Position numbers and translations under genes: made by a program
Shown here: positions 1-64,000 of the stretch, piece after piece
Layout: each line of letters opens with the position of its first letter
Position numbering within the stretch: the first letter of the stretch is position 1
DNA from: a virus
Lineage: Duplodnaviria; Caudoviricetes
IMG/VR virus record: IMGVR_UViG_3300044614_001923
Strand: one strand, 5' to 3'
DNA: 64,000 nucleotides
The notes under the pieces: model-generated
What the model saw: only the letters and a program-made list of their open reading frames with translations
Told to the model about the DNA's origin: nothing
The model's database searches: none

Positions 1-189
1 GGCAATATCTTGAGAAGTAAGAACATTTCTTTGTTCTTTCTGTGTAGAGTTTACCATAATTACTCTACTTAAGTCAAGAGCTGAAACACTATCACCCTTT
101 ACAGTCATCATATTGTGACAACCACAAACCTGAATTTTATTCGTACTGGTCAACTCTTTGTTACAATCTTTACATCTTACTATAATCAT
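1..189 (-). CDS. Conserved cyanophage hypothetical protein with CxxC...CxC motif; runs off the left window edge
   Basis: Manual translation from ATG at 189: MIIVRCKDCNKELTSTNKIQVCGCHNMMTVKGDSVSALDLSRVIMVN...; open to position 1. Confidence 0.7.
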   Translation of the reverse strand, partial: MIIVRCKDCNKELTSTNKIQVCGCHNMMTVKGDSVSALDLSRVIMVNSTQKEQRNVLTSQDIA

Positions 190-204
190 GATTCATAAAT
201 CCTA

Positions 205-639
205 TCATTGTGTAAACGATCTTAACATCCAAATAAATTTACCGTGCGCTTCATTTAAATCATCAACAAGGTTTATAGTTCCTTTTGATTTATTTGACTC
301 TGCTTCATCTGATACTTGAGTCAAAAGTTCTACAATTTTCTGATGACCTTCTAATAGATCACGAATCATTCCCATAGTATCTAGCCCACTATTTGTCTCA
401 GTAATATGAGAAACTTCAGTAATTCTAGAAAGAGTTGGAACTGGTTTTACATTCAAAAATCTCATATGTTCAGTGATTCGATCTACCTCATCAAACATTG
501 CTTCATATTGTTCGCCAAACAAATCATGAAATTGTTTGAAATCTTCTCCAACTACATTCCAATGATATACCCAAGTCTTTTGAAAAAGTACAAAAAGACT
601 TGCTTGAGTGTCGGAAAGTAATTTATATAGTGTTTCCAT
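205..639 (-). CDS. dps: Dps / ferritin-like DNA-protecting protein
   Basis: HWNVVGEDFKQFHDLFGEQY...DRITEH ferroxidase-centre signature; 144 aa. Confidence 0.92.
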   Translation of the reverse strand: METLYKLLSDTQASLFVLFQKTWVYHWNVVGEDFKQFHDLFGEQYEAMFDEVDRITEHMRFLNVKPVPTLSRITEVSHITETNSGLDTMGMIRDLLEGHQKIVELLTQVSDEAESNKSKGTINLVDDLNEAHGKFIWMLRSFTQ

Positions 640-654
640 TATACTTTTTTCAAG

Positions 655-662
655 TATTTATA
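655..662 (-). promoter_or_regulatory. T4-type late promoter TATAAATA upstream of dps
   Basis: Exact TATAAATA on the minus strand 16 nt upstream of the ATG. Confidence 0.7.
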
Positions 663-666
663 CAAG

Positions 667-738
667 TGGGCGATACTGGATTCGAACCAGTGACCATCTC
701 CGTGTAAAGGAGGCACTCTACCGCTGAGTTAATCGCCC
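667..738 (-). tRNA. trnV: tRNA-Val(TAC)
   Basis: Cloverleaf GGGCGAT...ATCGCCC-A, anticodon loop TT-TAC-AC, T-loop TTCGAAT. Confidence 0.95.
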
Positions 739-741
739 ATG

Positions 742-813
742 CCCTCTGTCTAGGAATCGAACCCAGTTTCCATGTGTGTTATCCACCCGTCCTTACCAAT
801 AGACTACCAGAGG
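742..813 (-). tRNA. Degenerate tRNA-like element; best-fit anticodon AAC (Val), possibly a pseudo-tRNA
   Basis: CCTCTGG/ACAGAGG acceptor (one mismatch), D-arm GTCT..GGAC, T-arm CTGGG-TTCGATT-CCTAG; anticodon stem only about 3 bp around AT-AAC-AC. Confidence 0.55.
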
Positions 814-814
814 G

Positions 815-998
815 AAAGGTGATGAGTGGCCATCACCAGCAGAAGACACTTTCTGCGAGAGAAAACACCAAACCTTATTTTTCCTGTTCTCAGGAAGGCA
901 CCCAGATCAATGGGGTGGGAGACCTTGCAAGGGTTTATACCTCCAAAGTTTGTCCAGCATTTTCAATTTGAAAGAACCAGACATTTCTAGTCCTTCCA
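815..998 (-). ncRNA. Multi-hairpin structured RNA between tRNAs; candidate manA-type RNA motif
   Basis: Four perfect stems (GGTGATG/CATCACC, GCAGAA/TTCTGC, TTCCTG/CAGGAA, CACCC/GGGTG) plus GGAG/CTCC in about 185 nt; manA RNAs are known next to cyanophage tRNAs; family identity not verified. Confidence 0.5.
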
Positions 999-999
999 A

Positions 1000-1071
1000 C
1001 TCCACAACCTGGATTCGAACCAGGGACCAAGTGATTAACAGTCACCGACTCTACCGCTGAGCTATTGTGGA
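1000..1071 (-). tRNA. trnN: tRNA-Asn(GTT)
   Basis: TCCACAA/TTGTGGA-G, loop CT-GTT-AA. Confidence 0.95.
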
Positions 1072-1079
1072 ATGTTATA

Positions 1080-1283
1080 CTACTTAGAACTTACAAAATC
1101 ATTAATCGTTTCTGCTTGCTTAAGAACATCCCGTAGAGTTGGAAACTCTGGATAATCCATCTTCACAGTATTTGAAGAATTTGCATTCCAATAACGAGCA
1201 GTATCCGTTTCAATACTGAACTGATCATTTAGCATATTATATGCTTGCTTGAATATTTCAAAACGAAGTTCGTAAGGTGACAT
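1080..1283 (-). CDS. Conserved cyanophage hypothetical protein (MSPYELRFEIFKQA...)
   Basis: 67-aa ORF with GGAG RBS upstream; fills the gap between tRNAs. Confidence 0.7.
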   Translation of the reverse strand: MSPYELRFEIFKQAYNMLNDQFSIETDTARYWNANSSNTVKMDYPEFPTLRDVLKQAETINDFVSSK

Positions 1284-1328
1284 TTATTTACTCCTGTGTG
1301 TTTGTGTGTATGGAGATTAGTCTCCAAG

Positions 1329-1400
1329 AGCGGAATAGGGGATTCGAACCCCTGACGTTCAGCTTGGAAGGCTGACATTCTACCGCTGAATTAATTCCGC
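1329..1400 (-). tRNA. trnG: tRNA-Gly(TCC)
   Basis: GCGGAAT/ATTCCGC-T, loop CT-TCC-AA. Confidence 0.95.
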
Positions 1401-1485
1401 ATAGTCCTCTTGATTTGTGCTTCTATGAGAGGCATAAGAGGAGTAGGACTTACATGAAGTTTGGACCTTCACTGCCAATGATAAT

Positions 1486-1514
1486 ATTGTAACCTATGAT
1501 TGATCCCTTGTCAA
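1486..1514 (-). promoter_or_regulatory. Sigma70-like promoter TTGACA-N17-TACAAT
   Basis: Consensus -35 box, 17-nt spacer; upstream of tRNA-Gly. Confidence 0.8.
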
Positions 1515-1990
1515 GCCCCTTCACCAAATATAAATTCTTTCCATTCATGAACTCTACTTTTTTCAAGATCTAACATTACGCGACTAAAAGGTGCTTTTGG
1601 TTCACACTTTAGTTTCATATTAGTATCTTTTAAAGACTTATTGCCCTTTTTAACATTACATGTCATACAACATGCAACTAAGTTATCCCAGGTATCCTTT
1701 CCGCCTTTTGATCTTGGAATCACATGGTCTATTGTAAGATCATTTTTTGTTCCACAATACTGACATTCATGATCATCTCTTTTATATATCAAGGCACGAG
1801 ATGGATAAGTTTCCTTTTCGTTCATGAAAGGAAGTTTTACATAATTTACTAATTTAATTATTCTTTTTGAAATAATTTTTGCCTTTTCTTTAAAACAAAG
1901 AACTACGGCTCTTTTCCAATTTGTAAAGTGAAGAGGTTCATATGAACTATTGAGAACCAATATTGTTGAATAAGGTTCTATGTATTCCAT
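1511..1990 (-). CDS. HNH endonuclease inside the tRNA array
   Basis: RDDHECQYCG...LTIDHVIPRSKGGKDTWDNLVACCMTCNVKKGN HNH motif; ATG at 1990 preferred over GTG at 1999. Confidence 0.92.
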   Translation of the reverse strand: MEYIEPYSTILVLNSSYEPLHFTNWKRAVVLCFKEKAKIISKRIIKLVNYVKLPFMNEKETYPSRALIYKRDDHECQYCGTKNDLTIDHVIPRSKGGKDTWDNLVACCMTCNVKKGNKSLKDTNMKLKCEPKAPFSRVMLDLEKSRVHEWKEFIFGEGA

Positions 1991-2030
1991 ACTAAACACC
2001 TATACATTTGTTATTTAGATTTTAATTATA

Positions 2031-2102
2031 CACCCTGAGGAGGATTTGAACCACCGTCTTATTCGTTCGTAGCGAAGCACTCTTCCACTGAGTTATCAGG
2101 GC
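2031..2102 (-). tRNA. trnR: tRNA-Arg(ACG)
   Basis: GCCCTGA/TCAGGGT-G, loop CT-ACG-AA; one mismatch each in the anticodon and T stems. Confidence 0.88.
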
Positions 2103-2107
2103 GTAGG

Positions 2108-2179
2108 CGAAGGATGAGGGACTTGAACCCCCACTAGCGGTTTTGGAGACCACCGTGCTACCAATTACACCAATCCAAC
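2108..2179 (-). tRNA. trnW: tRNA-Trp(CCA)
   Basis: Loop CT-CCA-AA, typical Trp D-arm GTGT-AATTGGTA-GCAC; two U.U mismatches in the acceptor stem. Confidence 0.85.
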
Positions 2180-2183
2180 ATAG

Positions 2184-2257
2184 TATCCATGAGAGGACTC
2201 GAACCTCCAACAAATAAATCCTTAGTCTATTGCCTCTTCCAATTGGGCTACATGGAT
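2184..2257 (-). tRNA. trnL: tRNA-Leu(AAG), short variable arm
   Basis: ATCCATG/CATGGAT-A, stem ATAGA/TTTAT with loop CT-AAG-GA, 5-nt variable region. Confidence 0.8.
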
Positions 2258-2260
2258 ATA

Positions 2261-2331
2261 CTGGGTGACTAGGACTCGAACCTAGATAAACGCCTTCAAA
2301 GGGCGGTGTCCTACCATTAGACGATCTCCCA
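2261..2331 (-). tRNA. trnQ: tRNA-Gln(TTG)
   Basis: TGGGAGA/TCACCCA-G (A.A mismatch), loop CT-TTG-AA. Confidence 0.9.
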
Positions 2332-2403
2332 AGCCCTCAATTGGATTTGAACCAACGACCTACTCATTACTAGTGAGTTGCTCTACCACTGAGCTATAAG
2401 GGC
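2332..2403 (-). tRNA. trnT: tRNA-Thr(AGT)
   Basis: Fully paired cloverleaf GCCCTTA/TGAGGGC-T, ACTCA-CT-AGT-AA-TGAGT. Confidence 0.92.
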
Positions 2404-2405
2404 GG

Positions 2406-2476
2406 GGTGCCGTATGGGAATTGAACCCATCTAGTCGGTTCCACAAACCGATGCCTTACCACTAGGCTAACGACAC
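2406..2476 (-). tRNA. trnH: tRNA-His(GTG)
   Basis: GTGTCGT/ACGGCAC-C, loop TT-GTG-GA, C73; the encoded -1 base is T. Confidence 0.93.
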
Positions 2477-2477
2477 A

Positions 2478-2549
2478 AGGCAGTGGGTAGAATTGAACTA
2501 CCGACATAGAGGGTATGAATCTCTTGTTCTACCACTGAACTACACTGCC
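2478..2549 (-). tRNA. trnM: tRNA with CAT anticodon (elongator Met most likely; Ile2 not excluded)
   Basis: GGCAGTG/CACTGCC-T with a paired 1-72 (not initiator type), loop TT-CAT-AC. Confidence 0.85.
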
Positions 2550-2552
2550 AAA

Positions 2553-2639
2553 CGGAAGATGTTGGATTCGAACCAACGGAAGGATTACTCCTTCGACGGT
2601 TTAGCAAACCGTTGCTTTAGACCTCTCAGCCAATCTTCC
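2553..2639 (-). tRNA. trnS: tRNA-Ser(GCT)
   Basis: GGAAGAT/ATCTTCC-G, loop TT-GCT-AA, long variable arm. Confidence 0.95.
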
Positions 2640-2643
2640 AAGG

Positions 2644-2715
2644 TGGAACCGACAAGATTTGAACTTGTGACCGCTCGGTTATCAGCCGAGTGCTCTACCG
2701 CTGAGCTACGGTTCC
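2644..2715 (-). tRNA. trnI: tRNA-Ile(GAT)
   Basis: GGAACCG/CGGTTCC-A, loop CT-GAT-AA. Confidence 0.95.
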
Positions 2716-2719
2716 AAAG

Positions 2720-2791
2720 TATTCCTAACGGGATTCGAACCCGTGCTGCCACCTTGAAAGGGTGGTGACCTAACCGCTAGTCGATAGGAAC
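2720..2791 (-). tRNA. trnE: tRNA-Glu(TTC)
   Basis: GTTCCTA/TAGGAAT-A, loop CT-TTC-AA. Confidence 0.95.
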
Positions 2792-2795
2792 TTGA

Positions 2796-2838
2796 TGCTA
2801 CAACCGCCAAGGAGGAACACTCCACAGGCAGCGTAGCA
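2796..2838 (-). ncRNA. Small GC-rich hairpin element between tRNA-Glu and tRNA-Asp
   Basis: Nested stems TGCTAC/GTAGCA, GCTGCC/GGCGGT, GGAG/CTCC. Confidence 0.4.
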
Positions 2839-2839
2839 A

Positions 2840-2911
2840 CGACCCTAACGAGATTTGAACTCGTGATACCACCGTGACAGGGTGGCGTGATAACCGCTTC
2901 ACTATAGGGTC
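2840..2911 (-). tRNA. trnD: tRNA-Asp(GTC)
   Basis: GACCCTA/TAGGGTC-G, loop CT-GTC-AC. Confidence 0.95.
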
Positions 2912-2915
2912 AAGG

Positions 2916-2997
2916 TGGGAGGAACAGGATTTGAACCTGTGAAGGCAGAGCCGTCTGATTTACAGTCAGATTCCTTTAACCACTCGGAAATCCTCCC
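2916..2997 (-). tRNA. trnY: tRNA-Tyr(GTA)
   Basis: GGGAGGA/TCCTCCC-A, loop CT-GTA-AA, long variable arm. Confidence 0.95.
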
Positions 2998-3001
2998 ACG
3001 A

Positions 3002-3074
3002 TGGGTCTGGTCGGACTCGAACCGACGACTTACAGGTTAAAAGCCCGCTACTCTACCAACTGAGTTACAGACCC
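3002..3074 (-). tRNA. trnK: tRNA-Lys(TTT)
   Basis: GGGTCTG/CAGACCC-A, loop CT-TTT-AA. Confidence 0.95.
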
Positions 3075-3131
3075 AAATAATATAGGATAAATATTCAGTT
3101 GTCTAGGTTCTGGTCTCTTGACCACTTGATT

Positions 3132-3189
3132 ACAATACCACCGTTTGATCTCTGGGGGGGAGGTTGGTGGACGCTTAGGAAACTGTCAC
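3132..3189 (-). promoter_or_regulatory. Palindrome-type promoter: GTGACAGTT-N4-AAGCGTCCAC, 29 nt upstream of a TATTGT -10-like box
   Basis: Same architecture at 34449-34507 and 37576-37632; no TTGACA box. Confidence 0.5.
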
Positions 3190-3196
3190 AGACAAC

Positions 3197-3230
3197 AAAA
3201 AAGGGGAGAGAAACTAAAAGTTTCCTCCCC
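3197..3230 (-). terminator. Rho-independent terminator after the 28-aa ORF
   Basis: GGGGAGGAAACT-TTT-AGTTTCTCTCCCC followed by TTTTTT. Confidence 0.8.
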
Positions 3231-3257
3231 TGTCTTTTTGCTTTTATGGATTACATC

Positions 3258-3344
3258 TTACATATGTTTTTCCATATTCGCAAACAGGGGAGTGCCCTCA
3301 ATATGCCAATAGCGGCAATCAAGAGTACTAATCTGTTTGTTCAT
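3258..3344 (-). CDS. 28-aa micro-ORF MNKQISTLDCRYWHIEGTPLFANMEKHM (not in the ORF track)
   Basis: Manual translation; own late promoter at 3378-3385 and terminator at 3197-3230. Confidence 0.6.
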   Translation of the reverse strand: MNKQISTLDCRYWHIEGTPLFANMEKHM

Positions 3345-3377
3345 TTGGAAAGACATTGTTTTCGACCTAAGTATGTT

Positions 3378-3385
3378 TATTTATA
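3378..3385 (-). promoter_or_regulatory. Late promoter TATAAATA
   Basis: Exact T4 late consensus. Confidence 0.7.
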
Positions 3386-3407
3386 AGACTTTTCAATAAA
3401 AAGTCAA

Positions 3408-3481
3408 CGACTCAAGTAGGACTCGAACCTACGACCGACTGCTTAGAAGGCAGTTGCTCTATCCATCTGAGCTATTGAGTC
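3408..3481 (-). tRNA. trnR: tRNA-Arg(TCT)
   Basis: GACTCAA/TTGAGTC-G, loop CT-TCT-AA. Confidence 0.95.
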
Positions 3482-3489
3482 ATGAGACA

Positions 3490-3518
3490 ATTTTATCCGA
3501 TATGAATTCAATTGTCAA
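3490..3518 (-). promoter_or_regulatory. Sigma70-like promoter TTGACA-N17-TAAAAT
   Basis: Consensus boxes directly upstream of tRNA-Arg(TCT). Confidence 0.8.
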
Positions 3519-3519
3519 G

Positions 3520-3602
3520 TAGGACGAGAGGGACTTGAACCCTCACAGGCAATGCCCGACAGATTTTAAGTCTGGTGTGTCTACCAATTCCACCACCGTC
3601 CC
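3520..3602 (-). tRNA. trnL: tRNA-Leu(TAA)
   Basis: GGGACGG/TCGTCCT-A, loop CT-TAA-AA, long variable arm, no intron. Confidence 0.95.
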
Positions 3603-3628
3603 GCAAAATATACCTCTTAGAGAGGTAA

Positions 3629-3721
3629 TAGGAGTGGAGGGACTCGAACCCCCAACCGCACGGTAATCTGCCGTATACGGAAGGTATAAGCTTCCCGCTC
3701 TGCCAATTGAGCTACACTCCC
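3629..3721 (-). tRNA. trnI: tRNA-Ile(TAT) with a 25-nt variable arm (93 nt)
   Basis: GGGAGTG/CACTCCT-A, GGAAG-CT-TAT-AC-CTTCC, variable region GTATACGGCAGATTACCGTGCGGTT. Confidence 0.85.
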
Positions 3722-3735
3722 TTGTGTACTGACCA

Positions 3736-3765
3736 ATAATACCATTTAATTGGATTGATTGTCAA
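3736..3765 (-). promoter_or_regulatory. Sigma70-like promoter TTGACA-N18-TATTAT with extended -10 TG
   Basis: Upstream of tRNA-Ile(TAT). Confidence 0.75.
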
Positions 3766-3808
3766 GTGTTAAGTCTCGGAGATCTCTGAAACCAACTTAA
3801 TAAGAATA

Positions 3809-4243
3809 TCACTTTTTGGGGCAGTTGTCAACCCATGGAGAACAGAGTCTCATTTCTCCTCCAAGTTTTTTACACTCTTCAGTGTAGCATAAAGAATTAT
3901 CAATTGGTTTCTCTATGTATGTAGGTGAAGGTACTTTAACTATTCCACTATCTCCAGTTAAACGTTCATAATCTCTGATTGCTTTATCAACTTCCAATTC
4001 TACTCTAGATTCAATTTCTTTTTCTATATCTTTAGGTTTTGGTATTTCTTGTGTCAATCCAAAGTGTTGGATAATAGCATTATATATTTTCCATAACTGT
4101 TTTTCATCCATTTTTAACCATCCAGATAAACCAGATATTAACAATAAGATTACAGAAGAAATAATAAATCCCTTCACATATTTTGGACTTAATGTTGGCA
4201 ATACTTTTAATTTACCTTCTTTAACTTCAAATAATTTAAACAT
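3809..4243 (-). CDS. Conserved cyanophage membrane protein (one TM helix, C-terminal Cys motif)
   Basis: FIISSVILLLISGLSGW hydrophobic segment; LCYTEECKKLGGEMRLCSPW; ATG at 4243 overlaps the upstream stop. Confidence 0.75.
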   Translation of the reverse strand: MFKLFEVKEGKLKVLPTLSPKYVKGFIISSVILLLISGLSGWLKMDEKQLWKIYNAIIQHFGLTQEIPKPKDIEKEIESRVELEVDKAIRDYERLTGDSGIVKVPSPTYIEKPIDNSLCYTEECKKLGGEMRLCSPWVDNCPKK

Positions 4244-4545
4244 TATTGATTCTCCCAAAAATCTTCTAGTGCTTTATCTATCAGATCATCTGGTGGAGTA
4301 TAATTTTGTTTATCTCTTAGTTTCTTAGTATCAAAAGTTAAAATTGGAGTAATAGTTCCATCATTTTCAACTCTAACCTTTGCACCAAATGCATTTCCTT
4401 TTGGTTGAATGTTTAGAGTATTTGCAGATTCTAATGAAACTTCTATTTTATCGTTACTTGCTTTTAAATAACCTGCTTTTGCAAGAAGATCAACTGCATC
4501 TTTTTCTGAATCGGGAAGATTATCTATTCCCATGATATTGTCCAA
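4243..4545 (-). CDS. Hypothetical protein
   Basis: 100-aa ORF with an ATAAATA late promoter at about 4558-4564. Confidence 0.7.
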   Translation of the reverse strand: MDNIMGIDNLPDSEKDAVDLLAKAGYLKASNDKIEVSLESANTLNIQPKGNAFGAKVRVENDGTITPILTFDTKKLRDKQNYTPPDDLIDKALEDFWENQ

Positions 4546-4615
4546 TGGATCTTTATATATTTATTTCTAAGATCTTTAAAGCTTCTTATAACTTATCTTC
4601 AACCCTAACAAAGGT

Positions 4616-4644
4616 ATTTTAATTAGATATTATAGGTCTGTCAA
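4616..4644 (-). promoter_or_regulatory. Sigma70-like promoter TTGACA-N17-TAAAAT
   Basis: Consensus boxes. Confidence 0.7.
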
Positions 4645-4687
4645 GCAGATTAAGGTCATAAGGACCAACGGAGACCAAATATCAGAT

Positions 4688-4750
4688 ACGCTCTAAGACC
4701 TCTCAGAGACGCTCTGAGGGCACTCTGAGGCGCTGTGAGAGGGTTGCTAC
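4688..4750. repeat. Imperfect short tandem repeats of (AC)GCTCTGAGG type
   Basis: acgctctaagacc / acgctctgaggg / cactctgagg / cgctgtgagaggg within about 60 nt. Confidence 0.5.
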
Positions 4751-4806
4751 GATATCAGTTTTATAGGGATTATCTACTTCTTCTTACCAAATTTAAAATT
4801 AAACAT

Positions 4807-4838
4807 AAAAAAAGAGGAGTAGCAACCGCTCTCCTCTA
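4807..4838 (-). terminator. Rho-independent terminator downstream of the muramidase gene
   Basis: AGAGGAG/CTCCTCT stem followed by a T7 tract on the minus strand. Confidence 0.8.
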
Positions 4839-4867
4839 TTTATTATTCAGTTGTATATTCTATTGTA

Positions 4868-5530
4868 TCAAACTTCTACCGTGATCAGTTTGGAAGCATA
4901 TTCATGAGCATACGATGTGCGAGCACCATGATGCCCCCAACCAATCCAACTATACGCATAGTCCATGTAACGATTGATAGACTTACCAGGAGTTTTCATC
5001 CTGTCTTCAATTCGTTTCCATTGAACTTCAGTCGTTAGATAACGAAGTTGCGTTGGAAGTGCTGATGGAGAACCACCAAACTTCTTAGCGAAATCACCCA
5101 ATCCATAATAACGATCGGCAGATGTCCATTGAATCAGTCCGTAACCACGTCCGCAGTTACTCCAACTGGTTCTACTACCACCTTCGCAAATGTTAGGAAC
5201 AAAAGTTGATTCCTGACGAATATTGCCCATGATGGTAGCAAGGGCGTTTCTGTCTTTAATACCACGATCCTGGAAGTATGCCAGGGTAGCATTCTCATGT
5301 TCATTACACCCTTTACAAATTAACCTTGTCTCTTTAGGCTTTTCGGGAGCAACCTCGCGGATTGCTGTCTTCTTTTCATCTACAAGATCAAATTCTTTAA
5401 TAATGGAAAAGGGTTTATTTTCCACTGGTGGTGGAGGACCTTGCATCTTGTAGTTGACGAATGGCAGTGATGCCGTACTGGTTGTAACCGCAGCCATAAG
5501 AGGCAGGGCTACTGTAAAGAAATTTTGCAC
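4868..5530 (-). CDS. Phage tail lysozyme-family (Phage_lysozyme2-like) muramidase with a hydrophobic N-terminus
   Basis: ALATIMGNIRQES...GYGLIQWT...QLRYL motifs; GTG start. Confidence 0.8.
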   Translation of the reverse strand: MQNFFTVALPLMAAVTTSTASLPFVNYKMQGPPPPVENKPFSIIKEFDLVDEKKTAIREVAPEKPKETRLICKGCNEHENATLAYFQDRGIKDRNALATIMGNIRQESTFVPNICEGGSRTSWSNCGRGYGLIQWTSADRYYGLGDFAKKFGGSPSALPTQLRYLTTEVQWKRIEDRMKTPGKSINRYMDYAYSWIGWGHHGARTSYAHEYASKLITVEV

Positions 5531-5539
5531 TAATTTAAA

Positions 5540-5605
5540 TTGAACTCTACATCCGTATAGGCAAAGGAGAAGTTCCCCTTCTCAGGGGCAGCGCCCACGG
5601 CTCTA
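5540..5605 (-). ncRNA. Candidate cis-regulatory structured leader of the muramidase gene
   Basis: CCGT-GGGC / GCCT-ACGG closing stem, CCCCT-GAGA-AGGGG GNRA hairpin, alternative AAGGGGA/TCTCCTT stem. Confidence 0.45.
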
Positions 5606-5659
5606 AATGACACTCAAAGTCTCATAATAAAAAAGATCCACATAGTTGTGAATCTTAAC

Positions 5660-5688
5660 ATAATAAGTTAATATTTAGGATCTGTCAA
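5660..5688 (-). promoter_or_regulatory. Sigma70-like promoter TTGACA-N17-TATTAT with a CTAAATA late motif in the spacer
   Basis: Consensus boxes; CTAAATA seen within the spacer. Confidence 0.7.
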
Positions 5689-5697
5689 GTGTTTGGA

Positions 5698-5916
5698 TCA
5701 CCGAACATCAATCTCCTGATCTCCAAAATCATCTTCCAACTCCAAACACATATAATTCAGATCCTCTTCTTCTTCTAGATCAATCCATTCTGAAAATTCT
5801 TCAGAAATTGCAATTGCATTAAGATGGTCTTCTGTATTTTCAGATTCTGACAACTGGTGAATACGGTCGATTGACCAATCACGGACTTGAATCGCCGCAT
5901 TAATCGTTGTTTCCAT
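5698..5916 (-). CDS. Acidic hypothetical protein (METTINAAIQVRDWSIDRI...)
   Basis: ATG at 5916 preferred; the longer track start lies deep inside the GIY-YIG gene. Confidence 0.7.
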   Translation of the reverse strand: METTINAAIQVRDWSIDRIHQLSESENTEDHLNAIAISEEFSEWIDLEEEEDLNYMCLELEDDFGDQEIDVR

Positions 5917-6346
5917 AATAATCTTTTCGGAAGTACCTTGAGAGGATGTTGCTATTGTAGAACGCTGGGGTTCCATCGTCAAGGGATTCTGTGAGGACAT
6001 TATTTGTGAAGAGTTGCTTTGTCTCTTCAAAGTTTGTTTTGCCCTTTGTTTTATGTAATGAGAGGATAGTTCTACTAAAACTTTCCCTACCATATTTTTC
6101 AACGTCTTCTTTAAGCTCTGGACAAGACCCATAGTATTTTTTCCAATCAGATTCAGATTTTACTTTTCTTTTCTTTCCCTTAGGCGTTCTAAAAGAGAAG
6201 AAGTACTTCCTCCCAATATATCTCCTTCCATTGGAATTATTGGTAATTAAATAAACAAAACCAAAATATTCTCCAATATTGGCGCTGCTAAAAGGATTTC
6301 CATTATAGATCCATGGATTCTCATAGTCAATATCTATACTCATCAA
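5900..6346 (-). CDS. GIY-YIG family endonuclease
   Basis: GFVYLITNNSNGRRYIGRK motif followed by YYGS...E...EE. Confidence 0.85.
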   Translation of the reverse strand: MMSIDIDYENPWIYNGNPFSSANIGEYFGFVYLITNNSNGRRYIGRKYFFSFRTPKGKKRKVKSESDWKKYYGSCPELKEDVEKYGRESFSRTILSLHKTKGKTNFEETKQLFTNNVLTESLDDGTPAFYNSNILSRYFRKDYYGNND

Positions 6347-6488
6347 TTATATCAAGAACTTCATTGAGATATTTATGAGCAAGTCCTTTCATGTCCATGT
6401 CGTGTCTAACATGTTCCTTATAAAGTTTATCCTTTAATCCTAAAATACGAACTTTCAATTCATCTTTAACTAATTGATTTTTAGGCAT
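6327..6488 (-). CDS. 53-aa hypothetical MPKNQLVKDELKVRILGLKDKL...LAHKYLNEVLDIIDEYRY (not in the ORF track)
   Basis: Manual translation; fills the gap between neighbouring genes. Confidence 0.65.
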   Translation of the reverse strand: MPKNQLVKDELKVRILGLKDKLYKEHVRHDMDMKGLAHKYLNEVLDIIDEYRY

Positions 6489-6514
6489 AAAAAAAGAGGA
6501 GTGCTACCTCCTCT
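6489..6514 (-). terminator. Rho-independent terminator after the nrd operon
   Basis: AGAGGAG-GTAGCA-CTCCTCT followed by a T tract. Confidence 0.75.
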
Positions 6515-6516
6515 AT

Positions 6517-6678
6517 CTATACAACATCATTATGTGTTTTACCTAACCATTCAGTTTGATAATCATAATCTCCAAACAAATATTCATCACATTCTGCTGC
6601 TTCTTGATATGCGTTCAGGATTTCCTGTTCACACCATTCATCATAATTGGAATCCTGCAAAAGTATTTTTGGTAACAT
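6517..6678 (-). CDS. Small acidic hypothetical protein (MLPKILLQDSNYDEWCEQEILNAY...)
   Basis: Overlaps the 3' end of nrdB; start uncertain. Confidence 0.55.
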   Translation of the reverse strand: MLPKILLQDSNYDEWCEQEILNAYQEAAECDEYLFGDYDYQTEWLGKTHNDVV

Positions 6679-7822
6679 CTTGTTTAATACCCCCAACAAC
6701 ATATGATTCTACCTCCGTTTCCTGGGGTGCCACCTGGAGACCTTTAGAGGAAATCCAGTGCTGAGTCCAAGGAAGTGGGTTATTGTTTGCTGAAATATCA
6801 TATTGGGGCTTTAGCCCAATTGCTTTAATTCTTCTATTTGCGATCCACTCTACGTACTGCTGAAGAAGTTTATCATTAAGACCGATCATGCTTCCATCCT
6901 TGAACAGATAATCTGCCCATTTTTTTTCTTCATTTACAGCAAGATCGAACATTTTGTATGTCCACTCTTCTTCTTCCTTCATAATTTGCTTCATTTCTGG
7001 ATCATCACCATCACGCCATTTATTCAGGATGTTCTGAGTAATAGCTAGATGTTGGTTTTCGTCTCTTGCGATAAGAGAGATGATTTTAGCGGATCCTTCC
7101 ATAAGCTTAAGTTCACCGAATGCGAAACTACAAGCAAAACTAACGTAGAACCTAATACCTTCAAGAATGTTAACGTTTGCGACTGCTCTATAGAGTTTTC
7201 TTTTAACATCATTGATCGTTTCTTTTGCATTGGAAACACCTTCAAGCCTGAACATCCAATCATTAGATGTTCCATAACTTTGTGCTGACTGAATAAAGTC
7301 ATCATAAGATTCTGTCACGCTCTTAGCTCTTTCAAGAATACGTTCATCTGTGATGATAGTATCAAATACCTCAGATGGATCTGAGTATATATTCTTGATA
7401 ATGTAAGTATATGAGCGACTATGGATCATCTCCATAAATCCCCATACTTCCATACACGCTTCAAGTTCTGGCAAAGAACAGTAGGGAATAAATGCCATAC
7501 CAGGACCACGACCCTGAACAGAGTCAAGCATGATCTGATACTTTAGATTAGAAGTATAGATATGCTTCTGCTCAGGACGCAGGGTTTGATAATCTCCACG
7601 ATCCTTCTGGAGAGATACCTCTTCAGGTCTCCAGAAGTATCCGAGTTGTTGAGTAGTCAGTTTATCAAAGATTGGATACTTATAAGAATCATATCTTTGA
7701 ATTCCAAGTGGTTTGCCAAAAAACATTGGTTGTTTTTTGGTATCTACCTTTTCAGTGTTAAAAACTGTCATTCCTTTAATTTGGGTTTGATTTTCCTCTG
7801 CTGAAGAAATTTTAAACTGCAT
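6641..7822 (-). CDS. nrdB: Class Ia ribonucleotide reductase beta subunit
   Basis: FWRPEEVSL, EMIHSRSY, LEGIRFYVSFAC, RDENQH di-iron motifs; C-terminal APQETEVESY. Confidence 0.97.
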   Translation of the reverse strand: MQFKISSAEENQTQIKGMTVFNTEKVDTKKQPMFFGKPLGIQRYDSYKYPIFDKLTTQQLGYFWRPEEVSLQKDRGDYQTLRPEQKHIYTSNLKYQIMLDSVQGRGPGMAFIPYCSLPELEACMEVWGFMEMIHSRSYTYIIKNIYSDPSEVFDTIITDERILERAKSVTESYDDFIQSAQSYGTSNDWMFRLEGVSNAKETINDVKRKLYRAVANVNILEGIRFYVSFACSFAFGELKLMEGSAKIISLIARDENQHLAITQNILNKWRDGDDPEMKQIMKEEEEWTYKMFDLAVNEEKKWADYLFKDGSMIGLNDKLLQQYVEWIANRRIKAIGLKPQYDISANNNPLPWTQHWISSKGLQVAPQETEVESYVVGGIKQDVTKNTFAGFQL

Positions 7823-7856
7823 ACTCTCCTCCTTTCACATGAATTATTTAATGGTT

Positions 7857-10160
7857 TTAAATTTTGCAAGATTCGCAATCATCTTCACTATCTGACGCTA
7901 GGATCTGACTAATTAGCGAATCCATTTTTTCTTTGGTATCATCAACTACTTCATCAGTTTTAATGTCATAAGTATTTTGATAATATGAAGTCTTCCACCC
8001 GTACTTATATGTTGTTAAGAAGTCTTGTGCCATTACGCTAACAGGAACTTCATTATCTGGGTAATTTTCTGGATTATAGGACCAGTTTCCAGAAATCGCT
8101 TGATCGAAGAACTTTTGCATAATAGCAACAATATGTATATACCCACGATTGCTAGGCATATCCCACAGAAGCGTATAATTGTTCTTAAGTGTTTGATACT
8201 GAGGAACAATTTGCTTAAGTGGACCTTTCTTCGACTTCTTAATGGACAAGTATCCACGAGGTGGTTCGATTCCATTGGTTGCGTTTGACACAACGGAACT
8301 GCTCTCCGATGGCATCTGTGCGGACAGTGTCGAATGTCGCAGTCCATATGCCAAAACACTGGCACGTAAACTTTCCCAATCATGTTGCAACTCAATAGAA
8401 GAAACTTCATCTACATCTTTTTTATAAGTATCAATTGGAAGAATACCATCAGCATACTTTGTACGACCAAAATATTCGCAATGACCCTTTTCCTTAGCAA
8501 GTTGATTAGATGACTTAATTAGATAATATTGGAAAGATTCGGAAAGTCCATGAACGGCATCCCATGCTTCTTGAGAGTCATAATTAAATCCAAGTTTTGC
8601 CAAATAGTGCGCTAACCCAATAAATCCTATACCAAGTGAACGACGTGCCTTAGTGGCGATTTCTGCCGCCTTTACAGGGTATTTCTGGTAGTCAACCAAT
8701 TCATCAAGACCGCGTACTGAAAGATCACAAAGTTCTTCAAGTTCTTCATCAGACTTCACTTTACCAACGTTAATTGCAGAAAGAATGCAAAGTGCAATTT
8801 CGCCACTTTCATCATCAATATGTTGAATTGGATAAGTTGGTAGAGTAATTTCTTGGCAGAGATTGCTCATCTCAACTTTATCCTTAAATGAAGAATGAGA
8901 ATTGCAATGATCAATATTCATAATGTAAATACGACCAGTTTCTGCTCTCTCTTTTAAAAGATCCAGAATGAGTTCTTGAGCTCTGATAGTTTTTCTTGGA
9001 ACAGATGTATCTCGTTCATAATCCACATACATATCGTCAAATCTATCAGTCCCAAAAGCATCATACAGACCAGGAACGTCATGCGGAGAGAAGAGTGTGA
9101 CCTCTGCATCTTGGATAAATCGTTCATAGAAGAGTTTACTGATTTGGATAGAGTAGTCTAACTTGCGGACTCGGTTATCTTCAGTTCCTTTGTTATTTTT
9201 TAATACTAGGATATCTTCTATTTCTTGGTGCCAGATTGGGAAGTGGACTGTCGCGCTTCCTCCTCGTATGCCATTTTGCGTACAGCAACGGACAGTTGCT
9301 TCAAACTTTTTGAGAAATGGTACAACGCCAGTGTGCTGGACTTCACCACCTCTAATTTTAGAGTTGATGCCGCGGATTCGACCTGCGTTGATACCAATTC
9401 CTGCTCTTTGAGCAACATAGCGACCAATTGCCATATCAGAACTGAAGATACTGTCAAGGGTATCATCAACATCAACAAGAACGCAACTTGCAAATTGGCG
9501 AAGTGGGGTTCTAACACCTGCCATGATTGGTGTAGGAATGTTGATTTTGTGCTTTGAGATTGCGTCATAATACCTCTTTACATATGACATTCTGGTTTCT
9601 TTTGGATACTCTGCAAAAATTGTCAGAGCAATCATCATGTACATAAACTGTGGAGTTTCATATACTCCACTAGTGCTTCTATCTTGCACGAGGTACTTGT
9701 CAACGACTTGACGTAAACCTGCATAAGTGAAGAGATAGTCACGATCATGATCAATGAAACTATTAGCCCGTGCAATTTCTTCTTTAGAGTATTTGATGAA
9801 AATCTCACTATCATACACTTCAGCATTCACACAATTATAAATGTGCTGTTCAAGATTGGGAAGTTCTTTCATCTTCCCGTAAAGTTGTTTACGTACAGAA
9901 AAAAGAAGTAGGCGAGCAGCAACATACTGATAATTTGGATGATCAAGATCAATCAAATCAGATGCGGAACGAATAAGGATCTCTTGGATCTCTGCTGTGG
10001 TAATTCCATCATAAAATTGAATACCAGAAGTCATCTCAACTTGACTCGCAGAGACGCCTGCAAGACCTTTACACGCTTCTCCAACCATCAAATGCATCTT
10101 ATCTAGGTCAAGAGGCTCAATGCGACCATCCCTCTTGTTAACTTTTGTACCGTTGCTCAT
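7857..10160 (-). CDS. nrdA: Class Ia ribonucleotide reductase alpha subunit with ATP cone
   Basis: N-terminal KRDGRIEPLD ATP cone, FASCVL, SNLCQEITLP, QMPSESSS; uninterrupted. Confidence 0.98.
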   Translation of the reverse strand: MSNGTKVNKRDGRIEPLDLDKMHLMVGEACKGLAGVSASQVEMTSGIQFYDGITTAEIQEILIRSASDLIDLDHPNYQYVAARLLLFSVRKQLYGKMKELPNLEQHIYNCVNAEVYDSEIFIKYSKEEIARANSFIDHDRDYLFTYAGLRQVVDKYLVQDRSTSGVYETPQFMYMMIALTIFAEYPKETRMSYVKRYYDAISKHKINIPTPIMAGVRTPLRQFASCVLVDVDDTLDSIFSSDMAIGRYVAQRAGIGINAGRIRGINSKIRGGEVQHTGVVPFLKKFEATVRCCTQNGIRGGSATVHFPIWHQEIEDILVLKNNKGTEDNRVRKLDYSIQISKLFYERFIQDAEVTLFSPHDVPGLYDAFGTDRFDDMYVDYERDTSVPRKTIRAQELILDLLKERAETGRIYIMNIDHCNSHSSFKDKVEMSNLCQEITLPTYPIQHIDDESGEIALCILSAINVGKVKSDEELEELCDLSVRGLDELVDYQKYPVKAAEIATKARRSLGIGFIGLAHYLAKLGFNYDSQEAWDAVHGLSESFQYYLIKSSNQLAKEKGHCEYFGRTKYADGILPIDTYKKDVDEVSSIELQHDWESLRASVLAYGLRHSTLSAQMPSESSSVVSNATNGIEPPRGYLSIKKSKKGPLKQIVPQYQTLKNNYTLLWDMPSNRGYIHIVAIMQKFFDQAISGNWSYNPENYPDNEVPVSVMAQDFLTTYKYGWKTSYYQNTYDIKTDEVVDDTKEKMDSLISQILASDSEDDCESCKI

Positions 10161-11131
10161 ATTTTCTTCCAGGTAGTAAATTTAAGTTTTGCTTCTAATC
10201 CAGAATAAGTATTCAATTCTATCACAGACTGAACATCCAGTCCAGATAATATCATCTCATTAATATCCTTTTCTTTTATTGTTGAAGGCCAGATGACAAC
10301 TTTTTGTCCCATTTCGATAACGCGGGAAATTCTTGATAGGATTTCTCGATTACGTGGTTCGTTATCATATATCCAAATAGGATCGCTAATACCCCACTTA
10401 CCAACATCACCATCAGCTCCACAAAGAGCAATCGCGTTTGAAATGAATGTTGAGTCAAATGGACCTTCGGTAATGTAAATTGGTTGTGCTTCATCGATTT
10501 CATCTAATCCGTAAACTTTTGGCGCATTATCATTGAGCATGATAGTTATGTATTTAATTTTTGAAAGACCTAATGCTCTTCCCTGAAGTCCTATTAAATT
10601 TTTCTTATAATATAGAGGAATGATAATTCTTGGTTCATCATGCTTAATATCATCAAAAGTTGGTTTTAAAGTGTTTACCCACTCTTTAAAATTTTGCGCG
10701 TAATAGAATTTATTCGGGTTTAATTTTCTACTTTTTAGATAAGCATCAGAGTCAGGATTCTCTGATGCTTTTGGTAAGTTAATATTTTGTTTGAACTTTG
10801 GTTCTTCAAAATTAAATTTTGGTTCATTAGAAACAAAGTTTTTTCCTGTTTTTCCTTCTTTAAACTTTTCAAAAATATATTGTTTATGTATTTCAATATC
10901 AATATCTTTCAAAAAGTTATTAAAGGATATGTTTAATCCGCAGTTATGGCATTTATAATTTGTATTATTTTTTACAGTATAAAGATATCCTCTTGCCTTA
11001 TTCCTATTCTTTTGAGAATCTCCACAAATAGGACACCTGAAATTGTAAAGGTTATTTTTGACCTTTTTAAACTTTTGAAATCTAGAAGAAATCAAACTGA
11101 TGTACTTTACATCAATAAAATCCATAACCAA
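10157..11131 (-). CDS. gp61: DNA primase (T4 gp61-like)
   Basis: FRCPICGDS...CHNCG zinc finger; YITEGPFDS and DNEPRN TOPRIM motifs. Confidence 0.95.
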   Translation of the reverse strand: MVMDFIDVKYISLISSRFQKFKKVKNNLYNFRCPICGDSQKNRNKARGYLYTVKNNTNYKCHNCGLNISFNNFLKDIDIEIHKQYIFEKFKEGKTGKNFVSNEPKFNFEEPKFKQNINLPKASENPDSDAYLKSRKLNPNKFYYAQNFKEWVNTLKPTFDDIKHDEPRIIIPLYYKKNLIGLQGRALGLSKIKYITIMLNDNAPKVYGLDEIDEAQPIYITEGPFDSTFISNAIALCGADGDVGKWGISDPIWIYDNEPRNREILSRISRVIEMGQKVVIWPSTIKEKDINEMILSGLDVQSVIELNTYSGLEAKLKFTTWKKI

Positions 11132-11146
11132 TACTTAACTGTAAGT

Positions 11147-11175
11147 ACTCTACTCCAGAGAACGTGAAGCGTCAA
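11147..11175 (-). promoter_or_regulatory. Sigma70-like promoter TTGACG-N17-TAGAGT upstream of primase
   Basis: Near-consensus boxes with a 17-nt spacer. Confidence 0.6.
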
Positions 11176-11185
11176 GGATCCCAAT

Positions 11186-11308
11186 TCACAAATATTGTTT
11201 TGAATAAAAAGAAATTATACTTGTCCACTTTACGACAGAATTCGTAACCTTTTGTAGAGAATAAGTGGTAAGTAATTTTTTTGCTTTGTTCTTGTATTCT
11301 TTTTTCAT
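11186..11308 (-). CDS. 40-aa basic micro-ORF MKKEYKNKAKKLLTTYSLQKVTNSVVKWTSIISFYSKQYL (not in the ORF track)
   Basis: Manual translation. Confidence 0.45.
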   Translation of the reverse strand: MKKEYKNKAKKLLTTYSLQKVTNSVVKWTSIISFYSKQYL

Positions 11309-11331
11309 TTGGCAATTATGCCAACACTAAA

Positions 11332-11760
11332 TTATTTATTTTTTATTTGTACTTGAGGAGAATCTGTGGTTAAAAAGTCTACCACCATATGCGATTGTGA
11401 AATAGCAAATGATACAACAGCAAAAACTCCAACAACAATCCAGCGATACTTTCCAAATTCTTCTAATTTGGATTCTACTTTTTCTATTCGTTGTATTACA
11501 GCTTTATGATCTTCTCTATTTTCAGATTTTAATTCTTCAATCTGCTTTAAAAAATTCTCATCATTTCTGATAGTTTGATCTATTCTTTCATCATGTTTTG
11601 TGAGAATTGTTGCTATCTTATTATTTGCTTCAGAAATCTTGTTAACTGCTACTTCCAACTTGTCCATCATTTGTCGTGATAGTTCTTCGTAGATATTAAA
11701 TTTTGCTTCCAAAACATCCAATTTCGATAGGTCTGCTTTATTTCCGTTAAAAGGTGACAT
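11332..11760 (-). CDS. Coiled-coil protein with a C-terminal TM helix
   Basis: Heptad-rich body; RWIVVGVFAVVSFAI hydrophobic tail. Confidence 0.75.
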   Translation of the reverse strand: MSPFNGNKADLSKLDVLEAKFNIYEELSRQMMDKLEVAVNKISEANNKIATILTKHDERIDQTIRNDENFLKQIEELKSENREDHKAVIQRIEKVESKLEEFGKYRWIVVGVFAVVSFAISQSHMVVDFLTTDSPQVQIKNK

Positions 11761-11816
11761 TGTTTCTTGTATTAGATTATGTTATATGTCACCATATTTC
11801 ATTACCTAAAATTTAT

Positions 11817-12041
11817 TTATTTTTTAAATGATTTTACCCAATTTCTATATGTAACAGGAACTTTACGATAATCAACTTTTCCTTTTTTCCCAGTATATGC
11901 GCTAGTAATTCCAACTGGAAGATCTCTTCCTGCTGTGGGACCCAATGCTGAAGATTGTGATCCGAATCCACCTCCAGTAGACGGTGCATTTGCAACCATC
12001 ATTTCTCTCAATAATTCTATTACTTTATCTATCTTACTCAT
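11817..12041 (-). CDS. Hypothetical protein
   Basis: 74-aa ORF coupled to the upstream gene. Confidence 0.65.
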   Translation of the reverse strand: MSKIDKVIELLREMMVANAPSTGGGFGSQSSALGPTAGRDLPVGITSAYTGKKGKVDYRKVPVTYRNWVKSFKK

Positions 12042-12420
12042 CTTTTTTATAGATAGTTTGCAATTGCTTTAGGCAATTCAAATCAACTGGAATATCATGA
12101 ATATAACATTTTGGAAATTGAGGTAATCTATTTAAAAATAGAATAAAGGTCTTTATTTGAGACCACATATCCTTTTCAATTTTAAAAAACAACATTGGAG
12201 TAGTTGCCTCTCCAAAGATATTATAAAGAACTATAAAATGATTAATTAACAGGTGAGTACGAAGCTCACCTGTTTTTTTATATCTCTTCAGAAGACGTTT
12301 AATATACTTAAAATGATTTAGATCTTTATCAAAATCATCTCTAGTTACTGCCTGAGGATTTTCATAATTTTTAATAGCAAATAACAAAAAGTTATCTTCA
12401 TTCAATTCATTAAAGATCAT
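12034..12420 (-). CDS. Conserved T4-like cyanophage hypothetical protein
   Basis: MIFNELNEDNFLLFAIKNYENPQ...HLLINHFIVLYNIFG pattern. Confidence 0.8.
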   Translation of the reverse strand: MIFNELNEDNFLLFAIKNYENPQAVTRDDFDKDLNHFKYIKRLLKRYKKTGELRTHLLINHFIVLYNIFGEATTPMLFFKIEKDMWSQIKTFILFLNRLPQFPKCYIHDIPVDLNCLKQLQTIYKKDE

Positions 12421-12427
12421 ATACTAA

Positions 12428-13195
12428 TCAAGCAGCGATTGTAAGAGTTGTTGTTCCAATACCAACACCTGATGTTGTACCTGCACCAGCAACATTTCTT
12501 AGAATGTCTGATGCAAAGGTCTTAGTTACAGCACCACCACCAGAGAAATCTGTGATAGTTCCGACCACACCTGCAGCAAGATTAATTGTCAGTATAGTTC
12601 CAATACCAGCACTTCCACAGGTAAATGCAAACGCAACACGGTTGCTAATTTGACCATTGAATGTTGTGTATGTGGTAAATCCTGCGTTATTAGTGTATGG
12701 ATAAACTCCAGATGGTGCAAATACTGATGATGCGGTTGCAACAACAGATGTGGTAACAATACCAAGAGTATTAACACCAACTAGCAATACAGTTGCGCCA
12801 GCACCACAGAATACGGTCTCATTCCATACAACATGGACATAAGCGGTTTGACCATTTCTTCTAATTCTATTGGTCGCTCCAGCGCCAATAGAAATAGGTG
12901 ATGCTTGATTAGGATCCTCAAAGAAAACAGCAACTGGGGTTGCTAATCCAAGTCCTCTTGAATGAGAACTGATGCCAGTTGTGTTTAAACCAGATACTGG
13001 AACCAAAACTTCATCATAGTAACTTGTTGAGAGTCCAGAATTTTCTGTAGTTCCGTAACGTCTATAAACCCAACCACGAACATCGGCAAAGCAATTCCAA
13101 GGCGTATTATTTCTATCTGCATCTGACAAATGCTTTGGAATATTATAATTATTTGCCGCTGTTTCAGTGGTTGTTGAAATGCCCCAGAGTGCCAT
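12428..13195 (-). CDS. Putative virion structural protein (Gly/Thr/Ala-rich)
   Basis: MALWG N-terminus; TATAAATA late promoter at 13233-13240. Confidence 0.7.
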   Translation of the reverse strand: MALWGISTTTETAANNYNIPKHLSDADRNNTPWNCFADVRGWVYRRYGTTENSGLSTSYYDEVLVPVSGLNTTGISSHSRGLGLATPVAVFFEDPNQASPISIGAGATNRIRRNGQTAYVHVVWNETVFCGAGATVLLVGVNTLGIVTTSVVATASSVFAPSGVYPYTNNAGFTTYTTFNGQISNRVAFAFTCGSAGIGTILTINLAAGVVGTITDFSGGGAVTKTFASDILRNVAGAGTTSGVGIGTTTLTIAA

Positions 13196-13243
13196 TCTTT
13201 TTACCTTTACTAAACTAAAATTTATCTATGAGTATTTATAAAG

Positions 13244-13270
13244 AAGGAGACCTTTAGATTTGGTCTCCTT
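13244..13270. terminator. Perfect 9-bp inverted repeat, probable terminator
   Basis: AAGGAGACC-N9-GGTCTCCTT. Confidence 0.6.
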
Positions 13271-13306
13271 AGATTAATATTTAATTTCTTATAATCTATA
13301 AAATAA

Positions 13307-13480
13307 TCACTTACAATCTCTAAGAAGTGCGGTTCTTACAGTCTGTGCAAGTAGATTGTCAATATCATTATCAGTTGTATTTACATAACGATCTAAAAGA
13401 TCGCAGACAAGTTTCTTAGTGTTGCATGAATTTAATGCTGCAAAAAGAATTGGTTTTACTAGTTCTACAAATGCTCCCAT
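13307..13480 (-). CDS. 57-aa hypothetical MGAFVELVKPILFAALNSCNTKKLVCDLLDRYVNTTDNDIDNLLAQTVRTALLRDCK (not in the ORF track)
   Basis: Manual translation; GGAGG RBS upstream. Confidence 0.75.
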   Translation of the reverse strand: MGAFVELVKPILFAALNSCNTKKLVCDLLDRYVNTTDNDIDNLLAQTVRTALLRDCK

Positions 13481-13538
13481 GATAACCTCCGTATGAGTGG
13501 ATTCAAAAGTATTTAGGAATTTTACTTAATTTTAATAT

Positions 13539-16500
13539 TCAATCAAACCTTGAAGACATATTATCCTGCGCTCTTTGAGCAGCAGCACGACGTTTTGCTA
13601 CTTTTTGAGCTGGAGATGCTGGAGCTCCATATTCACCAGCCTTAGGTGGTTTTTTGCCTGGTTCTTTTTTCTTTCCTCTTGGCTGAACTCCCAACCTACC
13701 AGACCCCATGCTCTTCATTACGGATCTCATTACTTGAGATCTTGTATCATTACCACCCATTGTTCCACCTTTTACAGATGGTTTTCCAGTTTTGTAGTCC
13801 TTACCAGTCTCCTTTTCATAACGATTTAATTCACTTACGAACTCTTCACCCATAGCATCCTGCTTACGTTGCTTCTTAGGATTCTTAGTTTTATCTGCAG
13901 AGTAGTTACTATCATCACCCTCAGGGTCTACAGAACTACGATGTCTTGTACTTCTTTCTTCATCATCCAGTTTTGAACGGTTGGACTTTGCCTCATCTGG
14001 AGAATATGTTCTACCACTGTTGTACCATTCTTTACCTACATGACCTCTCTTCTTAGCATCGGCAGAGGCTTCTCTACGCTTGAGTTTTCTGCGGTTTGCT
14101 TTGAAGTCCTTCATAGTCATACCTTCTTCAATTTCAAATTCAACCTCTTCCATTTCCATTGGAAGTTTTCCTTGCTTTTGCAGCGCCAATTCTTGCCTCT
14201 GAAGCATTTGCTTCTTCTGGATCATCTTCTGACGATTAGCAAGTTGTTGCTTTCTGAGCATTTCCGCTTTCTTGTCTTCAGTACCAGAACCCTGCTGTTG
14301 CTGAGCACCAACTTGCTGTTGCTCTTGATCCATTGCCTCTGCAACTCCACTGAGAGGTAACTTACCTTGTTTTTGCTGAGCAAGTTGTTGACGTTGAAGC
14401 ATTTGCTGCTTTTGAATCATCTTCTGACGATTAGCAATCATTTGCTTTCTTTGAATATCGTCTTGCTTAGCAGTGGTTCCTGATGGAGGAGTTGTTTCTC
14501 TTCCAGGCAGTTGAGTTACTGCTTCACCTAATTTTTTACCGCCGCGGCGGGCAGTGAGAACAGCGGCAATAGCAGCCTTTCTTCTTTCTTCCTTAGTTCT
14601 TCCTGCCAGTTGAGGAGATTGAGAGGAATAGAAGTCTTTGATTGCTGTTCCCATATCAGTTTTAGCAGTGATCTTTTCATCAATTACTGCAACCTCTTCT
14701 TCCATTCTACGAGCAACATTTCTAGCACCTCTAGAAACTGATCTTGCACCACTAGCAATTGCTTTCTTTAGTCCACTCTTAAGAGTGGATCCAATTCTAG
14801 AAAGCATTCCAGATTTCTTACTGTCCTTCTTTGTAGAAGCTGTCTTATACTTAATTCTATAAGAACCAGAGGATTTTGTTCCTTCATCAGAATCATCATC
14901 ACCCTTACCTGCTTGATATCCTGCCTTTGCAGTTGAAGATACTTTTCCAGCAACTTCTTTTGCTTTTTCTCCTGCTGCTGCAGCTGCGGCGCCTGCTTTC
15001 TTAGCAGCACCAACTGCCTTACCTGCGACATATCCAGCACCATAAGCTACTGATTTACCTGCAGATTTAATTCTATCACCAACACTCTTTACAGTATCCT
15101 TTACTTTTTGAGTTTTTTCTGCTCTTCTTTCAGCTGTCTTATTTTTAGCAATTAGTTTTGCATTCTTCTTAGAAGTTGCAGCTGCCAATGCATAACGATC
15201 TTCTTCGACCAATAAACTTTCTAAAGAAATATCTAGAGATTCCGTAAGTACTTCTTGAATCTCATCAATATCATATCCCTCATCAATACACTCATAGAAG
15301 ACTTCAGTTACAACCTCTTCAATTAGATCATTAGAAAGGAAATATAGTTCTGAATTTGTGAGTTCTTCAAGAACATGTTCAAACTCTTCACCTCTAACAA
15401 GTCTAGCAGCAAGTCTGGATGCTCCACTTACTCCAGAAGCAAATCCTTTAGCAACAGTAGATGCTCCCTTTGCTGCCTTACCAATTGTCTTCCCAGTTTC
15501 ACGAGCAGCACTCATTGCTTCTCTATGTCTTTTCATTCCCTTATTTACTTCTCTAGCAATTGCATCAAGAACAGGTCTTTTCTTTGGTTGACTTTCTTTT
15601 GCAGTGTCTACAGCTGCTTTTACTTCTGGTTTTGCTTCAACTTTTCTATTTTTCTTGACAGTAGATGACGGACCTTCAGAATCAATCTTTCTAGTTAAAC
15701 CATACTTCTTTAAAGCAGCGTTAGTTGAACTCTGAACTTTGCTTCCCTTTGGACCCTTAAGAGGTGCTCCTGCTGCTTTCTTCTGTAAGCGTGTTTCTAC
15801 TTTTTCAGTAATTACAGACTCGTTAAGTTCAAAAATAAACTCAACAAAAGCATCTAAACCAAGTTCTTCAATTACAATTTCAACTCCCTCATCATTTAAT
15901 CCCTCATTGAAGAAATATTCTGCTGCTACATTAATAGATTCATTAATAAATTCTTCAGTCAATTCAATAGATTCAATTATAACAGATTCCTCAAGTTTGG
16001 GGGAAAGATTGATGCACTTATCTTTTCCGTTATAATTATTGACTTTTTTTTCTTTTACTTGATTTTTTTTTTGAATCTCAATATCATCAGATACTACTTC
16101 ACGAAGATCTTCTCTCCAGTTTGAGAATCCCTCTTCAACCTTACCTTTTCTATTTGACATCGCATTGCCAATTGCTTTGCGGCGCTTCAAAAGATATTGG
16201 TCATTTTTATCTTTTTTCGCTGGAATTCCGTCATTATCAATATCACCTTTAGAATCTTCTTTACCTACTGGATCAAGTCCCTTACCAGAGGTAACTTTTG
16301 CAGTTTGACTACCTTTTTTTGCTTCTCCTTCATAAGGAGAACCATACTGAGTCATTTCAACTGAAGAAATATTTTTATTTGCTCTCAGTTGATTAATCTT
16401 TTCTCTGGTTGCCATACGAACATATGACTTACCAGTAAGTCTATCAGTTACACGTACTTGATACTTCTTAGTTTCTACTTCTTCTTTAACTGGGGTAGAT

Positions 16501-16829
16501 CCACCTCCTCCACCAGCAGGACCAATTCCAAGTTTTTCTTTAACTGCTTTCTTTTCAACAGCATTCATTGAAGTATTTGACATGTACTGATTGAATGCTT
16601 GCTCTAGAGGAACATCCTCTCTTCTTGCTCTATATCTAATATCATAAACTGCTTGGCGTACTCTCTTCATTTCACCTTCTTCACCACCGCCAGATGGAGC
16701 AGCACCTCCTTTCTTTTCTGGTCCAGATGGACTCGCTGGTGCTGATGCAGATGCCTTTCCAAGCTGTGGTTTAAACACCTCCTCAACGTAAATAGAAGAG
16801 ATGTCATTAAAAATATTATTGGTTGTCAT
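13539..16829 (-). CDS. 1096-aa modular protein with alternating basic and acidic blocks; putative capsid-internal precursor
   Basis: Late promoter ATAAATA at 16863-16869; repeated [LIV]xE|[AG] junctions; modules shared with the 489-aa protein. Confidence 0.8.
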   Translation of the reverse strand: MTTNNIFNDISSIYVEEVFKPQLGKASASAPASPSGPEKKGGAAPSGGGEEGEMKRVRQAVYDIRYRARREDVPLEQAFNQYMSNTSMNAVEKKAVKEKLGIGPAGGGGGSTPVKEEVETKKYQVRVTDRLTGKSYVRMATREKINQLRANKNISSVEMTQYGSPYEGEAKKGSQTAKVTSGKGLDPVGKEDSKGDIDNDGIPAKKDKNDQYLLKRRKAIGNAMSNRKGKVEEGFSNWREDLREVVSDDIEIQKKNQVKEKKVNNYNGKDKCINLSPKLEESVIIESIELTEEFINESINVAAEYFFNEGLNDEGVEIVIEELGLDAFVEFIFELNESVITEKVETRLQKKAAGAPLKGPKGSKVQSSTNAALKKYGLTRKIDSEGPSSTVKKNRKVEAKPEVKAAVDTAKESQPKKRPVLDAIAREVNKGMKRHREAMSAARETGKTIGKAAKGASTVAKGFASGVSGASRLAARLVRGEEFEHVLEELTNSELYFLSNDLIEEVVTEVFYECIDEGYDIDEIQEVLTESLDISLESLLVEEDRYALAAATSKKNAKLIAKNKTAERRAEKTQKVKDTVKSVGDRIKSAGKSVAYGAGYVAGKAVGAAKKAGAAAAAAGEKAKEVAGKVSSTAKAGYQAGKGDDDSDEGTKSSGSYRIKYKTASTKKDSKKSGMLSRIGSTLKSGLKKAIASGARSVSRGARNVARRMEEEVAVIDEKITAKTDMGTAIKDFYSSQSPQLAGRTKEERRKAAIAAVLTARRGGKKLGEAVTQLPGRETTPPSGTTAKQDDIQRKQMIANRQKMIQKQQMLQRQQLAQQKQGKLPLSGVAEAMDQEQQQVGAQQQQGSGTEDKKAEMLRKQQLANRQKMIQKKQMLQRQELALQKQGKLPMEMEEVEFEIEEGMTMKDFKANRRKLKRREASADAKKRGHVGKEWYNSGRTYSPDEAKSNRSKLDDEERSTRHRSSVDPEGDDSNYSADKTKNPKKQRKQDAMGEEFVSELNRYEKETGKDYKTGKPSVKGGTMGGNDTRSQVMRSVMKSMGSGRLGVQPRGKKKEPGKKPPKAGEYGAPASPAQKVAKRRAAAQRAQDNMSSRFD
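14158..14452 (-). repeat. Internal duplication of an about 33-aa Gln-rich module
   Basis: RKQMIANRQKMIQKQQMLQRQQLAQQKQGKLPL vs RKQQLANRQKMIQKKQMLQRQELALQKQGKLPM; also recognisable at DNA level. Confidence 0.85.
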
Positions 16830-16845
16830 TGTTGTAGAATTCGTA

Positions 16846-18111
16846 CTATTTCTTCTTATACTTATTTATGAAATTCTTAATTTCTTTTGTTCCCGTCATT
16901 TTCATTGTATATTCACGATATGCATCCGTTCCAACTTCTCTTTGGTCGGCAGGAACTCCAGATTTGTTAGTAAATCCACTTTGAATATTTCTTGTTTGAG
17001 GGACAAATGCTCCGTATGATACGGGTTTATGATCCTCTTTATCTGCTGCTTTTTTAGATTCCACCACATCTTTAATCCAACATTTAAACATAATACTATC
17101 TTCAGTAACGCAAATCAAATAATTTGTTCCTCTACGAATAATACGTCCAACTAGTCCAGTATTAAGATTTTCAACAATATCTCCAATTCTAAAAATGTTT
17201 TCTTGGATATAATTTTCACGAAGGTTTTTCCAATCCAACTTAGGAGCAATTTCCCAAAGATTCCATCCCTCTTTAATATTCATTGCAGCACGAATGGTAT
17301 TATAGAGTTCTTTTGCTTGTTTCTCATTGAATGTGGAAGGAACTCCTTTTCTAAAGGTTTTAAAATCTCCTTCTGCTGCGGCCTTTCTTTGCTTAGATGC
17401 AGACATACCAGACACATCATCTTCAGAATCAGGATCCCTTTCCCCAGCAGAACGAACTTCTAAATTATCAAATTGATAGAGTTTACCATTATAATTATTG
17501 GAAAGTTTTTCAAACTCATTAACTCTATCAGCACCACCTACAATTCTTACGTTAGTATATCCATCCATATGTGCCTTTTTAAGAACATCGAAGATGGTAC
17601 GATTTGCCTGATCATTTATAATTCTTTCACTATGCTGAGGAAACATTTGCCTCATAACAGAAACTTTAGTATCAGCATCTAATGGATTCTTTTTCTTATC
17701 CTGACTTCTTGATGGAACAATAATATAATCACCATCATCAGAAGATGTTGCTACGGTATTTAAAAGTTTTTCATGTCCAGTTGTTGGTGGATTGAACCGC
17801 CCAAAAGCAATAGTTAAAGTTCCTTTTGTTTTTGGTACTGGAGGTGGACCTTCCACTTGAGGTTCTTGCTGAGACTGAACTTCTTTTGGAATTTCTTGAT
17901 CCTTTACTTTTTTTTCTTGAGGAGGGTCTTGCTTTCCAATTTTTTGATTTTTATTATAAAACTTAAGTTTTCCACCCTCAGTCTTCGCTGTAAATTCTCC
18001 ATTTTTATCGTACCATCCACCATGCCCATCTCCAGTTAAACCGAGACGAGATGCTTGCTGAACAGCAAGAGACTTTGATGCTTCAGAAAGAAATTGTAAA
18101 AAACTTTTCAT
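16846..18111 (-). CDS. Cytidylyltransferase-like (HIGH-superfamily) nucleotidyltransferase
   Basis: TIAFGRFNPPTTGHEKLL, VGADRV, MSASKQR motifs; ATG at 18111 (MKSFLQFLSEA) follows late promoter 18132-18138. Confidence 0.88.
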   Translation of the reverse strand: MKSFLQFLSEASKSLAVQQASRLGLTGDGHGGWYDKNGEFTAKTEGGKLKFYNKNQKIGKQDPPQEKKVKDQEIPKEVQSQQEPQVEGPPPVPKTKGTLTIAFGRFNPPTTGHEKLLNTVATSSDDGDYIIVPSRSQDKKKNPLDADTKVSVMRQMFPQHSERIINDQANRTIFDVLKKAHMDGYTNVRIVGGADRVNEFEKLSNNYNGKLYQFDNLEVRSAGERDPDSEDDVSGMSASKQRKAAAEGDFKTFRKGVPSTFNEKQAKELYNTIRAAMNIKEGWNLWEIAPKLDWKNLRENYIQENIFRIGDIVENLNTGLVGRIIRRGTNYLICVTEDSIMFKCWIKDVVESKKAADKEDHKPVSYGAFVPQTRNIQSGFTNKSGVPADQREVGTDAYREYTMKMTGTKEIKNFINKYKKK

Positions 18112-18140
18112 TTTTTGTGTTGATATACTTATATTTATGT

Positions 18141-19661
18141 TTATGTTCCGCCCCAAAGTCTGGGATCGATTCCTAGAGCATCTTGTAAATTACCAAGATT
18201 GTTTTTACTTCTTAACTTCATCCAATTTCCTTTCAACTTACTCCAATTATTTTTCGACATAATATCAAAATATAGACGAGTAGATCCTCTACTTGGATTA
18301 ACATTTTCTTTAGAAGTAACATAGACAACTTGCTCATTCAAAATTGCTCTATCATAAAACATCTCTTTAAAATTTAAAGAATTATTTGGTTCTGATGCTT
18401 TAGTAAATCCCTTTTCAAAAAATAAACTTAATGCTCCAACATTGGGTCTATAGTCTCTTCTACTACTTCTATTAATAACCGTATTGGTTAAAAGATCATT
18501 TAACTGTGGCATTACTTGTCCAACAGAATTTCTATTTTTAAGTAAAGAAGTTAAATCATCATTTTGAGACAGAGATGCTTTTTTAATTTTAGATGGATCA
18601 CAATTTTTAAAATAATTAACTAAAGTTGTTATTGCAGCATTTTTATTTCCAGAATATCTATGATGATCTAAGGCATAACGACATATTTCTCTAAATTGAC
18701 TTTCTTTAGATTTTGCAAGTATAGCAGCGGAGTACAATGGATATAAAGAAGATGTTTTTGATGCTTGAGGAGATGCTTTAGTAACTCCCCCCAGCATAGT
18801 GTAATATTCTCCAATATTTCCCTGACCCTTTGACCTTTTCCATTGATTTATTTCTCTAACGTTAGAAAATAAATCTTTTGGTTTTACGACATTTGGTGAT
18901 GAACCAAATGCAGCATTCTTAACAGATACTTTTATTGAATTTCCCTCAACCTGCCTAACGCCTGGAGGAACTAGAAAATAATCAACTAAAGGATAGTTTG
19001 CACCTACTGGAAAATAAACAGTCCACTTTGCAACTCCTCCTGGAATGTTTTCAACTCCAATCATTTTTCTTAGAGATGCCGATCCCGATAATCTTTTAAG
19101 TAAAGCATAAGCGGAAAATATTTCTATAGCTTCACTACCAAATTCTAAAATTCCATGAAAAGTAGTTGATAAATTTTTATCAAATTCGTCAAATGCTTTA
19201 GATACAACTGAGTTCCATATTACACTATCCTCACCAATATATTTCTTAACTGCATCTTTAATAGCTGCTGGAGTCAGTCTTTTTCCCTCAATACCAATAT
19301 CTTTTGGCTTCATCTTCCTGACTCTTTCAGATGAAGAAGTTCCTGGTTTTAAGACCAACCCATATGTTTTAGTTTGATCTACAAGAATTCCAACTTCACT
19401 TGATATTCTATTTCCAGATATTGTTGCTGACTTTTTCTTTGAAAAAACATAATTCTCAAGATATAGATTTTCTAAAATTCCATCAAATATAACTTGTCTC
19501 ACACTTCTACTTCTTGGCATATTTGAAACTTCATAAACAAATGTGCCATTTTCATTTATTTCAACAATACTATCTTCAGTGACGGAAATACTCCCCATAT
19601 TATTCTGAGATAAGACAGAACTTAAGATTGCAAAAATATTACTCTTTATAGAGTTTGCCAT
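18141..19661 (-). CDS. 506-aa orphan protein, possible PD-(D/E)xK-type nuclease
   Basis: Long AT-rich ORF; EFGSEAIE...FPVGANYPLVDY...KVSVK...NVVKPKD pattern; CTAAATA at 19687-19693. Confidence 0.55.
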   Translation of the reverse strand: MANSIKSNIFAILSSVLSQNNMGSISVTEDSIVEINENGTFVYEVSNMPRSRSVRQVIFDGILENLYLENYVFSKKKSATISGNRISSEVGILVDQTKTYGLVLKPGTSSSERVRKMKPKDIGIEGKRLTPAAIKDAVKKYIGEDSVIWNSVVSKAFDEFDKNLSTTFHGILEFGSEAIEIFSAYALLKRLSGSASLRKMIGVENIPGGVAKWTVYFPVGANYPLVDYFLVPPGVRQVEGNSIKVSVKNAAFGSSPNVVKPKDLFSNVREINQWKRSKGQGNIGEYYTMLGGVTKASPQASKTSSLYPLYSAAILAKSKESQFREICRYALDHHRYSGNKNAAITTLVNYFKNCDPSKIKKASLSQNDDLTSLLKNRNSVGQVMPQLNDLLTNTVINRSSRRDYRPNVGALSLFFEKGFTKASEPNNSLNFKEMFYDRAILNEQVVYVTSKENVNPSRGSTRLYFDIMSKNNWSKLKGNWMKLRSKNNLGNLQDALGIDPRLWGGT

Positions 19662-19695
19662 AAAACTAAAAGGTTACGCTTTTAGATATTTAGAA

Positions 19696-19768
19696 TGGAG
19701 AATAGGAGACTCGAACTCCTGACACCCGCCTTGCAAAGGCGATGCTCTACCAACTGAGCTAATTCCCC
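19696..19768 (-). tRNA. trnA: tRNA-Ala(TGC)
   Basis: GGGGAAT/ATTCTCC-A with G3:U70, loop TT-TGC-AA. Confidence 0.96.
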
Positions 19769-19830
19769 AGATGGATTAAGTGTGATATATCTCATAAGGA
19801 CATAACAGGGACTTAACCTCTATCTTATAT

Positions 19831-19864
19831 AGTATAAAACCCCTCAACTAAAAAGTCAAGGGGT
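19831..19864 (-). promoter_or_regulatory. Sigma70-like promoter TTGACT-N17-TATACT with the -35 box inside a terminator-like hairpin
   Basis: CCCCTTGACT-TTTT-AGTTGAGGGG-TTTT-ATACT. Confidence 0.75.
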
Positions 19865-19888
19865 CGGACTAACTTCCTGATTTAGTTA

Positions 19889-21358
19889 TCAGTGCTTTTC
19901 GTCACCACTAGGTGGTTTTGCCTTTGCCATTCTAGTTCCAGCAGCATCGCCAAACTTATCTCTTAGAGAAATTTTTTCTCTTCTTGGAGATACATATCCA
20001 ACTCCAGGAACTACACCTGTCTTACCAGCATCTCTTGCAGCATTTCTTGCTTCTGCTCTTGCTGCTGCTCTCTTACGATTTTTCTCGTAAGAACTCATTG
20101 CCTCATCAAGCCACGCTTCAAACTGTTCCTTAGCAATCTCACCCATTGCTTTTTGCTTACGGAGTTTCTTAGGATTCTTGGTTACGCCGCCAGGACCCTC
20201 TGAAGGATAGTCATGATCTTGAGTTCTTCCAACACCATGAACAGCACCAGATCTTGCTCTTTCTCTATCATTGGCAGTCATTTCACCTCTTCCGTAATGA
20301 GGACCACCTCTAAGAGATCTCCACATATGCTTCTCAGCGGACTTCACTTTTTTAGTTTTTTCTCCTCTTTGAGAATACTCAGATGCTGGTTTATTAGTTC
20401 TCTTACTAACAAGTTTTCCGTATGCTGCAGATGCTTTTGGAGTTTTACCGTAGGAACCTTCTGCTTCATCAAGATAAAACTCATACATATCATCCCAGGT
20501 GTAATCAGAAAGGTCATAACCTTCTTCTACCAGAGCATCTACCCAGAACTCAAACTCTTCTTTATTAATTTCTGCTGCTCTTCTTGCTGCTTTGCTTCCC
20601 TTTCCAACATTAGAATATGATTTTGGCCAATTGGAACCTGCTACTTTGCGATTGGGAGGAGTTCCCAGAAGTCCATCTTTATTAGAGCGTCTGATGTGCT
20701 TGATTAATGCAACATTATCACCTTGACCTGCTTTTGCTCTACCAGAAGCATGAGTACGGTTAGCAATCATTTCTGCTGCTTTTGCTTTACCCTTTTCACT
20801 GGTAATTGCTTCATCAAGTTCTTCCTCACCGAGAATAATATTAATCGCTTCCTCATCAATCAGATTTGCCATCATCCACTCAGCATCTTCAAAAGTTTCT
20901 GCATATCCCTCAACATAGAGAAACTCAAGAATAGTATCAAACAGATCAAAAGACTCATCTCCCATATTGAGTTGCTTTTTCTCATTAGGAGTCAATGCTG
21001 CAGATCCTCTCTGTGCTCCTCTTGCTGCCTGCTTTGCTTTTACTGCAGGGTCTGTAGACTTATGGGCATAACCATGTAGACCAGGACTTGAAGAAGTAGT
21101 CTTACGGAAATCTCCTCTTTGCTTTCTAGCAAGATTTTCCCTTGCTTTTTGCTTTTCACTATCTCCGTAAGTTGGTTTGTCTGCAAGTTTAGTTGCTCTA
21201 TCTGCTGCTGCACCACCACCAGTTGACTTAGCAATTTTTTGGCGAATAGGTGCCTCATCATAACCACGCTTTGCCATCGCAGTTGCTTCATCAACTTCTT
21301 GAGGAGTATGCACTTCAGCATACGCTTCCATTATGCCCTTAAAATCTTTGATGTCCAT
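19889..21358 (-). CDS. 489-aa modular basic/acidic protein; putative capsid-internal precursor
   Basis: Four [VL]DE|A junctions separate basic blocks from acidic linkers; TATAAATA at 21378-21385. Confidence 0.8.
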   Translation of the reverse strand: MDIKDFKGIMEAYAEVHTPQEVDEATAMAKRGYDEAPIRQKIAKSTGGGAAADRATKLADKPTYGDSEKQKARENLARKQRGDFRKTTSSSPGLHGYAHKSTDPAVKAKQAARGAQRGSAALTPNEKKQLNMGDESFDLFDTILEFLYVEGYAETFEDAEWMMANLIDEEAINIILGEEELDEAITSEKGKAKAAEMIANRTHASGRAKAGQGDNVALIKHIRRSNKDGLLGTPPNRKVAGSNWPKSYSNVGKGSKAARRAAEINKEEFEFWVDALVEEGYDLSDYTWDDMYEFYLDEAEGSYGKTPKASAAYGKLVSKRTNKPASEYSQRGEKTKKVKSAEKHMWRSLRGGPHYGRGEMTANDRERARSGAVHGVGRTQDHDYPSEGPGGVTKNPKKLRKQKAMGEIAKEQFEAWLDEAMSSYEKNRKRAAARAEARNAARDAGKTGVVPGVGYVSPRREKISLRDKFGDAAGTRMAKAKPPSGDEKH

Positions 21359-21401
21359 TTTACAAATACTTTTTAGTTATTTATAAAAATACCATATAGA
21401 G

Positions 21402-21575
21402 TCACTCAACTACTTGACTAATTGCATCATCAAGATCAGCAATCACTTCACGAAGTTCAAAGATACGAGGTGGAGTACTAATAGGATCTGTAGTATAACC
21501 CTTCTGAGCATCAAACAAAACCTGACGAACTGCTGCAGCAGAACGTATATCCATTTCAACGGTTACTTTACTCAT
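21402..21575 (-). CDS. 57-aa hypothetical MSKVTVEMDIRSAAAVRQVLFDAQKGYTTDPISTPPRIFELREVIADLDDAISQVVE (not in the ORF track)
   Basis: Manual translation; ATGA overlap with the upstream gene. Confidence 0.75.
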   Translation of the reverse strand: MSKVTVEMDIRSAAAVRQVLFDAQKGYTTDPISTPPRIFELREVIADLDDAISQVVE

Positions 21576-21787
21576 GATTCTTCCTCAACTTGCTTATTAA
21601 ATCCAGTAGATACTTTTTTCTTTTCTGCTCTTTTTTTGAGCACTAATCCAGAAAGAGATTCCATTACTTTAAGAATGTCTTCTGTTTTGCACCCTTCTCC
21701 AAGTTCAGATGCTACAAAATGATATTTTGGAAAGAACTCTTCTGAAACTTCTTTATAATCTTCTAGAGTAATTGGTTTATCACTCAT
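21572..21787 (-). CDS. Hypothetical protein
   Basis: 71-aa ORF, translationally coupled. Confidence 0.7.
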   Translation of the reverse strand: MSDKPITLEDYKEVSEEFFPKYHFVASELGEGCKTEDILKVMESLSGLVLKKRAEKKKVSTGFNKQVEEES

Positions 21788-22200
21788 ACATCTCCCTCAA
21801 CGCGATTCTCGGAACGATAGATATCAAAAGTTCCATTAGGATAACGAGCACTCAGTTTTTCATAGTTCATCTGAAGAACTTCTTCAAAATTAGTATCAAG
21901 AGCCATACATGCTTGAGCGAGATACCAACAAATATCTCCTAGTTCTCGTTTCAGATGAAAAATATTTTCTTCATTATATGGTTTTCCTTGAAGGAGAATT
22001 TTCTTTACAACTTCAGTAAACTCACCTGCCTCAGCACTCATACCCAGAGCAGCGGTTACTAGACGAGGAACATCGGCATCATCACTTGCTTCAAGTTCAC
22101 TAATACGAGCAAGAAGTTGTGCAACATCACTACTTGCAGGACTCGTTGTTTGACGTACAAAATCAATATACTTATTAGTGTCAATCACTTTATTAGTCAT
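21784..22200 (-). CDS. mazG: MazG-like NTP pyrophosphohydrolase
   Basis: ALGMSAEAGEFTEVVKK...ELGDICWY...NYEKLSARY. Confidence 0.93.
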   Translation of the reverse strand: MTNKVIDTNKYIDFVRQTTSPASSDVAQLLARISELEASDDADVPRLVTAALGMSAEAGEFTEVVKKILLQGKPYNEENIFHLKRELGDICWYLAQACMALDTNFEEVLQMNYEKLSARYPNGTFDIYRSENRVEGDV

Positions 22201-23573
22201 CAGAATTTAAATCCCTCAAATGTTTTTTTAGGTTTTTTATCTTCATAATCATACTCTTCATCTTTTCCGTTGTCAAGGATATCATTCTGAGCAGATTGTT
22301 CGCAATCATAAAGACGCATTTTAGCGCGGTCAATACCAATCACAAAACGCTTATGGATGGTTGGATCATTATAACGGTTCTTAAGTTGTTTTACAAGAAT
22401 TTGTCCAAGTTCTTCTAGTTCTTCTGTAGAAATTAGAGCAAACATTAAGTCAGCAGTTGCAGGAAGACCAAATGATTCAGAAGTATCAGTCAGTTCAACA
22501 TCAGAAGAACCATAACCAGAACGAGTGGTCTGAGTGGCACTTACAATAGGAACATTAAATTCTACAGCAAGACCACGAAGTTCTTCAGCGATTGCTTTCA
22601 CAAAAGTATAAGAATTGATATTACTATTTCCTTTATACCTACTGGAAGCACAAATATTCAGATAATCAATGAAAATAATATCTGGTTTAAATGATTTCTT
22701 TAGAGCAAGTTCATTCAAAAGAGACTTGAAATGACCAGAGTGTGCTGATGCAGTTGGATACTCTTTAATGATTAATGTTCCCTGCGTCTTCTTTGCAATA
22801 TTTGTGACTTTATTCTCAAATACAGATTTGGGAAGATCTACAATATCTCGAATATTAACATTCAATAAGTTTGCATCAATTCGTTCAGCAATCTTTTCTT
22901 CTGCCATCTCCATTGTAATGTAGAGAACGTTCCTCCCTTGCAGCAACACGGAGCTAGCGACGTGGCACATGAATAGAGATTTGCCGACACCTGTACCAGC
23001 AAGCGCGATATTAAGAGTCTTACAAGGTAACCCACCTTTTGTAATTTTGTTAAAGTAATCAAGATCAAATTCAATTTTCTCCTCTGTTCTGTGATAAGAT
23101 TCATATCTTGTTTCATAATCTTGTAGATAATCATGCCCAACGTGATTGTCAAATGAAACTGCAAGAGCATCTTGTAGGATGGAAGGAATAGCATCCCTAC
23201 TCTTACTTCCATTACCATCAACTAGTTGGATTGATTCCATAAGTGCCAAATAAATGGCACGATCACGACACCACTTTTCAGTAGTATCAATCAACCAAGT
23301 TAGTTCTACAGGAACATTTTCAAGAGTGCTGACCAAATGGACAAGTTTTTGAAACTGCTCTTGAGTAACATCATTTCTTCTCTCAACTTCAATACACAGA
23401 ATGTCTTTAGTTGGAATTGTATTATATTCTAAAAGAAATTTATTAATTTCTTGATATATAATTTTTTGTTCTGGATCTTCAAAGTATTCTTCTTTTAAGA
23501 ATGGTAAAACTTTTCTTACATAATCCTCATTAAATAACAGGTTTCTAAGAATTAGAAACTCAACTTTCTCCAT
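22200..23573 (-). CDS. gp41: Replicative helicase (T4 gp41-like)
   Basis: LAGTGVGKS Walker A, IFIDYLNI, SATQTTRSG, KQLKNRY. Confidence 0.96.
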   Translation of the reverse strand: MEKVEFLILRNLLFNEDYVRKVLPFLKEEYFEDPEQKIIYQEINKFLLEYNTIPTKDILCIEVERRNDVTQEQFQKLVHLVSTLENVPVELTWLIDTTEKWCRDRAIYLALMESIQLVDGNGSKSRDAIPSILQDALAVSFDNHVGHDYLQDYETRYESYHRTEEKIEFDLDYFNKITKGGLPCKTLNIALAGTGVGKSLFMCHVASSVLLQGRNVLYITMEMAEEKIAERIDANLLNVNIRDIVDLPKSVFENKVTNIAKKTQGTLIIKEYPTASAHSGHFKSLLNELALKKSFKPDIIFIDYLNICASSRYKGNSNINSYTFVKAIAEELRGLAVEFNVPIVSATQTTRSGYGSSDVELTDTSESFGLPATADLMFALISTEELEELGQILVKQLKNRYNDPTIHKRFVIGIDRAKMRLYDCEQSAQNDILDNGKDEEYDYEDKKPKKTFEGFKF

Positions 23574-24567
23574 AACTAAATTCCTTACGTGCGATTTGAT
23601 CTAGTTGTTGCATTACTTCTTCAGTGAAATACACTTCAGGTTCTTTCAGAATCTGCTTAGCATAAATCTTCTTACCATCAATTTCATAGCGTCCCGCTAC
23701 ATTCTTCCAGAGTCCACCAATCTCACCAAGTTCCAGAAGACCATAGTAACGATCAAGACCGCGCTCATCATAATACAAACGGACTTCAACATCTTTATTC
23801 TCCTTACTCAAACGCGATTTAGCAGTCTTAGCCTTGATAATATTTCCGACCACTTCCGTTCCATCCTTCTCTTTCTTTTTGCTGAGATAGATAATCGTAC
23901 TTGCTGCGTACTTGAGTCCAGAACCTCCCCCCATTTCTTTCGTTGGTACATAAGCTCCGATGACATCGTATGTATGATTTGTGACAATGAGTGGTACATT
24001 TGCTTGTCCTAATTTAAGAGTTAACATTCTGAAAGCGCCTTTGATAAGTTGCGATTTAGTCATATCACGAACTTCTTTATCATTCAGAACATCATTAATC
24101 TCCTTACTCGTAGAAAGCATCCCCAAAGAGTCTAGCACAAACATGCAAGGATTGCGCTCTCCTTCAGGTTTTTTCATGTACAGATCTACCGCTTTGAGTG
24201 CTTTGTTACGAAACTCTTCAATTGTAACAACATTAACAACAACAAGACGAGAAGTATCAATTCCACGAGATTCTAATAGAGATTTAGTGATAGCAGCTTC
24301 AGTATCAAAATAGAGACAATAACCATCGGGATTGGTATCAAGAAAATTCTTAACAACGGCGAGGCTGAAGAAAGTTTTTCCAGTAGAAGACTCTCCAGCA
24401 ATAGCAGTAATCTTATTGCCAGATACACCACCAAATATGCTACCTGAAACCAGTGCATTAAAAATGTATGAACCCGTGTCAACATAAGTTTCTGTTTCAT
24501 CAATATCTGAGGCAAGTTTGGTGTAATCATCACCAATTTCTTTTACAATATCCTTTAAGAAGTCCAT
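23560..24567 (-). CDS. uvsX: RecA-like recombinase
   Basis: AGESSTGKT, VLDSLGML, MGGGSGLKYAAS. Confidence 0.95.
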   Translation of the reverse strand: MDFLKDIVKEIGDDYTKLASDIDETETYVDTGSYIFNALVSGSIFGGVSGNKITAIAGESSTGKTFFSLAVVKNFLDTNPDGYCLYFDTEAAITKSLLESRGIDTSRLVVVNVVTIEEFRNKALKAVDLYMKKPEGERNPCMFVLDSLGMLSTSKEINDVLNDKEVRDMTKSQLIKGAFRMLTLKLGQANVPLIVTNHTYDVIGAYVPTKEMGGGSGLKYAASTIIYLSKKKEKDGTEVVGNIIKAKTAKSRLSKENKDVEVRLYYDERGLDRYYGLLELGEIGGLWKNVAGRYEIDGKKIYAKQILKEPEVYFTEEVMQQLDQIARKEFSYGES

Positions 24568-24597
24568 AATATTTTTCCAATTAGTAACAGTATAGCA

Positions 24598-27093
24598 TTA
24601 GATAAAGAAAGCATCAAGGGTGCTAGTTCTTTCAGAAGACCATCCGATTGCATTAAGAATGATTTTTAAAGGTTCAAGAAACCCTTTATCAAATTGCAAC
24701 TCATAATCAACATATTTTTCTAATCCAAGTTCTCTTGGGAAGTCTTGAATGAAAGAGATAACATTTTCATGAATAATATTTGGTTTTTTGAGATAGCAAA
24801 ACTTGACTTTTTCTCCATTTTGAATGAGAGAATACTTATTCGTAAGTTTTTTGTCCTTAATATAGTAATTAAAGAGCAATGCTCCCCTAACATGCATTGG
24901 AGTTTTGGGAGCATATATGTTTGAAAATGATTGATATTTCTGAATATCAGAAGCAGATCTTGGAAAAGAAACTTCCTCTGGAGAAAGTTTTTTAAACTTA
25001 GTCCTACATTCTTCAATGTAATTTATCACATCATCTTCAGTCCCATTCATCATAAGTTTAAGTGCATCCTTAATCATTTGACGACAAGGAGCTGGAGTTG
25101 ATGATTTAACTGCTTCAATTCCCATGATCTTCAGTTTGGGTTCAGAGTAACGAACACCTTCACTGTCCCAGACATTCATAATATAACGTTTCTTAGCAGT
25201 CCAAATTCCACGATCAGCAATATTCTCACGCTTCATCTGCATCTTCTGCTCATAAGCATTCATGTATTCTGCCAATTCTTGGTAAGAACTTTCAATATAT
25301 TTTTCAAGTTCCACCTTAGCGACCTTATCAAGGAAATTGACAACGCTCTCAGTAGTTTTCTCTCTGCCTTCGTATACACGGTCAACCAAAGGACCCATAT
25401 GCATATAAATGGAATCAGTATCAGAAGCAATGACATAATCAACACCCTCAGTTTTAAGAAGTTTGTTCATATAGTTATTCAACTTTTCTTCAATCCACCT
25501 AATAGCAACTTGACCAGAAAGAGTAATTGCTTCAGCATTTTCAAGTTTGTAATAACGGAAATATTGATTACCAATAGCACCATAAGCAGAGTTCAAAGAA
25601 ATCTTCTTTGCCATCTGAATATTGTTGCAGCGAGCAATTTCTTTTACAAGTTCTTTATTCTTGGTTTTCTCATACTGTTTCTTTGCCTCAATCATCTTCT
25701 TCTTAAAGATAACACGGTCCCCATACATTTTTTCCATAAGTTCTGGAAGGATTCCACGTATATCTTTTCGAAACATAGCTCCATTTGGGCACACTGCATA
25801 ATCCTTATACATCTCAAGAGTAATTTCTTTCTTTAAGATTTTTTCTACAGATACATTTGGGCAACGTTCATCTACCAGAGTTTCTGGACTGATGTTTGAT
25901 TGCATAATCAAATGTGGATATAGGGAGTTAAGGTCAAAGTTGACAATCCAATCATATACACCAGGAATTGGTTCTTTTACATAAGCACCCGCATACTTAT
26001 CATTTTTTTCAGATTTGTCTTTTGGGGGAATAACGACGTTTCTTTTTTTCAAATAATTATAAATGATGTTATCCCACATACGGACTTGATAAAACACATC
26101 AACAAAGTTAACTTTTGCATCAAATGCCATCGTAACTGCAAGTTCAATCAGTTTCATCTTGTCTTCCAAACGGTCAACAAGTTCTACGTCAATGATGTTG
26201 TACTCTACAAACTTTTGCCAACCTTTGGTATAAAAGTCCTTAAAAGTATCAAACTCAGAGTGATCCAGTTTCTTCTGACCCAATTCAACACTTGCAATAT
26301 GATCTAGACGATATGATTCTTGAGCAGAATAAGTAAATTTTTTATAAAGATCAAGGTAATCCAGTTGAGTAATGCCACCAACATCAAAACAAATTTGTTG
26401 TCGGTTATTGACCCATACTTCATTTTGTGTTATGAGTCCCCATGGAGAAAAACTCTTCATTCTTTTCTCACCGAGAACGCGAGAAAGTCTGCCACAAATA
26501 TATGGAATATCATAAAATTGAATGTTCCATCCAGTAACAACCTCAGGAACATTATTTTCCCAATAAAACAAAAACTTATTTAAAAGTTCATACTCGGAAG
26601 AACACTGAATATAATTAACATTACTCTGAGTATTTTTAAATGGACCATTTCCCCAAGTAATAATATTTTTTGTGGAATAATCCTGAATTGTAATCAGAAG
26701 TATTTCTTGGTCACATGACTTTGGATCTGGGAATCCATTTTCAGAGGCAACCTCAATGTCAAGAGTTACCAACTTAATTTTATTGATATCAAATTTAATT
26801 TCATCCTCAGGATACTTATCAGAAATGTATTGATAAACATACCTATCATTCCCGTAGATTTTAAATCCATCTACGCTATCATACTTTTTGTAGAACTCTC
26901 TACAATCTTTTACTAATCCTGGTTTTATTGCTTCAACGTATTCACCTTCAAGTGTTTTATATTTTGTTTCTTTATTTGATTTTACAAATAAAGTTGGAGA
27001 GTATTCCTCCTTAAACATTACATGTTGCCCATTCTCATATCCGCGAACAAGAAACTTGTTCCCGATCATTTGTACGTTGGTATAAAATCTCAT
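24598..27093 (-). CDS. gp43: Family B DNA polymerase (T4 gp43-like)
   Basis: DIEV exonuclease motif, DLNSLYP, KISLNSAYG, SDTDS; uninterrupted. Confidence 0.98.
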   Translation of the reverse strand: MRFYTNVQMIGNKFLVRGYENGQHVMFKEEYSPTLFVKSNKETKYKTLEGEYVEAIKPGLVKDCREFYKKYDSVDGFKIYGNDRYVYQYISDKYPEDEIKFDINKIKLVTLDIEVASENGFPDPKSCDQEILLITIQDYSTKNIITWGNGPFKNTQSNVNYIQCSSEYELLNKFLFYWENNVPEVVTGWNIQFYDIPYICGRLSRVLGEKRMKSFSPWGLITQNEVWVNNRQQICFDVGGITQLDYLDLYKKFTYSAQESYRLDHIASVELGQKKLDHSEFDTFKDFYTKGWQKFVEYNIIDVELVDRLEDKMKLIELAVTMAFDAKVNFVDVFYQVRMWDNIIYNYLKKRNVVIPPKDKSEKNDKYAGAYVKEPIPGVYDWIVNFDLNSLYPHLIMQSNISPETLVDERCPNVSVEKILKKEITLEMYKDYAVCPNGAMFRKDIRGILPELMEKMYGDRVIFKKKMIEAKKQYEKTKNKELVKEIARCNNIQMAKKISLNSAYGAIGNQYFRYYKLENAEAITLSGQVAIRWIEEKLNNYMNKLLKTEGVDYVIASDTDSIYMHMGPLVDRVYEGREKTTESVVNFLDKVAKVELEKYIESSYQELAEYMNAYEQKMQMKRENIADRGIWTAKKRYIMNVWDSEGVRYSEPKLKIMGIEAVKSSTPAPCRQMIKDALKLMMNGTEDDVINYIEECRTKFKKLSPEEVSFPRSASDIQKYQSFSNIYAPKTPMHVRGALLFNYYIKDKKLTNKYSLIQNGEKVKFCYLKKPNIIHENVISFIQDFPRELGLEKYVDYELQFDKGFLEPLKIILNAIGWSSERTSTLDAFFI

Positions 27094-27362
27094 TTAGTTA
27101 AAGACTGGTACTTTTCAAGTAGTGTGGGTTTTGGATCTGATAGTGTAAGAATTTTATCAGAGTGTATCATAAAGATATCCTGACTGGTAAAATCTGACAA
27201 CCATGCTTCTAAAGTGGGGGGAAGACCTTGTATTGGCGTAGCAAATTGATATGGTTTAGTCAATTTGCAATCGGGTTCTCCAATATCAGCAGAGACTTCT
27301 TCAATTGAGGATATTAATTTTGTGCCATCTAAAAGGCAGATTAGTTTTATATTTTCCATCAT
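27090..27362 (-). CDS. Small beta-barrel protein, possibly Sm-like
   Basis: KLICLLDGTKLIS...LTKP...AW...MIHSDKILT pattern shared with its neighbour. Confidence 0.65.
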   Translation of the reverse strand: MMENIKLICLLDGTKLISSIEEVSADIGEPDCKLTKPYQFATPIQGLPPTLEAWLSDFTSQDIFMIHSDKILTLSDPKPTLLEKYQSLTK

Positions 27363-27766
27363 CTGCAAGTCTTACAATCGTAGTTATCATCTTCCTTTGC
27401 TGCTGATTCTTCAGGGGGATGATTCATTCCTTCGTTCCAATCCCTAGTTGAATTGATAACATCATTCTCATACATTTCAGCTAGCATATCTACTGGATCA
27501 GTAAACGTTACCACCCAATCAGATACAACAGGAACTCGTGTGCCTTTTGCAAGTGGAATCCAAGGAAAAAGACTAATGTTAAAGGAAGTTTTTCCTGGAG
27601 TTAGTTGAGTTGGTCCCTGAGGATTTTGTTCCGTTTCAGGATCAATAATATTAACAAGACAAGGTTTATAAAAATAAAATCCCGCCAAGCGATCATCAAC
27701 TATCATTTCTTGAACATCAGCAATGACAAATTGACCCGTTTTAATCAATGCAATTTTTACAGACAT
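27359..27766 (-). CDS. Small beta-barrel protein, possibly Sm-like
   Basis: ATG at 27766 (MSVKIALIKTGQFVIAD) with GGAGG RBS. Confidence 0.7.
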   Translation of the reverse strand: MSVKIALIKTGQFVIADVQEMIVDDRLAGFYFYKPCLVNIIDPETEQNPQGPTQLTPGKTSFNISLFPWIPLAKGTRVPVVSDWVVTFTDPVDMLAEMYENDVINSTRDWNEGMNHPPEESAAKEDDNYDCKTCR

Positions 27767-27871
27767 AATTCCTCCAATCTTAAACTCAGTATAGCAATAA
27801 AAAAGAGGGGAGTCAACTGGATTTTGCCAGTTTCCCCTCCGTGGCAGAGCGCCGACGATATTCAATACTAT

Positions 27872-28306
27872 TTAGAACCAAACTTTTCTCTTATGATGCT
27901 CTGGAACAATCTTTCCTAACTTAACTATAAGCATTCCGTTTTCAAATTTTACATCTCTTACTTCAACATCATCAGAAATAGTCCAAGAACGGTTAAACGC
28001 TCTTGTTGCTAGTCCTCTGTGCAAATACTCCGTCTCATTATTTGTTTCTTTTTGTCCCTCCACAAAAAGTTTATTGTTTTCAGTATATACAACAACTTCT
28101 TTTGGACTAAATCCTGCTAAGGCAACTTCCAAACGAAAATCTACATTCGTTTCTTTTACCAAGTTGTATGGAGGATAGTTAGTTTCTGTTTGATGTAGTG
28201 ACCCAAATCTATGAAACCACTCATCCATCCCAATAGAATATTTTTCTACATCATTTAAAAATTTTTCAATGTTTGCGACTTCGTATCTTGCTAAAGTTGG
28301 ATACAT
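27872..28306 (-). CDS. hsp20: Small heat shock protein
   Basis: YPPYNL, LEVALAGF, HRGLATRAF, FENGML. Confidence 0.95.
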   Translation of the reverse strand: MYPTLARYEVANIEKFLNDVEKYSIGMDEWFHRFGSLHQTETNYPPYNLVKETNVDFRLEVALAGFSPKEVVVYTENNKLFVEGQKETNNETEYLHRGLATRAFNRSWTISDDVEVRDVKFENGMLIVKLGKIVPEHHKRKVWF

Positions 28307-28429
28307 GTTTTTTCTCCTTTAAAAGCGAGTTTATTAGTAATGGACCCTTACGGCATCCACTACTAATTATACAAGAATACAAAAAAAGCGAGGTAATGAA
28401 CCCCGCACATTTTTGTATTGTTTTCCGTA

Positions 28430-28867
28430 CTATTTTGCAGTAGTTTCCTTCTTAGATCCAATATTATATTTTTGCTCTAAGATCCATTCTCCCTTATCCT
28501 TATAAGATAGAACTTTAATTTGATTTAGAGGTGCAATATCTGCGATTGATTCTTCATTTACAATTCCAATAAGTCCCCAATCAGCTAAAAGACGAGCAAT
28601 TCTATTTCTGCGCTGAACATCATTTACAGTAAGATTAGCATGTTTACCATCAAGAGCAAACAATTCTTTAAAGTGGACAATATAGTACTTACCTTGCTTA
28701 TGAAGAATGTGGCAAGATTGATAGAGTTTTTTCTCCTTTCTAGATGCAACTCCAATGCGAGTCAAAGTTTCACGAACTTTTAGGAAGTCATCTGGTTCGT
28801 TAAGAAGAACTTCCACCATCATATTGGGAGACCAATTTACTTGGGGTTCAATTGTTTGATTAGTCAT
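28430..28867 (-). CDS. regA: Translational repressor RegA
   Basis: DDFLKVRETLTRIGVAS...LYQSCHILHKQGKYYIVHFKELF. Confidence 0.96.
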   Translation of the reverse strand: MTNQTIEPQVNWSPNMMVEVLLNEPDDFLKVRETLTRIGVASRKEKKLYQSCHILHKQGKYYIVHFKELFALDGKHANLTVNDVQRRNRIARLLADWGLIGIVNEESIADIAPLNQIKVLSYKDKGEWILEQKYNIGSKKETTAK

Positions 28868-29244
28868 TTTTTTCCGCCAGTTTCAAGTCGTTGTTTAATA
28901 AAATCGAGTTGTTGTCTTGATAAAATTTTCAAACTTTGCAATGCTTTTTCATTACTATATCCATAGTACTGCTTAACGCATTCTAAATCTTTAACTTTAT
29001 CTTTACGGAGCCAAGGAGAAAATCTCTTACGCTTCCTCAGTGTATTTATATAAAACAAATATTGCATGTCCTTATCCAGATGATGATTCATATTCATTTC
29101 ATTAGCAAAAAGAATACAATCAATATGACCAGATAAACATTTATTAACAATATATGGCGGATATTCTTTCTTACAATTTGGGTCAACATCAATCAAATTT
29201 TCTTTAGTAAAATTAATTGAGTTCAACCAGTCCTTCAATTCCAT
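28864..29244 (-). CDS. gp62: Clamp loader small subunit (gp62-like)
   Basis: MELKDWLNSIN...YPPYIVNKCLS...YYGYSNEKA; ATG at 29244 preferred. Confidence 0.9.
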   Translation of the reverse strand: MELKDWLNSINFTKENLIDVDPNCKKEYPPYIVNKCLSGHIDCILFANEMNMNHHLDKDMQYLFYINTLRKRKRFSPWLRKDKVKDLECVKQYYGYSNEKALQSLKILSRQQLDFIKQRLETGGKK

Positions 29245-30061
29245 AATTAAAAAGCAGTAGTTCTTTACGTTGTTTTTGCTCACGCATATATTCACCAACA
29301 GAACGCATCGTATAAGTTAAATCAAACTCAGCAGCATTCCAGTTCTTAAATCGATCCTTCACAAGTTGATCAGAATTATAACTAATCAATTGATCCATAT
29401 TGTTAGCATCGCAATTAGTAGCAAACTTATCGTGATCAAATCTTTTGTGCATTGATCCCTTATTCCCATAGAGATTATCCTTAATATCATAAGGAGGATC
29501 GAGATACATAAAAGCACTCCTTTCTCCATCCATCAGATAATCGTAAGAGTAATTAGTTATACGCCAATTGGAAATTAGTTTTGCATACTCTGGCAGTTTC
29601 TCAATTCCTCGCATTGAAAAGTTGCTTTGTGATGCTTGAGCAGAAAATGATGAACTTTCTGTGAGACCAGAGAATGAACATTTATTGACAATATAGAAAG
29701 CAACAGCACGATCAAGACTTGATAGATCTTTGGCATTCACATGTTCCTTTGATTTAAGAAAAAGTTCTCTCGCAAGTTCGGGAGTATTGTAAGCAAGTTT
29801 ACAATCAACCAATTCATTCTTCAAATCATTTCCAAACATCTGGAGTTGTTGCCAGAAGTTTACAAGTGGTTCATAAAGATCATTTACCCAAATTTTAAGG
29901 TTTGGATATTTTTTAGTAATATAGATTGCAACACTTCCACCACCAAGAAATGGTTCACGGAATTCATCATAATTGCGAAGGTCTGGAAAATATGGTCCCA
30001 TCTTTTCACAAGCACGGGATTTTCCGCCAGGATATCTAAGGGGTGTTTTGAGAGATTTCAT
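29213..30061 (-). CDS. dam: DNA adenine methyltransferase (Dam family)
   Basis: LRYPGGKS, EPFLGGGSV, YLDPPY. Confidence 0.93.
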   Translation of the reverse strand: MKSLKTPLRYPGGKSRACEKMGPYFPDLRNYDEFREPFLGGGSVAIYITKKYPNLKIWVNDLYEPLVNFWQQLQMFGNDLKNELVDCKLAYNTPELARELFLKSKEHVNAKDLSSLDRAVAFYIVNKCSFSGLTESSSFSAQASQSNFSMRGIEKLPEYAKLISNWRITNYSYDYLMDGERSAFMYLDPPYDIKDNLYGNKGSMHKRFDHDKFATNCDANNMDQLISYNSDQLVKDRFKNWNAAEFDLTYTMRSVGEYMREQKQRKELLLFNYGIEGLVELN

Positions 30062-30257
30062 AATCAGGTTTGTTGTACTTCAAATATTCAAAAAAGGTAA
30101 GTTTCATTTCTTTATGAGTCATACCACAGTGCTTTGCTGCTTGTGGTAGATTCATTTTAGAATAAAAGAGACCCTCATTTGCTTCACGCACATTTTCAGG
30201 AGTTGTTTTTACGGGAACTTCAATAAGAGATGCTTTATTGATCTTAAAAGGATTCAT
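30036..30257 (-). CDS. Hypothetical protein with a possible HTH
   Basis: MNLPQAAKHCGMTHKEMKLTF. Confidence 0.65.
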   Translation of the reverse strand: MNPFKINKASLIEVPVKTTPENVREANEGLFYSKMNLPQAAKHCGMTHKEMKLTFFEYLKYNKPDYEISQNTP

Positions 30258-30541
30258 TCAAATTCTCCAACTTTATTTGATTTAACATGAGGAGGTGTTG
30301 TATATTTTGGCACACAAGAAACCGTAATACTTGTCGATTTAGTTGCTTGTGCCATTTCTCGATATCCAGTACCAACATAAATCTGCCCACCAACTACAGC
30401 AACTGCCATAGTTCCCCAGAAAATATAATACCATCTGGACTTGACTTGATGCTTTTTGAGTTGATCAAGTTCTTCATGAATATCCTGATGATGAAACCTT
30501 AAAGGTTTTTGAATCAATTCTTTTAATTTTTTGTTTTTCAC
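30254..30541 (-). CDS. Hypothetical membrane protein
   Basis: WYYIFWGTMAVAVVGGQIYVG hydrophobic segment. Confidence 0.65.
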   Translation of the reverse strand: MKNKKLKELIQKPLRFHHQDIHEELDQLKKHQVKSRWYYIFWGTMAVAVVGGQIYVGTGYREMAQATKSTSITVSCVPKYTTPPHVKSNKVGEFE

Positions 30542-31485
30542 TTGAATTCACATTCGCACATAAGTTCAGTAAGAGCAGCAAGAATATTAATTTCTTGATC
30601 CGCAACAAAAGCAACTTGATACTGATATTTTGCAATAATCAGTACAGCAGCAGGAATAGATGCTGGAATCAAATTCTCATAACAAGCATCATAAACACGG
30701 CGTAACAATACAGAAGAATCATTATCCATATTATTAACTACCCATTTACGTACTTCAGTAAAGTTCTTATCTTTAAGACTTTTGATAAGTTCATTTACTG
30801 CAATATCAGCAAAGGATGCAAGAATTGCAGAGTCAATTTTTCCACCAACAGAATACCTCTGACATTCATTCAGAACTCGCCTCCAGTCTGGAAAATGCTT
30901 GTTGATCAACTCAGCAATTACTTTTTGATCATATTGAACACCTTCCTTATCCAAGATTGATTGAATTCTTTGGAAGAAACTTCCTGCAAGTAAGACTTTT
31001 TCTTTACCTTGAATTTTGAATTCAACCACAGCACACCTGGAATGTAGTGGTTCGATAATTTTATTTTTGTAGTTACAGGTGAAGATGAATCTGCAGTTAC
31101 CACTAAATTCCTCAGTAAACGCCCGTAGGAGGAGTTGTACGTCGTTGGTTGTGTTATCTGCCTCATCAATGATGACGACTTTGTGTTTAGCAGTTGACGA
31201 AAGCGATACGGTCGAAGCGAAGTTCTTCGCATTGTTTCTGACAGTATCAAGGAATCTACCTTCGTCGGATCCGTTAATGACATAAAAATCTACTCCCAAT
31301 TCATTACAAAGTGCTTTTGCTACAGTAGTCTTACCGCATCCAGCAGGACCAGCAAGAAGTAGATTCGGCACTTCTCCAGTATTTAGAAAGTCAATAAAGG
31401 TTTTCTTAATATTCTCAGGGAGAATACAGTCTTCAATTGTTTTGGGGCGATACTTCTCCACCCACAGAAATTCATCACGACTCAT
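30538..31485 (-). CDS. gp44: Clamp loader large subunit (gp44-like)
   Basis: WVEKYRP, GPAGCGKTT, DEAD, SRC. Confidence 0.96.
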   Translation of the reverse strand: MSRDEFLWVEKYRPKTIEDCILPENIKKTFIDFLNTGEVPNLLLAGPAGCGKTTVAKALCNELGVDFYVINGSDEGRFLDTVRNNAKNFASTVSLSSTAKHKVVIIDEADNTTNDVQLLLRAFTEEFSGNCRFIFTCNYKNKIIEPLHSRCAVVEFKIQGKEKVLLAGSFFQRIQSILDKEGVQYDQKVIAELINKHFPDWRRVLNECQRYSVGGKIDSAILASFADIAVNELIKSLKDKNFTEVRKWVVNNMDNDSSVLLRRVYDACYENLIPASIPAAVLIIAKYQYQVAFVADQEINILAALTELMCECEFK

Positions 31486-31490
31486 AATTT

Positions 31491-32003
31491 TTATACCCAA
31501 TCAGGTTTTCGTTCTGGCATACGAAGATAATTAGATGCAACCCAAGGTTTGGATGCAATATACATCTTGTAAGCAGTAAAAGTGTCAATGCTTGTGTCAA
31601 GTTTATACTCATCTGGCATAGCACGGGCAAATGAAGTTACTTCTGTAATTTTTCCCTTTGGAAAAAGGTAATAAGCATCCACAAGTGTTTTGTAACAAGC
31701 ATGTATCTTATTATAGCGCAAAGCATACTCATCGCACAAATTAAGTCCGTGCTTAATCAACCAATAGGCATTATGGATATTTTCCATTGCCCATTTGGTG
31801 CAGGGATGATTACGAAAAGCACCTTTTTCAGTCCTGTAAGGAGTGTTATCAGTCTTATAAAGAAAACCATACCCATGACCCCAATTATCAGATGCCACAA
31901 TAGAGAGCATCTGACAGCACTCTAGGGGCATTTTAACAACGTGTTTGTCGGGTAGGCAGATAGCACTCTCAGCTGGCCAAGGAGAAGTTGCAAAAATGTT
32001 CAT
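31491..32003 (-). CDS. Pyrimidine-dimer DNA glycosylase-like protein
   Basis: MNIF...DKHVVKMPLECCQMLS...HPCTKW...FARAMP pattern. Confidence 0.75.
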   Translation of the reverse strand: MNIFATSPWPAESAICLPDKHVVKMPLECCQMLSIVASDNWGHGYGFLYKTDNTPYRTEKGAFRNHPCTKWAMENIHNAYWLIKHGLNLCDEYALRYNKIHACYKTLVDAYYLFPKGKITEVTSFARAMPDEYKLDTSIDTFTAYKMYIASKPWVASNYLRMPERKPDWV

Positions 32004-32149
32004 TATAAGGGTTGCGGACCACCAACAATTATAGCAGAAGGAACTTGTGCCTGAGCAATTTTTTTTGCTTGAGATTGACTTGTTGCATCAACCACAAGTT
32101 CTAGATATCTAGAATCTCCAGGAAGTTTGTATCTAACAGTGTATTTCAT
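32003..32149 (-). CDS. 48-aa hypothetical MKYTVRYKLPGDSRYLELVVDATSQSQAKKIAQAQVPSAIIVGGPQPL (not in the ORF track)
   Basis: Manual translation; overlaps both neighbours by 1-4 nt. Confidence 0.7.
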   Translation of the reverse strand: MKYTVRYKLPGDSRYLELVVDATSQSQAKKIAQAQVPSAIIVGGPQPL

Positions 32150-32811
32150 TCAAAGCTAGAATCGGGTTCCAAAGCAATATAATATGTCAGATCATAATCA
32201 GTACTCTTAAAGCGTGAAAGAAGTTTTTTAGAGACAACGACTTCATACTTTCCAGGAAGAATCTTGATATTTTCAACCTTAAAGTTGAAAATAAACTGAT
32301 CATCAGTTTCACCAACTATAATAGAGAAATCATTCGAAGTGTCATTCTTCTTATCTCGAACAACAAGTTTAACAACACCCGCTTCCCCAACAGCAGAAAG
32401 GTCAGGAAGTTGATATACAGATGCTGCTTTAAGTAGTTTGTCAAGTTGCTGAGTACTCAGTTCAAAACAAACATCTTCAGAGGGAAGAACAATTGATTTT
32501 TCTGGAGGGGTAACAATAACAGAAGGATCTGCAAAGAAATATTTGGACCTCATTTTACCTTCACGAATAACAGCGAAACTGCCATTATCAAAATCAAGTT
32601 CTGCATTTTGATGTAGAGCAAGTCCATTAAGGAATTGGTTCAAATCATAAATTCCAAAATCTTTAGGAATTTCTTCATCAATAATTGCTTCTGCAAGAAT
32701 ATTCTTCATCACAGAGATAGTGCGAAGAGAGTTGCCTTCCTTAAAAAGAATAGACTGATTGATGGAAGAAAAGTTCTTTAGGAGAGTCAGAGTTTTATCA
32801 GAAAGTTTCAT
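32146..32811 (-). CDS. gp45: Sliding clamp (gp45-like)
   Basis: MKLSDKTLTLLKNFSSINQSI...FGIYDLNQFL...YYIALE. Confidence 0.95.
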   Translation of the reverse strand: MKLSDKTLTLLKNFSSINQSILFKEGNSLRTISVMKNILAEAIIDEEIPKDFGIYDLNQFLNGLALHQNAELDFDNGSFAVIREGKMRSKYFFADPSVIVTPPEKSIVLPSEDVCFELSTQQLDKLLKAASVYQLPDLSAVGEAGVVKLVVRDKKNDTSNDFSIIVGETDDQFIFNFKVENIKILPGKYEVVVSKKLLSRFKSTDYDLTYYIALEPDSSFE

Positions 32812-32816
32812 AATAA

Positions 32817-33296
32817 TCAGCGAGAGAATTCGGTAAGACCGTTATTTTGACGGGAATAGTGTCCATCAAAGTGGAGAAGGAGCATAGCATAGTGGATCAC
32901 TTTAAGCAAATCACGCTTATTACGTCCATCCTTATCGCCATAGCGACTGCCATACTTCAGGATATTTGCCTGACAGAAACCTGCTGCCAGTTTCTTTGCT
33001 GCCATCAGGTCAATAGTTTGAATGTCATCATAACCAGATTCATCACCACAATAATGACCGTGATAAGTGCTGGTTACATAATCCTGAATATCTTTCAGGA
33101 TTTTATCTTCGTTGTATTTCCAAAGATGATTTTTAGATTCACTCATAGTAAGTTTAATTTCGTCAACAGAATGAATAGAAGGAATTTTTGAAAGGTTTAG
33201 TGTTCCATCTCCACCCTCAGATAAGGTGAATTTGAAACTATCGGAATAAGGATACTCGTCCATAATAAAGGGAAGGTCATAGTTTACCTTCCCCAA
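32817..33296 (-). CDS. DUF3310-like hypothetical protein
   Basis: TYHGHY...QTIDLM...FCQANILKYGSRYGDKDG...DLLKVIHY. Confidence 0.7.
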   Translation of the reverse strand: MGKVNYDLPFIMDEYPYSDSFKFTLSEGGDGTLNLSKIPSIHSVDEIKLTMSESKNHLWKYNEDKILKDIQDYVTSTYHGHYCGDESGYDDIQTIDLMAAKKLAAGFCQANILKYGSRYGDKDGRNKRDLLKVIHYAMLLLHFDGHYSRQNNGLTEFSR

Positions 33297-33301
33297 TTAT
33301 A

Positions 33302-34420
33302 TCAGAACGGAGCGGGTTGGTCAACGTATTCTACGGTCAGTTCAGGTTGAGACGGCATTTGAAAATCGGCATCCACTTTGTCATAGAGTTCCAGGAAAGA
33401 CTGTTTGGTTTCGTCATCAAAGCGGTTCACGCACACTTGGATTGCCTTTGCCTTGTCTTGGAAGATGCTGTAAGCACGGATGATATGAACCAGACGGCGG
33501 GTGCTGATGATTTCTTCAATACCTCCATCATAGAAGGTCTTACGGATAATATCTGCCCAGTCAACCAGGCGCTTACAGAAATCGCGGTCTTCTACCTGCA
33601 GATCCAGAGCAACGCCTTCCAGGATCTTCTGCTCAGTAGCAGGGGCAGGATAGGACTGCTCAAAGGTCACAGGGAAACGCTCAAGGAATGCTTCATTGAG
33701 CACGTTGGTGCCAATAAAACGTCCATCATCAGAACCCTTACCCTTTGTGTTGGCGGTGGCGATTACATTGAAACCAGCAGCAGGTTTTACCCACCGACCA
33801 ATCTTCTTCAGGAAGACACCTTTTCCTTCAAGGATGGATTGGAGACACAGAATCTTGTTGCTAGCGAGGTCGATTTCATCAAGAAGCAGGATTGCTCCTC
33901 GCTCCAGTGCCTCAATGACGGGACCGTTGTGCCAAGCAGTATTCCCATCAACAAGGCGGAAACCCCCGATAAGGTCGTCTTCATCAGTTTCAATGGTAAT
34001 GTTTACACGGATTAGTTCACGCTTAAGTTGAGCACACGCTTGCTCCACACTGAACGTTTTACCATTACCCGACAGACCCGTAATGAACGTTGGATAAAAA
34101 AGACGGGACTGAATAATTTTTTTAATATCGTTAAAATTACCAAACTTGACGAAGGTATCATCTTTATCAGGAATGAGGTTTTGTTCCACAGCGGGGATGG
34201 CAGCAGGTGCTTGAAAAGTACGTTCGATTTCTTCTACTTTTTGTTGTGTCACTTCAAGATTCCATTTGCCACGAGAAGTTTTATATTGAGAAAGTTTGTT
34301 AGTCACCGTTTGATAATTAGTATCATTCATTGCACACCAAGCACGAATATCACCAGAAGTGACACTGTTGCCATAAAGTGCTTGAAGTGAAGTACGAATG
34401 TAATCGGTGGAGACGGACAT
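33302..34420 (-). CDS. cobS: CobS/MoxR-like AAA+ ATPase
   Basis: GLSGNGKT, LLDEID, ATANTKG, NEAFLERF. Confidence 0.9.
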   Translation of the reverse strand: MSVSTDYIRTSLQALYGNSVTSGDIRAWCAMNDTNYQTVTNKLSQYKTSRGKWNLEVTQQKVEEIERTFQAPAAIPAVEQNLIPDKDDTFVKFGNFNDIKKIIQSRLFYPTFITGLSGNGKTFSVEQACAQLKRELIRVNITIETDEDDLIGGFRLVDGNTAWHNGPVIEALERGAILLLDEIDLASNKILCLQSILEGKGVFLKKIGRWVKPAAGFNVIATANTKGKGSDDGRFIGTNVLNEAFLERFPVTFEQSYPAPATEQKILEGVALDLQVEDRDFCKRLVDWADIIRKTFYDGGIEEIISTRRLVHIIRAYSIFQDKAKAIQVCVNRFDDETKQSFLELYDKVDADFQMPSQPELTVEYVDQPAPF

Positions 34421-34448
34421 GATTAAGTGGTTTGTTTCAACTGAAGTT

Positions 34449-34507
34449 ATTATAGGGCAAAAAGAGGGGGGGTCTGAACCCCCCTGTGTCAGTTTGCCAA
34501 CTGGTTC
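34449..34507 (-). promoter_or_regulatory. Palindrome-type promoter: GAACCAGTT-N4-AACTGACAC, 31 nt upstream of TATAAT, with a terminator hairpin in the spacer
   Basis: Motif and spacing match 3132-3189 and 37576-37632. Confidence 0.6.
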
Positions 34508-34674
34508 TTAAGACTTTCAAAGTAATCTTTTTTGGCAATCTTTCCTTTATATCCAGGATAATATTTTTCAACAAGTTTAGGCAAACCCATTGCTGCAATA
34601 GATCCAATTTCAGTCACCCAAATTTCTTTGGTATCAAATTTAATAACATGCTCGTAAGGAAATTTAGTCTTCAT
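34489..34674 (-). CDS. Hypothetical protein
   Basis: MKTKFPYEHVIKFDTKEIWV... Confidence 0.65.
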   Translation of the reverse strand: MKTKFPYEHVIKFDTKEIWVTEIGSIAAMGLPKLVEKYYPGYKGKIAKKDYFESLKNQLAN

Positions 34675-35347
34675 AATTAATTTTATTTTCAATAATAGAA
34701 TGACATTCTACCATAAATTGATGAAATGTTTTACCTGAGTAATTAAAAGAATCGTTCAACTTTGCCATCTGAACGCCTGTTTTTGAATTTCTCTCCCCCA
34801 TTCCCAACTTTTTATAAATTCTACCTCTTTGTTCTGCCCCCTCCTCATCACTTCTCTTTCTTTTCTTTCCAGTAGAACTGATTGCAGTAGGAGTATTTGT
34901 AGCAACTCCTTTTTTCTCTTTCATCTTAGATGCAACATCCTTTAGAGCACCAACAAATGCTCTAGCTTTCTGTCCAGGTTCTTTAATGCTTCTTTTTGGA
35001 GAACCTACAGTAATATCATGAACCTCAGAATCTTTTTTAGCTCCAGTTTTATGAAACTGTTTTTTTAATTCTTTGGCATCAACTTTTTCACCCTCTTTAT
35101 GTTTTTGTTTTGCAGTATGAGCAGCATAATCTCCAGGAGACTTATGAGTTCTTACCCAAACAGGAACATCCTTTCCACTCTTTTCTACTTTTGGATCTTG
35201 AATGGGACCCTTTTTTCTAAATCCAGCTCTTGCAACATCTTTTCTTGCAGCACCTTCAGATCCAGGAATTGGCATAGTGCCAGATTTCCCAGATCCTTTC
35301 ATTTTCATTAATGTTCTCTCATCAAGGATTTCTTCCTGAAAGTGCAT
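34664..35347 (-). CDS. Lys-rich late protein; putative capsid-internal protein
   Basis: MHFQEEILDE N-terminus, C-terminal KTFHQFMVE; CTAAATA at 35368-35374. Confidence 0.7.
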   Translation of the reverse strand: MHFQEEILDERTLMKMKGSGKSGTMPIPGSEGAARKDVARAGFRKKGPIQDPKVEKSGKDVPVWVRTHKSPGDYAAHTAKQKHKEGEKVDAKELKKQFHKTGAKKDSEVHDITVGSPKRSIKEPGQKARAFVGALKDVASKMKEKKGVATNTPTAISSTGKKRKRSDEEGAEQRGRIYKKLGMGERNSKTGVQMAKLNDSFNYSGKTFHQFMVECHSIIENKINYED

Positions 35348-35370
35348 CTTTATAAGTTCTTTTTATGTAT

Positions 35371-37554
35371 TTAGACTACAAGAGAAATAAACTCTCCAAG
35401 AACTTTTTTGTTTAGTTTTTTAGTTTTGAGAGATTTTACAAAAGCAGACTTGATTTGCGCTTTGGTTGCACATTCATGAACATCAAACTCAGTATCCTGA
35501 GAAAGCGCAGTTGCAGACATTCCAAAGTAAGCATCATATCCAGATTTAGTAATAGTAAAACTCTTCAGTTTTTTCCAATCATTCTGAATTTTATCATATT
35601 CCTTACTATAGTTTTCATGATACATGTTTACAAAACGTCCGAAGTTACGACCTTCAAGAACACGAATCCCAATAAAATTCATAGAAGAAAACTTATCTTT
35701 CAAGTTCCGAAGAAGAACATCAGTAAAATTATGATATCCATAATCAAACATGTAAGTTGTTCCAATCTTTCGATCCCTAAGAAATGTATTCTGAGGATAG
35801 ACACTAGCAATGCCCAGATAAGGTTCTTTCTCCCAACGACGATTAACTTCCCTATGATAAGCAAGTTGATTTGCTTCACCATCAGTCAGAACAATACACT
35901 GAACCTTTTGCAGTTTATTTTCTTTCTGAAACTTAGGAAGAATTTGGTGAAGAGTGATTAGTGCTTCATTTAGTGGGGTTCCAGACAGACACAAACGATT
36001 AGGATATGTGTAAGGGCATCGATAGGTATCACTAAAGCAATAGGCAAGACGCCAAATATTAAGCATTTGATTTTCCAATTCTTTACCAGAAACTTTACTG
36101 GTAAGAATATTCATCATAGAAAATGTCTCATCTACACAAAGCAAACTTTCCCTTTTCTGATAATGGGGAGTACGATCTGCCGCAAAATACTTTCCAGTTT
36201 CATAATCATACTCACCACGCCTCCACTCATTAGTGAAAGCATAAACCTCAAAGGGAATGGAAACTTTCTTACAGAACCAAACAAGGTTGAAGAGTTGCTT
36301 ACAAGTATCAAGCATCACATCGGACATAGAACCGCTCCAATCCAATACAAACACAAGTCCATGATTCTTACCATCAGGAATCACAGAAACTTTCTTAAAA
36401 AGGTCCTCATTGTATTTGTATGTATGCAGGCGAGTAGTATCAAGAACACCTGTACGAGCAGTAGAGGAGCGGGCATACTGATCTGCTGCTTTACGGCACT
36501 CAAATTCTTTCACCAGATAATTGACTTCTTTCTGAGCAGAAGATTTAAATTTTTTAAATTCAATGTCAGTCTCTTTATAGAGATCTGTAGGAACAATTCC
36601 TCTTTCCTCTGCAGTATTATTTTGGATTTTTTGCTGATGAGCAAATGAGTCATTAATATCTTTATGAATATCAAAATTCATTCCAATAACCGTATCAAGA
36701 TTTACCTGAGGAACTTCCACATAAACATTATCATATCCACCCTCCTTTACAAGATCACGAATCTTATCTTGCAAAGAATCTGCGGTACGAACTTCTGGTT
36801 CATCCTCTTTACCTACAGAATTTACTTGAGTTTGATCACCATGAGCAGTTCCACCATAAGAAGTGTCAGATTCTAGAGGTTGAGAGTTGTCACTATTCCC
36901 CTCTTGCTCAGAAGAAGAGTCATTGCTCTCCACAGATTCATTTCCAGAAGACTCAGAATTTCCTTGAGTTTCTTGATAATCAAGGTCGGAAACTTTTTGT
37001 TGCTCCTGTTCTTTCTTACAGTACTTATAAAGTTCTTCTGCCGCAATCAGAGTATCTGCAAAAGTTTCAGACGCATCAATCAAATTAATGATTTCTTTCT
37101 CTTCTACATTAAAATTAAGAGGAATAAAATTCCCAATCTTAAAGTAAAGATTTACACGGTCGGCAAGATTAAAAGTAGAAATATTCTCATCAGCAATCTG
37201 AAAGAAATCATCTTCATTCAGTTCTTTATATCCATTGAAAAAAGTCTTTGCAAGACCAGCATATTTACGCTTCATCAGTTTCTCAATACGAGCATCCTCA
37301 ACAACGTTTACAAACTGTGCAGGAACTTTTACATTTTCCGTCCAGTCCTCATCGGGAGTGAAGAGTGCATGTCCAACCTCGTGACCCACCAGAAGGTCAT
37401 AGACGGTGTTGCTTGCCTTATCCCACATTGGCAGGGTCAGCACACGAGTATGAACGTTAAAGCAGGCAGTCTCCACCTTCTTGTGCTCAACCACAAGGTC
37501 TTCGGTGGCAAGAAGTTTAGCAAGTTGGGACTTGATTTCGTGGCGGACGGTCAT
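35371..37554 (-). CDS. CobT-like VWA-domain partner of the AAA ATPase, with an N-terminal HExxH domain
   Basis: LVGHEVGHAL, FVLDWSGSM MIDAS, LSGTPL, VLTDGE; ATG at 37554. Confidence 0.88.
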   Translation of the reverse strand: MTVRHEIKSQLAKLLATEDLVVEHKKVETACFNVHTRVLTLPMWDKASNTVYDLLVGHEVGHALFTPDEDWTENVKVPAQFVNVVEDARIEKLMKRKYAGLAKTFFNGYKELNEDDFFQIADENISTFNLADRVNLYFKIGNFIPLNFNVEEKEIINLIDASETFADTLIAAEELYKYCKKEQEQQKVSDLDYQETQGNSESSGNESVESNDSSSEQEGNSDNSQPLESDTSYGGTAHGDQTQVNSVGKEDEPEVRTADSLQDKIRDLVKEGGYDNVYVEVPQVNLDTVIGMNFDIHKDINDSFAHQQKIQNNTAEERGIVPTDLYKETDIEFKKFKSSAQKEVNYLVKEFECRKAADQYARSSTARTGVLDTTRLHTYKYNEDLFKKVSVIPDGKNHGLVFVLDWSGSMSDVMLDTCKQLFNLVWFCKKVSIPFEVYAFTNEWRRGEYDYETGKYFAADRTPHYQKRESLLCVDETFSMMNILTSKVSGKELENQMLNIWRLAYCFSDTYRCPYTYPNRLCLSGTPLNEALITLHQILPKFQKENKLQKVQCIVLTDGEANQLAYHREVNRRWEKEPYLGIASVYPQNTFLRDRKIGTTYMFDYGYHNFTDVLLRNLKDKFSSMNFIGIRVLEGRNFGRFVNMYHENYSKEYDKIQNDWKKLKSFTITKSGYDAYFGMSATALSQDTEFDVHECATKAQIKSAFVKSLKTKKLNKKVLGEFISLVV

Positions 37555-37575
37555 AGGTTTGATTCGTATGAACTC

Positions 37576-37632
37576 ATGATACAAAAAAAGAGGGTGGTTA
37601 AACCCTCTGATGTGCCAGTTTAAAAAGTGGAC
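37576..37632 (-). promoter_or_regulatory. Palindrome-type promoter: GTCCACTT-N4-AAACTGGCAC, 30 nt upstream of TATCAT, with a hairpin in the spacer
   Basis: Third copy of the motif and spacing. Confidence 0.6.
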
Positions 37633-38166
37633 TCAAACTCCTTTTACAGGCATTCCTGGTTTTGAAAGTATTTTATTATTAAGTTCTATCCCCTTTCTTT
37701 TCTGTGCATTTGTTTTTGGACCCTTATTAACAAACTTCTCAAAATCATCTAGAGGATCTTCAGCATTATATCCAAAAGTTGCATGTTTTTCAACAATACT
37801 CTGCTTCCACTCTCCACTCATATTTGCCATAATAGCAAGTGCTGCCTTGTTGGTATCTGCGTAACCTTCGGCAACTAGATGCTCAAGAATATGGTCGAAG
37901 AGGTCGGTTTCTACTTCTTCTTTGTTGAGTTCTGCAGCTCTCCTTTTTGCTTTGTTTCCTGCACCCCTATCTCTATTTGCTCCCTGAGTGTCTGCCCAAT
38001 AATCCTTATTTCTTCTATTCATTTCACCACCAACACTACGTTCTTCTGGAGGAGCACTTCTTCCACCACGTTTTCTCATTGATCCAAATTTAGGATCTAA
38101 TGCTTCATCAAGTTCACAAACCTGATTATAAGCTTCTTGAAGGGCACGAAGTTCTTGCGAGTTCAT
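37633..38166 (-). CDS. 177-aa modular late protein sharing modules with the 489-aa protein
   Basis: MNSQELRALQEAY, LDE|A, DLFDHILEHLVAEGYADT module; TATAAATA at 38186-38193. Confidence 0.78.
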   Translation of the reverse strand: MNSQELRALQEAYNQVCELDEALDPKFGSMRKRGGRSAPPEERSVGGEMNRRNKDYWADTQGANRDRGAGNKAKRRAAELNKEEVETDLFDHILEHLVAEGYADTNKAALAIMANMSGEWKQSIVEKHATFGYNAEDPLDDFEKFVNKGPKTNAQKRKGIELNNKILSKPGMPVKGV

Positions 38167-38180
38167 TTTACAACTACTTT

Positions 38181-38327
38181 TTAGATATTTATAAAATAAG
38201 AAGCGTCCCCGTGTTGGAGACGCTTCTTGAGTGCTTGGCGACGTGCCTTTGCTTGTCGGAGTGCTTGCGGTTTTAGTTTCCGCTTTTGCTCCTTCTTGGA
38301 ATGATGGTAGCGGTTGGGGACTTGCAT
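38181..38327 (-). CDS. 48-aa basic micro-protein MQVPNRYHHSKKEQKRKLKPQALRQAKARRQALKKRL... (not in the ORF track)
   Basis: Manual translation; coupled to the gp46 stop. Confidence 0.65.
   Translation of the reverse strand: MQVPNRYHHSKKEQKRKLKPQALRQAKARRQALKKRLQHGDASYFINI
38198..38228 (-). terminator. 10-bp stem hairpin, probable terminator
   Basis: AAGAAGCGTC / GACGCTTCTT followed by ATTTT. Confidence 0.6.
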
Positions 38328-40054
38328 TAGTCTTGTGCTGATGTGGACATCATACGTGAAAAACCTTTGACTTTCTCGAACCTTATGACACTTTCAAATT
38401 TGTCATGCAGTTCAGACTTATGAGAAATGACAAATATATTAGCATCCTTAATAACATAACGTATAATTTTAAGAAACTCTTCAGTTCCATATCCATCCAA
38501 AGAAGAATCAAAAACTTCATCCATAATCAAAAGATTTGTATTGGTTGAATTTTTAAACTTTGCAACTTCTCTCCAGGTAAAAAGAAGTGCTAAGTCAATT
38601 CTTTGCTTTTCTCCCTCACTAAAAGAACTATAAGAAAAGTCTTCATGAATTGGAGATTGAATGGTTTCGTTAAACTCTTCATCCAGAGTAAAGTTGATGT
38701 AAAAATCCATCATCTGAAGATATCTATTAACTTGTTTATTAATTAGTGGTAGATACTTTTTGATGATTTTTGTTTTTACTCCTCCATCTTTTAAAAGACT
38801 ATATGAAAAATCGTAGTAATTAATTAATTCTTTTTTTGATGCGAGATCATCAAATACTTTTTGAAGATCTTTTTTAAAGGATTCTAACTTCTCATGTTCA
38901 GAATTTCGGTTTGCAAGGTTCTCGGTAAGAACTTGAATTTCATGTTCAAGTTTTCGGATTTGTCTCTGTAATCCGTTAATCTTAATATTGTTTTGAGAAA
39001 TGCCATTCGTTAATTTTGAAATCTCCTTAGAAAGAGTAGTGAATTGACGCTCTCGCTCCTCTTCCTCTTTAATTGCCTCCTCCAGTTCTTTATAACCAGA
39101 TTGCAACTCCTTTGCTTTAGATTGAGCGTCGTTAATTCTATTTATTCTGAAAACCTCCTCGATAGACTGGGTACAGGTGGGGCATACCGTATTCTCAGTG
39201 AAGAACTTATGTTCTTTAGTAATTGTCGATACCTTCTGAGAGATTTTACCCTTTAGATTTCCCAACTTACGAAGTTTTTCTGCGTACCCAACCAGATTGT
39301 CTTGCTTTCTAATGTACTCACGAAGAGGTTCTTCTGTAGAAGAGTTTTCTTCAATCAAGTATTCAACTTCTTCCGACAAAGACTTGATAGAAACGTTTTT
39401 GTCGTCAATATCCTTCTTACCTCTATTTTCAAGTTCTTCAATAAAACTTTGCTGCATCTGAACTTTATCTTTTACCGACTCTTTCTTCAATTCAAATGTT
39501 CTAATCTCTTCCTTTGAAGACCGAATTTTTTCTTTGATAATGCTGTTCATTGAAGAAAAAATCTTAATATCTAAAAGATCTTCAATAACTTCTCTACGGT
39601 TTGATGCAGTAAGTTGCATGAAAGGAACAAAATTACTGCTGCCAAGAATTACAATCTGAGTAAATGACCTGTAATTCATTTTCAAAACAGTTTGTTCAAA
39701 CCATTTCTGCTGATCAACAGATGAAGCGTTTTGATCTATGAGAGAATCATTCTTGTATATCTCAAAAATATTTGGTTTGATTCCTCTACGTACTTTCCAT
39801 TTAGTTTTGCCAATTGTAAATTCAATTTCAACTAAGCAATCTTTTTCATTGGTAGAATTTACAAGTTGAGGTTTATTGATACCCCTAAAAGACTTACTAA
39901 AAAGAACGAATGTTAGTGCATCGAGAACAGTACTTTTTCCTGCTCCATTCGATCCGATAATTAAAGTAGTTGTATTTTTCTGAAAATTAACTTCTGTAAA
40001 TTGATTGCCAGTAGAAAGAAAATTTTTCCAACGAATTTTTTCAAATAAAATCAT
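38327..40054 (-). CDS. gp46: Recombination endonuclease subunit (SbcC/Rad50-like)
   Basis: GSNGAGKS, CPTC zinc hook, FSEGEKQRID, MDEVFD. Confidence 0.96.
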   Translation of the reverse strand: MILFEKIRWKNFLSTGNQFTEVNFQKNTTTLIIGSNGAGKSTVLDALTFVLFSKSFRGINKPQLVNSTNEKDCLVEIEFTIGKTKWKVRRGIKPNIFEIYKNDSLIDQNASSVDQQKWFEQTVLKMNYRSFTQIVILGSSNFVPFMQLTASNRREVIEDLLDIKIFSSMNSIIKEKIRSSKEEIRTFELKKESVKDKVQMQQSFIEELENRGKKDIDDKNVSIKSLSEEVEYLIEENSSTEEPLREYIRKQDNLVGYAEKLRKLGNLKGKISQKVSTITKEHKFFTENTVCPTCTQSIEEVFRINRINDAQSKAKELQSGYKELEEAIKEEEERERQFTTLSKEISKLTNGISQNNIKINGLQRQIRKLEHEIQVLTENLANRNSEHEKLESFKKDLQKVFDDLASKKELINYYDFSYSLLKDGGVKTKIIKKYLPLINKQVNRYLQMMDFYINFTLDEEFNETIQSPIHEDFSYSSFSEGEKQRIDLALLFTWREVAKFKNSTNTNLLIMDEVFDSSLDGYGTEEFLKIIRYVIKDANIFVISHKSELHDKFESVIRFEKVKGFSRMMSTSAQD

Positions 40055-40319
40055 GTTCTTCTATGTCATCAGGAGGTATAATAATATCGTCTGGAGTAAT
40101 TACGGCATATTGGTAATCATGAGATTCACATGCTTTAAGTATCAGATCATCATCAACTTCAATAACATGCATTTCTGGGTAACTTCTATCCTCAAGCATC
40201 ATTGCGAATCTTGCGGCGTCATCCTCTTCTTGGAAGATATAAAGAACTTGTTCTCCATCTTCATTGGTGACGGAATAAGCTCCCTCTTCTTCTTTACCAT
40301 CTACCGTAATTATAAACAT
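40041..40319 (-). CDS. Conserved cyanophage hypothetical protein
   Basis: MFIITVDGKEEEGAY...FQEEDDAARFAMML. Confidence 0.75.
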   Translation of the reverse strand: MFIITVDGKEEEGAYSVTNEDGEQVLYIFQEEDDAARFAMMLEDRSYPEMHVIEVDDDLILKACESHDYQYAVITPDDIIIPPDDIEEHDFI

Positions 40320-40321
40320 GT

Positions 40322-41356
40322 TTATACCATTTCGCAAGCTTCTTGATAAATTTCTCGAATAAGTCTTTGGACTATAGATTTGTCCAAATTAATTTCAGAC
40401 TCTGTAATATATCTATCTAGAATTGAAATGGTATTTTCGGATTCAAATGCTTCAAATTCTTCAGATTCTTGAATTTGGAAATTTTCAACTACTTTTAATT
40501 CGAAAACATTTGAAGAATATAATTTATCAATAAACTTTTCAAAATTTTTTTGACTTGTTTTCTTTCTTACAATAACTCTAACTATTTTATTTTCATATTC
40601 TCGTGCATCAAAAGTTTGATGGGGAGTATCTTCATAATAAATGTTATAAAACATTCTGTATGGATTATCAATTGAAACGTGATCTAAAGTTTCGGTATCA
40701 AATATTGTAAATCCTCTAGAATCATTAACATCATTCCAATATATTTCGTATGGATTACCTAGATAGAAAATTTTTCCATCATCCGATCTAGTGTGATAGT
40801 GTCCAGAGAAAACACGGTAGAACTTCTCAAATAATTTACTGTCCATACCATCTTCCATAATGTGCCCTTTATGAGCTCTAAATCCGTTGAGCTCAAGGTG
40901 CCCCATCACACACTTGCAAGTTGTATTTTTAACAAGTTTAGTAGTCTCTTCCTCATTCTCTTGATTAATCCATGGTAAAAGTAAAATATCTAACCCACCA
41001 ACATTAATTTGTGTTGCTTTATCATAAGTTTTAATATTATCAAATGATTTTAACAGAAGACTTGGAGAATTTACGTTGTTGGTATTCTTATAATAACAAT
41101 CATGATTTCCAACAATCATATGAACATCATATTTTTTGAGTGGTTCAAAAACTACACGCTTTGCCCACTCTAAACTTTGATAATCTATTGACTTGCGGCT
41201 ATCAAAAGCATCTCCCATGTGTATTACAGTAGTAATACCTTCTTTTTCTAATGTAGGAAAAAATACATTAGCGTAAAACTGCTCAAAATAGTCATGAAAA
41301 AGTTTTGATCCCTTTCTACAACCGTAGTGGGTATCTGTAATAATTGCGACTTTCAT
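40322..41356 (-). CDS. gp47: Recombination endonuclease subunit (Mre11/SbcD-like)
   Basis: ITDTH, HMGD, VGNHD, SGHYH metallophosphoesterase motifs. Confidence 0.96.
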   Translation of the reverse strand: MKVAIITDTHYGCRKGSKLFHDYFEQFYANVFFPTLEKEGITTVIHMGDAFDSRKSIDYQSLEWAKRVVFEPLKKYDVHMIVGNHDCYYKNTNNVNSPSLLLKSFDNIKTYDKATQINVGGLDILLLPWINQENEEETTKLVKNTTCKCVMGHLELNGFRAHKGHIMEDGMDSKLFEKFYRVFSGHYHTRSDDGKIFYLGNPYEIYWNDVNDSRGFTIFDTETLDHVSIDNPYRMFYNIYYEDTPHQTFDAREYENKIVRVIVRKKTSQKNFEKFIDKLYSSNVFELKVVENFQIQESEEFEAFESENTISILDRYITESEINLDKSIVQRLIREIYQEACEMV

Positions 41357-41896
41357 TCAGTAGCGAAGTTTGGTGTATACGTTATCCTTAATAGAATTAT
41401 ATTCGCTATGGGTCATTCCGTCAATACCACTGTCATCAAAGAAAACTTCATCATAACCCGTTCTTTCTAAGATTTTATTTTTAATCTCTAACTGCTTCTT
41501 TTCTCTTTGGATTCTCCTCAGAAATGCGTAGTGAATAATCTGAGTGAAATAAGCAAAAGGATTTTGTGATTTCTCGGGATTAAAATTGTGAATGTATTGA
41601 ACACAGTTTTCAATGCCATCGGAAATCATATCATCCTTAAACATGTAATTGACAAAATTTGGTTTAAATGATAGATGAGTTGCAATTTTTAAAAAACACT
41701 CTCCAATATAATTGGTAATTTGAGGTTTTGTATCCCAATGTTTGGAACGGTCATCTTTTGTAGGTATTCTACCATACTTTTGAATAAAGGTCCTTTCTAC
41801 CTCGCCATGATATGCGATTAGTGCCGCAAGAAAGTCCTTGTTATTTACATAGTGTTCTGATCTTCTTCTTTTAGTCATTACCGTCGTTGTTATCAT
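41357..41896 (-). CDS. gp55: Late-transcription sigma factor
   Basis: HYVNNKDF, PNFVNYMFKDDMISDGIENC, NPFAYFTQI. Confidence 0.95.
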   Translation of the reverse strand: MITTTVMTKRRRSEHYVNNKDFLAALIAYHGEVERTFIQKYGRIPTKDDRSKHWDTKPQITNYIGECFLKIATHLSFKPNFVNYMFKDDMISDGIENCVQYIHNFNPEKSQNPFAYFTQIIHYAFLRRIQREKKQLEIKNKILERTGYDEVFFDDSGIDGMTHSEYNSIKDNVYTKLRY

Positions 41897-42013
41897 TAGA
41901 ATACCTAATTTATTATGTAGATATTATAACATTTACAGTTGAAAATAACAACAACTTGACACTACCCTTCAAACTCCGTTATAATGTCTTTGTCAAAGAT
42001 GATAAGAATTATA

Positions 42014-42406
42014 TTAACTATTTTTATAGAGCTTTTCTAATAGCTCTTTAGCATCATTTACATTAGCAAGATATCCCATTTTCCTAGAGACAACAGTTTT
42101 GTTGCTTTTTATACTGTTTGTTTTTCTAACATAAGTTTGGTACATCATAATCATTTCAATATTTTTAGATTCGCTTACTGTAAGTACGTCATTCATATTG
42201 ATAATAAACATATCTTCTGATGATGTTTTTAACCATGGTTCAATCTTGTATCCAGCAACTCCTGATCTTCCTTTAATCTCACAAATGATTATTGGATTTG
42301 TGACTAAAAGCATAATTGAACCATTTTCAGTATTGGGAGCAATCTTTGCAAAGATTTCTTCTCCTGTTTTCAACTTGACTGTTGCATAGAAATCGTCTTC
42401 GATCAT
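42014..42406 (-). CDS. Small beta-barrel protein, possibly Sm-like
   Basis: VKLKTGEEIFA...VTNP...PW...IINMNDVLT pattern. Confidence 0.7.
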   Translation of the reverse strand: MIEDDFYATVKLKTGEEIFAKIAPNTENGSIMLLVTNPIIICEIKGRSGVAGYKIEPWLKTSSEDMFIINMNDVLTVSESKNIEMIMMYQTYVRKTNSIKSNKTVVSRKMGYLANVNDAKELLEKLYKNS

Positions 42407-43866
42407 TTCTTTAAATTAATAGTAATTATTTCGTAATTAAAATTCTCTTCATTGTAAATTTTTATTCTTTCAATAAAATGATTTAAAGTATAATTTTTTC
42501 TTGAGTTATAAGTACAATCATCAGCAATATCATATAGTATTGCTTTTGTTTTATTAGCACCTTTCCTTAAAACTCTACCAATGGATTGTAAATTTCTAAC
42601 TCTAGATTTGCTTGGAGATGCAAATATTACATTATGAAGATTTTTTATATTAATACCCGTTGAGAAAACTCCATAAGATGCAACAATAACTGCATCACTT
42701 TCCCTTTCTGTAATTTCTCTAACTTGTTCTCTCTCTGCGGTTGCAACTCCACCATGAACAAAAAACACTTTTCTATTATTGTGTTTGCTATTATTTATTA
42801 GATTAAATAATGGCTCACCATGAGTTTCAATTCTCGAGAATAAAACTAATGTATTTCCCTTTAGATCTAATACAAGATTTTTAATAAAGTTATTTCTTTT
42901 TTCATGAGTAATTATAAATTGAGTTTCATCTTCAAATGTTTCAAACTTTTTAGGTGGATGTTTTAATACTAGGCAACGAATATCCAACTTTGAAAGATGA
43001 CCTTTCTCCATTAGTTCTGCAGTTTTTGTAACTTTATATGATGGACCAAATAGTCCTTCCAAAACCCACTTATGCGTTTGAGATCCATCTAATGTTCCAG
43101 TAAATCCAAATCTATATTTTGCAGAATGAAGTTTTGACATAATCCCAATTAAAGATTTGCTCTTGAAAAGGTGAGCTTCATCTCCAATCACAACATCAAA
43201 TTCTTCGAAGAACTTTCTTTCTAGTTTATAGATAGATTGCCAGGTAGTAATTACAACAGGAAAATTATTAGTTTTTTCTCTACCAGAATAAATACGGTGG
43301 CAATATGTCTCAGCATCCCAACCATAATCCTGAAAATCCTTATACATCTGCTCTACAAGAGATGTCGTTGGAACAACTAAAAGGATTTTTTTCTGTTTAT
43401 CTACAAAATATCTTACTATTGAATAAATCATCAGAGATTTGCCTGAGGCAGTTGGTGATATCAATAGTTTTCGATTATATTTTAATGCATCGTATACTCC
43501 CTCTACTTGATAATCTCTCGGAGTATGGGAGCAAATAAATTTCATATAATCTTTTACGCCTTCATATGAAATATCTTCATTCACTTCATATGGAAGACCA
43601 TAAAATTTATTTTCTTTAAATTCATAAGAATAATTATGAAGATTTAATTTGTCAATTACTTTTGGCAACAATCCAACATATATCTCTCCCGTATGTACTG
43701 ACAGAAGGCGAATAAGTCCATCCCAGTGCTTACTTCTCATCTGGGGCATGAATTTTGCTCCTGGAACTTCAAACGTAAAATATTGTTGAAGTTCATACAA
43801 AACATGAGGTTCACATTCTAACTTAATGTAAACCTCATTCTTTTTATGGATTATTACATCACTCAT
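42403..43866 (-). CDS. uvsW: SF2 DNA helicase
   Basis: PTASGKS, GDEAH, FTGT, STGINI, QSIGRVLR. Confidence 0.96.
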   Translation of the reverse strand: MSDVIIHKKNEVYIKLECEPHVLYELQQYFTFEVPGAKFMPQMRSKHWDGLIRLLSVHTGEIYVGLLPKVIDKLNLHNYSYEFKENKFYGLPYEVNEDISYEGVKDYMKFICSHTPRDYQVEGVYDALKYNRKLLISPTASGKSLMIYSIVRYFVDKQKKILLVVPTTSLVEQMYKDFQDYGWDAETYCHRIYSGREKTNNFPVVITTWQSIYKLERKFFEEFDVVIGDEAHLFKSKSLIGIMSKLHSAKYRFGFTGTLDGSQTHKWVLEGLFGPSYKVTKTAELMEKGHLSKLDIRCLVLKHPPKKFETFEDETQFIITHEKRNNFIKNLVLDLKGNTLVLFSRIETHGEPLFNLINNSKHNNRKVFFVHGGVATAEREQVREITERESDAVIVASYGVFSTGINIKNLHNVIFASPSKSRVRNLQSIGRVLRKGANKTKAILYDIADDCTYNSRKNYTLNHFIERIKIYNEENFNYEIITINLKK

Positions 43867-43894
43867 AGTTAATAATAATAACTATGAATATTTA

Positions 43895-44332
43895 TTACCC
43901 CAATCCAGACTGGAATCTCATATATTCAATTGAATTTTTAATTTGATATGTTCTATTATGAATCATTTTTAATATGTCTTCAATATATTTTAGCATTACA
44001 TCATAATAATCTACCTTAAGACCAACCTGTGATAATTTATCATCAGCATCCAAATAATTCTGCATGTCACTTTTATCTCTTACTTTTTTGGGAAAGGGAT
44101 TCTCAACATAGACTTCAGGATCTGCTCTTCCAGAATAATACTGATGCCTTTCGTGTTTTATTTTTCTTTTTTGCTGATCGGCTCTTTTTCTCAAAAGAAG
44201 GATATTATTATAAAGATCAAAATATTTTGCATGAAGTGCGGGTGTATTTAAAGACTCTGTATGTAAGTTGTCAATATCTATTTTTGAGTCTTTCTCCCAC
44301 ATTTTTTGGATCATTTCCAAATCAATACTCAT
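43895..44332 (-). CDS. uvsY: Recombination mediator
   Basis: W..DSKID...LH.ES...LHAKY...RTYQIKNSIEY. Confidence 0.9.
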   Translation of the reverse strand: MSIDLEMIQKMWEKDSKIDIDNLHTESLNTPALHAKYFDLYNNILLLRKRADQQKRKIKHERHQYYSGRADPEVYVENPFPKKVRDKSDMQNYLDADDKLSQVGLKVDYYDVMLKYIEDILKMIHNRTYQIKNSIEYMRFQSGLG

Positions 44333-44898
44333 AATGGATTGCCTTTCCTGTCAAGTATATTATACATCATATATTTAAAAGTTACATCTGCTGTGAAATA
44401 TTCAATGTCATTTGCTGTTGCGTCAAACTGGAGAGTTGACAAATAAGATGGAAACATAGATCTAAATCTTACTTGAAAGTTTGTATTTTGATTACTATTC
44501 AGTACAAGTAAAGTTCCATCTGAATAAAGATTCATTTGAGATTTTGGTTGATCCTCAAAGTCTTTATTGTTATTTTGAAATTTATAAATTTCATTTAAAC
44601 TTTCTGGAAATCCAATTCCTCTCATCCAATTTTGAATTTCCATGTAATTTGTCAAGTCCTCATCGACTAAAAACCGTAATGTAAAATCTTCAAATATTAT
44701 CTTTTCTCCAGGAACAGGTATATCAGTTAGATATGTTGGTTGATTAGCAACTCCCAAATTCATAGATGGGATATTTGCAGAGTTTGAAAAGAATGCAACC
44801 TTAGATGCTCTATTTAAGGTAAATCTAAACCCTATAGGAGCAAGGAAATTTCTATTTGATATCTGCTTATTTACAAATGAAGTGAATTCTTCTGCCAT
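44329..44898 (-). CDS. gp3: Tail completion / sheath stabiliser (gp3-like)
   Basis: NFLAPIGFRF, LRFLVDEDLTNY, FQVRFRSMFP. Confidence 0.85.
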   Translation of the reverse strand: MAEEFTSFVNKQISNRNFLAPIGFRFTLNRASKVAFFSNSANIPSMNLGVANQPTYLTDIPVPGEKIIFEDFTLRFLVDEDLTNYMEIQNWMRGIGFPESLNEIYKFQNNNKDFEDQPKSQMNLYSDGTLLVLNSNQNTNFQVRFRSMFPSYLSTLQFDATANDIEYFTADVTFKYMMYNILDRKGNPL

Positions 44899-44918
44899 CT
44901 TTTTCTAATTATTTAGAT

Positions 44919-44943
44919 AAAAAAAGGGTGCCTTTCGGCACCC
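44919..44943 (-). terminator. Rho-independent terminator after gp23
   Basis: GGGTGCC-GAAA-GGCACCC-TTTTTTT. Confidence 0.92.
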
Positions 44944-44965
44944 CCTGAAACCTTTGTGAAATGGA

Positions 44966-46381
44966 TCACATGAGGTTCTTGATTTGTACTCTTCTGTAGT
45001 AACGGTTCTTGTTGACAGTGAGAGCACCCAGACCCTGATCTGAAGCATCGCCATGTGCAAATGGGTTTGCAACCAGACCATAACGGGTCTTGAAGCCAAT
45101 CTTTGGCTGGAAGGTGTTTTCTCCAACTGCACGTACCATCTGGAGAGGTACATAAGGGCAGTAGAAGAGACCTGCGTCGTAAGGTGAAGAACCCTTGTAA
45201 CCAGCAACGTAGTACTGAGTTGCAGCACTGTTTGCTGAATAAGGATCGATATAGACGCGGAACTTGCCCATCAGAACGCCAGCAAAAGTATTGCCAGTGT
45301 CATCAACGTTCAGGTTAGCGTTGAGTGCAGGGGTGTAATCTAGAACACCAGCCATGCTCAGTGCTGAAGCAACGTCAGCGGAGCAAAGGATGATGTTGCC
45401 CTTTCCTCTACGAGTTCTTTGTGCGATTGCGTTAGCATCACGCTCGATTTGGAACAGGAGACCCTTGAACTTCTCAACACTCCAACGTCCGTTTGAATCA
45501 ACGTCAAGGTCAAAGATACCCTGAGTTGCAACGTTAGTAGCAGCGCCTTGCTCAGCAACCTTATAGATGGTTCTGATGACTTCGCGGTTGATTTCAGCAA
45601 GAATTTCGCTAGACAGAATGTTAGCGAGTTCTGCTTCAGCATTAAGACCATGAATTGCCTTCAGGTCTTGTGCAAGCTCAAGGCTGTACTCTGCTTTCAG
45701 AGCGCGTGACTTTGCTTCAACAAGAACTTTCTCGATTGAGAATGCCATCTCGTTGAACTGAGGACCACCATCAACGCCAAGATTCTCAGCGTCTCCAGTT
45801 CTCATACCCTGACCAACGTTATACAGGGCTTGGTCTTGGGTTGAAGTTGGGTTCAGAATACCTGGATTTGATCCAAGTTGACCGCTGGTAGTACCCATAC
45901 CTACGTTAGGTGCAGTTGAACCTGCGGTATTACCAACACCAGTGAAGGAACCAGCGAATGAAGTATCTGCTTCGTTGAACAGTGCTTCAGTTCCGCTCTG
46001 GCTATTGTAGCGTGAACGCATTGCGAAGATGAGTCCAGTAGGACCGTTCATTGGTTGAACGCCTGCGAGGTCATAAGCGACCAGATTAGGCATTGAACGT
46101 CTGATCAGTGAGATCAGAACAGGATCGAAACCTGCAACAGGACCACCTGCAACAGCACCACCACCATATCCACCACCACCAGCAGCGCCGTTAGCAGCAT
46201 TGGTTGGGGTTTCGGTGAGGAATCCTTGCTGAGCAAAGGATTGCTCTTCTCTTAGAAATCTTTCTTGGTTTTCGAGCAGGACAGCGGTTACGGCTCTTCT
46301 GTGTGAATCCTTGATTGGATCAAGACCTTCATAGTTCAGAAGGGGTGCCCACTTTTCCTGCAGATGCTCGGAATGGAACAT
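44966..46381 (-). CDS. gp23: Major capsid protein
   Basis: KWAPLL, GFDPVLISLIRRSMPNL, GVQPMNGPTGLIFAMR, KSRALKAEYSLELAQDLKAIHG. Confidence 0.99.
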   Translation of the reverse strand: MFHSEHLQEKWAPLLNYEGLDPIKDSHRRAVTAVLLENQERFLREEQSFAQQGFLTETPTNAANGAAGGGGYGGGAVAGGPVAGFDPVLISLIRRSMPNLVAYDLAGVQPMNGPTGLIFAMRSRYNSQSGTEALFNEADTSFAGSFTGVGNTAGSTAPNVGMGTTSGQLGSNPGILNPTSTQDQALYNVGQGMRTGDAENLGVDGGPQFNEMAFSIEKVLVEAKSRALKAEYSLELAQDLKAIHGLNAEAELANILSSEILAEINREVIRTIYKVAEQGAATNVATQGIFDLDVDSNGRWSVEKFKGLLFQIERDANAIAQRTRRGKGNIILCSADVASALSMAGVLDYTPALNANLNVDDTGNTFAGVLMGKFRVYIDPYSANSAATQYYVAGYKGSSPYDAGLFYCPYVPLQMVRAVGENTFQPKIGFKTRYGLVANPFAHGDASDQGLGALTVNKNRYYRRVQIKNLM

Positions 46382-46434
46382 TTGCTTTTACCTCTTTTAA
46401 AAAAGTGTGTTTTTGGGTTTGATTAATATTAAAT

Positions 46435-47607
46435 TCAGTTTTTGGCAACAACTGAAAGAGCTTTCAGATAAGCATTCATTGAATCTGAGTGATACTCAGT
46501 TGCAACGTCTACTCCTTCAGAAAGAGTTTCAGATTTTGCTGATTGAGTTGTTGATTTTGAAGGGAAATATGATTCCTTCAAAGTCTCCAGTTTCTCACGA
46601 TATTGTGACTCACTTTCAAACTCAACACTTTCGGCAAGTGAAGCGAGCTTTTCCTTCTGAGAAAGTGCTAGACCCTCAGAAATTTCATCAAAGATTCCAT
46701 CAGCAACCGACTCGGAGAGACGCTTGTTGAGTGAAATGTTCTTCTCAATTTGCTCGTTGAGTTTTGTCTCCATATCATCAAGTTTTTCTACCATGCTCTC
46801 AAGCACATCATATTTATCTTCAGGGATTGATACATAATGATCTTCAAAAAGTCCTTTCAGACCAGTCATGAAGGACTCACTGAGTTCTTCCTTCAGACCG
46901 CTTTGAACGGAAAGTTGATTTTCTGAAATCCATTCGTCAGCAACGTATTCCAGATAAGCGTCAACACGCTCCTGGAGTTCTGACTTAATTGATTCTACAG
47001 TTTCAACTAATCTCTGCTCATAAGCAGACTCATATTCTTCTTCTAGAGTTTCGCGGATTTCAGCAACTTTTGATCTCAGAGCAGATTCAAAGATAGTTTT
47101 TGCTTTATCTTTGAATTCCTCTGAAAGATCTGCCTCATCTCCAGCATTGAGGAGAGCATTTACGTCATCTTCAATATCAAATGACTCTTCAATCTCTTCC
47201 TCTTCCTCTTCCTCTTCCTCTTCTTCCTCTACTTCTTCAATTTCTTCAGTAGATTCGGAATCATCTTCGAGTTCTTGCTCTTCATCAAGAAGATCTTCGT
47301 CATCAACTTCCTCTTCCTCTTTAACAGCACCAGACAGTTTCTGCATAGAATCTGCACCTTTGGCGCCACGAGTAACTACATCACTAACAGTCTTTAGTGA
47401 TGGTTCTTTAAGTTTTGATGAATCATCATCAGACTTATAGTTTTCTGGAGTAGGTCCACCAAGATCTTCCCAACTACCTGTTTGTCCAGGAGCAATACCT
47501 GTAGTTAGCTTTGGCATAGCTTCTGCAGGTTTTGCACCAGAATTTACGGCAGTTTTGGATTGCTTAGTGCCTGCTTCCATTTCTTGTAATTGATTGCCAC
47601 GAGACAT
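46435..47607 (-). CDS. gp22: Prohead core scaffold protein
   Basis: Highly acidic coiled coil, FKDKAKTIFESA, VDAYLEYVADEW; position between gp21 and gp23. Confidence 0.92.
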   Translation of the reverse strand: MSRGNQLQEMEAGTKQSKTAVNSGAKPAEAMPKLTTGIAPGQTGSWEDLGGPTPENYKSDDDSSKLKEPSLKTVSDVVTRGAKGADSMQKLSGAVKEEEEVDDEDLLDEEQELEDDSESTEEIEEVEEEEEEEEEEEEIEESFDIEDDVNALLNAGDEADLSEEFKDKAKTIFESALRSKVAEIRETLEEEYESAYEQRLVETVESIKSELQERVDAYLEYVADEWISENQLSVQSGLKEELSESFMTGLKGLFEDHYVSIPEDKYDVLESMVEKLDDMETKLNEQIEKNISLNKRLSESVADGIFDEISEGLALSQKEKLASLAESVEFESESQYREKLETLKESYFPSKSTTQSAKSETLSEGVDVATEYHSDSMNAYLKALSVVAKN

Positions 47608-47641
47608 TTGAACTCTCCGATTTACCTTTGTATTAAATCTA

Positions 47642-47653
47642 TATTTATTTATA
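47642..47653 (-). promoter_or_regulatory. Overlapping late promoters (TATAAATA/ATAAATA) upstream of gp22
   Basis: Exact motif. Confidence 0.75.
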
Positions 47654-47672
47654 ATTTGAAGAATTACACCAC

Positions 47673-48326
47673 TTATAGTGAATTTAAGAAGTCGTTGAAA
47701 AGATTAATCTTATTTTCTTCAAGTTGTTTTTGATCTACTAAACTATTGATTTTTTTATATGCTTGAGAAGCATACTTCTCACGAAGAATACCTCCATCCC
47801 ATACCCATTCTTTACCTTCCATGATTCCCTGAACAAAAGCATCAGGTGCAGAAGGATCTGCAACAATATCTGCTGCAGTTGCAAGCATAAAGTCTTCACC
47901 GACTTCTTTATATCCTTCTCTATGATTTTCTTTCAGAGATCCGATTCCCCGAGAAGATACGCCAAGAGTAACTCCGTCCTTGAGAAGTGACTCTGCAATT
48001 TTACCCATTGGAGTGGATAGAATTTGTGCTTTACCGATAAAATTATTTCCTTCACGATAGAGTTCAATAATTTTATGTGATACTCTATCCAGATTTATAG
48101 TTGGACCATCAGGATGTCCAAGTTCACCAAGAGCACGTCCTTTTTCAACATATTGTTCAGTATAACGCTTTACTTCACGTTCCATAATGGACATAGGATA
48201 CATCCTTCCATTACGGTTAACACATTCTGCTTGAAGAAAAGGACCCTTAACGAAAAGTTTTTGTTGTTTTCCAGTTCCTTCTGTAAGAACTTCTACCTTT
48301 TCGATTTCTTCTCTGATTAGTTTCAT
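47673..48326 (-). CDS. gp21: Prohead protease
   Basis: NRNGRMY, ALGELGHP, GVSSRGIGS, DIVADPSAP. Confidence 0.97.
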   Translation of the reverse strand: MKLIREEIEKVEVLTEGTGKQQKLFVKGPFLQAECVNRNGRMYPMSIMEREVKRYTEQYVEKGRALGELGHPDGPTINLDRVSHKIIELYREGNNFIGKAQILSTPMGKIAESLLKDGVTLGVSSRGIGSLKENHREGYKEVGEDFMLATAADIVADPSAPDAFVQGIMEGKEWVWDGGILREKYASQAYKKINSLVDQKQLEENKINLFNDFLNSL

Positions 48327-48332
48327 TTTTTC

Positions 48333-48602
48333 TTAGTTAGTAAGTCCTACTTTAGCGGCTTTCACAGAAGCAGACGATGCCCAGATAACATATGATGGGG
48401 GTTTTTCTAAAAATTCTACAGTTGCATTTGGCATAGTAAATGTTGCAGTGTCTGCTGCTCCAACTGTACTAGCAATACTAACTGTAGCTACACCACCAGA
48501 TCCGTTATATAGTCTTACGCAAGTTGCGTCAGAAATACTTGAACCTGCTCCAGCACTTGTACCAAGAGCAACTTCAGTTGCTATTACCTTTGTCCTTTGC
48601 AT
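48333..48602 (-). CDS. Conserved cyanophage hypothetical protein
   Basis: ATCVRLYN...VEFLEK pattern. Confidence 0.75.
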   Translation of the reverse strand: MQRTKVIATEVALGTSAGAGSSISDATCVRLYNGSGGVATVSIASTVGAADTATFTMPNATVEFLEKPPSYVIWASSASVKAAKVGLTN

Positions 48603-48654
48603 CGTTATAATAAAGTCTTATAGTAGTTATTTATTACTTATTTAACTTGAGGTA

Positions 48655-48846
48655 TTATTCCTCATCAATAATCTCTTCTTCTTCATCTCCCACATCTCCT
48701 GCAGGATCTCCAAAAAGTTCATTAGCAACTTCAGGTCTAAGACCATCAACTCTATCTGCTGCCTTTGCAAATAACATTTCTTTAATTTTATCGCTAATGC
48801 TTGATGGGGACTCATCAGCAATAATCATGTCCATAAGTTCGTCCAT
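48655..48846 (-). CDS. Small acidic protein; positional prohead-core (gp67/68-like) candidate
   Basis: MDELMDMII...KIKEMLFAKAADRVD; TATAAATA at 48875-48882. Confidence 0.65.
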   Translation of the reverse strand: MDELMDMIIADESPSSISDKIKEMLFAKAADRVDGLRPEVANELFGDPAGDVGDEEEEIIDEE

Positions 48847-48877
48847 TTTAATTACCAAGTTAATTAATTTCTATTAT

Positions 48878-50536
48878 TTATATTTCCCCTCCAGAAGGAG
48901 GTTCTACTGCAGATGCATCAATTTCTGGTTCGACTGGAACTTGTCCAGATTGTCCATCTATAGAATCGCTAATAGGTTCTCCTGTTTCTGGATCAACTGG
49001 AGCATTTGGATCTGGAATAATTCCCTCTTCAATTTCTTTTTGAATGATCATATCTTGCTCAACTATTTCTTGATCAGTTTGACGTAGAATTTTACGTCTA
49101 ACATAATCTTGTGAGTAATATTTTCCAATATATGGTTCCGCAGTTGCTGCAAGGTTCAATCTTTCTGTAAGAAGTTCTGCTTCTTTTAACTCTGAGAAAT
49201 GATTATCATATAAGAAATCATATTGAATATGTTGGGACATTTTATCCCAATCTTCTAGAGTAATAATATTCTTGAGAATTAATTGAGTTTTTAACATGTC
49301 ATTAAACATGTTAGAGAATCTCTTTCTTAAGCGTCCTACAAATTTTGTGAATTTAAGTTCATCTCTAAGAATTTCTGATGAACGTCCGAGATTAAATCCA
49401 CCCTCTCCCTCCATTCTTGATGGGGGAACGTTTAATGACCTATAAAGTTTGCTTTGAAAATACTTAATATCAGTAATCTCTCCAAGATTTTGACCACCTG
49501 GAAGTGTAGTAATTTCTGTTCCTCTTCCACCTTCTCTACGTGGTAACCAAAAATCTTCAAGCATACTCATAAACTTCTTATCATCACGAACTTCCCCAGT
49601 TGATGCATCGTATACTAACTTGTTACGATAGCGCATCATAACATCACGTAAATATTGTTCTGCTTTTGCTTTAGGGAGATTTCCAACATCAATATAGAAA
49701 ATACGACGCTCTGGTGCGCGAGATAATCTGTAGATAACAAGAGAATCTTCAATCATACGAAGTTGATTGAGAGACTTAATTGCTTTGTGCAAATATGAAA
49801 GCACTGTTCCCTTATTTCTATCTAAAAGTCCAGAATTGCAATATGTAATTGCATCTTTTGCAATTTTTATTCCACCACCAGAACTGGAACCCGAATTATT
49901 TGCACTACCAATCTGTCCTGCAGTTTTTGGTAAATATAGAAAATATTCATCAATTTCAGGAAAATCCAGATCAGTTGTATTTTCTTGAGTTTTTTTCGCA
50001 ATGGCAAATCTATCATCATCAGTCTTTCTTTGTTGTCTTACATAACGCATTTTCATTGCGTCAATATATCTTAGCTCTTGTATTCCTTCTTGTGGATTTT
50101 TAATATCAATTACTTTATGATAGTAAAGTCTTCCATCAACGTACCAATTTCTATAAATTTCATGAGATTTTTTATTAAAATCTAATAGTTCTAAGATTCT
50201 TTTAAATTCTTCTCTTATTTTTCTTTTTATTCCATCACTAGCATTTAAGTTTGAAAGTTCAATTTCTACTGGAGTATCATACGTATCCGATACAATTGCC
50301 TCGCTAATAATATCTTCAATTGCACTATCAACTTCTGGATGAAGTGCCATTTCACGATATCTTTTAATTAGATCAAATTCTGTCCTATAAACACCTTCTA
50401 TATCTACATACGAACCAAAAAACCCACTAGTCAGATAATGGTCAACCCCATCCTCATTATTAGGTGGAACGGGGGAGACTATGTTATCTGACTGTTGGGC
50501 CTTATCCTCAATAGAGAATCCAAATAATTTTGCCAT
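48878..50536 (-). CDS. gp20: Portal protein
   Basis: YREMALHPEVDSAIEDI, IYRLSRAPERRIFYIDVGNLP, EDFWLPRREGGRGTEI. Confidence 0.99.
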   Translation of the reverse strand: MAKLFGFSIEDKAQQSDNIVSPVPPNNEDGVDHYLTSGFFGSYVDIEGVYRTEFDLIKRYREMALHPEVDSAIEDIISEAIVSDTYDTPVEIELSNLNASDGIKRKIREEFKRILELLDFNKKSHEIYRNWYVDGRLYYHKVIDIKNPQEGIQELRYIDAMKMRYVRQQRKTDDDRFAIAKKTQENTTDLDFPEIDEYFLYLPKTAGQIGSANNSGSSSGGGIKIAKDAITYCNSGLLDRNKGTVLSYLHKAIKSLNQLRMIEDSLVIYRLSRAPERRIFYIDVGNLPKAKAEQYLRDVMMRYRNKLVYDASTGEVRDDKKFMSMLEDFWLPRREGGRGTEITTLPGGQNLGEITDIKYFQSKLYRSLNVPPSRMEGEGGFNLGRSSEILRDELKFTKFVGRLRKRFSNMFNDMLKTQLILKNIITLEDWDKMSQHIQYDFLYDNHFSELKEAELLTERLNLAATAEPYIGKYYSQDYVRRKILRQTDQEIVEQDMIIQKEIEEGIIPDPNAPVDPETGEPISDSIDGQSGQVPVEPEIDASAVEPPSGGEI

Positions 50537-50572
50537 GAATAAAGATTAGGTTTCTTTCTACTGTCCTATTTA

Positions 50573-51229
50573 TTAGAGTAGTGAAGAAGGACCATCATTG
50601 ATTTCAAAATACTGAACTTGGAATTCAACAGTGAATTCTTCAATAGTATCTGAACTATCATATGATAGATCGATCTGAGATACGTTTGTTGGGAAAATAT
50701 CATACATTTTGTATGATCTAAGAACAGTCGCTTGACCGTCTCCAGTAGCACTAAATCCAGGACCCTGAGCAGAAATGCTATTTACAACTTTGGTCCCTTC
50801 CTTCGCATTGCTTCTTCCCAGTTGATAAACAATCGCATTCTTCATGTAAGAAGTTGGATTTGATGCTCCAGTAGCGTTATCTAACTTGCTGAGGAGATTC
50901 ATCCATGCCTCGAAAGCATGTCTGATCTTAAAGTCCTCATCGTTAATAACGGTAACTGTCCAAGTATCAAAGGTTCTATCACCAGCAACCTTAAGAATTC
51001 TTCCTCTGAAGGGAACATCAATAGGAGCAACGTTTGAAGCTGGCAGAGCAGCTGCTTTACAAAGGAATCTAAAGTCTACCTTTGACTCACTATCCCACTG
51101 AGATTGAACTTCTGCGGGGAAATCATCAAGGGCAACTTCAAATAAGTTTGGTCTTGCACCACCACCAGCTAGTCTATTTTTGAATGATGATATATTCTTT
51201 ATAGATGGTTTGTTAGTGGAATCAGCCAT
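50573..51229 (-). CDS. gp19: Tail tube protein
   Basis: GGARPNLFEV, PFRGRILKVAGDRTFDTW, EEFTVEFQVQY. Confidence 0.97.
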   Translation of the reverse strand: MADSTNKPSIKNISSFKNRLAGGGARPNLFEVALDDFPAEVQSQWDSESKVDFRFLCKAAALPASNVAPIDVPFRGRILKVAGDRTFDTWTVTVINDEDFKIRHAFEAWMNLLSKLDNATGASNPTSYMKNAIVYQLGRSNAKEGTKVVNSISAQGPGFSATGDGQATVLRSYKMYDIFPTNVSQIDLSYDSSDTIEEFTVEFQVQYFEINDGPSSLL

Positions 51230-51267
51230 TTTTTAATCCTCCTTTCCGTTTTAGTTATTGGTTAAAA

Positions 51268-53775
51268 TTAAACTCTACCAGCCACTTCTTCAAAGCTGAC
51301 TCCAGTTCTGGTAGCAACAAATGTTAGAGTGACATAGTTAATAGATTTAGCTGGTTTCAGATAAATGTCAGCTCTAAATTCATTATTATCAATAATGTCA
51401 GGAGTGTTATTTGTTTCATCACAAACAACTAGGAATCCGTAGAGACCTCTCTTTGCCTGAACCTCACGTAGATATGGTTCAACAATGTTGATGAAGTTAG
51501 CTCTTGTAATTTCATCGTTGAGTTCGAAGAGTTGTGCTTGTGCGCTTCTCTCCAGTGCTTGCTCAACAGTGAGGAACAGTCTACGGACGTTAATTCTATC
51601 AAATGCTGATGCATAACCAAGACCTGTTTTATCGCCAAAGAGAAGAGTTCCAATTCCTGGTTGAGTAACAATTGCGTTGATTCTCTGAGGATAGAGTTGA
51701 TCTCTTTGTGCCTTATTTGGATTATATGCAAGTTTAATTGCATTATTCAGAATACCTCTTTGCTGTCCTGCAGGTGAGAACCAAGGATATGCAAAGATTG
51801 AAGTTCTTACGCAAAGACCAGCAATGTCTCCATTTGTTGGAATATAGCGGAACTTATTATTGAATCTATCATAAGTGTACTTATAACCAGTATCAAATAC
51901 TGCATATGATGATGATGGCATTGAACTATAGAATTCAATGATATTATCTGTCTGAGTATCTGAGTTTGTAATGTCAACAACATCCGCCCTATGAGGAGAA
52001 ATCATTGCCATGCAATCTTTTCTATCTTCAGCAATTGCAATCAATTCTTGAGCTTTTGCTTGAGATTCAAACTTATTGCCAAGACCAGGACCCATGAGAA
52101 GATAATCTAGAGGTACATCATCTCTATTTTCAAATGTTCTATATGCACTGATAAGATCTCCTAGAGTTGCTGCAAGACCACCTTCGTTATTTTCTCCAGA
52201 ATAATCTTTTCCACCACCTAAGGTATAGGAAACATTACCCATTACACTAAATGTAATGTCTTGTGCTGGTTGGTTCCAAAGTTGATCAGCAAGGTCTCCT
52301 AAGGTGTACTGAGCACCTCCAGAAGCTCCCATTTCTACAGTATCACTGAATCCAGATCTATATACTGTTTCAGAAACAACTCCGTTATCTGATGGGTTAT
52401 CTCCAGCATAAAGATATCTTGAATAACGTGCAAGGTAATCCTTCCACCAAATTTTCTGAGGAGCATTTACTGCTGATGTTGCATCACTTGCTTTAGATAG
52501 AGAAACATGCTTCTCGAGAAGAGCTCCTTTAATTCCAGTTACTGTTCCTAAATCATCAATAACTGCAATATGCATTGCATCATTTCTAGAGTTTCTCTCT
52601 TGTGCCCAACGGGTTGTTGTTGGTTTTGGTGCAATAGATCTCCAGAGAATATTTGTATTCTGAAGTCTAATATACTGCTGATCATACCAGTCTTTTGCAC
52701 TTTCAATATTGAAAGTTGAAATTCCACTAATTGAAGTGGTTCCCTCTCCAACTTGTGTAAGAGTTACTCTGTTTCCTGGTCTAAATGCAGTTGTCTGATT
52801 CTTATCTGCATAGTTAATGAAGATCTCGGACGCTCCAATAGCAATCTGACGAGTGAAACTTACTGCAATACCAGTTCTGATATTTGCAACAGTTGATCCA
52901 ATAGTGACAAATGTGCCACCAACAGAAACAACAGATGCTGATCCATAAAAATCAGATGTTGTTGATCCAAGACCAGCAACGGAAATTACATCATTTGGAG
53001 ATACATCAAGAGTTGAATTTACATAAACTCTATTTGTTACTCCAACTCCAGATGCTCCCTCATTATATGCAGTAGTAGTCTGTCTTACATTCTGAATATC
53101 AGTGTAAGGGTCTCTTACGCGGGATACAATCTTAACTTCAAGATCGGTTCTTTCTACAGTTGTTGTAATACCAGTAATGATTCCTTTGAGGACACCATCA
53201 AATGTAGCTGCTTGTCCTCTTCCTGGTAGTTTTTGATCTTCCAGTTTAAAACTAATTCCAGCTCCTACTGAAATTGCAACTCCAACCTGCCTGAGATTAG
53301 TAGTCTTGATTCCAATAATCTGATCTGCTTTATCGTCAATAAAAGCAATTTTCAGATTATTTGCCCATGTTCCTGGGTTTTTAGCAACAAAGATGTAATC
53401 GGCAATATCGTCTGCCCAATTTGCATCATAATCTTCAAAGTTCTTGATGATTACATCATCAGTTCCAATTCCTGTGCTAATAGCGTTAGCATTGTTTAGG
53501 TTATCTCCAGAACATCTGGTAACCTTTAGAACGCCGCCATATGAAAGGAAGGATGATGCGGTCATCCAAAATTCGTACTGACCATCTGTAGTTTGTGGTT
53601 CTCCAAATACATCAATCAGTTCACTTTCGGTTGTAATATCTACTGGTTCTTCAACTGGACCTTTAGGGAAAGGTCCAGCAATAGCACCAATATTGTCAAG
53701 TACATTATCAGCTCTTCCTACAGTTAAATCAACCTCCCTGATTAGTACTCCAGGAGATAATTGAGGAGTCGCCAT
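51268..53775 (-). CDS. gp18: Tail sheath protein
   Basis: SPGVLIREVD, WFSPAGQQRG, AFDRINVRRLF, SINYVTLTFVATRTG; late promoter at 53808-53814. Confidence 0.98.
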   Translation of the reverse strand: MATPQLSPGVLIREVDLTVGRADNVLDNIGAIAGPFPKGPVEEPVDITTESELIDVFGEPQTTDGQYEFWMTASSFLSYGGVLKVTRCSGDNLNNANAISTGIGTDDVIIKNFEDYDANWADDIADYIFVAKNPGTWANNLKIAFIDDKADQIIGIKTTNLRQVGVAISVGAGISFKLEDQKLPGRGQAATFDGVLKGIITGITTTVERTDLEVKIVSRVRDPYTDIQNVRQTTTAYNEGASGVGVTNRVYVNSTLDVSPNDVISVAGLGSTTSDFYGSASVVSVGGTFVTIGSTVANIRTGIAVSFTRQIAIGASEIFINYADKNQTTAFRPGNRVTLTQVGEGTTSISGISTFNIESAKDWYDQQYIRLQNTNILWRSIAPKPTTTRWAQERNSRNDAMHIAVIDDLGTVTGIKGALLEKHVSLSKASDATSAVNAPQKIWWKDYLARYSRYLYAGDNPSDNGVVSETVYRSGFSDTVEMGASGGAQYTLGDLADQLWNQPAQDITFSVMGNVSYTLGGGKDYSGENNEGGLAATLGDLISAYRTFENRDDVPLDYLLMGPGLGNKFESQAKAQELIAIAEDRKDCMAMISPHRADVVDITNSDTQTDNIIEFYSSMPSSSYAVFDTGYKYTYDRFNNKFRYIPTNGDIAGLCVRTSIFAYPWFSPAGQQRGILNNAIKLAYNPNKAQRDQLYPQRINAIVTQPGIGTLLFGDKTGLGYASAFDRINVRRLFLTVEQALERSAQAQLFELNDEITRANFINIVEPYLREVQAKRGLYGFLVVCDETNNTPDIIDNNEFRADIYLKPAKSINYVTLTFVATRTGVSFEEVAGRV

Positions 53776-53854
53776 GTTTTTCTCCGTAATCTCAGTTTAT
53801 CTGAAAATATTTATTAAAAAGTATATTTTCAATGGGGAAACGATGCATGAACAC

Positions 53855-54100
53855 TTACCAATCTGGATATTCCCAAACTGTGTTATCTAATGCTGATTTT
53901 TGTGGGTATAATTTTCTACTTTTTTTGATTCTTTTTATGGTACATTCTTTGCATTCATAAGAATATGATGAAGGAACAGATCCTCTATCTTTTCTAGTTC
54001 TATAAAAAGAGTCGATTAAATTTTTTATTTGACCGCAAGATCTACACTTTCTATCGTTTAATAGAAGATGACCTAATCTTATTTGTCCATCTAAGTCCAT
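53855..54100 (-). CDS. Small CxxC...CxxC zinc-finger protein
   Basis: RKCRSCG...SYECKEC; TAATG overlap with the gp17 stop. Confidence 0.7.
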   Translation of the reverse strand: MDLDGQIRLGHLLLNDRKCRSCGQIKNLIDSFYRTRKDRGSVPSSYSYECKECTIKRIKKSRKLYPQKSALDNTVWEYPDW

Positions 54101-55746
54101 TAGACATAATCCCACATATAGGACATATCACCATATTCATCAGAAAACCATCTGTCTCCATCAGAATCTACAAAACTAGAATTATCTAATCCATCAACAA
54201 CAAAACCAAATGGTGACATATCTTGTTCTATTTGATTTTTTTGCTCTTCATACAATCTCTTTCTAATATCTTGATCAGTGAGTTCTTTAAAGTAATCTTG
54301 TGCAACTAGCCATGCATAAATTACAAGACACATTGCAAGGTCATCATTACATCCATCTTCAGCTTCAAATGAATTGTTTTTCTGTATAAAGGTTGTTAAC
54401 TCTGCTATGATTTCATAATCATTAAAAATAAGTTTATCTTCCTCAATTAAAGTTTTTAAATTCAGTGAACCAACTTTTTTTACAGTTTTGGACATCTTAA
54501 CGCCAAGTTGCGTTTTCTTACCAGAAAATCCTTGCCCAACAATTTGACCAGCTCTACCTCTCATAGAACACATGAGGACATTTTGATATTCTAAATCATA
54601 ATGCAATAAAGATGCTACCTGATCACCTATATCATTTACCTCACAAAGAATGTATGCGCGGTTATAATTTTTTGCTACTTCATAAATGATATTTGGAAAT
54701 AGCATTGGTTTAATCTCATTGTTTCTATATTTTGCGACAACTTTATGTGGAAATTCAGTTATATCAACTACGACAAAAGCTGAATAGTCCTCACTGACTC
54801 CTCTTGCAACGTCAACTGTAATAATATAGTCGTGTCCTTGAACCACGTCCTCATAAACATCTAGACCAGCATTCCTTTTTATTGGATTATCATACACTAA
54901 ATTTCTCAATTTGCTTGGCGCAATTAGTGTATCGACTGATCCTAAGAATTCACATTCAAACTCAATTTTGAATTGTTGTTCTGAAGTGTTGTTAATTGTT
55001 TGTTCTTTCCAGGCAGCGTCTCTTCCAGGAACTTCTGACCAATGAACATCAGTTGGTACGTATTCATTTTTTCCCTTTTCCGCATCATGCCACATTCGGT
55101 AGAAATGATTCATACCGTGTGGCGTAGATACTACAATAACCTTAGTATTTTTACCAGATGAAATTGTTGGGTATACGGATGCAAAGAAATCGTCAGCAAT
55201 ATGATTTGGAACGAAAGCAAATTCGTCCAAGAACAAGATATTAAATGACATACCTCTTACTGCTGATGCAGAAGTTGAAGCAGCAAGTATTTTTGATCCG
55301 TTTTCTAATTCAATATTTCCTTTATTCCAAGCAATAATTCCCTGCTGCATCCATTTTGGTAAATTTTCATATGCTGTTGCAAGTCTACTTAAAAGTTCTC
55401 TAGCAGTTGCAGCCTTGTTTGCAAGAATACCAATATTGACACTATCGTTAAAAATTAGATAATGTAAGAGATAAGAAACTACAGTTGTAGATTTGCCTGT
55501 CTGGCGAGGCATTTTACAAATGTTAAATCTATGTTTATGAAAGTTATTAATTAACTTTTCTTGAAAGTGGTATGGATGAAATTGAGTTAATCCCTCATCA
55601 AGAGAAACAATTTTAATATAATTATTTGCAAAATAAACTGGATCATCTTTACACTTAACAAATTCTAAAATTTGTTCCTGACTAAATTCAATTTGAGTAT
55701 TTGCTCTTTTTAAATTTGGATTGCCAAGATATACATTATCAGTCAT
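54100..55746 (-). CDS. gp17: Terminase large subunit
   Basis: PRQTGKST, LDEFAF, VSTPHG, DVARG, NDDLAMCL. Confidence 0.98.
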   Translation of the reverse strand: MTDNVYLGNPNLKRANTQIEFSQEQILEFVKCKDDPVYFANNYIKIVSLDEGLTQFHPYHFQEKLINNFHKHRFNICKMPRQTGKSTTVVSYLLHYLIFNDSVNIGILANKAATARELLSRLATAYENLPKWMQQGIIAWNKGNIELENGSKILAASTSASAVRGMSFNILFLDEFAFVPNHIADDFFASVYPTISSGKNTKVIVVSTPHGMNHFYRMWHDAEKGKNEYVPTDVHWSEVPGRDAAWKEQTINNTSEQQFKIEFECEFLGSVDTLIAPSKLRNLVYDNPIKRNAGLDVYEDVVQGHDYIITVDVARGVSEDYSAFVVVDITEFPHKVVAKYRNNEIKPMLFPNIIYEVAKNYNRAYILCEVNDIGDQVASLLHYDLEYQNVLMCSMRGRAGQIVGQGFSGKKTQLGVKMSKTVKKVGSLNLKTLIEEDKLIFNDYEIIAELTTFIQKNNSFEAEDGCNDDLAMCLVIYAWLVAQDYFKELTDQDIRKRLYEEQKNQIEQDMSPFGFVVDGLDNSSFVDSDGDRWFSDEYGDMSYMWDYV

Positions 55747-55751
55747 AAAAG

Positions 55752-57026
55752 TTACCTTTGTTCAATCCAGTTCAATACTGCAAGTGCTTTTTTGTTGGTA
55801 TTTGGAGATGCACAAGCAAGTGTATAAGTGTCACTAATTGTTCCAATGCCACTTCTACCTAACTGAAGTGCTGCTTTAATATCAAGATCAACTAACGCAC
55901 CACTACCATTAATTACAAAACCACTCAAAAGATCACTTCCACCAGATACTGCAGTTTGAGTGATATTATACTGCATAAAGGAGTTTGGATCGGGATGATT
56001 TACCCAAGTTCCTCCAGTCAGTGTTGCATTTTGTAGAAGTTGCCAATAAACATTCGTATTGTCATCAGTTGCTGCCTGTAATGATCTCAAGAGCATTACA
56101 CCAGTTAGATTATTGGATTTTAAACGAATGCTTATAATTGGATAGAATGTATTTGCTGATGCCATCGTTGTCCCTGTGATGGGATTTGATATGCTCAAAA
56201 GAGTTCCGAGTTTTTCTGGTTCTCCTTCCTGAATAAGAGAATTAGAACCCTGATACATGTAATGAGTTCCTGCAACACCAGTTACATTTTCTATCTCAAG
56301 TCTAATAGGCAAGAAAGGAGTGGAACACCAAACTCCTGGGTTGGTATTTGCATTATCAAAAGTATGAGATGCAACAGTCTCATTCTTCATTAACCAAGCA
56401 AATTGAATTATACCTGCACCATACCATTCATAATTGATGGAAATCATTTGTTGTTTTGTTGGATCTGCAGTTACTCCAGTCCACCCATTACCATCAAACT
56501 TCTCACCATTCCATTCATCTCTGTATACTCTGGTTTCTGTAACAATTCCAGTTACACTACTACGGAGCACATAAGAATATGTTCCTCCATCATCCTCAAA
56601 ATAAACACCGTTGTTTTCATCAAACAATCCAAATCTTCTACGAATACCTACTTTTGGTTGTTCTAGACGAACTGCGAATGCGAGTGTTGCACCTCTGCCA
56701 GGAATGTATCTCATCACATTCTTGGTTTGGCGAATTACTTTGCTTCCTGTAGTGGAACCAACTTGCATTATAACATTACTGGCATTTGCATTAAATGTTG
56801 CAGTTCCAACTCCAACTACTCTTTCATCCCATACATCAGTCTCTTTACCATACTGGAAGGTGTTGAAGAATACTGTTTGATAAGGAGATATTTTGAATCT
56901 GTTGTTGTTGGTAAATTGAGGTCTCCAGTCTGTCTGGTTTCCCCAGTGATCTGCGATATTATAAACTTCAAATAAAGATCTTTCTTGATTTAGAAAGTCT
57001 TGTTCGTTCTTATTCCATATAGCCAT
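55752..57026 (-). CDS. 424-aa beta-rich hypothetical, probably structural
   Basis: Long clean ORF in the g16-g17 interval; no recognised motif. Confidence 0.7.
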   Translation of the reverse strand: MAIWNKNEQDFLNQERSLFEVYNIADHWGNQTDWRPQFTNNNRFKISPYQTVFFNTFQYGKETDVWDERVVGVGTATFNANASNVIMQVGSTTGSKVIRQTKNVMRYIPGRGATLAFAVRLEQPKVGIRRRFGLFDENNGVYFEDDGGTYSYVLRSSVTGIVTETRVYRDEWNGEKFDGNGWTGVTADPTKQQMISINYEWYGAGIIQFAWLMKNETVASHTFDNANTNPGVWCSTPFLPIRLEIENVTGVAGTHYMYQGSNSLIQEGEPEKLGTLLSISNPITGTTMASANTFYPIISIRLKSNNLTGVMLLRSLQAATDDNTNVYWQLLQNATLTGGTWVNHPDPNSFMQYNITQTAVSGGSDLLSGFVINGSGALVDLDIKAALQLGRSGIGTISDTYTLACASPNTNKKALAVLNWIEQR

Positions 57027-57029
57027 AAA

Positions 57030-57347
57030 TTAAATCCACTCTAATTTTCCTGGATGATATCGTTTTGCGTTTTGAATATTAAAATTCTTTTCTTCCGCAG
57101 GATAGATATTATGGACAATTGCTCCAGGATAGTTTCCTTGAAGTTGTTCTCCTAATTCCTGTTTAGATGGAACTCCTGTTTTTGTGACAAGTTCAAGTCT
57201 ATATATGCTGCCTTGCCACATAACATCGGCAACGTAACTTTCCCCCACTTGCTGAGGTTGTTCTGGTTGTGAGTTGATGTAGAGATTTCCGTTGAAATCT
57301 CCTGAGATGTTTACTGACTCAGATAGAAACTGTTTGAAACTTTTCAT
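57030..57347 (-). CDS. Hypothetical protein with a CTS-like N-terminus (MKSFKQFLSE)
   Basis: ATG at 57347; 105 aa. Confidence 0.75.
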   Translation of the reverse strand: MKSFKQFLSESVNISGDFNGNLYINSQPEQPQQVGESYVADVMWQGSIYRLELVTKTGVPSKQELGEQLQGNYPGAIVHNIYPAEEKNFNIQNAKRYHPGKLEWI

Positions 57348-57352
57348 TTTAA

Positions 57353-59632
57353 TCACCACTTAACCTTGTTTGCCCAGTATGCTGCAGACATTGGACCTTT
57401 ATCAATGTTTTTTGCATGTCTTGTTTTAAATCTTTTACGTCGACTTGCATATTCTTTAGATTCTCCTTCTTTTTTGGGGGAACCTTTTACACCTCTTTGC
57501 CCAAAACGAATAATTTTTTCTTTTCCATCTGAACATGCCTTGACAACATGAGATTTGCCAGTCAGAGAATCACCAACTGCTTGTGCTTTTGGTTTATTGC
57601 ATTTCATTTTATCTTTATCAATTGATTCTGCAAATGCTTGGAGAATTTGCTCGCCTGGCATAATATTATCTGCTTTAAAGTAAGTTACCTTACCTCCTGG
57701 ATAGATCTTATTAATTTGATCTTGAACTTCCCCTCTATTAGGCATTTTTGAATTTGGGAAGAAGATCTTTAATGAGTAAAAAGATCCTTTCCAGGAAACA
57801 TAAACTAATAAAAGATTTCCGCGTGCAGATTTTAGGGATACTGCCTCTTCAATTTGCTCTCCCATTGGTTTCACATAATTTTTATTTGGGCCTGGTTTTG
57901 CTGCACTTCCTCCAGCTGGTTTTTCATGATGGTCTTCTCCACAGGTTATGCAAGGAGACTGTCCACACTTACAATTACACTCTTTCTTTTCTTCTTTTAC
58001 TAGAGGATCTGGTTTGATAAGATCTACAAATTCTACGAAAGGATTTCCATTTGCATCAGTAACAACAACACTTTCATTTGCAGATTTCCATCCACCACCT
58101 GCTTTCTTATATTCTTTAGCAGCCCAACCATTTGCATAAGCAGAAGGATATACATCAAACTTTGCTTTTGCCTTTGCCTTCATCTTAGACCAAAGTGAAG
58201 GATTAGTGGGAACGTTCTTTTCATTAAGAACTTCTGCTTCCATCTCAAGTAAAATTTTATCTACTAAAGAAGGTTCATAACCAGCATTAACGACTCCTGT
58301 TTTAATGCTTCCTTTTGCTAATGATGGTCCAGTTGTTTTTCTTTCCGCTGCTGCTCTCTCACCCTCAGTAGATCCTCTCTGAGCAAGAGTTCTAATCTTA
58401 GCAGCACGATTTTGTTCTCTATGCTTTTTGGGATCAATTGCCGCTGGAATTGCACTTTCAGGAACACAATTAGGAACTTCTTTCTTACCCTTCTTCTTCA
58501 TCCCCACTTGCTTGTAACCTTTCCAACACGCTTCTTCAATCTCGGATTCCCCGCTTTCAAGATAGTCCGCTGCAGTATCAATATAATCTGCCGCTTTGGT
58601 AATCTTTGATTGCACCCATGCCTCTAAATCACCTTCGCCTTTATTAACTTTATTCTTCAGTCTCGAAACTGCTTTAGAAATAGTTTCAAGTTCAGATCTT
58701 GCCATTGAATATTCTTCATCTTTAATTGAAACTTTATCCCATGCTTTTTCGCCATAAGCACATTCTGAACGGATTTCTCTCTTATCACAAAGCGGACAAT
58801 ATCTTTCCTCTTCACCACTCATATCATGCTCATGTTCTTCTGTTCTTGCTGCTCTCATATCCTGCCTTGCTCTCATCACATCATCTCTAGAAATAGCACC
58901 CCTAGTCCATGGATCCTCTGCAGCGGCTTTAACTGCTTGTGATCTTGTTAATGGTTTTGGTTTTACCGCATTTGGTTTATCCTCACCATACTTCGCAGTG
59001 GATTTTTTAGATCTGGTTGGTACATAAACCTTCCCTCCACTACCAGTTGTTCCAATCTGCTTTCTTCCTTTTATTTTATCAACTAGATCACCGACTAAAC
59101 CTTCTTCAATATTATTAGAAGACATGATTGGTTTTCCTCCCTTTCCTTTGCGATTTGCTACAGGATCTGCTTTTCTTTTTCTTTTTACTGAAGCAGCAAT
59201 CTCACTCTTAGACATTTTTTCTGCCTTTTCATTTGAAAGACATTTTGGTTTTGGTTCTCCAGGTTCACGCGCACATGGTCCAATTGCTTCACCTTTAGTG
59301 TTATATCTCTTCCAATTTCCTTCGGGATGATCTTTATCAAACCAGTTTCTTAGATCTTCATATGCTATTTTCTTTTTACTATGTTTAATTTCCCCTTTTT
59401 GTTTAGCAATCAATTTATTTGAATATTCCTGAGCATGGGATGTGCTAGAAACATTCTCATCTGGAATTCCTTTTTTAGCAGTATCATAAATGTCAATATC
59501 ACCATCAGCATCACGATCAACATACTGAACTGTTGCATGATGAACCAACTGCTTTAAATCCAGATTTGGATCCAGCTGATGTTGTTTTTTTGGAAGATGG
59601 GGTGTTTTGTGAGAAAATTTTGGAGTTTTCAT
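57353..59632 (-). CDS. 759-aa modular basic protein; putative capsid-internal polyprotein
   Basis: Modules such as CWKGYKQVGMKKKG..VPNCVPE, YPSAYANGWAAKEYKKAGGGWK and KIIRFGQRG...AYWANKVKW separated by IEE|G, IEE|A and LNE|K junctions. Confidence 0.8.
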   Translation of the reverse strand: MKTPKFSHKTPHLPKKQHQLDPNLDLKQLVHHATVQYVDRDADGDIDIYDTAKKGIPDENVSSTSHAQEYSNKLIAKQKGEIKHSKKKIAYEDLRNWFDKDHPEGNWKRYNTKGEAIGPCAREPGEPKPKCLSNEKAEKMSKSEIAASVKRKRKADPVANRKGKGGKPIMSSNNIEEGLVGDLVDKIKGRKQIGTTGSGGKVYVPTRSKKSTAKYGEDKPNAVKPKPLTRSQAVKAAAEDPWTRGAISRDDVMRARQDMRAARTEEHEHDMSGEEERYCPLCDKREIRSECAYGEKAWDKVSIKDEEYSMARSELETISKAVSRLKNKVNKGEGDLEAWVQSKITKAADYIDTAADYLESGESEIEEACWKGYKQVGMKKKGKKEVPNCVPESAIPAAIDPKKHREQNRAAKIRTLAQRGSTEGERAAAERKTTGPSLAKGSIKTGVVNAGYEPSLVDKILLEMEAEVLNEKNVPTNPSLWSKMKAKAKAKFDVYPSAYANGWAAKEYKKAGGGWKSANESVVVTDANGNPFVEFVDLIKPDPLVKEEKKECNCKCGQSPCITCGEDHHEKPAGGSAAKPGPNKNYVKPMGEQIEEAVSLKSARGNLLLVYVSWKGSFYSLKIFFPNSKMPNRGEVQDQINKIYPGGKVTYFKADNIMPGEQILQAFAESIDKDKMKCNKPKAQAVGDSLTGKSHVVKACSDGKEKIIRFGQRGVKGSPKKEGESKEYASRRKRFKTRHAKNIDKGPMSAAYWANKVKW

Positions 59633-59784
59633 TCAACTGGTTTTGATTTTGTCTTTTCACCTTTTGCTCTCTTTTTTCTCGCAGCGCAATGGGCACGTTG
59701 AGAAAATCCTTTTGGATTTGAGCAATCAATACTCTTTTTATATTTATTAGACCAATCTTCTTGAAATTGTTTAAATGTCTTCAT
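59629..59784 (-). CDS. 51-aa basic protein MKTFKQFQEDWSNKYKKSIDCSNPKGFSQRAHCAARKKRAKGEKTKSKPVE (not in the ORF track)
   Basis: Manual translation; ATGA overlap with the 759-aa gene; CTS-like start. Confidence 0.78.
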   Translation of the reverse strand: MKTFKQFQEDWSNKYKKSIDCSNPKGFSQRAHCAARKKRAKGEKTKSKPVE

Positions 59785-60220
59785 TTTTTGTTTGTTGTTT
59801 AAGAAGTTTTGCTAATTCTGCAGTTGAACCAACAAATAATGCATTTGTTACATTAGTTGGACCTTTTGATTGCTTTTCTTCTTCAATATCTTTTAGTTTT
59901 TTCTGTAAATCCATTAACTTATCTGTAGCATCTGCTACATTTTTAATTAATTGTCCAGCAACTTCATATGCTCTGGGCATTTCACTTTCTTGAGCAAGTT
60001 CAAGAATTCCATTAATTGCCTCTTGACCTTTTTCTATTAAAGAATATAAATTACCTCTAGTATATTCATAGTCTTTTTTTATGTGATCAGATTCTGTAGA
60101 CTTTGATATTTTTTCAATCTTCTCAACAGAAGTCTCAGAAACTTCCACTGGAGAAATTTCTGAAACCTCATCATTGGAAAGTCCAAATGTTTGATTTAGG
60201 CTGTCAAAATTTTTTTTCAT
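59771..60220 (-). CDS. gp16: Terminase small subunit
   Basis: DYEYTRGNLYSLIEKGQEAI...PRAYEV...FVGSTAEL. Confidence 0.9.
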   Translation of the reverse strand: MKKNFDSLNQTFGLSNDEVSEISPVEVSETSVEKIEKISKSTESDHIKKDYEYTRGNLYSLIEKGQEAINGILELAQESEMPRAYEVAGQLIKNVADATDKLMDLQKKLKDIEEEKQSKGPTNVTNALFVGSTAELAKLLKQQTKNEDI

Positions 60221-60221
60221 A

Positions 60222-61217
60222 TCAGAAAGATGAATTGAATCCAAAATCATCACCGTAACTTACAAGCGCATCATCAGCTGCTGTTATCTTATAAATTTGC
60301 GATCCAAGTAGATGATTTGTTATTCTTGTTCCATAAGAACCTCTTGTAACATTCAATTTGTTTCCTGTTTTACTAGTTACAAATAATGTCTCATTGTCTA
60401 TGGAAATGTATGATTTAACTGGAATATTTGTAGCATCGGATACTTCAAAGACTGCATCTGAAATTTGAATATCTGTCTCTAGAACCGCAACAGTTTGATT
60501 TGCGAGTGAAGTAGTTGCTTTTGGTTCTGAAGTATAAGTAACATCTCTGTTTGTAGAATTTGCACCTCCAGAAAGATATCCAATAGAAACTTTTTTGATG
60601 ATATCTTTTTCGACACCAGTTGCAATTGGGCCAAACAGATAAGTTTTTGCATTGAACTTTAAAGTATAAATTAATGCTCTTCGAGTTGAAAAATCTCCCT
60701 CATAGTCATCTTCCATTGTAATACCTTCAAGGGTTATTGGAATATCTCTTTTTTCTCCAATAGTATCAAGTAAATCAACCGTAAGAGTATATGATGGTTG
60801 AAAATAAGGAACAATTTGTTCAATAATTTGCAACATATCATCATTTAATTTTGTCATTATACTCATTTCAAATTGCATGGTGTATGGAACAGGCATGTAT
60901 GCCTTTCTTAAATCACCTTCAGAAGTTTTTGAAATAAATGTTTGAGTTGTTTGTAGTTTTCTAGAAACGTCATAAAATAATCCGTTAAATTCAAATGACA
61001 TTCTTGGCAATGTAATTTGAACTGGATTGTTTAAATCATCTGGAGACTCTCTAAGTCTTGATAAAAACTTTTGAGTGGGACCATATGCTAAAGGAACCTT
61101 AACAACTTCGACAACATTACCACTATTGTCTGTTTTCTTTATCTGTATATTATTAAATAAGGTTCCAAAAGTTACAATAGTTCTTCTTAGAGTCTCGTGA
61201 TAAAAATATTCAAACAT
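60222..61217 (-). CDS. gp15: Tail terminator / sheath stabiliser
   Basis: YFYHETLRR, VPLAYGP, LPRMSFE, EDDYEGDF. Confidence 0.94.
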   Translation of the reverse strand: MFEYFYHETLRRTIVTFGTLFNNIQIKKTDNSGNVVEVVKVPLAYGPTQKFLSRLRESPDDLNNPVQITLPRMSFEFNGLFYDVSRKLQTTQTFISKTSEGDLRKAYMPVPYTMQFEMSIMTKLNDDMLQIIEQIVPYFQPSYTLTVDLLDTIGEKRDIPITLEGITMEDDYEGDFSTRRALIYTLKFNAKTYLFGPIATGVEKDIIKKVSIGYLSGGANSTNRDVTYTSEPKATTSLANQTVAVLETDIQISDAVFEVSDATNIPVKSYISIDNETLFVTSKTGNKLNVTRGSYGTRITNHLLGSQIYKITAADDALVSYGDDFGFNSSF

Positions 61218-61250
61218 AATTCTTAACTTATTATTTACTATTTAACAAAT

Positions 61251-62654
61251 TTATGGTGTTCCAAATGGATTTTTCTCACTGAAATCCAGTATTTCATTAG
61301 CTGCAATTTGAATCTCATCATTTGCAGCATAAATATCTGCTCTATTTAGTTCATCCTCTGGGTCTGCAAGATTTTGCAGGGCATCTTCTGAAATAACATA
61401 TGTTGCCCCAGAATCTTGTCCTATTAAAGTTTCTCCAACAATAAACTCTCCAGTAATATTTGAAACTTCAAGAAATCTTGAAATTGCATTCCAAGATTTT
61501 ACTCTTGCTAATGTACTACTAATACTTCCTACAATAACTTCATTATATTCATATTTTCCAGATCCAATTAATACTGGCGATCCTATCGCAATAGTTGGTA
61601 TTGCACTGTATCCCAATCCTGCATTAATAATCCTAATTTCACGTACAGATCCATTTTCAATAATGGCTCTAGCTTGTGCGGATACTGAAGATATTCCTGT
61701 AAAAGTTACAGATGGTGCATTTGCGTATCCAGATCCCCCACTAGTAACTGTAATAACACCTACAATTCCATCTCCTATAGTAGATGTTGCAGCAGCTCCA
61801 ACTCCACTGTCACTGTAGAATGCAATACCTGGAGCAACTGTATATCCAGATCCTACATTAATCATTTCTATTCCCTGAACTCTTCCAAGAGTTTCGTCAA
61901 CCTCACAGAAATCAACAATACCATAAATCATAGTTGCAATTCCAGATGCTGTTCTGCCTCCTGTAGGAGCAGATGAGAATCCAATAGTTGGAACTGAAGA
62001 GTAACCACTTCCTCTATTTGTCACTGTTGCAAATCTGATACCACCATTGACAATGCTTGTTATTGCAGTTGCAGTCGAACCAATGCCAATCATTTTAAGA
62101 GTTCTAATACTTGCAATATCTTCAGTATTATCGTCTATTTCTTGAATTCCAGTATCAATTACTTCATCTCCATATCTAAAGAGTTCGCACTGTAATTCAT
62201 AGACATAATTTTTTTGAAGTTGATAAAAAGGTTTTTCATGCTCAACATATTTAATTTCAAAAATTCTATCTCCAAGAGGAAACCATATCAAATCTCCTTC
62301 TTTTGGTCTCTTAGATGTTTTAATATTTGGTAAACCAGAAATCAAAGGAGTTATATAAGTTTCAAATCTTTCTTTAGATATTATAAGAGTTAGGTCATCA
62401 AGTTCTTGAATTCCAAATTTAGATAAAATAGTACCTTGTCCGCCATATCCGTTAAAATTATCTACATATGCTTCTAAAGGATATGCATTTTTAAACTCAG
62501 ATTCTATAACTTCTCTTATTACAGTTCTTTCTGTAATAAATTGTCTTGGTATGTAATAAACTTCAACTCCATACATTCTAAGTTGTTCATTAATAAGATC
62601 TTGTACTAGGTTCTGCTCACCCTTTGAACCCTGAAGAAAGAATGGATTTAACAT
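61251..62654 (-). CDS. gp14: Neck protein with an inserted repeat region
   Basis: LNPFF...EQ.LVQDLINEQL, EGDLIWFP, FEIKYVEHEKPFYQL; C-terminal DFSEKNPFG. Confidence 0.93.
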   Translation of the reverse strand: MLNPFFLQGSKGEQNLVQDLINEQLRMYGVEVYYIPRQFITERTVIREVIESEFKNAYPLEAYVDNFNGYGGQGTILSKFGIQELDDLTLIISKERFETYITPLISGLPNIKTSKRPKEGDLIWFPLGDRIFEIKYVEHEKPFYQLQKNYVYELQCELFRYGDEVIDTGIQEIDDNTEDIASIRTLKMIGIGSTATAITSIVNGGIRFATVTNRGSGYSSVPTIGFSSAPTGGRTASGIATMIYGIVDFCEVDETLGRVQGIEMINVGSGYTVAPGIAFYSDSGVGAAATSTIGDGIVGVITVTSGGSGYANAPSVTFTGISSVSAQARAIIENGSVREIRIINAGLGYSAIPTIAIGSPVLIGSGKYEYNEVIVGSISSTLARVKSWNAISRFLEVSNITGEFIVGETLIGQDSGATYVISEDALQNLADPEDELNRADIYAANDEIQIAANEILDFSEKNPFGTP

Positions 62655-62658
62655 ATTA

Positions 62659-63501
62659 TTATCCGATCATGTCTAGAGGTGGAAGTTCGTATGTTGATGA
62701 CATCTTATCCATGATGACATCAATTTCTCTTTGTCCATCGTCAAACAATTGTCTTCCATTCAATTCAACTCCACCAGGAAGTTTAACTCCCTGAAATTTA
62801 ATAAGATTTTGTCCCCATTGTCTTTTAATTAATGCGGTTAAATATGGTTTTAAAAATGAATCATTCCAAACTCTAGAATAATCTCCAGGATCCATCATTC
62901 TATAACAGTCTATAATAATATAATGACCAACTTGTAAACTAGACCAATCAATATCAAGATATAATCTATCCTGCCTCTTATTAAAACGTATTTGCTTCTG
63001 TGTAGTTAATAACCAATCAATATCTTCAAGATATCTTTTTACCATTGAATATGAAAGTAATTCAGTCGAACCCCAATAGTAAATATCATTTAAGAACAAT
63101 TGATATTTAATACCAAACATTCCACTTGATACTGAATTAGATCCTTCAAAATGAAATATTTTATTTACTCCTATTACATGAGAAGGAACTTGTAAATAAT
63201 TACTATTTTCGTAGTAATTGAAAGTTACTGTTGTTGTACCTATACCAGCACTAGCTGATGTTGATGCTATGCCAACCCCAGTGATTCCTTTTGCCCTACC
63301 TCTATCAATATCTTCTTGTCTGACTTGATATTTTAAATATGTTTGATAAACCCCATCAAAATGTCTTTCTTGAAAGAGTTGTAGGGCATCATCGACAAGA
63401 TCGTCAATTTGCTCATCAGCAATATTAATCTCTAATACTGGAGCTCCCAATTTTCTTAAACAATAATCGACAAGTTCTTGTCTTGAAGATGGTTGTGCCA
63501 T
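62659..63501 (-). CDS. gp13: Neck protein
   Basis: YCLRKLGAPVLEIN, WGQNLIKFQGVKLPGGVELNG. Confidence 0.96.
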   Translation of the reverse strand: MAQPSSRQELVDYCLRKLGAPVLEINIADEQIDDLVDDALQLFQERHFDGVYQTYLKYQVRQEDIDRGRAKGITGVGIASTSASAGIGTTTVTFNYYENSNYLQVPSHVIGVNKIFHFEGSNSVSSGMFGIKYQLFLNDIYYWGSTELLSYSMVKRYLEDIDWLLTTQKQIRFNKRQDRLYLDIDWSSLQVGHYIIIDCYRMMDPGDYSRVWNDSFLKPYLTALIKRQWGQNLIKFQGVKLPGGVELNGRQLFDDGQREIDVIMDKMSSTYELPPLDMIG

Positions 63502-63552
63502 GTTACAACTTGATTATAGGACTACAATTTAAAAATCAATATACTATCTATA

Positions 63553-63819
63553 TTATTTCAATAGGTTCCTTAGGAGAGATTTAATTTCATCCAAGTCATC
63601 CTTAAGATTTGTAATATTAGACTCAATGGATTCTATTCGTTTGGTTTCTGATTCTTTAATTTTTTTCAATTCAATATAAGTTTTATATTCATCATAATTT
63701 GTATTTAAAATGGCATTTGTCCTCTCATCTCTTACTAAGTTTGGATGCCCTTCAACAAAACTGAAGTTTAATAATTCAGGAGGAAGTTGACCTTCCTCAC
63801 TGTTACTAATGTTATTCAT
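63553..63819 (-). CDS. Conserved hypothetical protein with a C-terminal coiled coil
   Basis: VEGHPNLVRDERTNAILN...DDLDEIKSLL. Confidence 0.75.
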   Translation of the reverse strand: MNNISNSEEGQLPPELLNFSFVEGHPNLVRDERTNAILNTNYDEYKTYIELKKIKESETKRIESIESNITNLKDDLDEIKSLLRNLLK

Positions 63820-63825
63820 AGATTA

Positions 63826-64000
63826 TTATGCAAGTGATATAATTCTCAGATCTCTCAATCTGGGTGGATATGCTTGATTGGAAGAAGAACCAATTAATTT
63901 AATACTATAATATTTAAAGTTTGGTAGATTATCAATTGTAAACTCATAATCTTTGTAAATGATTTCATTACTCAAGAAACCAGTTGATTCTGCGTATGCA
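63826..64000 (-). CDS. C-terminal end of a large structural protein entering from the right edge
   Basis: Manual translation ...YKDYEFTIDNLPNFKYYSIKLIGSSSNQAYPPRLRDLRIISLA*. Confidence 0.8.
   Translation of the reverse strand, partial: AYAESTGFLSNEIIYKDYEFTIDNLPNFKYYSIKLIGSSSNQAYPPRLRDLRIISLA

Follow-up and report, generated by a model that had tools for sequence, protein, structure and literature searches.

What would a phage enzyme long annotated as metabolic do with an N-terminus that resembles the capsid targeting sequence (CTS) of T4, and could such a leader account for the presence of enzymes of this kind in virus particles? In the window (the whole 64,000-nucleotide stretch of viral DNA analysed here), this question is raised by a nucleotidyltransferase gene on the minus strand (16846-18111), which codes for a 421-aa protein with the N-terminus MKSFLQFLSE/AS (here and below, a slash marks a putative cleavage site). 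The ORF as listed reaches a TTG at 18156. We take ATG 18111 as the start, because homologues begin there and because a promoter-like motif falls within the TTG extension; the protein translated from this ATG begins MKSFLQFLSEASKSL. The leader, the upstream motif and the HIGH core that the preliminary description had noted in this 421-aa ORF were all confirmed, while its interpretation as a whole is partly supported.

A member of a cyanophage core family

In a search of PHROG profiles, the protein matched phrog_395, 'cytidyltransferase' (E 4.5e-108), and tblastn found 379 phage records covering at least 80% of the query. The coordinates of the matches in S-SM1, S-SSM5 and S-SSM7 are those of the T4-GC190 entries of Sullivan 2010. 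By sequence, the 421-aa protein is thus a member of the cyanophage core family T4-GC190, named "cytitidyltransferase" or "NMNAT". Full-length identity to the T4-GC190 orthologues (S-SM1 SSM1_190, Syn9 gp184, S-SCSM1 ORF91 and S-CREM2 ORF154) is 39-69%; they have the same domain order and leader, and the gene cluster is syntenic, the tRNA-Ala gene included, so that we see no substantial difference between this gene and the rest of the family. At the nucleotide level, a megablast search of phage records with the gene gave no match, and the closest isolate, S-SKS1, is detectable at the protein level only. Pelagiphage HTVC008M and Methylophilales phages also have related genes, and the enzyme family comprises 4,342 clusters at 50% identity.

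The catalytic core is predicted to span residues 96-281 (17269-17826, minus strand; pLDDT about 97). The FGRFNPPTTGH motif reported there earlier is indeed present, at residues 103-113 within the PF01467 match (residues 101-202, E 8.8e-8, 32.9 bits against a cut-off of 21), and is followed by GMSASKQR at residues 235-242. Across the family, G104, R105, P108, P109, G112, H113, S237, S239 and R242 are near-invariant, with G112, H113, S237, S239 and R242 at least 90% conserved. A (T/H)xGH motif and a C-terminal SxSxxR-type motif are thereby combined on a Rossmann core, as in the HIGH superfamily; TxGH is the form found in E. coli PPAT. From its sequence and model, the protein is a putatively catalytically intact HIGH-superfamily nucleotidyltransferase with a PPAT/NMNAT fold. 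A comparison with NMNAT, NadR and PPAT structures, suggested in the preliminary description, did return a HIGH-type fold, but Z scores were 14.2 for PPAT, 13.0 for NadD/NadM and 12.7 for archaeal NMNAT, so that for the modelled core the PPAT and NMNAT folds are effectively tied. A sequence search of the PDB with the protein gave no match. Bacterial PPAT (CoaD) and the NMNATs (NadD, NadM, NadR and archaeal) have the same compact HIGH-type Rossmann fold, matched over approximately 150-160 residues, and the same (T/H)xGH and SxSxxR-type motifs. Unlike them, the phage protein, just 14-20% identical, carries the family motifs PSRSQDxKKNPL and SAGERDPD, together with a leader and a mini-domain at its N-terminus and an SH3-like barrel towards its C-terminus.

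The mini-domain (residues 11-55; 17947-18081, minus strand) was modelled as one helix and three short strands (pLDDT 85-93). Its conserved motif GDGHGGWYD..G.F.AKT..GKL is kept in the cyanophage orthologues, while long-form relatives are devoid of the mini-domain and have a leader abutting the core. A low-complexity linker that varies among homologues (residues 56-95; 17827-17946, minus strand), predicted to be disordered (pLDDT 48-71), leads to the core. Beyond the core lie a helix and a small beta-barrel of the SH3-like (Tudor/KOW) type (residues 283-351; 17059-17265, minus strand). Modelled alone with AF2, this domain reached pLDDT 87 and had its best matches among Tudor, KOW and SH3 barrels (Z 5.7-7.7); the region also matches phrog_4808. 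A V-V-E/S site at residue 351 immediately precedes the C-terminal tail (residues 352-421; 16849-17058, minus strand), which has low pLDDT and consists of a variable stretch followed by the conserved SGVPADQR.VGTDAYR...FINKYKK.

The leader and its likeness to T4 capsid targeting

The leader, MKSFLQFLSE (residues 1-10; 18082-18111, minus strand), may be a capsid targeting sequence whose L-x-E cleavage site would precede Ala11; in the AF2 model, a helix at residues 4-12 spans its end. The T4 CTS was given in the preliminary description as MKTYQEFIAE, in agreement with the T4 sequence record and the literature (PMC8442874). Positions 4 and 7 of the T4 CTS matter for targeting, and positions 8 and 10 for processing (PMC9026906); the leader matches it at all four. 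When the N-terminal 60 aa were compared with T4 IPIII by BLASTP, residues 1-12 alone aligned (6/12 identical, 11/12 positive, E 0.006). In T4, a CTS loads IPII, IPIII and Alt into the head; gp21 cleaves these proteins, and they leave the head together with the DNA. The T4 internal proteins and the present protein have in common the decapeptide pattern MK[ST][FY]xxF[LI]xE/A[S], with an (L/I)-x-E site ending at residue 10, and a late-type promoter, putative in the cyanophage gene; as in the case of Alt, the putative cargo is an enzyme. The differences are that this cargo is unrelated in sequence past residue 12, that each cyanophage genome has just one or two genes with the exact leader, and that the cyanophage protein is known here from its sequence, with cleavage and ejection suggested by analogy. 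The presumed processing enzyme, a gp21-type prohead protease (Peptidase_S77), is encoded at 47673-48326 on the minus strand, and the same contig also encodes a gp22-type scaffold protein rich in [LIV]xE/[AGS] sites.

The preliminary description had staked its reading on conservation of the leader among homologues, and the leader is conserved: it was found in 101 of the 137 N-terminally complete family representatives (74%, at 50% identity), as against 1.6% of internal control windows. Approximately 115 of 121 close homologues carry it, and MKSFxQFLxE is the majority consensus of a 108-sequence alignment in which mean column identity is just 13%. Orthologues from Syn9, S-SM1, S-SSM7, P-TIM40 and S-SCSM1 keep the leader at 39-57% identity; S-SCSM1 ORF91, for instance, is 52% identical and begins MKSFLQFLKE/AA. 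The match is thus not due to chance. The spacing of the leader to the core ranges from 10 to about 120 residues, and it is still N-terminal where the HIGH domain is preceded by a Pol-beta nucleotidyltransferase, with or without an AAA_33 kinase in front of the latter. The short enzyme forms of P-HM1 and GAP32 have no leader. Judged from these sequences, the leader is positional: it keeps its place whatever domain comes next and appears to stand apart from the fold.

At the DNA level, one leader pattern retrieved this gene and no other in S-SM1 and Syn9, and in S-SKS1 this gene and a homologue of a 105-aa ORF, with no matches for the reversed-pattern control; applied to T4, it retrieved ipII, ipIII and gp61.1. 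A looser pattern added no carriers in five cyanophage genomes, and therefore the exact tag does not mark cyanophage cargo in general. The 105-aa ORF of the window (57030-57347, minus strand; phrog_1742) begins MKSFKQFLSE/SV and is unrelated to the enzyme. It sits in the structural module, amid genes for virion proteins and at a distance of two genes upstream from the large terminase; its leader-bearing homologue in S-SCSM1 was not flagged as a virion protein.

Virion carriage, neighbouring genes and promoter-like motifs

The preliminary description also held that the enzyme is packaged. Orthologues have indeed been found in purified virions, and the idea itself is not new. By mass spectrometry, the S-SM1 orthologue gave 25 counts, compared with 18 for the portal protein (PMC3037559); S-SCSM1 ORF91 was detected in virions and lies inside a syntenic cluster of virion proteins (PMC9602691); and S-CREM2 ORF154 was likewise detected by mass spectrometry (PMC10665884). 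The authors of the S-CREM2 study cautioned that co-purification with virions is possible for abundant late proteins (PMC10665884). The orthologue went undetected in the older Syn9 and S-PM2 proteomes (PMC3037559) and was not detected among the 23 proteins of S-SCSM2R (PMC12801897). Such detection applies to the whole virion and does not of itself assign the protein to the head. Between them, these four reports already proposed virion carriage and a possible role in NAD+ metabolism (PMC3037559, PMC9602691, PMC10665884, PMC12801897). Carriage of the family being published, the new part is the leader: in the literature that we searched, no mention of a CTS-like leader of T4-GC190 proteins was found.

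The gene neighbourhood is conserved, lying between mazG/gp41 and gp61/nrdA and beside genes for charged virion proteins. Downstream, a charged protein of 1096 aa (13539-16829, minus strand) is related to the virion proteins S-SCSM1 ORF92 and S-SM1 GC1454. Upstream, a charged protein of 489 aa (19889-21358, minus strand), with TATAAATA 19 nt upstream of its gene, is related to the virion protein S-SCSM1 ORF89. A 506-aa upstream protein had no Pfam or PHROG match and is unrelated to Syn9 gp183/DUF6267 and S-SCSM1 ORF90. We also considered whether the 1096-aa neighbour corresponds to the C-terminal extension of the long-form relatives; one weak acidic block (E 0.001) did not establish this.

As described earlier, the MKSFLQFLSE start lies 20 nt downstream of a late-promoter-like motif: CATAAATA occupies 18132-18139 on the minus strand, and a spacer of exactly 20 nt separates it from ATG 18111. 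Of 25 NATAAATA motifs on the coding strand of the contig, 16 fall 0-60 nt upstream of a start, and the genes with such a motif include those for sheath, portal and scaffold and four of this cluster. The NATAAATA motif of the downstream 1096-aa gene (16863-16870, minus strand) lies within the F-I-N-K codons of the nucleotidyltransferase gene, and this arrangement recurs in S-SCSM1, Syn9 and S-SM1. For the orthologues of Syn9 and S-SM1 themselves, there is no ATAAATA motif within 45 nt. Sigma-70-like promoters were not enriched, and no minus-strand terminator was found near the gene.

Delivered effector or metabolic enzyme

With moderate confidence, we favour the explanation that the protein is a nucleotidyltransferase made late in infection, and that a T4-type capsid targeting sequence, removed by a cut behind Glu10, loads it into the head. 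The T4-like leader would probably explain how the enzyme reaches virus particles; targeting by the leader, the cleavage site, the location in the head rather than the tail, and ejection are what we infer by analogy with T4. According to this scenario, the gene would be transcribed from its own late-type promoter, and MKSFLQFLSE, acting as the T4 CTS does, would dock the protein on the scaffolding core of the prohead. The gp21-type phage protease would then cleave behind Glu10 (L-S-E/A), yielding an N-terminal peptide from Ala11, ASKSLAVQQASR. The mature enzyme might remain in the head with the charged proteins of the adjacent genes and leave it with the DNA at infection.

The caution of the S-CREM2 authors invites a different reading, in which an ordinary cytoplasmic enzyme of metabolism (NMNAT- or PPAT-like), abundant late in infection, simply co-purifies with virions, and the N-terminal helix has its role in folding, oligomerisation or membrane association and not in capsid targeting. 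The lack of detection in virions of Syn9, S-PM2 and S-SCSM2R fits this reading, as does the position of the gene in the replication-gene region, mazG/gp41 to gp61, in Syn9 and S-SKS1. However, detection was independent in at least three phages, with S-SM1 counts similar to those of 12-copy structural proteins, and the products of neighbouring genes are virion proteins as well. A leader that is independent of the following domain, is missing from short forms and yields a pattern that also retrieves T4 IPII and IPIII likewise counts against this reading, and we regard a purely metabolic enzyme as rather improbable. If the enzyme is packaged and injected, it might instead rebuild NAD+ from NMN and ATP against NAD+-depleting defences. 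A NadM structure tops the Foldseek matches, NadR and NadD are the best, though weak, NCBIfam matches, and the literature labels orthologues NMNAT and speculates on NAD+. Yet the NMNAT models stay far below their cut-offs (TIGR01526, 24.5 bits vs 341; TIGR00482, 22.5 vs 112; TIGR01527, 13.9 vs 181), as does the PPAT (CoaD) model TIGR01510 (19 bits vs 103.3). PPAT has an equal or slightly better Z score (14.2 vs 13.0), the motif is TxGH and not HxGH, and the conversion of ADP-ribose and nicotinamide to NAD+ is beyond NMNAT alone; no Nampt gene was found on the 90-kb fragment, which is 47% complete. The NAD+ salvage put forward in the preliminary description thus gained no specific support, and we think it unlikely.

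Another possible partner is DUF6267, of the ligase superfamily, with which a packaged enzyme, together with end-processing domains, could serve nucleic-acid repair or cofactor recycling, for example by regenerating an adenylyl donor for a ligase at the very start of infection. DUF6267 is encoded directly upstream, often overlapping, in Syn9, S-SM1, P-HM1 and P-TIM40, and the enzyme family includes fusions with a Pol-beta nucleotidyltransferase, with an AAA_33 P-loop kinase and with a PAP2 phosphatase. On the other hand, the DUF6267 gene is not linked to the enzyme gene in S-SKS1 or S-SCSM1, a search of this fragment did not find it, and no HIGH-superfamily enzyme is known to us to have polynucleotides as substrates; we hold this partnership to be quite unlikely.

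Returning to CTS-mediated loading, it is tempting to suppose that MKxFxxFLxE is an ancient, portable capsid-loading tag of T4 and of T4-like phages from the sea, among them cyanophages, pelagiphages and Methylophilales phages, and that its main marine cargo is this enzyme family, injected and acting before phage gene expression. We offer this broader view tentatively and consider it less than probable. The injected enzyme might provide a co-delivered ligase-like enzyme with an adenylylated cofactor, or recycle that cofactor for it, or else counter a host defence. Marine cyanomyoviruses, which rank with the most abundant viruses of the ocean, have T4-GC190 as a core gene; if the tag reading is true, this gene, for years annotated as metabolic, would code for an effector that is ejected. 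Several groups saw the protein in virions without a mechanism for its presence, allowing for contamination; a conserved T4-type CTS would supply one. It would also turn the question of packaging into a simple experiment and provide a candidate tag for loading foreign cargo into cyanophage heads. The enzyme would then count as a "delivered effector" and no longer as the product of an "auxiliary metabolic gene", and its part in early infection would call for a different kind of study.

The transferase and its leader

The sequence derives from an IMG/VR contig of 90,244 bases with a completeness rating of 47%. The source virus is a T4-like cyanomyovirus; among isolates, Synechococcus phage S-SKS1 comes nearest, with 69% identity at the level of the nucleotidyltransferase studied here. 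The longest frame of this minus-strand gene runs to a TTG at 18156 (436 aa); however, we prefer the ATG at 18111, since it is the start in every homologue. The resulting protein of 421 aa begins MKSFLQFLSEASKSL and carries FGRFNPPTTGH at residues 103-113, within a match to PF01467 (CTP_transf_like; E 8.8e-8; 32.9 bits, cut-off 21). The leader (residues 1-10, MKSFLQFLSE), the upstream motif and the HIGH core singled out in the preliminary description are real and far beyond chance.

In an AlphaFold2 model (108-row alignment, mean pLDDT 84), a leader helix (residues 4-12, pLDDT about 73) is followed by a mini-domain (15-51, 85-93), a disordered linker (55-90, 48-71), a Rossmann core (96-281, about 97), a five-stranded small barrel (312-351, about 95) and a tail of low pLDDT (352-421). 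Residue 1 or 2 of solved PPAT chains aligns with model residues 96-98, and the leader helix is therefore foreign to the canonical fold. In long-form relatives of 500-1100 aa, the leader stands some ten residues ahead of core strand 1; in cyanophages, an 85-residue insert lies between the two. Relatives in which the HIGH domain comes after a Pol-beta nucleotidyltransferase, itself in some cases preceded by an AAA_33 P-loop kinase, still have the leader at the very N-terminus; the short forms (P-HM1 and jumbo phage GAP32) are entirely without one. These comparisons speak for a leader that is real and separable, set by position and no part of the fold. It is also portable: a 105-aa ORF of phrog_1742 (57030-57347, minus strand) opens with MKSFKQFLSE followed by SV, and is flanked by virion-protein genes, with the large terminase two genes downstream.

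The domain partners of the HIGH core that were checked directly are Pol-beta nucleotidyltransferase, AAA_33 kinase and PAP2. In the metagenomic relatives P0209, P0203, P0199 and P0162, the HIGH-motif domain is placed after other enzyme domains, namely a PAP2 phosphatase, or a Pol-beta nucleotidyltransferase that stands either by itself or together with an AAA_33/Zeta-like P-loop kinase. A CTS-like leader opens P0209, P0203 and P0199, while the PAP2-fused P0162 (MGKLFSDFRISLTE) does not match the leader motif. In P-HM1 (L007:1480-3377), the gene is split into a leaderless 188-aa transferase core and a separate SH3-like-domain gene, which starts MKSLADFTKKSKVAE followed by A and has TATAAATA upstream.

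Conservation of the leader among homologues was borne out at both short and long range. MK[SN]F[FL]QFL[SK]E[AST] opens about 115 of 121 homologues of around 70% identity, and the leader is kept in orthologues of 39-57% identity: MKKFSAFLSE then AE in Syn9 gp184, MKKFSAFLNE then AE in S-SM1, KSFGQFLTE then AV in S-SSM7 and MRFLDFIKE then AK in P-TIM40. When all 1.84 billion representatives were scanned, 4,342 clusters were placed in the family. An alignment with a mean column identity of 13% still has the consensus start MKSFxQFLxE. Over 84 of its rows, K occupies position 2 in 62 and F occupies position 4 in 73; F/Y/L stands at position 7 in 74, and E at position 10 in 58. A leader-like motif falls within residues 1-16 of 101 of the 137 representatives with a complete N-terminus; among internal control windows, the rate is 1.6%.

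Likeness to the T4 capsid targeting sequence

M-K-x-[FY]-x-x-F-[FLIVM]-x-E was searched for in genomes as a degenerate DNA pattern, and the reversed-pattern control gave zero matches across all of them. The transferase was the single match in S-SM1 and in Syn9, S-SKS1 yielded two (the transferase and the homologue of the 105-aa ORF), and T4 exactly three: ipII, ipIII and gp61.1. A BLASTP comparison of the first 60 residues with IPIII aligned residues 1-12 only (MKSFLQFLSEAS with MKTYQEFIAEAS; 11/12 positives; E 0.006). In the T4 sequence, targeting depends on positions 4 and 7 and processing on positions 8 and 10 (reviewed in PMC9026906); the transferase has F, F, L and E there, all four conserved in kind. 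By this sequence comparison, the leader is equivalent to the T4 tag. A gp21-type protease (Peptidase_S77; 47673-48326) adjoins the scaffold, major head and portal genes, and the scaffold protein contains nine [LIV]xE|[AGS] sites, as one would expect of a phage that retains the cleavage specificity of T4.

T4 gp61.1 is a 54-aa hypothetical protein (NC_000866.4 18966-19130, minus strand; L020:667-831) adjoining primase gene 61, and it begins with the CTS pattern MKTFKEFIKE, then D. Its place in the gene 41-61 interval is also that of the leader-bearing transferase cluster in cyanophages, and the protein could be a CTS-bearing peptide that has gone unrecognised, or a remnant. At residues 351/352 of the transferase (about 17056-17061 in the window), the SH3-like barrel ends exactly at a V-V-E|S site; beyond it come a variable stretch and then a conserved tail, and many orthologues align to residues 1-351 only. 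By analogy with the trimming reported for T4 Alt, C-terminal trimming at this site is conceivable.

Virion detection and gene neighbourhood

The transferase matches phrog_395 "cytidyltransferase" (E 4.5e-108) and 563 phage records, chiefly of Synechococcus and Prochlorococcus myoviruses. Its match coordinates in S-SM1, S-SSM5 and S-SSM7 are those of T4-GC190 "Cytitidyltransferase", a cyanophage core gene and experimentally determined virion protein (Sullivan et al. 2010, PMC3037559). Purified S-SM1 gave 25 peptide counts for T4-GC190, 18 for portal and 25 for gp6, and in the earlier data sets for S-PM2 and Syn9, the protein was not seen (PMC3037559). S-SCSM1 virions contain the orthologue ORF91, named "NMNAT" (Wang et al. 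2022, PMC9602691), and ORF154 was likewise detected in S-CREM2 virions, with its authors' caution that abundant proteins may co-purify (PMC10665884). ORF91 is 52% identical over its full length, begins MKSFLQFLKEAA and has GAATAAATAA upstream, which confirms it as a true orthologue. Because of these three published detections, packaging of the enzyme, as proposed in the preliminary description, is well supported for orthologues; virion association of the family is already in print and not new.

The window and S-SCSM1 share the gene order charged protein, tRNA-Ala, protein, transferase, charged protein, and S-SCSM1 ORF89-93 are every one flagged as virion proteins. The tRNA-Ala(UGC) gene (19695-19769, minus strand) sits between two virion-protein-cluster genes, at an identical position in S-SCSM1. 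The 506-aa protein directly upstream of the transferase (18141-19661, minus strand) has zero Pfam or PHROG matches and zero [LIV]xE|[AGS] sites; it is unrelated to the equivalently placed S-SCSM1 ORF90. The charged 489-aa neighbour (19889-21358, minus strand) bears a second leader type, MDIKDFKGIME then AYAEV, and S-SCSM1 ORF89 (L024:858-1829), a virion protein by mass spectrometry, has MDSKTFNSLSE then AYAAV. In each of the two, an [LI]xE|A site falls near residue 11, and a TATAAATA-type motif precedes the gene.

The octamer CATAAATA (18139-18132) ends 20 nt before the transferase ATG. Of 25 coding-strand NATAAATA motifs, 16 lie at most 60 nt upstream of a start, where the share of sequence so placed predicts about 1.7; the genes behind them include those for sheath, portal and scaffold and four of the cluster (489-aa, 421-aa, 1096-aa and 255-aa). 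The motif of the downstream 1096-aa gene (16863-16870, minus strand) is embedded in the last transferase codons, TTC ATA AAT AAG (F-I-N-K), and the same double use of these conserved C-terminal codons occurs in S-SCSM1, Syn9 and S-SM1. The proposed late promoter is placed as at structural genes, and on the strength of this motif, late expression is plausible; the Syn9 and S-SM1 orthologues have no motif just upstream.

Enzymatic function and overall reading

G104, R105, P108, P109, G112, H113, S237, S239 and R242 are each kept in at least 90% of sequences. The transferase is very probably an active nucleotidyltransferase. The suggested role in NAD+ salvage has little in its favour beyond annotation. 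In the model, the core matches PPAT (Z 14.2, 152 residues, rmsd 2.8), NadD and NadM (Z 13.0) and archaeal NMNAT (Z 12.7) in what is effectively a tie, and all NCBIfam NMNAT and PPAT models score far under their cut-offs; the C-terminal barrel is a generic SH3/Tudor/KOW fold (Z at most 7.7). NMNAT alone is not known to turn NADase products back to NAD+, and no Nampt gene was found on the contig fragment, which is incomplete. NAD+ counter-defence is tied to the gene in PMC12801897 through citation alone. The gene neighbourhood offers an alternative lead: DUF6267, with a KxDG-type motif, lies immediately upstream of the transferase in Syn9, S-SM1, P-HM1 and P-TIM40. In S-SKS1 and S-SCSM1 its gene has another location, and the contig fragment studied here yielded no match to it.

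In the searched, mostly non-subscription literature, neither the leader on this enzyme nor "capsid targeting" together with cyanophage virion proteins was described, with the sole exception of a T4 review touching on cyanophages in passing; as a loading mechanism, the leader appears to be undescribed there. Overall, we consider it reasonably likely that the enzyme is head-internal cargo: the leader would act as a T4-type capsid targeting sequence, load the transferase into the head and be trimmed off after Glu10; ejection of the enzyme and early action in the host may follow. Among internal proteins loaded in this way, the cargo would then be an enzyme, as with T4 Alt.
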